In this document: one piece after another, positions 1 to 22,826 of the stretch | Layout: each line of letters begins with the position of its first letter | How positions within the stretch are numbered: position 1 is the stretch's first letter | NCBI GenBank assembly: GCA_900317765.1 | Contig: ONID01000024.1 | Coordinates: 1-22,826, forward strand | Source of the DNA: an uncultured Eubacteriales bacterium | GTDB taxonomy: Bacteria; Bacillota; Clostridia; Oscillospirales; Acutalibacteraceae | Length of the DNA stretch: 22,826 nucleotides | Direction of reading: 5' to 3' | Notes under the pieces: model-generated | Database searches by the model: none | What the model saw: only the letters and a program-made list of their open reading frames with translations | Told to the model about the DNA's origin: nothing | Translations under genes and position numbers: made by a program

Positions 1-835
1 TAATCAGACCCTTGTGTATACAGGAGAATATCAATTCGCCTATGCGTCTGTCTTTTGCCGATTTATGTGAATTGAGCAGCTTACTGATGGTACGCAGAAC
101 CTCCTTTGAGTAATCGTCCGGCTTAAGCGGCGGTAAGTCCCTGCCGAAGCGATATACCATCATCTTCCCTACGCGGCGGTCACCGCTTTCAATCAGTCCT
201 TTGTCTTTCAGACTGTTTACCAGATTGCCCGCCTGATCAAGCGTGATTCCGCACCCGGAGGAAATATCCTCGACCGTAAAGCTGTCAATCCCCTTGTCCA
301 GAAAGCTCAAAAGCAGTCTGGCGCATGATTGCCTTCGGGACGAACTGTTTTCCGCTAAAGTTAAAAGCTCATCACGCAGTCGCAGACTGCCTACCTCATC
401 GTCAATGATCTGTGTCGGCGTATAGTCGATCGGCACCCCCGGGGTATATAAAGTCTCAATATCTGTTATTTCAATCGGTTCAATATCGGTCGGTTCGTTT
501 GTTTCTGCGCTTTCCTCCGGATATTCGACTGCTTCATGTTGCGGTTCGCCGGACGGAATCAGGGGTATCCGTGCTAATTCCGATTCTGACTCGTGCAGAC
601 TTTCTTCTTCCCTTTGCGCTCTCAGTTTTCTTTCGTCAATTGCTCTTGAAAGCAGGTCGAGGAAATACTCGATAAAATACGTCAGGTCGCCGCCGTTTTC
701 CTCCCGGAGAATGTTGGCAATCGTAACGGTTCCGGCAATCGTTCCCGCCGAAGCGATGAACAGTGCCGTCAGCAGACGGTGGTCATCCTCGCCGGTCTTG
801 GGGTTGTCGGGAACAGGCTCTTTCTTATCGGTCAT
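1..835 (-). CDS. Partial CDS (3' end runs off the left edge): hypothetical protein with winged-helix/HTH-like C-terminal modules
   Basis: My own translation of the minus strand from ATG (plus-strand cat at 833-835) stays open to position 1, about 278 codons (MTDKKEPVPDNPKTGEDDHRLL...LLSFLDKGIDSFTVEDISSGCGITLDQAGNLVNSLKDKGLIESGDRRVGKMMVYRFG...). It is absent from the supplied track, probably because no stop codon lies in the window. The + strand ORFs 243..425 and 412..675 are its shadows. Confidence 0.5.
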   Translation of the reverse strand, partial: MTDKKEPVPDNPKTGEDDHRLLTALFIASAGTIAGTVTIANILREENGGDLTYFIEYFLDLLSRAIDERKLRAQREEESLHESESELARIPLIPSGEPQHEAVEYPEESAETNEPTDIEPIEITDIETLYTPGVPIDYTPTQIIDDEVGSLRLRDELLTLAENSSSRRQSCARLLLSFLDKGIDSFTVEDISSGCGITLDQAGNLVNSLKDKGLIESGDRRVGKMMVYRFGRDLPPLKPDDYSKEVLRTISKLLNSHKSAKDRRIGELIFSCIHKGLI

Positions 836-850
836 TATTTCAAAAACCTA

Positions 851-879
851 TTGAAAAATGTCAGATAATGATGTAGAAT
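851..879 (+). promoter_or_regulatory. Sigma-70-like promoter upstream of the TIR gene
   Basis: TTGAAA (851-856), a 17-nt spacer, then TAGAAT (874-879) with TG immediately upstream. It lies in the divergent intergenic region. Confidence 0.45.
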
Positions 880-886
880 AAAAATA

Positions 887-1927
887 ATGATTGTCTACAA
901 ATGCAGGGAGATGACATTTTCGATGGGATATAAAGTATTTATTTCATTCAAGCGAAATGCGCTTGACGGAAGCGGTATTACAAGAGATTATGTATTAGCT
1001 GCCGATCTGCATAGATCATTAAAAGACAAAGGAATCGAAACCTTTTTCAGCGAAAAGGATTTATCAACGTCGGATTTTCGTGATGAAATAGACGAAGCAT
1101 TGGACGAAGCAGAGATATTGGTTGTTGTCGGAACCAATAAAGATCATCTGGAATCGAAAAACGTAAAGTACGAATGGCGTTCATTTCAGGAAGATTTATT
1201 AGGTGGATACAAACCCAACGGACAGATTTATACCTATATAGAGGGTATGAAGCAAGAGCAACTACCCAGGGCATTGCGTTTGAAGCAATCTTTTTTCTCT
1301 GAACAAAAAGAAACGCTCGTGCGATTTATAATGGACAATCTTGGAATAACGGATTCTCCTGCCAATGCAAAAACCACGCAAAACACAACCGCCAAACCAG
1401 CTTCTCAACCCGCCCCGCAACCGCAGCCCGTAAAAAAAACACCCCCCGCGCCGAGCAAGAGTTATCGCGTAGGCGACAGAATCCCCTTCGGTCAATATCC
1501 TGTGGAAAACGGAAGGGCGCTGCTGATTACCGACAAGCTGATTGATTATGTAGAGTATAATGAATCATATGCCAATGTCACATGGGAAACCTGCACACTA
1601 CGGAAATGGATGAACAGCTATTTCATCAGCAAGGCATTCAGCAGCAGTCAACAGGCGCAGATAGTTACAGTCACCAATCAGAACCCGAACAATCCGAAAT
1701 ATGGCACAAAAGGCGGCAACACCACGCAGGACAGAGTCTTTGCACTCAGCATAGATGAGGCAAAAAAATATTTTTCATCAGATTCCGACAGAAAAGCATA
1801 TACTTCGCCCGGCGACTCTAGTATTTTCGCTGCGGGTGTGTACGACCGTGGCAACATCGATCAGGACGGTTTCTTCGTCGATTACAATAACGTTGCTGTT
1901 CGCCCGGCTTTCTGGCTAAATCTATAA
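887..1927 (+). CDS. TIR-domain protein with a Pro/Gln-rich linker and a C-terminal putative ligand-binding domain (candidate DGR variable protein)
   Basis: N-terminus YKVFISFKR...AEILVVVGT...SKNVKYEWRSF is TIR-like. The linker is AKPASQPAPQPQPVKKTPPAPS. The C-terminal domain (VTWETCTLRKWMN...DRVFALSIDEAKKYF...SPG...AVRPAFWLNL) resembles, from memory, the family I recall as DUF6273. The true start may be ATG 911 or 923 (MGYKVFISF). Confidence 0.8.
   Translation: MIVYKCREMTFSMGYKVFISFKRNALDGSGITRDYVLAADLHRSLKDKGIETFFSEKDLSTSDFRDEIDEALDEAEILVVVGTNKDHLESKNVKYEWRSFQEDLLGGYKPNGQIYTYIEGMKQEQLPRALRLKQSFFSEQKETLVRFIMDNLGITDSPANAKTTQNTTAKPASQPAPQPQPVKKTPPAPSKSYRVGDRIPFGQYPVENGRALLITDKLIDYVEYNESYANVTWETCTLRKWMNSYFISKAFSSSQQAQIVTVTNQNPNNPKYGTKGGNTTQDRVFALSIDEAKKYFSSDSDRKAYTSPGDSSIFAAGVYDRGNIDQDGFFVDYNNVAVRPAFWLNL
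1814..1891 (+). other. Variable-region-like tract at the 3' end of the TIR gene
   Basis: In the 26 codons between SPG and AVRPAFW, 23 end in C/T by hand count (gac tct agt att ttc gct ... gat tac aat aac). This is the look of AAY template codons after adenine mutagenesis. No matching TR was found in the window. Confidence 0.3.
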
Positions 1928-1963
1928 TAAAAAATCTTCAAATCTAAAAATCATCACATCATT

Positions 1964-2245
1964 ATGCGCCGCAGGCGCATCTTTAATCCTTTTCGCCGCG
2001 AAGCGGCGCGAAAAATTGCAAAGGAACTTTGCTCCTATGTGATGACAGTTACACAGAAATCCCCCAAGCATTTTCGGTTTACCTTCGTGACACGAATGCA
2101 GAACCTTTCGCTTGATGTGATAGAAAATTTGTACCGCGCGAACGACACGTTTGTCAGCGGCAGAGACAGGGAAGCCATAAAACAAAGGCTTGACTATCAG
2201 CATAAAGCAATCACTTCACTGAAACTCCTCGCTTACATTTCCTAA
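1964..2245 (+). CDS. avd: Avd-like four-helix-bundle accessory protein, apparently C-terminally truncated
   Basis: SPKHFRFTFVTRMQNLSLDVIENLYRANDTFV matches the pattern of four-helix-bundle / Avd-like proteins that sit between DGR target genes and the RT. It is only 93 aa and ends abruptly (..LKLLAYIS*), where homologues I recall continue for another 25-40 aa. Confidence 0.55.
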   Translation: MRRRRIFNPFRREAARKIAKELCSYVMTVTQKSPKHFRFTFVTRMQNLSLDVIENLYRANDTFVSGRDREAIKQRLDYQHKAITSLKLLAYIS

Positions 2246-2248
2246 TCA

Positions 2249-2347
2249 CTCCCTCAGTCAGCTTCGCTGACAGCTCCCTCAAAGAGGGAGCCATGAATTG
2301 CCTCCCTCCGTGAGGGAAGTGGCACGATAGTGCCGGAGGGAGTTTTA
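2249..2347 (+). repeat. Hairpin-rich palindromic element (possible REP/MITE-like insert, terminator or structured RNA)
   Basis: CTCCCTC occurs 3 times (2249, 2274, 2302) and GAGGGA(G/A) 3 times (2284, 2312, 2336). Perfect hairpins are GTCAGC-ttc-GCTGAC (2257-2271) and GCTCCCTC-aaa-GAGGGAGC (2273-2291). The outer stem CTCCCTCCG/CGGAGGGAG (2302-2310 / 2334-2342) encloses GGCAC-gata-GTGCC and is followed by TTTT. Confidence 0.5.
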
Positions 2348-2402
2348 CCATAAGCCCTAAGTTGAAGATAAGATTACATAATTAAAATGAAGGTCTTATA
2401 AA

Positions 2403-3455
2403 ATGAGTGAATACGAAAATCTGTATGATTTTCAAAACCTGCTCAAAGCGCACAAAAGGGCGCGTCTCGGCAAGCAGGGCAAGCGGGAAGTCATTGATTT
2501 CGAGATGAACCTTTCTCAGAATCTGTGTGAAATGTCGGAAGAAATCAAAAACGAAAGCTATCATATCAGCGGCTACTACAGCTTTAATGTCTACGAGCCA
2601 AAAGAAAGAACCATTCACGCGCTGCACTACCGGGACAGGGTAGTGCAGCATTGTTTATGTGACGAGATCATAGCGCCGCTGTTTGAAAGGAATCTGATAT
2701 ACGACAATGCCGCCTGTCGCAAGGGTAAAGGAACGCTTTTTGCCATCAGAAGGCTGTCGGAATTTCTGCGCACCTTTTGCCGAGAACACGGCAACAAGGG
2801 TTATTTTTTGAAGTGCGACATCCGGAAATTCTTTGACAACATCGACCATGAGATTTTAAAGGATGTTCTGACAAGAAAGATTGCCGACACACAGGTGCTT
2901 GCGCTTTGCGAGAAAATCATTGACAGCTATGAAACCGCGCAGGGCAAGGGTCTTCCGCTCGGCAATCAGACAAGCCAATGGTTTGCGCTGATTTACCTCG
3001 ACGGATTCGACAGGCTTTGCAAGGAACAGCTTCACCTGCGTTTCTATACCAAATATATGGACGACATGATTATCGTGCATGAAAGCAAGGCGTATCTGCA
3101 CGATTGTCTTGCAAAAATGCGCGATTACGCCGAAGATGAACGTAAGCTGCAATTCAATCAAAAGACCCAGATATTCCCCGTCAAAAACGGCGTGGAATAT
3201 CTGGGATTTCGTTTTTCATTAAGCAAGTCCGGTGCGGTCATCAGGCGATTAAAGACATCATCGAAACTGAGATACAGAAGAAAATTAAGGTCATATATGC
3301 GGCTGTACAGAGATGGAAACATTGAACTTGAAGAAATACGGCAAAGTCTCTCCGGCTATCATGGGCATATGAAGCACGGCAGCACCTTTCATTTGAAGAA
3401 GAAAGCACTTTCATCCTTTTCTTTGAGACGGTCAGATGAATTTTCGGAATTATGA
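2403..3455 (+). CDS. Reverse transcriptase, DGR type
   Basis: YEPKERTIHALHYRDRVVQHCLCDEIIAPLFE, FLKCDIRKFFDNIDH, LPLGNQTSQWFALIYL (the DGR-typical [I/L]GxxxSQ instead of the SP of group II/retron RTs), YMDDMIIV, and C-terminal SLSGYHGHMKHGSTFHL. Layout and size (350 aa) resemble Bordetella phage bRT. Confidence 0.85.
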   Translation: MSEYENLYDFQNLLKAHKRARLGKQGKREVIDFEMNLSQNLCEMSEEIKNESYHISGYYSFNVYEPKERTIHALHYRDRVVQHCLCDEIIAPLFERNLIYDNAACRKGKGTLFAIRRLSEFLRTFCREHGNKGYFLKCDIRKFFDNIDHEILKDVLTRKIADTQVLALCEKIIDSYETAQGKGLPLGNQTSQWFALIYLDGFDRLCKEQLHLRFYTKYMDDMIIVHESKAYLHDCLAKMRDYAEDERKLQFNQKTQIFPVKNGVEYLGFRFSLSKSGAVIRRLKTSSKLRYRRKLRSYMRLYRDGNIELEEIRQSLSGYHGHMKHGSTFHLKKKALSSFSLRRSDEFSEL

Positions 3456-3495
3456 TAAAATATATCGCCGGTCGCGCAGAATCCGTTCCTCCCTG

Positions 3496-3842
3496 TCAGC
3501 CATCATTCAGCCCCGCCTTGATTTCGCTGCCGTCCTTGAATATCACGCGGATATCGTCCTTGCTGTAAACCACCATGTGATCCACCATGGTCATCCAGTC
3601 CTCCTCGCGGAATTCTGTCAACAGGTCACGTTCACGTAGCTGCCGGAGATACCGTAATCCGCGAATACGCCGGCGTATTCCCATTCGGGATTGCTCTGGA
3701 TGAGCGAACTGTAATAGCTCACCTGCGCCGAGAGCGAATGGCGCATACGCTCCGATTCCACGGAGACCCTCGCGTAAGCGGCGACCCGTTTTTTCTTTGG
3801 CAGAGTAGGGCAAGTATCGCTGATTTTTTCTATTGTTTTCAA
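3496..3842 (-). pseudogene. Large serine recombinase remnant (N-terminal ~70 aa joined to C-terminal ~40 aa, different frames)
   Basis: ORF 3618..3842 has the resolvase motif KRVAAYARVS...SLSAQVSYY...WEYAGVFADYGISG and then diverges. ORF 3496..3813 ends with ...EEDWMTMVDHMVVYSKDDIRVIFKDGSEIKA, typical of large serine recombinase C-termini. About 1.2 kb of the middle is missing. Confidence 0.75.
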
Positions 3843-3865
3843 AATAATACCTCCCTTCGGTATGT

Positions 3866-4171
3866 CTATATATCCCTCAGAACGGCATAAAAATCAAGCG
3901 TTTTCGGATAATAACATACCCAAATACGGGCGGTATTTTTGCAGCAGTATTGTATCAGATCGCCGACACTTTCAAAATTGCGGTAGAAGGAAGCGCGTGC
4001 TACACCGGACGTATGAATCAGGTCTGTCACGGTGATATGTGTCCATTCCTTCTGCTGTGACAGCGCAATCATGGCGTTCAGCAATCGGTCTTTCACCTGT
4101 TTTTCCCGTTTGTCTTTCTTTTCTGTTGTTGTCTCTGTTTCCATGATACACATTTTCCCTTTCTGTCTCAT
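3866..4171 (-). CDS. TetR/AcrR-family regulator, HTH domain only (likely 3'-truncated)
   Basis: WTHITVTDLIHTSGVARASFYRNFESVGDLI is a TetR N-terminal HTH. The ORF is 101 aa (92 aa from the likelier start METETT at 4144) versus about 190 aa normally. The stop lies 23 nt from the recombinase remnant. Confidence 0.7.
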   Translation of the reverse strand: MRQKGKMCIMETETTTEKKDKREKQVKDRLLNAMIALSQQKEWTHITVTDLIHTSGVARASFYRNFESVGDLIQYCCKNTARIWVCYYPKTLDFYAVLRDI

Positions 4172-4273
4172 ATCTTATGTTGATTGCCTTTCTTTTATAT
4201 GATACAATTTATATCATAGATTTGCAACTGGTTTACGGAATTTGAATAGCGAGCGAAGGGGGGGAAAGGTTCA

Positions 4274-5041
4274 ATGAAAAATACCGTTCTGATTACCGGC
4301 GCATCAGCCGGAATCGGCAAGGCACTTGCAGAAGAATTTGCACGACACGGCTTCAATCTTCTGCTGGTTGCCAGAAGCAAGGACAAACTCGAGCAGATAG
4401 GGCAATCCCTGCATGAACAATACGGTGCAGAAGTCAGAATTCTGCCGCTCGATTTGCTGTCGGACAATGCCCCCGGTACAATCCTGCAATTTGTAGAAGA
4501 AAACGACATAGAGATAACGTATCTGATCAACAATGCCGGTATGGGAGACGCCTGTCTGTTTGAAGAATCCGATCTGTCAAAGGATGAGCGCATTGTTACG
4601 CTGAATGTCATGACGCTGATGAGAATGAACCGTCTGTTCCTTCCATATCTCAAAGAACACGGCGGTGGAACGGTTGTCAATATCGCGTCAACTCTTGCCT
4701 TTGCGCCTACCGCCGGTGAAGCGGTCTATGCGGCTTCCAAAGCCTTCGTCCTGTCATTCAGTCAGGCTTTATATGAGGAAACCAAAAGGAGTAATGTCTC
4801 AGTGCTGACGGTCTGCCCCGGCGTGACAGATACCGATTTCTTCAAAAGCGCAGGATTCGAGCTGGGTCATTTCAAAGCAGCATCGCCAGAGAGCTTTGCC
4901 GGATTCGCCTATCAATCCATTGTCAGAAAGAAGCCTCTGTCAATTCATCGTTTCTTTAATCGGATGACGGCACTGTTTTGCAGGCTTGCACCGAGAAGAA
5001 TGGTCAGAGAAACATTCGCCGCGGCTTGCGGTACAAAATAG
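4274..5041 (+). CDS. Short-chain dehydrogenase/reductase (SDR) family oxidoreductase
   Basis: TGASAGIGKA (TGxxxGxG), NNAG and YAASKAF (YxxxK) are present. It is divergent from tetR. Confidence 0.9.
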   Translation: MKNTVLITGASAGIGKALAEEFARHGFNLLLVARSKDKLEQIGQSLHEQYGAEVRILPLDLLSDNAPGTILQFVEENDIEITYLINNAGMGDACLFEESDLSKDERIVTLNVMTLMRMNRLFLPYLKEHGGGTVVNIASTLAFAPTAGEAVYAASKAFVLSFSQALYEETKRSNVSVLTVCPGVTDTDFFKSAGFELGHFKAASPESFAGFAYQSIVRKKPLSIHRFFNRMTALFCRLAPRRMVRETFAAACGTK

Positions 5042-5063
5042 GAACAAATCAACCATAAAGAAA

Positions 5064-5112
5064 AAAGCAGCTGTCAATGAGAATATTTTTATCTCACGGA
5101 TAGCTGCTTTTG
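5064..5112 (+). terminator. Putative rho-independent terminator after the SDR gene
   Basis: Long imperfect hairpin AAGCAGCTGTCAATGAGA / TCTCACGGATAGCTGCTT followed by TTT. Confidence 0.45.
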
Positions 5113-5363
5113 CTATGTGTGTTTCTGTTTGTAGGAATGCCTACTTGCAGCAGATGGAGGATTACTATGCAGATAGTATTACTATGTGCGTAGTAATAAA
5201 TGGTGTATTTATGCGTACAATTGGGCGTCACCGTCAGTACTGTCAGTCAGACAGAAATACACGAGAATCATTGAACTGGGTGACGAGGAGTGTTTAGATA
5301 ATACAGGATAACATTGTAATGGCTGGTTTATTTGTGGGCATAAGCATCACAGACAGTGTTCTC

Positions 5364-5421
5364 AGAGCAAAATAAGCCCGCAGTCCGTCCCTCAATTCAC
5401 TGAGAGACAGCCTGCGGGCTT
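5364..5421 (-). terminator. Putative rho-independent terminator of the amidase gene
   Basis: AAGCCCGCAG (5374-5383) pairs with CTGCGGGCTT (5412-5421), with an inner GTCCCTCA/TGAGAGAC stem. On the minus strand it is followed by ATTTTG. Confidence 0.55.
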
Positions 5422-5429
5422 CGGTGTTG

Positions 5430-6311
5430 TCATAATGCTTTTTTCAAATCGGCGCGGGTCTTGATGCCGACGATGGCGTCAGCGGCGAGGTGGTGCTTGC
5501 GCTGGAAGGACAGGACTGCCGCCTTCGTCAGTACGCCGAAGTGACCGTCGACGTCGAGCTTTTCTCCGGCAGCCTTGTTCAGGTGCCACTGCACCCACTT
5601 CACACCGTTGCCCCTTGCGCCGTAGCGGACAGCGGATTTCGGCTCCGCGTAGGGGCATTTGGCGGTCGGCTTGGAAGTCGGCGCGGTGGTTTCGTTCAGA
5701 GCGGCGGTTACCTTCTTGGCGAGGTCGCCCATGCGTGCATACAGCCAGTCGCCCGGACAGGATTTGTTGGCAAACCAGCGGTGAACCGTCAGTACCATCT
5801 CGTCCGGCTTGGGATTGTAGGTGAGCGATTTTGTCTTGTCCCCGAACCACAGCAGCTTCTTCTTGCCGTTGCGCTTGCAAATGTCGACGCAGAGCTTCAC
5901 AAGTGTTTCGTACACAACCGGCTTGAAGGCGTAGGGCGGCTTCGGGTCGTACGCGCATTCGATGGTGATTGCCCTCTGGTCGTTGGCGTTCGAGGACGAA
6001 CACCACGAACGGTTCTTTTCCTCCACATACAGTGCGACTGTGCCGTCAAGGGCAATGCCGTAATTGGACGACACTGCCCTTGTGCCGGAAAAGATGTCGC
6101 CCAGCCTTGCCGCCGTCACCTCAATGCTTGCCGTACTTCCCTCAGAATAGGTAATCGTCATGGTGTGCGTGGTGTAAATGTCATTGATGAGGTCACTCAG
6201 CTTCTCCGGGGTAGCAACTGTCCGGTCAACGGAAAGCAGGATATACTGGCTGCCATTGTAGATAAAGGTCGCGATGTCTCCTGCTCTGATCACGTCGGCC
6301 GCAATTGCCAC
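5430..6311 (-). CDS. N-acetylmuramoyl-L-alanine amidase-like lysin with a C-terminal peptidoglycan-binding domain; 5' end probably disrupted
   Basis: SSNYGIALDGTVALYVEEKNRSWCSSSNANDQRAITIECA...VHRWFANKSCPG is amidase_2-like. GNGVKWVQWHLN...LDVDGHFGVLTKAAVLSFQRKHHL is PG_binding_1-like. The ORF-track start is GTG, and the frame stays open upstream to 6359. Confidence 0.7.
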   Translation of the reverse strand: MAIAADVIRAGDIATFIYNGSQYILLSVDRTVATPEKLSDLINDIYTTHTMTITYSEGSTASIEVTAARLGDIFSGTRAVSSNYGIALDGTVALYVEEKNRSWCSSSNANDQRAITIECAYDPKPPYAFKPVVYETLVKLCVDICKRNGKKKLLWFGDKTKSLTYNPKPDEMVLTVHRWFANKSCPGDWLYARMGDLAKKVTAALNETTAPTSKPTAKCPYAEPKSAVRYGARGNGVKWVQWHLNKAAGEKLDVDGHFGVLTKAAVLSFQRKHHLAADAIVGIKTRADLKKAL

Positions 6312-6367
6312 ACCTCGATAGTAGATTGCCTTTGCGCCCTTACTGTTGATGTTGAGCGATCATCGGC

Positions 6368-6925
6368 ATGAAACGCGCCGACCGCCAAGCCTTAATCAGA
6401 GGAATGAATGTCGTTTACATCTATCATGACACAATTGACGAAGCCGGACATCTCGACAAGTCCATTTTCGGCGCGTGCATGGATGCAATTGATGAAATCA
6501 AAAACATGGTTCGCATTATCACCAACGAATTCGGCGGCATCAGTCTACAGGAGATGGTGGTGCCCGGTCATCGAATACCACTTTCTGCGCAACGACAGCA
6601 AAGAATACCAGCGCAACAAGAGCCAATACGATACAAAACCGGTGCCAGTCAGTCTTCTGTCGGCAAGCAGGAAGATCTGTAACATGATATTCTCGCTGAA
6701 TTTCTACCAGAAAGAGCCTGTTGGAGGCAATCGCGAGGCAGCCTCCTGTCAGGTCTATTCTGCCGACAGTAACGGACGGAAAATCAGCGATACACCGACG
6801 ATTATTGCTGACAAGACCATCGACAACGTGCAGAAGTGCAGGAGCGCATTTTCCGCTGCACCTTCAATCTGAAGCAGCTGTCATACAGCAATATGGCAGC
6901 CGAATACCTCATCATCACCGAATTA
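6368..6925 (+). pseudogene. pglZ: Remnant of a second, diverged pglZ (3' third; two frameshifts and a ~100-aa internal deletion)
   Basis: Across three frames it reads NVVYIYHDTIDEAGHLDKSIFGACMDAIDEIKNMVRIITNEFGG | ISLQEMVVP / VIEYHFLRNDSKEYQRNKSQYDTKPVPVSLLSASRKICNMIFSLNFYQKE... / QERIFRCTFNLKQLSY..EYLII. This is colinear with the intact PglZ at 17940-18753, with about three quarters of residues identical by eye. Confidence 0.8.
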
Positions 6926-7000
6926 AGTAATGGCTCGATATCGCTCCTGTAAATTTTTTGTAAACGTCGCCTTTATCTTCCAAAAGAGCTCTGATCTGAT

Positions 7001-7112
7001 GGATATTTGATGGATTTGATTTGATAAAATGAAAAAAACTATACGTTCAGGAGGATAAAAATTTGGAAAAGTGTCCGTTTTTTTGCTTTATTTTGTTGGA
7101 TATTTGATGGAT
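7001..7112. repeat. Pair of perfect 15-bp direct repeats GGATATTTGATGGAT (7001-7015 and 7098-7112) in a TTGAT-rich leader
   Basis: Read directly from the sequence. They lie upstream of the exporter operon. Confidence 0.6.
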
Positions 7113-7168
7113 ACGGTTTTTTATAATATATAAAAAAATGATTGACATTTTTTAAAGAGGGGGACACC

Positions 7169-7591
7169 ATGTCAGAGAATAAACAGACTGTGTTCAGGCA
7201 GAAGACGCTCGAGCGCATATCGTCACCGGAACAGCTTACGGACTATCTTCGCGTCACAAATCCGGGAATATGGGCGGTACTGGCCGCTGTCATCCTGCTG
7301 CTGGCAGGGTTATTCGCGTGGTCTACGGTGGGTACGCTTGAGACCACGGCTGACGCGACGGTTGTTGTCAGCGACAGTAGCGCACGTGTCATTATCACCG
7401 GAGCCGGGACACTGGAAGAAGGAATGCCCGTGCGGATAGCGGGACAGCAATACCGCATCGTCTCGACCGACACCGACGAATACGGAAGAATGACCGGCGA
7501 GGCGATGGTCGATCTGCCTGACGGCACATACCAGGGAGAAGTCGTTGTGGATAGCACAAGCCCCATCGATTTCCTGCTTGAAAGCAGGTGA
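7169..7591 (+). CDS. Short HlyD-like / NHLP-type bacteriocin-system secretion adaptor protein
   Basis: FRQKTLERISSPEQLTDYLRVTNPGIWAVLAAVILLLAG has the adaptor N-terminal motif plus a TM helix. SD AGAGGGGGA precedes ATG 7169, and the ORF-track start at 7142 is TTG. It is much shorter than classical HlyD. Confidence 0.7.
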   Translation: MSENKQTVFRQKTLERISSPEQLTDYLRVTNPGIWAVLAAVILLLAGLFAWSTVGTLETTADATVVVSDSSARVIITGAGTLEEGMPVRIAGQQYRIVSTDTDEYGRMTGEAMVDLPDGTYQGEVVVDSTSPIDFLLESR

Positions 7592-7598
7592 GCCGGAG

Positions 7599-9776
7599 AT
7601 GAGCGCAAATAAGGTCAGACCAACGCTGACGAGGGGCGTCGCCAAGGTTCCGGTCATCATGCAGCTTGAGGCGCTCGAGTGCGGCGCGGCGTCGCTCGCT
7701 ATGGTCATGGCGTATTACGGAAAGTGGGTGCCGCTGGAGCAGGTGCGCCTTGACTGCGGCGTGTCACGCGACGGGTCGAAGGCAAGTAATATCTATCGCG
7801 CCGCTGTGAACTACGGTTTTGACGTAAAGGCTTACAACATGACTCCCGAAGCCGTTAAGGAAAAAGCAAGCCTGCCCTGCATTATCCACTGGAACATGAA
7901 CCATTTTGTCGTTCTGGACGGTTTCCGCGGAAAAAATGTTTATATCAATGACCCTGCCAGAGGCGAGGTCAAGGTGAGCTGGGAAGAGTTCGACAGATCC
8001 TTTACCGGAGTCACCATCATTCCCGTACCGTCAGAGAACTTTGAGCCGAGCGGGAAACGCAGGAGCACGATCAATTTTGCCCGAAAGCGTCTGACAGGCG
8101 CGGGAGCGGCGGTAGTGTTCGTTATGTTGACCACGGCGATATCGTACCTGTTCGGGATAGCCAATTCCGTCACCTCACGCATATTCATGGATCGTCTGCT
8201 GACGGGGGTCAACAGGGAATGGCTGAATCCTTTTATCGGCGTGATGATGCTTCTTGCCGTGATACAGCTTGTAGTAGCGTGGGCACAGACGATATATTCG
8301 CTGAGGATCAACGGCAAAATGTCGGTGGTAGGTAACACATCGTATATGTGGAAGGTACTGCGCATGCCGATGGAGTTCTTCTCGCAGCGGCTTGCGGGCG
8401 ATATACAGTCGCGCGCGGAAATGAATGCCTCGATAGCGAGTACGCTTGTTAACACCTTTTCGCCGCTGGTGCTCAATACCGCTATGATGATATTCTACCT
8501 TGTGCTGATGCTTCGCCAGAGTCCGATGCTTACGCTGATCGGTATCGTTACGCTGGTGCTCAATATCGTTATGTCCCGCGTGATATCCAACAGACGTATC
8601 AACATCACGCGCGTGCAGATGCGTGATTCCGGAAAGCTGGAGTCCGCAACGGTCACGGGCATCGATATGATCGAGACCATAAAGGCAAGCGGAGCGGAAA
8701 ACGGCTTTTTCCAGAAATGGGCAGGCTATCAGGCGTCTGTCAACGCGCAGAATGTCAAGGCGTCGAGGGAGAACCGGTTTATCGGCATGATTCCCGCGTT
8801 CTTCTCTGCGCTCGCAAATTACGCTGTGCTGGTGATCGGAATTTACCTGACGATGAAGGGAAAGTTCAGTCTGGGTGCGGTGCTTATGTTCCAAGGTTTC
8901 TTAAGCTCCTTCATGTCCCCTGCTATGACACTTGTCGGCGCGGGACAGACAATACAGGAGATGCGCACGCAGATGGAGCGCGTCGAGGACGTTATGGAGT
9001 ACCCGGAGGACATGAATGTCTCCGAATGCCGGACGGAAACTGCCGAACTCTCAAAGCTGCGCGGGAATGTGGAGCTGAAAAACATCACCTTCGGGTATTC
9101 GAGGCTGGAAAAGCCACTGATCAACAACTTTTCGCTGACAATGAAAACGGGCGACCGCATCGCCCTTGTCGGCGGTTCGGGCTGCGGCAAATCCACTATA
9201 TCAAAGCTTGTCTCGGGATTGTATGAACCGTGGAGCGGCGAAATACTGTTTGACGGCAAGCCCCGCAGCGCTTATCCGCGTGAGGTCATGGTCGGCTCGC
9301 TCGCCGTTGTCGATCAGGATATCATTATGTTCGAGGACACCATCGCAAACAACATAAAGATGTGGGACAACTCGATACAGGACTTCGAGATGATACTGGC
9401 AGCACGCGACGCGCAGATACACGACGATATCACATCGCTTCCCGGCGGCTATCAGCATAAGCTGGTAAGCGGCGGAAAGAATCTCTCCGGCGGGCAGCGC
9501 CAGCGCATGGAAATAGCCCGCGTGCTCGCGCAGGATCCGACGATCATCATCCTTGATGAAGCCACTTCGGCACTTGACGCAAGGACGGAATACGAAGTGG
9601 TCAACGCCATACGCGACCGCGGCATCACCTGCATCGTAATCGCTCACCGCCTTTCCACCGTCCGCGACTGCGACGAAATCATCGTACTCGACCAAGGCAC
9701 CGTAGCCGAACGCGGCACCCACGACGAGCTGATGAAGCTGGGCGGAGCTTACGCTGATTTAGTGGCGAGTGAATAG
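7599..9776 (+). CDS. Peptidase-C39-containing ABC transporter (PCAT; NHLP-family bacteriocin export peptidase/permease/ATPase)
   Basis: The C39 domain is QLEALECGAASLAMVMAYYG ... IIHWNMNHFVVLDG ... INDPARG. It is followed by a 6-TM region and an NBD with GGSGCGKST, LSGGQRQR and IIILDEATSALD. The likely start is MSANK at 7599. Confidence 0.92.
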   Translation: MSANKVRPTLTRGVAKVPVIMQLEALECGAASLAMVMAYYGKWVPLEQVRLDCGVSRDGSKASNIYRAAVNYGFDVKAYNMTPEAVKEKASLPCIIHWNMNHFVVLDGFRGKNVYINDPARGEVKVSWEEFDRSFTGVTIIPVPSENFEPSGKRRSTINFARKRLTGAGAAVVFVMLTTAISYLFGIANSVTSRIFMDRLLTGVNREWLNPFIGVMMLLAVIQLVVAWAQTIYSLRINGKMSVVGNTSYMWKVLRMPMEFFSQRLAGDIQSRAEMNASIASTLVNTFSPLVLNTAMMIFYLVLMLRQSPMLTLIGIVTLVLNIVMSRVISNRRINITRVQMRDSGKLESATVTGIDMIETIKASGAENGFFQKWAGYQASVNAQNVKASRENRFIGMIPAFFSALANYAVLVIGIYLTMKGKFSLGAVLMFQGFLSSFMSPAMTLVGAGQTIQEMRTQMERVEDVMEYPEDMNVSECRTETAELSKLRGNVELKNITFGYSRLEKPLINNFSLTMKTGDRIALVGGSGCGKSTISKLVSGLYEPWSGEILFDGKPRSAYPREVMVGSLAVVDQDIIMFEDTIANNIKMWDNSIQDFEMILAARDAQIHDDITSLPGGYQHKLVSGGKNLSGGQRQRMEIARVLAQDPTIIILDEATSALDARTEYEVVNAIRDRGITCIVIAHRLSTVRDCDEIIVLDQGTVAERGTHDELMKLGGAYADLVASE

Positions 9777-9792
9777 GTGAGGGAGGAAAAAC

Positions 9793-12003
9793 ATGGGTTG
9801 GTTTGAAAACCAGATAGAAGAACGCCGCACCGCCGACCAGCAGCTTTTGGAGGACTCCTTCGTAAAAATTGCCGGAGTCGTGCTGGGTCAGCGTACTGCG
9901 CAAAAGATCAGTGATGACCGGATCGTCACGAAAAACGCTATCGACGAGATCATAAAATATTACCACGGTAAACCATCGGAGATCCCGGATTCCATAAAGA
10001 CCGTCGAAGAACAGCTCGACTACTGTCTGCGTCCGCATGCTATCATGCGGCGCGGCGTGGAGCTGACAAAGGGCTGGTACAGGGACGCTTACGGACCGAT
10101 GCTTGCCTTCACAAAAGAGGACGGAATGCCTGTCGCGCTGCTGCCCGGAACTGTTATAGGGTACCGGTACACCGACCCCAAGACCGGAGAGCGGAAGAAG
10201 CTGAACGCACGGACAGCCGGGCTGTTTGAAACGGACGCGATATGCTTCTACCGCCCGCTGCCGCAAAAGAAGCTTGGCATACCGGATCTTTTGCTTTACA
10301 TGAAGCGCTGCATGTCGCTCAGCGACGTCATTATGATCGTTGCCGCGACGCTGGCCGTTTCGCTGGTAGGTCTTATCATGCCGCGCATCACCAAAACGCT
10401 GACCGGTCCCGTGCTTGAAAGCGGGAAGGCAGCAGCTCTGATCGGGATATCCATATCTATTATATGCGTTTCGCTTTCCTCGCAGCTTATCGGCGGGGTA
10501 AAGAGCATGGTTCAAAGCAGACTCACATCCAAGACCTCTCTCGGCGTGCAGGCTTCGATGATGATGCGGCTGCTGTCTCTTCCGGCGAGCTTTTTCCGCA
10601 AGTACAGCCCCGGCGAGCTGAAAAGCCGCTCCATGTCGGTCAATCATCTCTGCTCCCTGCTGTTGAGTCTGGTTATGTCAACAGGTCTTACCTCGCTGAC
10701 CTCGCTGATATACGTGGGCCAGATATTCCGATTCGCACCTGCGCTTGTCATACCGTCGCTTATCATCATACTTGTGACGGTAGGCTTTTCGACCGTCACA
10801 TCGCTTATGCAGATACGTCTCAGCCGCAAAGAAATGGAGCAGAGCGCCAAGGAATCGGGCATGAGCTATGCAATGATAACCGGCGTGCAGAAGATCAAAC
10901 TCGCGGGAGCGGAAAAGCGCATATTCGCCAAGTGGTTAGGTCTCTACGCCGACGGCGCGGAACTTATATACAACCCGCCGTTATTCATCAAGATCAACGG
11001 CGTTATATCCACCGCCATCAGTCTTATATCCAATATTGTGATGTACTATATCGCGGTAAAAAGCGGTATAGGGCAGTCGTCGTATTTCGCTTTTACTTCC
11101 GCATACGGTATGCTCATGGGCGCGTTCATGTCAATATCGGGCATGGCGCTTTCAGCCGCGAGAATACGGCCGATGCTTGAAATGGCGGAGCCGTTCCTCA
11201 AAACGGAACCCGAGACAGCCGGAAACAAGGAAATAGTCACGGGCATATCCGGCAGAGTGGAGCTCGATCACGTTTCGTTCCGTTACAGTGAGGATACGCC
11301 CTATATCCTCAATGACCTTTCGCTCAAGGTAAGGCCGGGAGAGTATATCGCTGTGGTCGGCAGGACGGGCTGCGGCAAGTCAACGCTCGTGCGCCTGCTG
11401 CTCGGTTTTGAAAAACCGGAAAAAGGCGCGGTCTACTACGACGGCAGGGATATAAACGGTCTTGACCTGCAGTCGCTGCGCCGCAGGATCGGCACTGTCA
11501 CGCAAGACGCCGGACTGTTCCAAGGGAACATTTACTCCAATATAGTTATCTCCGCTCCGGAGCTGACGCTTGAAGACGCGTGGGAAGCGGCGGAAAAGGC
11601 GGGGATCGCCGACGACATACGCGCTATGCCTATGGGAATGCATACGATGATATCCGAGGGGCAGGGCGGTATTTCCGGCGGACAGCGCCAGCGCATCATG
11701 ATCGCGCGCGCTATCGCCCCAAAGCCAAAACTGCTGATGTTTGACGAGGCGACCAGCGCTCTCGACAACAAGACCCAGCGGCAGGTGTCCGAGGCGCTTG
11801 ACGCTATGGGCTGTACCCGCATCGTTATCGCGCACCGTCTTACCACGATACGCCACTGCGACAGGATACTTGTGCTTGACGGCGGCCATATCATCGAGGA
11901 CGGTACATACGAACAGCTTATAGAAAAAAACGGCTTCTTTGCCAAAATGGTCGAGCGCCAGAGGCTCGATGTCGGGAATTGGGTTGCAGGTGTTAGGTGG
12001 TAG
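9793..12003 (+). CDS. Second ABC transporter permease/ATPase of the NHLP-type export system (no peptidase domain)
   Basis: A long N-terminal non-peptidase domain is followed by a TMD and an NBD with GRTGCGKST, ISGGQRQR and LLMFDEATSALD. Confidence 0.9.
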   Translation: MGWFENQIEERRTADQQLLEDSFVKIAGVVLGQRTAQKISDDRIVTKNAIDEIIKYYHGKPSEIPDSIKTVEEQLDYCLRPHAIMRRGVELTKGWYRDAYGPMLAFTKEDGMPVALLPGTVIGYRYTDPKTGERKKLNARTAGLFETDAICFYRPLPQKKLGIPDLLLYMKRCMSLSDVIMIVAATLAVSLVGLIMPRITKTLTGPVLESGKAAALIGISISIICVSLSSQLIGGVKSMVQSRLTSKTSLGVQASMMMRLLSLPASFFRKYSPGELKSRSMSVNHLCSLLLSLVMSTGLTSLTSLIYVGQIFRFAPALVIPSLIIILVTVGFSTVTSLMQIRLSRKEMEQSAKESGMSYAMITGVQKIKLAGAEKRIFAKWLGLYADGAELIYNPPLFIKINGVISTAISLISNIVMYYIAVKSGIGQSSYFAFTSAYGMLMGAFMSISGMALSAARIRPMLEMAEPFLKTEPETAGNKEIVTGISGRVELDHVSFRYSEDTPYILNDLSLKVRPGEYIAVVGRTGCGKSTLVRLLLGFEKPEKGAVYYDGRDINGLDLQSLRRRIGTVTQDAGLFQGNIYSNIVISAPELTLEDAWEAAEKAGIADDIRAMPMGMHTMISEGQGGISGGQRQRIMIARAIAPKPKLLMFDEATSALDNKTQRQVSEALDAMGCTRIVIAHRLTTIRHCDRILVLDGGHIIEDGTYEQLIEKNGFFAKMVERQRLDVGNWVAGVRW

Positions 12004-12008
12004 GATAT

Positions 12009-12515
12009 ATGATCCATGATTTAAACGGACGGAGTGATTTCGAGGCGATCTATGATAAGTATTACGACCGCGTGTACAAGTACGCCTTTTCGCTTCTTCT
12101 CAACAAGGAGGACGCGGAGGACGTTACTTCGGAGACATTTCTCGCCGCTTATACACATTTCGGGTGTTACGACAGCAGGAAAGCCTCCGTAGCGACATGG
12201 CTCACCCGCATAGCCCACAACCGTGCGGTCAATTTGATGCGCTCCGCGGCATATACCCGCCGCGCCGAGCTCCCCGAGGATTTGGAACTGCCCGATACTG
12301 CCGATCATACCGTCTCAGCCGAAGCGTCCGACATCGTGCTGCGCCTGTACTCCCGTCTTTCGCCGGACGAGAGAGAGCTGCTGAATATGCGCTACGTTAT
12401 GGAGATGAAAGACAGGGAGATAGCCGGACTGCTCGGACTCCCCGAAAAAACAGTCAACAAGCGCTATCAAAGGCTTCTCGCAAAATGCCGGAGGCTGTTG
12501 GGTGATAGGTTGTAG
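12009..12515 (+). CDS. ECF-type sigma-70 family RNA polymerase sigma factor
   Basis: Region 2 is DAEDVTSETFLAAY...WLTRIAHNRAVNLMR. Region 4 is LSPDERELLNMRYVMEMKDREIAGLLGLPEKTVNKRYQRLLAKCR. AGGTGG lies upstream of ATG 12009, and the alternative GTG at 11997 overlaps the ABC stop codon. Confidence 0.88.
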   Translation: MIHDLNGRSDFEAIYDKYYDRVYKYAFSLLLNKEDAEDVTSETFLAAYTHFGCYDSRKASVATWLTRIAHNRAVNLMRSAAYTRRAELPEDLELPDTADHTVSAEASDIVLRLYSRLSPDERELLNMRYVMEMKDREIAGLLGLPEKTVNKRYQRLLAKCRRLLGDRL

Positions 12516-12638
12516 GCAAACACCAAAAAAAGTGTCTCCAAACGATGGGCTGACTTGTATATAGAAGTGAGGACGCTTGAAAAGCCGGCGTGGAGGAAGA
12601 TCCGTAATTTTGTATCGGAGGAGGTTAAGGTTGGAACT

Positions 12639-12848
12639 ATGACTGAAATCGATGTTGAAAAGCTTATAGCCGATAGCGCGTTACCAAACCCCGAACAAAA
12701 GCGCAGGCTGCGTGAACTTCTTTTCGGACAAGAGGCAAGGGAACTGCGTCTCGACGAACTCGCTGCCGTTGCGGGCGGCGTGAACCTGCCGGAAGACAAT
12801 GATGACAAATGGGTGCAATGGCCGGTACAGGAGGACAAACCGGAATGA
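12639..12848 (+). CDS. Double-glycine (GG) leader precursor peptide, 69 aa
   Basis: MTEIDVEKLIADSALPNPEQKRRLRELLFGQEARELRLDELAAVAGG | VNLPEDNDDKWVQWPVQEDKPE. The LDELAAVAGG ending fits the NHLP/Nif11/GG-leader consensus. A GGAGGAGG/AAGG SD lies upstream, and PCAT is encoded nearby. Confidence 0.65.
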   Translation: MTEIDVEKLIADSALPNPEQKRRLRELLFGQEARELRLDELAAVAGGVNLPEDNDDKWVQWPVQEDKPE

Positions 12849-13486
12849 GCGGCATGAGCGTTTTTATAGGCTTAGCGGAGGATTACCCGCTGCTGTATCT
12901 CGACCCGGACAGGGATTCTCAGGAAACCTACCGGAAAGTGGTTCTTCGCGGCGATAGCCCGCAGACGGAAAGTCTCGCGCACTATCGCGGGCACCCGCAT
13001 GACCGCGATGAAATGACCGATACACCGGCGGGAAAGGTCAGAGTTGTCACGCTGGGAGACCGGCATGACTTTGAGCTTGTTATACGCGGCATGTCTGCCG
13101 CGAAAAACGGGCCTCTCGCGCCTGTTCCCGAAAGTCAGGGCGCAGCGACGCTTACGGTATTCAACTGGCGGAAGATCCACGCTCATTTAGTGGGCTGTCC
13201 GGAAAAGGAGCGTTCCGCCGAATTCAGGCGCTTTACCGCGGTCAAAGAGAATTATCTCGATAGGCTTGTCGTGCTGTCGCGCGGTCCTTACAGCAATGTA
13301 TCAGCGTCAGAGGCTGGCTGCGGAGAAAAGGAGTGGCTCGTTCTCTCCGATACCATACGCCGTTATCACGAACTGACGCACGTTATCTGCCGCCGCCTGT
13401 ATCCCGATGATATCGACGCCGTGCGGGATGAGCTTATCGCAGACGCTGTGGGCATCCCGAAAAGGAAAAGCTGTTCCTCGGCTTAA
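12845..13486 (+). CDS. Hypothetical protein with an HExxH motif (putative metallopeptidase-like), possibly frame-disrupted at the 3' end
   Basis: Its ATG overlaps the peptide stop codon (ATGA at 12845-12848). YHELTHVICRRLYP...DELIAD contains HELTH. The ORF ends ..AVGIPKRKSCSSA*, while another frame continues to about 13553. Confidence 0.55.
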   Translation: MSGMSVFIGLAEDYPLLYLDPDRDSQETYRKVVLRGDSPQTESLAHYRGHPHDRDEMTDTPAGKVRVVTLGDRHDFELVIRGMSAAKNGPLAPVPESQGAATLTVFNWRKIHAHLVGCPEKERSAEFRRFTAVKENYLDRLVVLSRGPYSNVSASEAGCGEKEWLVLSDTIRRYHELTHVICRRLYPDDIDAVRDELIADAVGIPKRKSCSSA

Positions 13487-13537
13487 AGGATGGCAGATAT
13501 TCCGGAGGCAGGCAAAAACTTAGGAGGTTGACAAAAC

Positions 13538-14494
13538 TTGGATATTGAATACTTGCTTATGCTCCAGCGCTTTCGCGAAAGCATAAACGAAGCTCTGACC
13601 CCTTTCATGGAGCAGATTTCGCTTTTTGCGGTAACTTATCTTATTATGATCCCCGTTTTTCTGTACTGGGTAATCGATAAACGAAAGGGTCTTTATACGC
13701 TGGTGTCGTATTATCTCTGCTGCGGCATTAACGCCGTCGTAAAACTGACAGCCTGCGTATATCGCCCGTGGATAAGGGACGCGCGCGTTTTGCCTGCGGG
13801 AGACGCCATTAGTACTGCGACCGGTTATTCCTTTCCGAGCGGTCACTCGGCAACAGCCGGACCGATCTACGGCGGGTTGGCTGTCGTGTCGTGGTCAAAG
13901 AGAAAGCTCGTTTCCTCTTTATTTGTGCTGCTTCTCCTGATTACGGGATTTTCCCGTAACTACCTGGGCGTACACGCTCCGCAGGACGTTGCCGTCGGAC
14001 TGCTCGAGGGCGTCGCCGCTCTGCTGGCGGCGATGAAGCTGTTCTCCTATCTTGAAAAGCATCCGGAGAAAGAAAATCTTTTCCTGATTCTGAGCTTTGT
14101 TTTCGGATGGATAGGTATCGCATACATTACTTTCAAGCCCTATCCGATGGATTACGTTGACGGAACGCTGTTGGTAGATCCGCAGAAAATGATGAACGAC
14201 GGCTACGGTGATATCTGTCTGCTGATTGCTTTCCCGGTTGCCCGGTTTATCGAAAAGACCTGGATCAGATTCGAGCCGGCGGGTCTGAAAAGTCCCCGTG
14301 CTCTGGTCGGAGCGGTGGGACTTGTGCCGTTGTATTTGATGATAAATTACCTTAAAGACCCTCTGGACGAGCTGATGGGCAGCCATTGGGGGCATTTTAC
14401 CAAAACCTTTATCATTGTGCTGTACTGCGTGGCTTTGTGGCCGCTTGTCATCAGGTTATTCGGAAAGAAGGCAGAGGCTTCTTCCGAGAAATAA
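13538..14494 (+). CDS. PAP2-family membrane phosphatase (BcrC/undecaprenyl-diphosphatase-like)
   Basis: K-x6-RP (KLTACVYRP), PSGH (SFPSGHS) and SR-x5-H-x3-D (SRNYLGVHAPQD) are present with multiple TM helices. AGGAGG lies 10 nt upstream of the TTG start. Confidence 0.88.
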   Translation: MDIEYLLMLQRFRESINEALTPFMEQISLFAVTYLIMIPVFLYWVIDKRKGLYTLVSYYLCCGINAVVKLTACVYRPWIRDARVLPAGDAISTATGYSFPSGHSATAGPIYGGLAVVSWSKRKLVSSLFVLLLLITGFSRNYLGVHAPQDVAVGLLEGVAALLAAMKLFSYLEKHPEKENLFLILSFVFGWIGIAYITFKPYPMDYVDGTLLVDPQKMMNDGYGDICLLIAFPVARFIEKTWIRFEPAGLKSPRALVGAVGLVPLYLMINYLKDPLDELMGSHWGHFTKTFIIVLYCVALWPLVIRLFGKKAEASSEK

Positions 14495-14515
14495 TCCTGC
14501 TTGCGAAAGGGAAAG

Positions 14516-14552
14516 AAAAAGGAAGCCGTTGCGGCGTAACGGCTTCCTTTAT
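14516..14552 (+). terminator. Rho-independent terminator after the PAP2 gene
   Basis: A 10-bp stem GGAAGCCGTT / AACGGCTTCC with a 7-nt loop is followed by TTTATAAT. The A-run upstream makes it potentially bidirectional. Confidence 0.65.
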
Positions 14553-14796
14553 AATCCGTATCACAGTACGAAAAAAACTCCGGTATAAAAGTGATATGCT
14601 CCCTATATAGAAGACAATGAAAGATAAAAAAATCATTGTCAATTATATAGGGGGGATTTGTTATGTCAAGGAAGAAAAAGTTAATGGAGGAAGTGAAGTG
14701 TACAAAGTATACCTAAGTGCCATCCTTGACCTGTGACCAAGAGAGGCAAGACCAAAATACTCGGCATAGAAAAAAAGCAGATAAGGAGAGAATTTA

Positions 14797-16224
14797 ATGA
14801 TAAAATCGAAAAAAAACAGAATGTTCATAAGAATTATGTCCGTAACGCTTTCGGCAGTTTTTTTGCTTACAGCGTGTGAAAAAGGAAACAAAGACGAACA
14901 ATCCGGCTACACCATAGATAATATCCGCGATTATGTCGTAGGTATAGACGAAAAGGTAGAACTGGAGGACGGCAGCAAAACGGCGCTCATCAACTTCGAC
15001 AACGCCGCCACGACACCGGCTCTTCAGCCTGTTATGGACGAAGTAGACAGCAAGATGAAGATGTACGGCTCTATCGGCAGAGGATTTTCAAAAAAATCCG
15101 ATTATACAACCGACATTTACAACAGCACCCGCAGCAAGGTTCTGCAATTTGTCGGCGCCGATGAGCAAAATTACACATGCTTCTATGTCAACAACACGAC
15201 AGACGGTCTGAACAAGCTCGCCTCCGCCCTCATTACCAGCGAAAATGACGTGGTTCTGTGCACACGCATGGAGCACCACGCGAACGACCTCTCATGGAGA
15301 GAGAGATGCAAGGTTGTTTATGCCGAGGTCAGCAAGGACGGCAGAGTGGATTACAAAAGCCTTGAAAATATGCTCAAGAAGAACAAGGTCAAATACGTCG
15401 CCGTGACAGCCGCTTCCAATGTGACGGGATATGTCACCGATGTACACCGTGTGGCAAAGCTCGCCCACAAATACGGCGCGAAAATCATCGTTGACGGCGC
15501 GCAGATCGTAGCGCACAGGAAATTCTCGATGATCGGCGAAACCCCCGAGGAAAACATTGATTTCTTCGTTTTCTCCGCGCACAAAATGTATTCGCCCTAC
15601 GGCGGAGGCGCTGTCGTGGGTCTTTTCTCTGAACTCAATCAGCATATGCCGACATTTTACGGCGGTGGAATTGTCACGATCGTCTCGGATAACGAACAGG
15701 GGTACAAGGACGCGCCGGCGAAATACGAGGCGGGTTCTCCGAATTATCCCGGCGTGGTCGGTCTGGGCAAGGCGATCGACATATTGCAGGAGGTCGGCTT
15801 TGACGCCATCAGCGAGCATGAACAGAAGCTCAACAGAAGGCTCATTGACGGAATCCTGAAAATGGATCATGCCGTTGTCTACGGCGATACCGAGGACATC
15901 AGCGACAGAGTAGGCGTTGTGACTTTCAATCTGACCGATGTCAATTCCTACCATCTCGCGACCAAGCTGTCGGAATACGGTGTGGCGACGAGAAGGGGAG
16001 CCTTCTGCGCACATACTTACGTCTGGCGCCTGCTGGGTATTTCCGACGAACTGGCAAAATCCTACGAGGAATGCGGAGACTCCGGCGTTCCCGGCATGGT
16101 CCGCGTCAGCTTCGGCATATACAACACCGAAAAAGAAGTTGACGATTTTCTCTCTGTTCTCGACGAGGCACATGCAGTCTGCCTGGAGGAAATGGAAACG
16201 AAGACTTTCCGACCGGGGCTGTAA
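14797..16224 (+). CDS. Class-V aminotransferase / cysteine desulfurase-family PLP enzyme carrying an N-terminal lipoprotein signal peptide
   Basis: INFDNAATTP, HHANDLSWRE and FSAHKMYSPYGGGAVVG (PLP lysine) are present. The N-terminus MIKSKKNRMFIRIMSVTLSAVFLLTAC has the lipobox L-T-A-C. A strong SD AAGGAGAG lies 7 nt before ATG 14797. Confidence 0.88.
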   Translation: MIKSKKNRMFIRIMSVTLSAVFLLTACEKGNKDEQSGYTIDNIRDYVVGIDEKVELEDGSKTALINFDNAATTPALQPVMDEVDSKMKMYGSIGRGFSKKSDYTTDIYNSTRSKVLQFVGADEQNYTCFYVNNTTDGLNKLASALITSENDVVLCTRMEHHANDLSWRERCKVVYAEVSKDGRVDYKSLENMLKKNKVKYVAVTAASNVTGYVTDVHRVAKLAHKYGAKIIVDGAQIVAHRKFSMIGETPEENIDFFVFSAHKMYSPYGGGAVVGLFSELNQHMPTFYGGGIVTIVSDNEQGYKDAPAKYEAGSPNYPGVVGLGKAIDILQEVGFDAISEHEQKLNRRLIDGILKMDHAVVYGDTEDISDRVGVVTFNLTDVNSYHLATKLSEYGVATRRGAFCAHTYVWRLLGISDELAKSYEECGDSGVPGMVRVSFGIYNTEKEVDDFLSVLDEAHAVCLEEMETKTFRPGL

Positions 16225-16285
16225 TCTTGTTCATTCTGAAAAATGATATGGACGGATACTGACGCCGGACGGCAATCGTATGCCC

Positions 16286-16315
16286 TTGACAAACAGCAAG
16301 CCAATTGTACATTAT
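16286..16315 (+). promoter_or_regulatory. Possible sigma-70 promoter for the GG-leader::hydrolase ORF
   Basis: A perfect TTGACA (16286-16291) and an 18-nt spacer are followed by CATTAT (16310-16315). The -10 element is weak. Confidence 0.3.
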
Positions 16316-16409
16316 AGGTGGACATAGAGGGCTTGATCCACTGCCAGCGGTCTTTCCGTTGCGTATCAACTTGTGAATTGAATAAAGCAAACAAAAAGAA
16401 GACAGGAAA

Positions 16410-16901
16410 ATGGAGAAGGAAGTACTGGACAGTTTCAATGCATTTGTGAAGGATCATGGCATTCAGGAACTGAGCTTGGACGAGATGGACAAAGTCAGCG
16501 GCGGAGCAGGCGGCGTCATCGACCCGCTGCCGGAGGACGCTTCCTATTTTGTCAAGGACTATTATGACTACTACAAGACGCCCCGCGGCTATCATCCGCG
16601 TTCCCTCAATTCCAATGACGGCTGGACGGTAAATACGGGAACATCACTCATGAATATGCGGCTGTTCACTTATTCCAAAGAAATCCGTTCCGCCGTTCTG
16701 ATGATTCACGGTGAAAAAGCACATTCCTGCTATATGAGCCGTGACGCTTACGCTGGTATGGTCAGGGACAGTCACTACGCGGATAACAAAGAACTGCTGA
16801 TCATTCCCGAAGCGTCCCACACTGACCTGTACGACGGCGGCGGCAAGAACGCGATTCCGTTTGACAAAATTACTGAATTTATGGAGGAACATCTGAAATA
16901 A
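16410..16901 (+). CDS. Chimeric ORF: GG-type leader fused to the C-terminal third of an alpha/beta hydrolase
   Basis: MEKEVLDSFNAFVKDHGIQELSLDEMDKVSGG matches the LSxxELxxIxGG consensus. The downstream DYYDYYKTPRGYHPRS...AVLMIHGEKAHS...LLIIPEASHTDLYD...IPFDKITEFMEEHL looks like the C-terminal portion of a COG1073-like hydrolase. That portion carries the Asp/His region but not the nucleophile elbow. Confidence 0.6.
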   Translation: MEKEVLDSFNAFVKDHGIQELSLDEMDKVSGGAGGVIDPLPEDASYFVKDYYDYYKTPRGYHPRSLNSNDGWTVNTGTSLMNMRLFTYSKEIRSAVLMIHGEKAHSCYMSRDAYAGMVRDSHYADNKELLIIPEASHTDLYDGGGKNAIPFDKITEFMEEHLK

Positions 16902-17449
16902 TGGCTGTCAGTTCGGCAAAAATCTGGAATAAGTCACTCACGCTCCTCTTCATTTGTATGTTTGCGCTGCTTGCGTTAAGTGCCTGGAGTCAGAAACAAC
17001 GACCGGAAATGAAATTAATTCTGACGTACAGGAAAACGTCAGTTCCGAGTCCGCTGATTCGGTTCATTCGTCTGCGGAGGACAACAAAATGAAAACTGAA
17101 CTAACCATGAAAATCAACGGCGAAACCGTCACTGTTGAATGGGAAGACAACGAATCCGTTTCAGCTTTAAGAGAGCTTGCGTCTGAATCCGATCACAATT
17201 CAGGCGTCACTGTACGGAGGTTTTGAGCAGGTAGGTTTCATCGGTCAGAGCCTTCCGCGCAATGATAAGCGAATTACCACACAGGCGGGAGACATTGTCC
17301 TTTACTCCGGCAATCAGATGGTAGTGTTTTATGGTTCCAATACATGGGCATACACCAGGCTGGGACACATTACGGATAAAACGCCATCTGAACTGACCGC
17401 TCTTTTGGGAAATGATAATGCGACGATTTCGATCAGTATCAATCACTAA
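16901..17449 (+). pseudogene. Cyclophilin-like-fold lipoprotein gene broken by two frameshifts
   Basis: Three frames read LTLLFICMFALLALSA(C) / ESETTTGNE...MKINGETVTVEWEDNESVSALRELASE / ITIQASLYGGFEQVGFIGQSLPRNDKRITTQAGDIVLYSGNQMVVFYGSNTWAYTRLGHI. The breaks lie near 16990 (inside the lipobox Cys codon) and near 17190. Confidence 0.65.
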
Positions 17450-17530
17450 CCGATTCATCTTAGGAACTGTGCAGAATTTAATCCGTCGTTTGTTGCCGAA
17501 AAGCATAGTATCCTTCGTCTTTCTGACGGG

Positions 17531-17857
17531 TTAAAATGTATTAATTATTTCTATATATTCATATTCAAGCTGCAAAATACACCAGATGCCACCACAAAGC
17601 AATCTGTCATACTTCTCAGGATATTCGTTCGAAACATGAATGCCTTTCAATCCAAGATTGGAAAATTCTGCTTCATAGGCATTCTTTTTTATATTCAGAT
17701 TGACTGTTACATTAGCCCCTTCCTTGATTTTTTTCGTAAGGTCTTTGCGAACAATTTTTCCGTCAAAATGCTGACGTAATTTTTCTTTTATTATCTCGCG
17801 GACATTTGCAGACGTGTCTGTTATTTGATCCATCTTTCTTTCCTCCGCTGATATCAA
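17531..17857 (-). pseudogene. brxL: brxL remnant (BREX Lon-like protease; internally deleted and 3'-truncated stub)
   Basis: MDQITD...KLRQHFDGKIVRKDLTKKIKEGANV and ...KKNAYEAEFSNLGLKGIHVSNEYPEKYDRLLCGGIWCILQLEY match the BrxL N-terminal region as I recall it. The ORF is only 108 aa where several hundred are expected. It directly follows and overlaps the pglZ stop, and the likely start is ATG 17833 after GGAGGA. Confidence 0.7.
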
Positions 17858-20469
17858 CTAAAGAATCCGTAATCATCCACCGCAAAGGCAATGTCGATCT
17901 GAAATTCTTCTCGGGATAGCTGTTTTCCCTGCTCATCAACTATGATGAGGTAATATGCTTCGGTGTTGTTGTATGACAGCGGCTTGAGATTGAAGGTGCA
18001 GCGGAAGATGCGCTCATGCACATCGTCGGTGGTCTTATCGGCGATAATCGTGGCGGTATCGCTGACCATCTTTCCATTGCTATCAGTGAAATACGCACGA
18101 CAGGTGGTTGCCACGCGGACGCCGCCGACGGCTTCTTTCTGGTAGAAATCCAGCGAGAATATCATGTTGCATATCTTCCGGCTTGCCGACAGAAGACTAA
18201 CCGTCACCGGCTTGGTATCGTATTGGCTCCTGTTGCGCTTGTATTCTTTGCTGTCGTTGCGCAGGAAGTGGTAATCGATAACAGGCACGACCATTTCCTG
18301 AAGACTGATACCGCCGTGGACAAAATTCAGACCGCCGCCTTTCATCTTGATGCGGATGCTTTCCCTCGGTGCGAAGCCTTCGTATTCGGAGTTGCCGTCG
18401 AGGAATTTTATCGGAAGAAGATACTGCGGCTGTGAGCGTTGATGAAGAAAATGCATGATGGCGTAACGTCTGCCGATTTCGATATCCTGATCGCTCTCGG
18501 TGGATTTGTCAACCTTTTCATCCTCTTTCAAGGGACTGTAGGTGTAGAGGAAGCCGTGGTCGGAAGTAATAATGATATTAACTCCACTAAATTCATTAGT
18601 GATTATTCGTACCAGATTTTTAAGTTCGTCAATTGCCTCGTCACAGGCAGCGAAGATGGACTTGTCGATATGACCCGCTTCGTCGATAGTGTCATGGTAG
18701 ATATAAACGACTTTCTTTCCTTTGATTAGTGGTTGACGTTCGGGTCCTTTCATGTCAATGATGTCCTTGTATTTCAGAGCGACACTCTGGGAATCCGCGC
18801 TTTTAAGAAGCTTGTCGCGGTTGTTTGCCTCGGTGGACTGTCCGTCCGCAAGGACTGCCAGCCGTTCTGTCTTTCCGGATTTCAGTTCAACGGATAATTC
18901 TTTGTGAGGCAGCAGCGCAGCCATGCCGAATTTCGTAATGGTCGGGAATATGCCACAGACGCTGTCGAGCGTCACCTTGCTCTGGGTTTCGCGCCGAAGC
19001 TGCTCGGAGAGTTCCACCGCGACTTCGTATCGCATTGCGTCGGAGATAATGACATACACCTTGCTGTCGGAACGGGCAATTCTGTCGTGGTAGAAATCGC
19101 TCTGTCGCGGTACTTCCAGAATCCGTCCGTAATCCCGCATTTGTTCGGCGCAGACGTCCGACCAGTTTCTGCCGAGTTCTCCGAGGAACCAACCCGAATA
19201 CAAGCCTTCAACCTTTTCCATGACTGTTGCAAAGAGATCAGACAATTCGGAATGATAGGTCTTCAGACTCGCTGCATACGCCTTATGGAATTCCCTGTAA
19301 TAGGTATCCATGACATAATAGGTAGATGTGTATTCCTTCCAGACCTTCTCCGGCAGTGCGTTGTGGAATCCGGCGGCGTGGGTCTTGTAAAAAGCCTGCA
19401 TATTGGCAAGCTGTAAAATGCCTTCATAGAAGTTTTTCAAAGGTTCATACCACACACAAGTGCGCCGCTTTTCCACGGTCTTAGTGATGACGTTCACGTC
19501 AATCAGATGATCGCCGATATCCTTCATCAATTTGATCAGAATGATTTCATGGACACACGGGAATACCTCGGTGCCGAGCAGATCAGATATTTCAAGATTC
19601 ATGAACCGTTTGGGAAGGTTCAACTCATTTTCAAGAAGCTCTGCAATCGAGTGTATGCTTTCGGAATCCTCGCTGTGCATCCATTCTGAGATAAAATCGT
19701 AGCAATACGCCTGATGTGCGGCGGAAATCAAGTCATTCAGCCCCGCAAGATATTCCTGCCGCATGGTTCGCGTAGATGCAGTGAGAAGCAGGTGCGCCGC
19801 CAGCCGTTTCAGATCCGGATGATTAACATCATTTTCAATATAGCCGGAACGCTGCTCCACCATGTGCCAGAATATCTCATCTATTCCGTATTTGATGAAT
19901 TCCTGATAGACTGCATTTTCTTCGATATTCAGACCTTTTTGCAGCACGGATTTAATGACGGCGTTCGGATTGACTGCCTTCAATCCGGCAAGTACCGCCA
20001 TGATAGCCACCTGCAATTGTGACAGCTTGACAGGAACGCACATTGCTGACAACTTGTTCCGGCGCAATTCCGAATTGAAGAATTTGCGATATTTTTTTAT
20101 ACCACTTCGGAGATCAACTGTTTGTGGTATACCCATTTCATCCATCCAGCTGGAAATCCGGTCGGCGCGATAATCTTCGCTGTATAGTTCAATATCCAGC
20201 AGCCAGTTATCCTCCTGCGACTCATAAGCAATCGGGCAGTAAAGAAGATAATCGCTCTCAGTGTCGTCCTTGTTCAGCAGCTTTTTGACATAAAAATAGT
20301 TGTTTCCGGTCAGAGCAACGACTTTCACGCCGTCAATCTGAATCTCGTCTAATCTATCGGTATATTCTCTGTCCTCGTCTTTCCATACGATTATGCGCCG
20401 CTTATAGAATTCCGGCAGCGGTTCCGCAAATCGTCGGGCGAGGTCTTGTTGTATTTTTTCGGTGTCCAT
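17854..20469 (-). CDS. pglZ: BREX type-1 alkaline-phosphatase-superfamily protein PglZ
   Basis: This is an ~870-aa protein containing VVYIYHDTIDEAGH...VNIIITSDHGFLY (PglZ domain). The likely start is MDTEKIQQDL at 20469 after AGGAGA, and the ORF track extends it to 20541. Confidence 0.92.
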   Translation of the reverse strand: MDTEKIQQDLARRFAEPLPEFYKRRIIVWKDEDREYTDRLDEIQIDGVKVVALTGNNYFYVKKLLNKDDTESDYLLYCPIAYESQEDNWLLDIELYSEDYRADRISSWMDEMGIPQTVDLRSGIKKYRKFFNSELRRNKLSAMCVPVKLSQLQVAIMAVLAGLKAVNPNAVIKSVLQKGLNIEENAVYQEFIKYGIDEIFWHMVEQRSGYIENDVNHPDLKRLAAHLLLTASTRTMRQEYLAGLNDLISAAHQAYCYDFISEWMHSEDSESIHSIAELLENELNLPKRFMNLEISDLLGTEVFPCVHEIILIKLMKDIGDHLIDVNVITKTVEKRRTCVWYEPLKNFYEGILQLANMQAFYKTHAAGFHNALPEKVWKEYTSTYYVMDTYYREFHKAYAASLKTYHSELSDLFATVMEKVEGLYSGWFLGELGRNWSDVCAEQMRDYGRILEVPRQSDFYHDRIARSDSKVYVIISDAMRYEVAVELSEQLRRETQSKVTLDSVCGIFPTITKFGMAALLPHKELSVELKSGKTERLAVLADGQSTEANNRDKLLKSADSQSVALKYKDIIDMKGPERQPLIKGKKVVYIYHDTIDEAGHIDKSIFAACDEAIDELKNLVRIITNEFSGVNIIITSDHGFLYTYSPLKEDEKVDKSTESDQDIEIGRRYAIMHFLHQRSQPQYLLPIKFLDGNSEYEGFAPRESIRIKMKGGGLNFVHGGISLQEMVVPVIDYHFLRNDSKEYKRNRSQYDTKPVTVSLLSASRKICNMIFSLDFYQKEAVGGVRVATTCRAYFTDSNGKMVSDTATIIADKTTDDVHERIFRCTFNLKPLSYNNTEAYYLIIVDEQGKQLSREEFQIDIAFAVDDYGFFS

Positions 20470-20544
20470 TTTGAAATGTCTCCTGTTTTTCAATGAATAA
20501 TCAGAAACTGATAACGAAAAAAATTGTAATGATTCACTCAAACA

Positions 20545-21111
20545 TTATGTAACAGATGGAATAACAGGGTTTATTGGAAATTGACCATAATAACTATCTG
20601 CATTCCATTCATTAATACTCATAACACTGACCGAGTCAATAAGTTTCACGCCCGAGGTAAACTGTTCCTGTAGATGAAAAGGAAGACGCTTTTTTAGTCG
20701 ATTTCGTAACATTCGTCTTGACGTGGAATCGCCTTTAGGGTATTCTAATACAAAAATGTATTGTATTGGTTTATCCTTTCCCATCAATCGTAAATAATGA
20801 AGGGAGTCATAATATTTTCTTACAATCTTATTGAATTTATTATTTTCAAATGGATCATATGGTGTTGTGTGATTTGAATGTGCAAGGGCTTCGGCAACAT
20901 TTGCATTTTTGTATTCAATAAGAAGTATATATTCCTCTGTCTCAATCACAAAATCCGCATCAGCCAAAATATCAGGAAGGCCGCAACTGTGATAGATATT
21001 ATGCATTTCGTCACTTGCCCAAATTGCTTTTCCACAGTTTATCCCATATTTATTTTTTTCTTCATACAATATTTGGGGCATTTCTTTTCCCTCACAGATC
21101 ATATATTTCAT
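20545..21111 (-). CDS. Small hypothetical protein with a PD-(D/E)xK nuclease-like motif (partner of the upstream ATPase)
   Basis: GLPDILADADFVIETEEYILLIEYKN reads as P-D ... E-x-K on alternating beta-strand-like segments. I recognise no family. Start options are 21111 or 21102 (overlapping the ATPase 3' end) or 21081 (SD GAGGGA, 10 nt after the ATPase stop). The gene is very AT-rich. Confidence 0.7.
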   Translation of the reverse strand: MKYMICEGKEMPQILYEEKNKYGINCGKAIWASDEMHNIYHSCGLPDILADADFVIETEEYILLIEYKNANVAEALAHSNHTTPYDPFENNKFNKIVRKYYDSLHYLRLMGKDKPIQYIFVLEYPKGDSTSRRMLRNRLKKRLPFHLQEQFTSGVKLIDSVSVMSINEWNADSYYGQFPINPVIPSVT

Positions 21112-22120
21112 CCAACAGCTTATTAAATGCTGTTATGATTGGATTGTTTTTTAAATCAGCAAATCTATCTGTTTTTTCATATTGAATATTATTATCGTTT
21201 CCATTGCGTGATAAAGAGTGGAATACAATACTGTCTTCTAAAGATTTTTTTACCTCAAAATAGCTTGCAATCATATAATCATGTGTTGAAATAAAAACTT
21301 GAACTCCTCTACGTTGTAATTCCAGAAGCATTTCAACAATAATCGAAAGGTATGTTGGGTTAATGTTTGCTTCTGGTTCATCCCAAAATAGAATTGACCC
21401 GTTTTCCAACGTTCCATTTTTTACTAACTGCCACAATAACGCCATTTTACGAATACCTTCAGCAATAAGGTTAAATTCTTGCTTGGAATTGCCACTTTTC
21501 AAGTAAAACTCATCACGTTTCTCGTCATACCAAACCGTACCATGCGTCATTTCTTGAATTCTTTTCAACATAGCTTCTTTTGTGGTATTATTTCTGCCTA
21601 CAGAAATATCAATCTTTGCTGCGTTAATAATATCTAAGTATGTGTCATCAAAGCGAACATTGTTTTTTTCTGTTGCGGCACTTAAATTATAACTGTGAGA
21701 CAATATTTCTTTTGCAGGAATAAAGATACTGCTAACACCTGAAAATGAGTCTTCCCATCCACTTTCTCCGGTTACCTCCGCTTCCCATTTTTTTGTTTTT
21801 CCATGAAAAGAGGCAGTTAATACACGATCTTGAGATGATTCTTTTTCTCCTGCTGTTATCCGAATCATTGCACTGTGATTACCTTGACGTCTCGTAATTA
21901 ATCTTGAAATTTTATAATCATCGGGGAGCATAGTTAAAACTAATTTATGAGGAAATGAAATCTTTGGATCGACACTTTGACATGCTGAATATAAGGCTTT
22001 TAGAAGATGTGTTTTACCCGTTCCATTTTCTCCAATAATTACATTTATTCCTGTTCCGAATTCAATACTAATATTTTCAAAAACAGTGTAGTTTTCAAAT
22101 TTTATTTTTTTAATTATCAT
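21092..22120 (-). CDS. Compact ABC-type (AAA_15/AAA_21-like) ATPase
   Basis: Walker A GENGTGKT (K36), signature-like NLIAEGIRKMA, Walker B ILFWDEPE and H-loop ISTHD are present. It is 342 aa with no coiled-coil insert. SD AAGAGGTG is present, and the start lies 15 nt after the pglX stop. Confidence 0.88.
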   Translation of the reverse strand: MIIKKIKFENYTVFENISIEFGTGINVIIGENGTGKTHLLKALYSACQSVDPKISFPHKLVLTMLPDDYKISRLITRRQGNHSAMIRITAGEKESSQDRVLTASFHGKTKKWEAEVTGESGWEDSFSGVSSIFIPAKEILSHSYNLSAATEKNNVRFDDTYLDIINAAKIDISVGRNNTTKEAMLKRIQEMTHGTVWYDEKRDEFYLKSGNSKQEFNLIAEGIRKMALLWQLVKNGTLENGSILFWDEPEANINPTYLSIIVEMLLELQRRGVQVFISTHDYMIASYFEVKKSLEDSIVFHSLSRNGNDNNIQYEKTDRFADLKNNPIITAFNKLLDEIYDL

Positions 22121-22135
22121 TTATCACACCTCTTA

Positions 22136-22351
22136 TTATTTTATCTTTGCCAATACATCCTTAAATAATTCATAATTCACCTTCACGCCGTCGTCCAGAT
22201 CAATCGGAATCATCATATCGGCGAGGTGATGAATCTTTTCTTCGTAGGCGCGCAGCTCGTCTGCCTGTGCCTGCATCGCGGAAAGCTGCTTGTTGAGCCT
22301 GACCTTCTCCGCAGTGGACGCGCCGGAAATGCGTTTTTCGAGGTCAGCCAT
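22136..22351 (-). CDS. pglX: C-terminal fragment of the BREX methyltransferase PglX (separate frame)
   Basis: ...[40 protein letters not shown] is the conserved PglX C-terminus. It is readable contiguously with the upstream ORF only after a frame change near 22352-22370. Confidence 0.8.
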
Positions 22352-22826
22352 CGCCGAGCGGTAACGGGTGGAGGTAAATCAGGCACTTGAAACCGTTCTT
22401 TTTGCCGCTGTCAAAGAGCCAGTAGATCGGGCGTTTCTGGTAGATTTTGCAATGGTCGGCAAAGAAATCATTGATGAAATAATTGCGGATAATTTCCCTC
22501 GGAGATTTAGCCGTTAGCCGTTGGCTGTTAGCCGTTAGCGCGGTTGCAATGAATTTCAGGTTTTCTTCCAGCGTTTCCCGACCGTAGACCGTTTCAATAA
22601 ATTTGACGAACAGCGTCACAATATCGTCCTCAAAATATTCATCGTCCGTAATCGGGAGAATGCCGTCTTTGTCCGGCTGGAACGTGACATATTTGGAAGA
22701 ATCCCACTCGCCTCCCGCATAAGCTAAACCGTCCACATCGAGCGAATACCGCCCGAACATACAGCCCACCGCGTAGGAAATCAGGGATTTTATTTCGCGC
22801 TGCAAATCCGCCTTGCGGACGGTCAC
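22344..22826 (-). CDS. pglX: BREX adenine methyltransferase PglX, C-terminal region (5' end off-window; terminated by a frame break)
   Basis: [28 protein letters not shown]...EYFEDDIV...[25 protein letters not shown] is followed by out-of-frame PLPLGDG*. Shifting one nucleotide at CACCCG gives [14 protein letters not shown]..., continuing into ORF 22136..22351. Confidence 0.85.
22507..22541 (-). repeat. Imperfect tandem heptanucleotide repeat inside pglX
   Basis: The plus strand reads TTAGCCG TTAGCCG TTGGCTG TTAGCCG TTAGCGC (5 units, 3 of them perfect). It encodes [13 protein letters not shown]. Confidence 0.7.

What the first reader, a model, noticed from the sequence alone, without database searches (positions are those of the whole stretch)
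887..3455. TIR effector fused to a DGR-style diversifiable C-terminus, followed by Avd-like and DGR-type RT genes, with no template repeat visible
Seen in sequence:
- The gene order is TIR-domain protein, then an Avd-like four-helix-bundle ORF, then an RT.
- The RT has DGR hallmarks: LPLGNQTSQ (SQ rather than SP), YMDD, and bRT-like N- and C-termini.
- The TIR protein ends ...SPG-[26 codons]-AVRPAFWLNL. In those 26 codons (1814-1891), 23 are NNY by hand count, unlike the rest of the gene. That is what AAC/AAT-rich template codons look like after adenine-specific mutagenesis.
- A perfect GC-rich 7-bp/3-nt-loop hairpin (ATGCGCC-gca-GGCGCAT, 1964-1980) lies 37 nt after the stop. This recalls the hairpin/cruciform found downstream of DGR variable regions.

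Established knowledge: DGRs consist of a target VR, Avd, TR and RT. TIR domains are NADase or signalling effectors in Thoeris, CBASS, retron-TIR and other immune systems.

Inference: a hypervariable binding domain coupled to a TIR effector would be a programmable-sensor immune or toxin protein. I am not aware of this pairing being characterised.

Caveat: I could not find any sequence in the window resembling a TR for 1780-1920. The Avd-like ORF also looks C-terminally truncated, so the cassette may be frozen or decayed, or the RT may serve a different template.
Basis: partly seen in the sequence, partly recalled or inferred. Interest (0 to 1): 0.8.

Follow-up and report, generated by a model that had tools for sequence, protein, structure and literature searches.

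The report
Decayed DGR cassette with TIR-lectin target
This is a real diversity-generating retroelement whose target protein joins a TIR "death/signalling" domain to a hypervariable lectin-like binding domain, but in this lineage the template repeat and half of the helper gene have been replaced by a piece of repeat element, so this copy is broken.

Summary
Window 887-1927 encodes TIR_2 plus DUF6273, a C-type-lectin-like domain known as a DGR target. Window 2403-3455 is a DGR-type RT, 1964-2245 is an Avd remnant, and no TR exists in the 22.8-kb contig.

Relatives explain the gap. L009 (RT 91% identical), L014, L015, L042 and L013 have the same cassette intact, with a 130-aa Avd and a TR whose mismatches to the VR fall almost only at adenines.

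In the window's lineage (at least 15 contigs from several studies), 141 nt (2245-2385) stand where L009 has 492 nt. Those 492 nt hold the last 41 avd codons, the TR and the spacer. The 141 nt are part of a multi-copy, strongly folded repeat element.

Across this TR-less lineage the flanks are identical, yet four VR alleles differ at 33 sites. Of these, 31 are adenines in relatives' TRs (p~2e-18). So the VR was A-mutagenised by a lineage-specific TR that is now missing or unlinked.

The window copy also carries three private deletions (48, 63 and 61 nt). They remove two core lectin strands, including WWWLR, and the avd start.

TIR-containing DGR targets were already reported computationally in cyanobacteria and Thiohalocapsa. 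The minimal TIR-DUF6273 family in Clostridia appears undescribed. Verdict: a decayed member of a new variant of a known kind.

The parts
887..1927 (+). DGR target gene: TIR_2 domain, P/Q-rich linker, then DUF6273 (C-type-lectin-like) domain ending in the VR. The likely true start is the ATG at 923 (MGYKVF...).
   Evidence: Pfam. The gene call P0121 (334 aa) starts at MGYKVF. A model of the intact allele P0122 has pLDDT 83.6. Its TIR half matches SARM1 TIR (Foldseek 1e-5) and its C-terminal half matches the DUF6273 N-terminal domain of T. ramosa IgA peptidase 9qa6 (3.6e-9).
926..1342 (+). TIR domain. The invariant glutamate (VKYEW, residue 96 of the 346-aa ORF) is the candidate catalytic residue.
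   Evidence: E96 is invariant in 58 homologues. The fold matches NADase TIRs. Equivalence to SARM1 E642 is inferred, not checked residue by residue.
1501..1502 (+). Junction of a window-private 48-nt in-frame deletion. It removes QGANGEMQPLEWRVLA, most of predicted strand 212-223 of the lectin-like domain.
   Evidence: Alignments to L003, L029 and L031, which are otherwise 100% identical.
1804..1805 (+). Junction of a window-private 63-nt in-frame deletion abutting the 5' end of the VR. It removes TDYAHKKGYDQKDLSDWWWLR, including the nearly invariant WWLR strand and the 5' end of the TR-homologous stretch.
   Evidence: W340, W341, L342 and R343 are at least 90% conserved in the family.
1805..1910 (+). 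Remaining TR-homologous stretch of the variable region. The hypervariable codons are 1814-1891. The conserved 3' end GTTGCTGTTCGCCCGGCTT (1892-1910) is IMH-like.
   Evidence: Four VR alleles sit on identical backbones, and 31 of 33 variable sites are adenines in relatives' TRs (Fisher p 1.9e-18). The TR and VR 3' ends differ in L042, as expected for IMH versus IMH*.
1964..1980 (+). GC-rich 7-bp/3-nt-loop hairpin downstream of the VR, preceded by AATCT-rich repeats (1911-1963). It is a candidate DGR target-recognition hairpin/cruciform.
   Evidence: It is conserved in the family with compensatory stem changes. It is also retained next to orphan targets that have lost avd, TR and RT (L005, L040).
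1990..2014 (+). Second hairpin (CGCCGC-gaa-GCGGCG). In the undeleted alleles it is followed by a T-run. It is a likely terminator of the target gene.
   Evidence: The assignment is an inference from its shape.
2017..2018 (+). Junction of a window-private 61-nt deletion that removed the avd RBS and start codon.
2018..2245 (+). avd pseudogene remnant (AKELCSY...LLAYIS*). It corresponds to residues ~17-89 of the 130-aa Avd of relatives. The ORF listed as 1964-2245 gains a false N-terminus.
   Evidence: Weak bAvd match. The full-length Avd P0271 is 93% identical and matches NCBIfam DivGenRetAVD at E 4e-12, below that model's cutoff.
2245..2385 (+). 141-nt filler, a partial copy of a multi-copy structured repeat element. 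It stands where L009 has 492 nt: the last 41 avd codons, the TR and the spacer.
   Evidence: Breakpoints and alignment. A second, inverted copy with terminal inverted repeats interrupts a gene upstream (L031:240-360). Predicted fold -64.5 kcal/mol, z -6.8. No Rfam family matches.
2403..3455 (+). DGR-type reverse transcriptase, intact (350 aa).
   Evidence: The best solved relative is RT 8ub7, which I take to be the Bordetella phage DGR RT (E 8e-44, full length). Group II and retron RTs score about 1e-12. Relatives 83-91% identical sit in cassettes with TR/VR pairs. The identical protein occurs on 4 other metagenome contigs.
3496..3842 (-). Remnants of a large serine recombinase (74-aa N-terminal piece and 105-aa C-terminal piece). 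They mark a former mobile-element context.
   Evidence: Weak Resolvase match. At the same place L029 has two intact recombinases of 529 and 407 aa.

Best explanation
The locus is a degenerate diversity-generating retroelement. The ancestral layout is still intact in close relatives: a TIR-linker-DUF6273 target with a C-terminal VR, a downstream hairpin, a 130-aa avd, the TR, a spacer and the RT. The RT-Avd complex copied TR RNA with adenine-specific errors, and the cDNA overwrote the VR.

In the window's lineage, a fragment of a multi-copy structured repeat element replaced the 3' third of avd, the whole TR and the spacer. The RT therefore has no cis template and no intact Avd, and the VR is most likely frozen. 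The avd remnant then decayed in different ways in different strains. In the window copy three more deletions hit the target's lectin core and the avd start.

Shown: the architecture, the replacement, A-patterned VR polymorphism and the extra deletions.

Inferred: that homing has stopped. Also inferred is the target's original function, namely a cytosolic ligand sensor in which binding by the diversified lectin-like domain triggers TIR NADase or signalling activity, as in other TIR immune effectors.
For: Components are identified.

Intact relatives with TR/VR pairs:
- L009: TR 2223-2346 against VR 1514-1637. About 22 mismatches lie at TR adenines and 2 lie elsewhere.
- L014, L015, L013 and L042.

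The replacement:
- Window 2245-2385 stands where L009 has 2053-2544.
- The same junction is found in every lineage contig seen: L001-4, L029-39, and the truncated Avd proteins P0269 and P0270.
- The filler is a repeat element with another copy upstream.

Signs of decay:
- A 1-nt frameshift at the avd start in L003-type alleles.
- A 61-nt deletion in the window.
- An RT split into 135 aa plus 215 aa in one variant.
- The same VR allele recurs in different samples and studies: L031=L032=L033 and L029=L030. This fits frozen alleles.

Wider pattern: independent complete loss of avd, TR and RT next to retained TIR-DUF6273 targets (L005/L007, L040/L041).

No TR with the lineage's marker bases was found in GTDB genomes, JGI metagenomes, IMG/VR or called TR ORFs.
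Against: Four full VR alleles, plus a fifth partial one, sit on backbones that all share the TR-less junction. These backbones show 0 substitutions in 927-1038 nt of the target outside the VR and 0/157 in the avd-RT intergenic stretch (2246-2402) that contains the filler.

If the replacement happened once, the VR alleles arose after it. That would need a TR and an Avd supplied in trans. Otherwise the VR alleles or the deletion were moved between strains by recombination. Mosaic patches exist, in the RT 3' end at 3287-3454 and in the L004 avd region, but such a transfer was not shown for the VR.

The RT is still intact and identical across many samples. That could mean it is still used, or only that the loss is recent.

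The window's three private deletions come from a single MAG contig and could be assembly errors.
Confidence: 0.62

Rival explanations
1. Split DGR that is still active. The VR at 1805-1910 is a live target that is diversified in trans by a TR and a full-length Avd encoded elsewhere in the genome. Those could use their own RT or this RT. The local avd remnant and the missing TR would then be irrelevant.
For: At least four VR alleles differ at 18-24 of 78 positions on backbones that are otherwise identical. All share the TR-less junction.

Window, L003 and L001 have 0/1058 RT differences but different VRs.

The IMH-like end and the downstream hairpin are intact and conserved.

Remote targets and TRs 'elsewhere in the genome' are known for other DGRs (PMC7159879, PMC7517822). 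L013 shows one TR serving two targets.
Against: No TR carrying the lineage markers (GCT at the 9th codon, NNT at the 11th) was found in any searchable collection or among called TR ORFs.

The TRs of co-occurring cassettes (L009, L014, L015, L042) have the wrong marker bases.

Identical VR alleles recur across samples.

The local avd, one RT copy and, in the window, the target itself are decaying.

ENA and Logan assemblies, where this lineage lives, could not be scanned at the DNA level. The negative result is therefore weak.
Confidence: 0.3
2. The RT has been repurposed. It now works with the structured 141-nt element immediately upstream as a new non-coding RNA partner, for example as a defence RT or retron-like system paired with the TIR effector. 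It no longer works as a DGR.
For: The RT is intact and conserved although the TR is gone.

The upstream element folds very stably, z -6.8.

RT-plus-TIR defence pairings are known from established knowledge of retron-TIR systems and defence RTs. I did not check this in the literature here.
Against: The element is a generic multi-copy repeat that is also found inside an unrelated gene.

The RT matches no retron or DRT model at its cutoff: Drt3a 81 bits against 200, retron 48 against 235.

The RT is 83-91% identical to RTs of working DGR cassettes. One lineage member has a split RT.

Orphan targets persist without any RT.
Confidence: 0.05
3. The locus is not DGR-related. On this view the NNY bias and the hairpin are chance features or generic features of the domain family.
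For: No TR in the window.
Against: Variable sites coincide with TR adenines of relatives, p 1.9e-18. Intact TR/VR pairs exist in relatives. The RT is closest to the DGR RT structure 8ub7. There is an Avd remnant.
Confidence: 0.01

Closest known systems
Canonical DGRs (Bordetella phage BPP-1 type: target VR, Avd, TR, RT) with C-type-lectin-fold targets
   Same: The RT is closest to the solved structure 8ub7, which I take to be the BPP-1 DGR RT. There is an Avd four-helix-bundle gene. The VR sits at the C-terminus of a CLec-like domain. TR codons in relatives are AAY-rich. TR/VR differences are adenine-specific. A GC-rich hairpin lies downstream of the VR.
   Different: In this lineage the TR, the spacer and one third of avd are missing. 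The locus is chromosomal or on a decayed mobile element, and no relative was found in the phage collections. The target carries an enzymatic TIR domain instead of being a tail fibre or surface protein.
DUF6273-type DGR targets of gut Firmicutes phages (tentaclins; Faecalibacterium prophage targets)
   Same: The same Pfam domain, with the VR mapping to the C-terminus of DUF6273 and a CLec-like fold (PMC10743442, PMC11792537).
   Different: Those are phage structural or receptor-binding proteins with Ig-like or tail-fibre domains. Here DUF6273 is fused to an N-terminal TIR domain through a disordered linker, with no signal peptide or TM segment in this lineage.
DGR-diversified conflict-system sensors with TIR effectors in multicellular bacteria (Thiohalocapsa PB-PSB1 DGR2 target CHAT+TIR+CLec; clade 5D STAND-NTPase targets with N-terminal TIR; cyanobacterial variable proteins with TIR-like domains)
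   Same: A DGR-variable CLec domain sits on the same polypeptide as a TIR effector, read as an antigen sensor coupled to a death or signalling effector (PMC10907252, PMC7517822, PMC7159879).
   Different: Those targets are large multidomain proteins (STAND NTPase, CHAT, vWA/MoxR ternary systems) in Proteobacteria and Cyanobacteria. This family is a minimal ~380-aa two-domain protein with no NTPase, found in Clostridia MAGs, one of them from goat abomasum. The RT clade relationship was not tested.
TIR immune effectors (Thoeris ThsB, SARM1-like NADases, SPARTA TIR-APAZ, CBASS TIR-SAVED)
   Same: TIR fold with an invariant glutamate. The structural best matches are NADase TIRs.
   Different: No Thoeris, CBASS or pAgo partner genes are present. 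PADLOC matches are marginal: ThsB E 0.004 and SAVED_TIR 7e-5. The sensor here is a lectin-like hypervariable domain.

Membership tests
Diversity-generating retroelement (DGR) | Reverse transcriptase of the DGR clade (I/LGxxxSQ motif, YxDD, bRT-like) | tested here: met
   LPLGNQTSQ and YMDD are present. The best PDB relative, 8ub7, aligns over the full length at E 8e-44, against about 1e-12 for group II and retron RTs. RTs 83-91% identical sit in cassettes with TR/VR pairs. No formal phylogeny was built.
Diversity-generating retroelement (DGR) | TR/VR repeat pair whose differences fall at TR adenines, with the TR near the RT | tested here: not met
   No TR on the 22,826-nt contig. The TR-bearing segment is replaced. 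The feature is met in relatives L009, L013, L014, L015 and L042.
Diversity-generating retroelement (DGR) | Accessory variability determinant (Avd), intact | tested here: not met
   Only residues ~17-89 of a 130-aa Avd remain, and the start and RBS are deleted.
Diversity-generating retroelement (DGR) | Adenine-patterned hypervariability confined to the VR in natural populations | tested here: met
   31 of 33 variable sites among 4 alleles lie at TR-adenine positions, with 0 differences in 927-1038 flanking nt of the gene.
Diversity-generating retroelement (DGR) | Target-recognition elements at the VR 3' end (IMH, downstream hairpin/cruciform) | tested here: inconclusive
   A conserved GC-rich 3' end and a hairpin with compensatory changes are present. 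Their function in homing cannot be tested here.
Diversity-generating retroelement (DGR) | Ongoing mutagenic homing | not testable with these tools
   This needs read pile-ups or experiments. The indirect evidence conflicts (see best explanation and first rival).
C-type-lectin-fold DGR variable protein (DUF6273 type) | DUF6273/CLec-like domain with the VR at its C-terminus ending ...VRPAxWL | tested here: met
   Pfam DUF6273 E 1e-22. The model matches the DUF6273 domain of 9qa6. The literature links DUF6273 to the CLec fold. The window copy lacks two core strands.
TIR-domain NADase/signalling effectors | TIR fold | tested here: met
   TIR_2 E 2e-8. Foldseek matches SARM1, RUN1 and SPARTA TIR domains at E 1e-5 to 1e-3.
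TIR-domain NADase/signalling effectors | Catalytic glutamate | tested here: inconclusive
   E96 (VKYEW) is invariant in 58 homologues. Structural superposition onto SARM1 E642 was not inspected residue by residue.
TIR-domain NADase/signalling effectors | NAD+ cleavage or signal production | not testable with these tools
   A biochemical assay is needed.
Known TIR defence systems (Thoeris, CBASS, retron-TIR, SPARTA) | Diagnostic partner genes or model matches | tested here: not met
   PADLOC gives only marginal hits: ThsB E 0.004 and SAVED_TIR 7e-5. No ThsA, cyclase, pAgo or msr/msd is present. The RT falls below the retron and DRT cutoffs.

The most novel reading that the evidence does not exclude
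The TIR-linker-DUF6273 proteins of Clostridia are a minimal, NTPase-free 'programmable' immune sensor-effector family. A DGR-diversified lectin-like domain directly gates a TIR NADase. Some members carry a TM segment that gives a Toll-like-receptor topology.

In the window's lineage the VR is still being rewritten in trans by an unlinked TR and Avd. That would make it a split DGR whose RT stays beside the target while the template lives elsewhere.
Probability: 0.25. Interest if true: 0.75.

Novelty: new variant of a known kind. Interest (0 to 1): 0.45.

Why it matters
DGRs are the only known natural system of targeted protein hypermutation in prokaryotes. What cellular DGRs diversify, and why, is still largely open.

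A compact protein that joins a DGR-variable binding domain directly to a TIR effector would be the simplest candidate yet for an 'adaptive-like' antigen sensor in bacteria. At about 380 aa it would be easy to test.

More than 100 clusters at 90% identity carry this architecture in Clostridia metagenomes. The family shows every stage from intact cassette to orphan, frozen target. It is therefore a natural series for studying how hypermutation modules are lost once a useful variant is fixed.

The specific window, however, holds a broken copy. Its value is as a pointer to the intact relatives such as L009, L014 and L015.

Tried and rejected
1. TR search inside the window, with exact and inverted repeats and an adenine-tolerant sliding comparison: nothing found.

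2. TR/VR pattern scans with N at all adenine-derived positions:
- IMG/VR: no hits.
- GTDB genomes: only the VRs of orphan TIR-DUF6273 genes L005 and L007, plus two chance hits in Acidimicrobiia.
- JGI metagenomes with a lineage-specific pattern: no hits.
- JGI metagenomes with a general pattern: two family VRs (L024, L025) and ten chance hits.

3. Looked for an intact version of the lineage.
- Via near-identical RTs: all cluster members examined are TR-less.
- Via the Avd N-terminal part: the best full-length Avd is the L009 type at 93%. Lineage-identical hits are all truncated at LLAYIS.

4. Looked for the lineage TR among called TR ORFs: four members, none with the lineage marker bases. L042 is an L009-type cassette.

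5. Rfam on 1850-2500: only a chance snoRNA hit below threshold. The filler is not a known RNA family.

6. Phage collection BLAST: only two short low-complexity linker matches.

7. TRs of L009, L014, L015 and L042 as trans donors: rejected, because they carry GCC and AAC where all lineage VRs have GCT and NNT.

8. Self-templating from the VR: rejected, because the spacer and priming region is absent and the VRs still retain many adenines.


Full report
**What is in the window**

Three ORFs lie in a row on the + strand.
- 887-1927 (346 aa) matches Pfam TIR_2 (aa 17-103) and DUF6273 (aa 208-345).
- 1964-2245 (93 aa) gives a weak bAvd match covering only profile positions 6-49 of 107.
- 2403-3455 (350 aa) matches RVT_1.

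The RT contains LPLGNQTSQ and YMDD. Its best solved relative by far is the 328-aa RT of PDB 8ub7, which aligns over the full length at E 8e-44. From my own knowledge this is the Bordetella phage DGR RT. Group II and retron RTs score about 1e-12. No NCBIfam or PADLOC retron or DRT model reaches its cutoff.

The 26 codons at 1814-1891 are 23/26 NNY, against 48% NNY in the rest of the gene (p 2e-5). The 7-bp/3-nt hairpin is at 1964-1980. No TR-like copy of the VR exists anywhere on the contig, even when mismatches at adenines are allowed. The window is a whole 22,826-nt MAG contig.

**What relatives show**

The identical RT occurs on other metagenome contigs. RTs at 91%, 88%, 83% and 70% identity lie in complete cassettes.

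L009 encodes, in order:
- a 383-aa TIR_2+DUF6273 target;
- a 130-aa Avd;
- a TR (L009:2223-2346) that matches the VR (1514-1637), with about 22 mismatches at TR adenines and 2 elsewhere;
- the RT.

L014, L015, L042 and L013 also have clean TR/VR pairs. L013 has two targets, one of them SEFIR/TIR-DUF6273. The family is therefore a bona fide DGR family whose target is a TIR-DUF6273 protein. DUF6273 is already described as a C-type-lectin-like DGR target domain with the VR at its C-terminus (PMC10743442, PMC11792537).

**What happened to the TR**

Alignment of the window with L009 shows collinear homology up to the avd codons ...LLAYIS. Homology resumes 17 nt before the RT start codon. In between, the window has 141 nt (2245-2385) where L009 has 492 nt. 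Those 492 nt hold the last 41 avd codons, the TR and about 200 nt of spacer.

The 141 nt are a partial copy of a repeat element.
- A second, inverted copy with terminal inverted repeats (CACTATCCACAACTTA) interrupts a gene about 1 kb upstream of the target in L031 and L032.
- Contigs of this lineage tend to end at these copies.
- The element folds into a very stable multi-hairpin structure (-64.5 kcal/mol, z -6.8).
- It matches no Rfam family.

Every member of the lineage that I could retrieve has the same junction. These are L001-L004, L029-L039, and the truncated Avd proteins P0269 and P0270, from at least four studies. No full-length Avd with the lineage's sequence exists in the protein collection.

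**Further decay**

- L003-type alleles carry a 1-nt frameshift at the avd start.
- One variant has the RT split into 135 aa and 215 aa.
- The serine recombinases downstream are intact in L029. In the window they are reduced to remnants at 3496-3842.
- The window alone has three extra deletions in an otherwise identical sequence: 48 nt after 1501, 63 nt after 1804 and 61 nt after 2017.

In the AlphaFold model of the undeleted allele P0122 (pLDDT 83.6), the first deletion removes most of strand 212-223. The second removes the strand holding the nearly invariant WWLR motif (340-345) and the 5' end of the TR-homologous stretch. The third removes the avd RBS and start. As a result, the ORF listed from 1964 has a spurious N-terminus that begins inside the hairpin. 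Whether these three deletions are real or assembly errors cannot be decided from one contig.

**The VR really is hypervariable and adenine-patterned**

Among TR-less lineage members, substitutions are distributed as follows:
- the target outside the VR has 0 substitutions in 927-1038 nt;
- the avd-RT intergenic stretch (2246-2402) that contains the filler has 0/157;
- the intergenic-plus-avd region has 0-8 per 116-379 aligned nt (0-3 between most pairs);
- RT differences are confined to a mosaic 3' patch at 3287-3454.

Yet the 78-nt VR differs at 18-24 positions between the four full alleles: window, L003, L029=L030, and L031=L032=L033. L001 is a fifth, partial allele. Of the 33 variable sites, 31 coincide with adenines in the TRs of relatives (Fisher p 1.9e-18).

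All alleles share two non-adenine marker bases (GCT and NNT) that none of the observed TRs has. A lineage-specific TR must therefore have existed, and its sequence can be inferred.

**The open point**

All these alleles sit on the same TR-less backbone. Two readings are possible.
- Diversification preceded the loss, and recombination later spread the deletion or shuffled the VRs. Mosaic patches show that recombination does occur.
- A TR and Avd elsewhere in the genome still serve this VR in trans.

I could not find such a TR in GTDB genomes, JGI metagenomes, IMG/VR or called TR ORFs. However, the ENA and Logan assemblies that hold this lineage cannot be scanned at the DNA level.

Evidence for a frozen VR:
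- identical VR alleles recur in different samples and studies;
- the avd remnant, one RT copy and the window's target are visibly decaying;
- the same outcome occurred independently elsewhere. L005/L007 and L040/L041 keep the TIR-DUF6273 gene, its VR and both downstream hairpins but have lost avd, TR and RT. L040 retains only the first ~25 nt of avd.

I therefore put about 0.6 on 'frozen/decayed' and about 0.3 on 'served in trans'.

**The target protein**

The model has three parts:
- an N-terminal TIR domain (residues ~14-152), whose best structural matches are the NADase TIRs of SARM1, plant TIR domains and SPARTA;
- a disordered P/Q-rich linker (157-190);
- a C-terminal domain matching the DUF6273 N-terminal domain of the T. 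ramosa IgA peptidase.

A glutamate (E96, VKYEW) is invariant in 58 homologues. There is no signal peptide or TM segment in this lineage. Some family members (P0130, P0150, P0157) do have a hydrophobic segment in the linker, which implies a TIR-inside, lectin-outside topology.

The most likely ancestral function is a ligand sensor whose diversified lectin-like surface triggers TIR activity, probably through induced oligomerisation. This is inferred from architecture only.

**The downstream hairpin**

It is kept even beside orphan targets. This fits the DGR target-recognition hairpin known from BPP-1 (established knowledge). It is not a functional test.

**Comparison with the literature**

TIR domains in DGR targets have been reported computationally:
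- the Thiohalocapsa PB-PSB1 DGR2 target (CHAT+TIR+CLec);
- N-terminal TIR effectors on STAND-NTPase targets (PMC10907252);
- TIR-like domains in cyanobacterial variable proteins (PMC7517822);
- DGR links to conflict systems (PMC7159879).

The pairing is therefore not new in principle. I found no paper on the minimal TIR-DUF6273 architecture. That architecture is abundant: more than 100 clusters at 90% identity in Clostridia metagenomes.

**Verdict**

This is a genuine DGR-derived locus and a new variant of a known kind. The copy in this window is a degenerate relic. The intact relatives are the interesting objects.

Noticed in passing
window 17854-20541 (-), and 6359-6915 versus 17942-18762: An 895-aa PglZ-domain protein (BREX/Pgl-type defence component) lies at 17854-20541. 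A partial inverted duplicate of it, about 80% identical, lies at 6359-6915 and includes a 104-aa PglZ fragment ORF at 6368-6682.
   Followed up: partly
window 21092-22120 (-) and 20545-21111 (-): An AAA_21/AAA_15 (AbiEii-like/OLD-like) ATPase gene sits next to an unannotated 188-aa ORF beside pglZ. This looks like a possible defence island at the right end of the contig.
   Followed up: no
window 3496-3842 (-); L029:3785-6582: The window holds large serine recombinase remnants directly downstream of the RT. L029 has two intact recombinases (529 and 407 aa) at the same place, which suggests the cassette once sat on a mobile element.
   Followed up: partly
window 2245-2385; L031:240-360 (-); left end of the window: A multi-copy structured repeat element of about 140 nt has terminal inverted repeats (CACTATCCACAACTTA) and hairpins that vary by compensatory changes between copies. 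Assemblies of this lineage break at it. It matches no Rfam family.
   Followed up: partly
P0130, P0150, P0157; L040:6001-7296: Some TIR-DUF6273 homologues carry a ~22-aa hydrophobic segment in the linker, giving a Toll-like-receptor-like topology. P0130 is an orphan in a chromosomal context. It keeps both downstream hairpins and only the first ~25 nt of avd.
   Followed up: partly
L015:3801-4802: An IS1595-family transposase is inserted between the TR and the RT of an otherwise intact related DGR. This is another sign that these cassettes are hit by mobile DNA.
   Followed up: no
L013:1-8842: A related DGR (RT 70% identical) has one TR and two targets: a protein of more than 1457 aa upstream and a SEFIR/TIR_2-DUF6273 protein downstream. 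Both VRs match the TR.
   Followed up: partly
window 3287-3454; L004 region equivalent to window 2176-2218: Substitutions between lineage members are clustered in patches, at the RT 3' end and in L004's avd. In L004 the patch carries L009-type bases. This indicates recombination among co-occurring cassettes.
   Followed up: partly
window 7545-12003 (+): Two tandem ABC transporters are present, the first with a Peptidase_C39 domain in relatives' annotation (bacteriocin-type exporter). An Amidase_2/PG_binding_1 lysin-like gene lies at 5430-6311 (-).
   Followed up: no
P0237: A homologue combines a protein kinase domain with DUF6273. The same variable domain is therefore fused to other signalling effectors in this group.
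   Followed up: no

What the first reader, a model, noticed from the sequence alone, without database searches (positions are those of the whole stretch)
20545..22120. Intact AT-rich ABC-ATPase + PD-(D/E)xK-like gene pair between pglX and pglZ of a decaying BREX locus: candidate undescribed defence module
Seen in sequence:
- Two minus-strand genes fill the pglX-pglZ gap. The ATPase ATG lies 15 nt after the pglX stop. The partner either overlaps the ATPase stop or follows it by 10 nt. pglZ starts 75 nt further on.
- The 342-aa protein has a complete ABC-type motif set (GENGTGKT, ILFWDEPE, ISTHD) without an SMC-like coiled coil.
- The 178-188-aa partner carries a textbook-looking PD...ExK arrangement (LPDILADADFVIETEEYILLIEYK).
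- Hand counts of sampled 60-nt lines give about 23-33% G+C in the cassette versus about 53% in pglZ, so it looks horizontally inserted.
- Both genes are intact, while the surrounding BREX genes are broken (pglX split, brxL a stub).

Established knowledge: the pglX-pglZ junction of type-1 BREX is a known landing site for other defence genes, for example PARIS-type ATPase+nuclease pairs and BrxU. ATPase+nuclease pairs (Septu PtuAB, PARIS AriAB, Gabija, Lamassu) are a recurrent anti-phage architecture.

Inference: this is a Septu/PARIS-like sensor-ATPase plus effector-nuclease pair that uses a small PD-(D/E)xK-type effector. I cannot place it in a named family.
Basis: partly seen in the sequence, partly recalled or inferred. 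Interest (0 to 1): 0.88.

Follow-up and report, generated by a model that had tools for sequence, protein, structure and literature searches.

The report
Known HEC-02 defence pair inside BREX
The two AT-rich genes between pglX and pglZ are real and intact, but they are not a new defence module: they belong to HEC-02, an ABC-ATPase plus NERD-like nuclease anti-phage system that is already catalogued, already tested experimentally, and already known to sit inside BREX loci.

Summary
Two co-oriented minus-strand genes fill the pglX-pglZ gap: a 342-aa ATPase (21092-22120) and a partner (20545-21081, most likely 178 aa). Spacers are 15, 10 and 75 nt. The cassette has 33% G+C against 48% in pglZ.

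PADLOC profiles match both proteins over their full length: HEC-02A at E 1.3e-123 and HEC-02B at E 4.4e-68. Payne et al. (bioRxiv 2024.01.29.577857) described HEC-02 as an ABC ATPase plus a NERD-like PD-(D/E)xK nuclease. They showed that a Dickeya pair protects E. coli from phages and that both genes are required. A 2026 NAR survey reports OLD-type ABC ATPases paired with PD-(D/E)xK nucleases inside BREX loci of hundreds of taxa.

My own checks agree:
- The pair is adjacent in about 70 of 73 informative related loci.
- About 1 locus in 10 lies in the same pglX-pglZ gap.
- The partner folds confidently and keeps an invariant acidic residue...ExK...K core.
- The ATPase fold is closest to PtuA, Rad50 and SMC heads.

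How HEC-02 senses phage remains unknown. Verdict: ordinary, already known.

The parts
21092..22120 (-). HEC-02A: 342-aa ABC-type ATPase. Motifs: Walker A K36, Walker B D247/E248, H-loop H280. Residues ~138-215 form a poorly modelled variable insert.
   Evidence: ORF. PADLOC HEC-02A PDLC04213, E 1.3e-123, full length. Pfam AAA_21 at 1.3e-19 and AAA_15 at 1.1e-15. AF2 model pLDDT 70.7, pTM 0.78. Foldseek top hits are PtuA, retron Eco8, Rad50 and SMC heads at E ~1e-12 to 1e-13. 29% identical (E 2e-44) to the validated Dickeya HEC-02A.
20545..21081 (-). HEC-02B: 178-aa NERD-like PD-(D/E)xK nuclease partner. An alternative upstream ATG at 21111 would give 188 aa and overlap the ATPase stop. Core residues in 178-aa numbering: D43, E56, K58, K89.
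   Evidence: PADLOC HEC-02B PDLC04226, E 4.4e-68. Invariant residues. AF2 pLDDT 92.3, pTM 0.88. Foldseek top hits are PD-(D/E)xK nucleases, but weak: best E 6.5e-3, TM ~0.33. Pfam NERD is sub-threshold at E 0.092 but spans the profile. hhalign to the Dickeya HEC-02B gives probability 95%.
17854..20469 (-). pglZ (BREX-1 phosphatase PglZ type A), 871 aa from the ATG at 20469. The mechanical ORF extends to 20541.
   Evidence: TIGR02687 at 597.7 bits against a cutoff of 270. PADLOC PglZ E 6.6e-275, profile starting at residue 25. Called as 871 aa in sibling contigs.
22136..22826 (-). C-terminal part of pglX, cut by the window end and broken by a frameshift near 22351-22366. The frameshift is a 59-nt deletion relative to contig L002.
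   Evidence: PADLOC and NCBIfam PglX hits on both pieces. Alignment to L002 shows the 59-nt gap.
17531..17833 (-). brxL N-terminal stub (~100 aa of a ~680-aa protein). The rest of brxL is absent.
   Evidence: Pfam BrxL_N at 4.2e-19. PADLOC BrxL matches only profile positions up to ~149 of 680. The same stub is present in all six near-identical contigs.

Best explanation
The cassette is a Clostridia-type member of the HEC-02 anti-phage system: an ABC ATPase (HEC-02A) followed by a small NERD-like PD-(D/E)xK nuclease (HEC-02B). It was acquired horizontally and is embedded between pglX and pglZ of a type 1 BREX locus.

Proposed working, by analogy with Septu, PARIS and Gabija and following Payne et al.: the ATPase, probably as an oligomer bound to the nuclease, acts as the infection sensor through its variable inserts (here residues ~138-215). 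On sensing, it licenses or releases the nuclease, whose D43/E56/K58/K89 site cuts nucleic acid and stops phage replication.

Shown by others: a homologous pair gives a defence phenotype, and both genes are required.
Shown here: family membership, conserved pairing, the folds and the conserved catalytic residues.
Inferred only: the trigger, the role of ATP, the substrate, and whether the outcome is abortive infection. Also inferred: the module acts on its own rather than as a BREX subunit.
For: - Full-length PADLOC matches: HEC-02A at E 1.3e-123 and HEC-02B at E 4.4e-68. All 47 diverse partner ORFs hit HEC-02B profiles.
- Literature: HEC-02 is an ABC ATPase plus NERD protein, it defends E. coli against BASEL phages, and both genes are required. 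The tested pair comes from Dickeya dianthicola.
- Homology to that tested pair: ATPase 29% identical, E 2e-44, same length. The partner family profile aligns to Dickeya HEC-02B with probability 95%, and the D...ExK residues align.
- Gene-pair conservation: a HEC-02B-like ORF lies directly downstream of the ATPase in 68 of 80 loci. Seven failures are contig ends and two more carry remnants, so the count is about 70 of 73. These loci span Bacillota, Proteobacteria, Bacteroidota and Planctomycetota.
- Folds: the partner model has pLDDT 92.3 and its top PDB matches are almost all PD-(D/E)xK nucleases. The ATPase is closest to PtuA, Rad50 and SMC heads.
- Invariant E56, K58 and K89, with position 43 always acidic.
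- Autonomy: only 6 of 72 upstream neighbours are PglX and 4 of 71 direct downstream neighbours are PglZ.
- Foreign origin: 33% against 48% G+C, GC3 23-26% against 58-62%.
Against: - The window pair is distant from the only tested representative (29% identity for the ATPase, and the partner is recognisable only by profile). Activity of this particular pair is therefore extrapolated.
- The partner's similarity to solved nucleases is weak (best Foldseek E 6.5e-3, TM ~0.33), and the Pfam NERD match is below the gathering threshold (13.7 against 22.1 bits).
- No nuclease activity has been shown for any HEC-02B in the papers I could read.
- No complex prediction could be run.
Confidence: 0.88

Rival explanations
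1. The pair is a BREX accessory or 'backup effector'. It acts together with BREX, for example firing when BREX is inhibited by a phage anti-restriction protein, or substituting for the missing BrxL. It is not an autonomous system.
For: - It sits inside the operon with 15-nt and 75-nt spacers.
- The same pglX-pglZ position recurs in loci whose ATPases are only 41-79% identical: L007, L008, L046, L049, L060, L065, L074.
- The NAR 2026 survey proposes OLD-ABC plus nuclease dyads as a backup layer of BREX.
- brxL is truncated in every sibling contig, while the cassette is strictly conserved.
Against: - About 90% of related loci are not next to BREX genes.
- The Dickeya pair protects E. coli when cloned as the candidate system with its native promoter region.
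- Payne et al. selected candidates that also occur outside hma loci, expecting them to work independently.
- The foreign G+C content argues for a self-contained mobile module.
Confidence: 0.15
2. It is an undescribed defence family, a Septu/PARIS-like pair with a new effector.
For: The partner has no Pfam or NCBIfam hit above threshold, and no source gives it a name.
Against: - Both proteins match PADLOC HEC-02 models over their full length.
- The system is published and tested.
- The BREX-embedded cassette class was explicitly merged into the HEC-02 model (supplementary file 8).
- PtuA and AriA profiles match only generic P-loop and ABC segments.
Confidence: 0.03
3. It is a toxin-antitoxin or addiction-type module (Pfam labels AAA_21 'putative AbiEii toxin') that merely stabilises the island and has no role in phage defence. 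Alternatively it is a non-functional remnant.
For: The Pfam AAA_21 description, and the surrounding BREX genes being damaged.
Against: - Both ORFs are intact and keep all catalytic residues.
- The cassette differs by 0-2 nt per gene across six contigs.
- A family member has a demonstrated anti-phage phenotype.
- The AAA_21 name is a legacy label for a generic ABC ATPase domain.
Confidence: 0.04

Closest known systems
HEC-02 (Hma-embedded candidate 02; Payne, Hughes, Fineran & Jackson, bioRxiv 10.1101/2024.01.29.577857; PADLOC-DB v2)
   Same: Two co-oriented genes in the same order. The ATPase is a 342-aa ABC ATPase without a coiled coil. The partner is a ~170-180-aa NERD-like PD-(D/E)xK protein with a (D/E)...ExK motif. 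Both match the profiles over their full length, and the pair is embedded in a multi-gene defence locus.
   Different: The host is a Clostridia-type gut bacterium rather than Dickeya. The ATPase is only 29% identical to the tested one, and the partner belongs to a different HEC-02B sub-profile. It is embedded in BREX-1 rather than Hma. This particular pair is untested.
OLD-ABC ATPase + PD-(D/E)XK REase dyads embedded in BREX loci (NAR 2026, PMC12839542)
   Same: An ABC ATPase paired with a standalone PD-(D/E)xK nuclease inside the core BREX locus, proposed there to be a backup or suicidal effector layer.
   Different: That work is a comparative-genomic class covering 594 taxa with HNH, REase or PIN partners. 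I did not verify that this exact subfamily is in their data. By fold, my ATPase model matched PtuA, Rad50 and SMC heads first. I did not test its assignment to the OLD clade.
Septu (PtuA/PtuB), including the retron I-A effectors
   Same: An ABC ATPase plus a small nuclease encoded directly downstream. PtuA is the closest solved fold (E ~1e-12, TM 0.55-0.59).
   Different: PtuB is an HNH nuclease, whereas here the partner is PD-(D/E)xK. PtuA profiles match only the N-terminal P-loop segment (NCBIfam PtuA 36 bits against a cutoff of 500).
PARIS (AriA/AriB)
   Same: An ABC ATPase sensor plus a separate nuclease effector, often found inside or beside restriction-type loci.
   Different: AriB is a TOPRIM (DUF4435) nuclease that cleaves tRNA. 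The AriA sequence match is weak (PDB AriA E ~9e-4, C-terminal segment only). The PADLOC AriA hit (PDLC02980) has almost the same coordinates as the generic Pfam AAA_21 hit.
NERD domain proteins (Pfam PF08378)
   Same: The only Pfam hit to the window partner aligns residues 27-109 to profile positions 21-107 of 111, covering D43, E56, K58 and K89. Payne et al. superposed HEC-02B on a NERD model.
   Different: The score is below the gathering threshold (13.7 against 22.1 bits, E 0.092). Only 2 of 47 family members hit NERD at all.

Membership tests
HEC-02 | ATPase matches a HEC-02A profile over its full length | tested here: met
   PDLC04213, E 1.3e-123, residues 1-340 against profile 1-330 of 337.
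HEC-02 | Partner matches a HEC-02B profile over its full length | tested here: met
   PDLC04226, E 4.4e-68, residues 11-183 against profile 1-167 of 171. The 178-aa form gives E 3.6e-68.
HEC-02 | The two genes are adjacent, co-oriented and in the order A then B, and this pairing is conserved | tested here: met
   The spacer in the window is 10 nt. A partner lies directly downstream in 68 of 80 related loci, or about 70 of 73 once contig ends and remnants are accounted for.
HEC-02 | A is an ABC-clade ATPase, not AAA+ | tested here: met
   Pfam AAA_21, AAA_15, AAA_23 and SMC_N. Foldseek gives PtuA, Rad50 and SMC heads at E ~1e-12, probability 1.00. Model pLDDT is only 70.7, with the insert at 138-215 unreliable.
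HEC-02 | B is a NERD-like PD-(D/E)xK protein with a (D/E/Q)xK motif | tested here: met
   The motif is met: E56-x-K58 is invariant, position 43 is always D or E, and K89 is invariant. The fold evidence only supports it: top PDB hits are PD-(D/E)xK nucleases but weak (E 6.5e-3, TM 0.33), and Pfam NERD is sub-threshold.
HEC-02 | Homology to the experimentally validated Dickeya dianthicola pair | tested here: met
   ATPase 29% identical, E 2e-44. The partner family profile against Dickeya HEC-02B (first 133 aa only) gives hhalign probability 95%, E 4e-8.
HEC-02 | Anti-phage phenotype that requires both genes | not testable with these tools
   Shown only for the Dickeya representative (Figure S3).
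Septu (PtuAB) | Full-length PtuA ATPase plus an HNH nuclease PtuB | tested here: not met
   PADLOC PtuA hits cover only residues 1-93. NCBIfam PtuA scores 36 bits against a cutoff of 500. The partner matches no PtuB/HNH profile in PADLOC and has no Pfam or NCBIfam hit at E <= 0.01.
PARIS (AriAB) | AriA ATPase plus a TOPRIM/DUF4435 AriB | tested here: not met
   The AriA profile PDLC02980 (E 1.6e-21) has almost the same coordinates as the generic Pfam AAA_21 hit and is 100 orders of magnitude weaker than HEC-02A. The partner has no TOPRIM hit.
Gabija / Lamassu | GajA with a fused TOPRIM plus the GajB helicase; or LmuB, an SMC with a coiled coil, plus LmuA | tested here: not met
   GajA hits cover only the first ~45-117 residues. 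The protein is 342 aa with no long helices. No helicase or LmuA gene lies in the gap.
BREX type 1 (host locus) | brxA-brxB-brxC-pglX-pglZ-brxL, all intact | tested here: not met
   PglZ type A is intact (597.7 bits against a cutoff of 270). pglX is frameshifted in the window by a 59-nt deletion. brxL is only a ~100-aa stub. brxA, brxB and brxC lie outside the window but are present in sibling contig L001.

The most novel reading that the evidence does not exclude
In this lineage the HEC-02 pair may no longer be an independent passenger and may have been co-opted into BREX. brxL is truncated in every strain seen. The cassette is nucleotide-identical between strains whose pglZ and pglX alleles differ by up to 17-27%. 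So the ATPase-nuclease pair might supply the effector or ATPase function that BrxL normally provides, giving a hybrid BREX-HEC-02 system. It might also serve as a conserved homology anchor around which pglX and pglZ specificity alleles are exchanged.
Probability: 0.06. Interest if true: 0.6.

Novelty: already known. Interest (0 to 1): 0.14.

Why it matters
As a discovery it matters little. Running PADLOC on this contig would label the pair HEC-02 automatically, and both the family and its habit of nesting in BREX loci are in the literature.

It has modest value in three ways:
1. It is a clean, intact gut-Clostridia example of HEC-02, very distant from the only tested representative (29% identity). 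Testing it would show whether the family's function holds across phyla.
2. The mechanism of HEC-02 is still open: trigger, role of ATP, nuclease substrate. The invariant residues mapped here give precise mutagenesis targets: K36, D247/E248 and H280 in the ATPase; D43, E56, K58 and K89 in the partner.
3. The strain comparison shows an invariant cassette between diverging pglX and pglZ alleles, a small natural experiment on how embedded modules and their host systems evolve.

Tried and rejected
- Pfam and NCBIfam on the partner gave nothing above threshold. A permissive Pfam scan of 47 members gave only a sub-threshold NERD hit in 2 of them.
- A profile search of the partner family against PDB sequences returned only spurious ribosomal protein L20 matches, E 0.05-0.35.
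- Plain tblastn with the window partner found it in only about 30 of 80 loci. This was a sensitivity problem: an iterated HMM on the downstream ORFs raised the count to 68.
- The promoter/terminator scan of 17300-22826 was no better than shuffles (16 found against 12.5 expected; 5 against 5.8), so it says nothing about transcription units.
- Septu, PARIS, Gabija and Lamassu membership was considered and rejected.
- Carriage on mobile elements was checked. Only 2 unannotated phage-like faecal contigs and 9 plasmids carry distant ATPase homologues at 28-40% identity. One of these, a Methylomonas plasmid, has the homologue next to brxC. The family is therefore not typically phage- or plasmid-borne.
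- No mechanistic follow-up on HEC-02 was found in the paper library.
- I did not identify the host species. The related loci are mostly Lachnospiraceae and other Clostridia.
Full report

Yes. The ORF list shows a 342-aa ORF at 21092-22120(-) and a 188-aa ORF at 20545-21111(-). They lie between a PglZ ORF (17854-20541) and two PglX C-terminal pieces (22136-22351 and 22344-22826).

Reading the minus strand confirms each junction:
- The pglX stop TAA is at 22136-22138, followed by 15 nt containing AAGAGG, then the ATPase ATG at 22120.
- The ATPase stop TGA is at 21092-21094, followed by 10 nt preceded by GAGGG, then an ATG at 21081.
- The partner stop is at 20545, followed by 75 nt, then the pglZ ATG at 20469, which is preceded by AGGAGA.

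The shorter 178-aa form of the partner is the better call. Most homologues are 178 aa. The PADLOC profile begins at residue 11 of the long form. The 178-aa form is the one held under NCBI as a source.

The cassette has 33.2% G+C, against 47.9% for pglZ, 49.3% for the pglX tail and 48.4% for the window. GC3 is 23-26% against 58-62%.

**2. What is it?**

Profile searches settle this quickly. Against PADLOC-DB v2, the ATPase matches HEC-02A (PDLC04213) at E 1.3e-123 over residues 1-340. The partner matches HEC-02B (PDLC04226) at E 4.4e-68.

All other defence ATPase profiles (AriA, GajA, PtuA, mad3, NsnB) are at least 100 orders of magnitude weaker. Most of them cover only the N-terminal P-loop segment. 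Pfam sees only generic ABC-type domains in the ATPase (AAA_21, AAA_15, AAA_23, SMC_N) and nothing in the partner. NCBIfam has nothing above cutoff for either protein.

**3. What is known about HEC-02?**

Payne, Hughes, Fineran and Jackson (bioRxiv 10.1101/2024.01.29.577857) found HEC-02 as a cassette nested in Hma systems. They describe it as an ABC ATPase plus a NERD-like PD-(D/E)xK protein. They cloned one representative into E. coli and saw protection against BASEL phages, and both genes were required.

The tested pair is from Dickeya dianthicola NCPPB 3534: WP_024108366.1 (a 1029-nt gene, 342 aa) and WP_024108365.1 (a 510-nt gene, about 169 aa).

[quoted passage not shown] Its supplementary cassette table lists a cassette class from that survey (CAS_00063, listed with the number 347) marked 'Incorporate into HEC-02 model'.

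A 2026 NAR survey of BREX (PMC12839542) independently reports OLD-type ABC ATPases paired with HNH, PD-(D/E)XK or PIN nucleases inside BREX loci of 594 taxa. It interprets them as a backup effector layer.

So the family, its phenotype and its BREX embedding are all published. I found no mechanistic or structural follow-up on HEC-02.

**4. Independent checks of membership**

*Homology to the tested pair.* The window ATPase is 29% identical to Dickeya HEC-02A (E 2e-44) and has the same length. A profile of 47 diverse partners aligns to the available 133 residues of Dickeya HEC-02B with hhalign probability 95%. That alignment puts Dickeya's D...ExK (MDVVYID...LIEVKD) on the window's D43...E56-x-K58.

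*Pairing.* A scan of one genome per species returned 80 loci with ATPase relatives at 37-80% identity. They are mostly Lachnospiraceae and other Clostridia, but reach into Proteobacteria, Bacteroidota, Planctomycetota and others.
- An iterated HMM finds a HEC-02B-like ORF immediately downstream in 68 loci, with spacers typically 12-50 nt.
- Seven of the 12 failures are contig ends, and two more carry recognisable remnants.
- All 47 partners I aligned hit HEC-02B profiles.

*Partner fold and active site.*
- AlphaFold2 with 56 sequences gives pLDDT 92.3 and pTM 0.88.
- Foldseek against PDB gives only weak scores (best E 6.5e-3, TM about 0.33). Even so, the top of the list is almost entirely PD-(D/E)xK enzymes: Nt.BspD6I and its small subunit, BstEII, the XPF-like Zip2-Spo16, McrC, Hjc and MUS81.
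- The only Pfam match is a sub-threshold alignment to NERD that spans nearly the whole profile (E 0.092).
- Across partners as low as 14% identical, E56, K58 and K89 are invariant and position 43 is always D or E.
- D43 opens a beta-strand, E56-x-K58 lies in the next strand and K89 lies in the following long helix. This is the classical arrangement.
It is a chance look-alike.

*ATPase fold.*
- The model has pLDDT 70.7 and pTM 0.78, with residues 138-215 unreliable.
- It matches PtuA (from Septu and retron I-A complexes), retron Eco8, and Rad50 and SMC heads at E about 1e-12 to 1e-13 and TM 0.5-0.6.
- By sequence, PtuA, AriA and Rad50 are only marginal hits, E 1e-5 to 1e-3.
- Walker A, signature-like, Walker B and H-loop residues are invariant in 40 homologues.
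- There is no coiled coil.

**5. Context**

About 1 related locus in 10 sits in the same pglX-pglZ gap. Six of 72 nearest upstream genes are PglX. Four of 71 nearest downstream genes are PglZ. In L008 another embedded candidate, PDC-S02, lies between HEC-02 and pglZ. These BREX-embedded loci carry ATPases only 41-79% identical to the window's, so the insertion site is reused. The other roughly 90% of loci are not next to BREX genes. That fits an autonomous, mobile module.

The identical ATPase occurs on at least 23 metagenome contigs. One of them, L001, shows the whole locus in this order: brxA, brxB, brxC, pglX, the cassette, pglZ, then the brxL stub.

**6. Is the BREX locus decaying?**

Partly.
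- brxL is a roughly 100-aa N-terminal stub in all six sibling contigs.
- From established knowledge of E. coli BREX, brxL is needed for restriction but not for methylation. This locus therefore probably cannot restrict by the canonical route.
- The pglX state varies between strains. The window has a 59-nt deletion relative to L002, which has an uninterrupted pglX and is otherwise 100% identical over 11,275 nt.
- L001 has a DUF559 gene splitting pglX, and L003 has two pieces.
- The break in the window lies exactly where several contigs end or switch allele (22366/22367). An assembly join cannot be excluded.

**7. Mechanism**

Best supported: the ABC ATPase acts as infection sensor, with its variable inserts as the recognition surface. 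It controls a bound PD-(D/E)xK nuclease that cuts nucleic acid once licensed. This is the logic established for Septu, PARIS and Gabija, and Payne et al. propose it for HEC-02.

For a homologue, only the phenotype and the requirement for both genes are shown. Family membership, pairing, folds and catalytic residues are shown here. The trigger, the role of ATP, the substrate and the outcome (abortive or not) are inference.

**8. Verdict**

This is an already catalogued and already validated system, in a genomic position where such modules are already known to occur. Interest is low.

Noticed in passing
window 17827-20426 and 22227-22826, compared with L001: Between the window strain and contig L001, the chromosomal flank, the brxL stub and the HEC-02 cassette are about 100% identical; both cassette genes have 0 nt differences. 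In contrast, pglZ is only 83-98% identical per 200-nt bin, and the pglX C-terminal region is 73-78% identical with indels. This looks like allele exchange or diversification of pglX and pglZ around an invariant embedded cassette.
   Followed up: partly
window ~22351-22367 (pglX): There is a 59-nt deletion relative to L002, flanked by imperfect short repeats (CCACCGCTACCG and CACGTTACCGCT), and it frameshifts pglX. Several metagenome contigs end or change allele exactly at 22366/22367. It may be a real microhomology deletion or an assembly join.
   Followed up: partly
L001:8311-8703 (sibling contig, outside the window): In one sibling strain a 130-aa DUF559 gene splits pglX into 882-aa and 433-aa ORFs. 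The C-terminal piece also carries a long extra insert not present in L002. This is a second, different embedding event within the same BREX locus.
   Followed up: no
window 17531-17857: The brxL remnant is itself AT-rich (34.3% G+C). Its match to the BrxL profiles falls in two stretches, which suggests an internal deletion as well as the truncation.
   Followed up: no
window 16954-17449 (+): Two overlapping 90-aa plus-strand ORFs (16954-17226 and 17177-17449) look like one gene split by a frameshift. Sibling contigs call either a 108-aa or a 90-aa product here.
   Followed up: no
L008:1772-2899: In a Selenomonas MAG a PDC-S02 candidate (E 1.8e-144; it also matches PADLOC's PD_DExK profile) sits between the HEC-02 pair and pglZ. 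Two embedded modules are therefore stacked in one pglX-pglZ gap.
   Followed up: no
PADLOC-DB models PDLC04146 and PDLC04145: A model named HEC-02B (PDLC04146) matches the ATPase at E 5.2e-53. A model named HEC-02A (PDLC04145) matches four partner proteins. The A and B labels appear to be swapped for one sub-model pair in the database.
   Followed up: no
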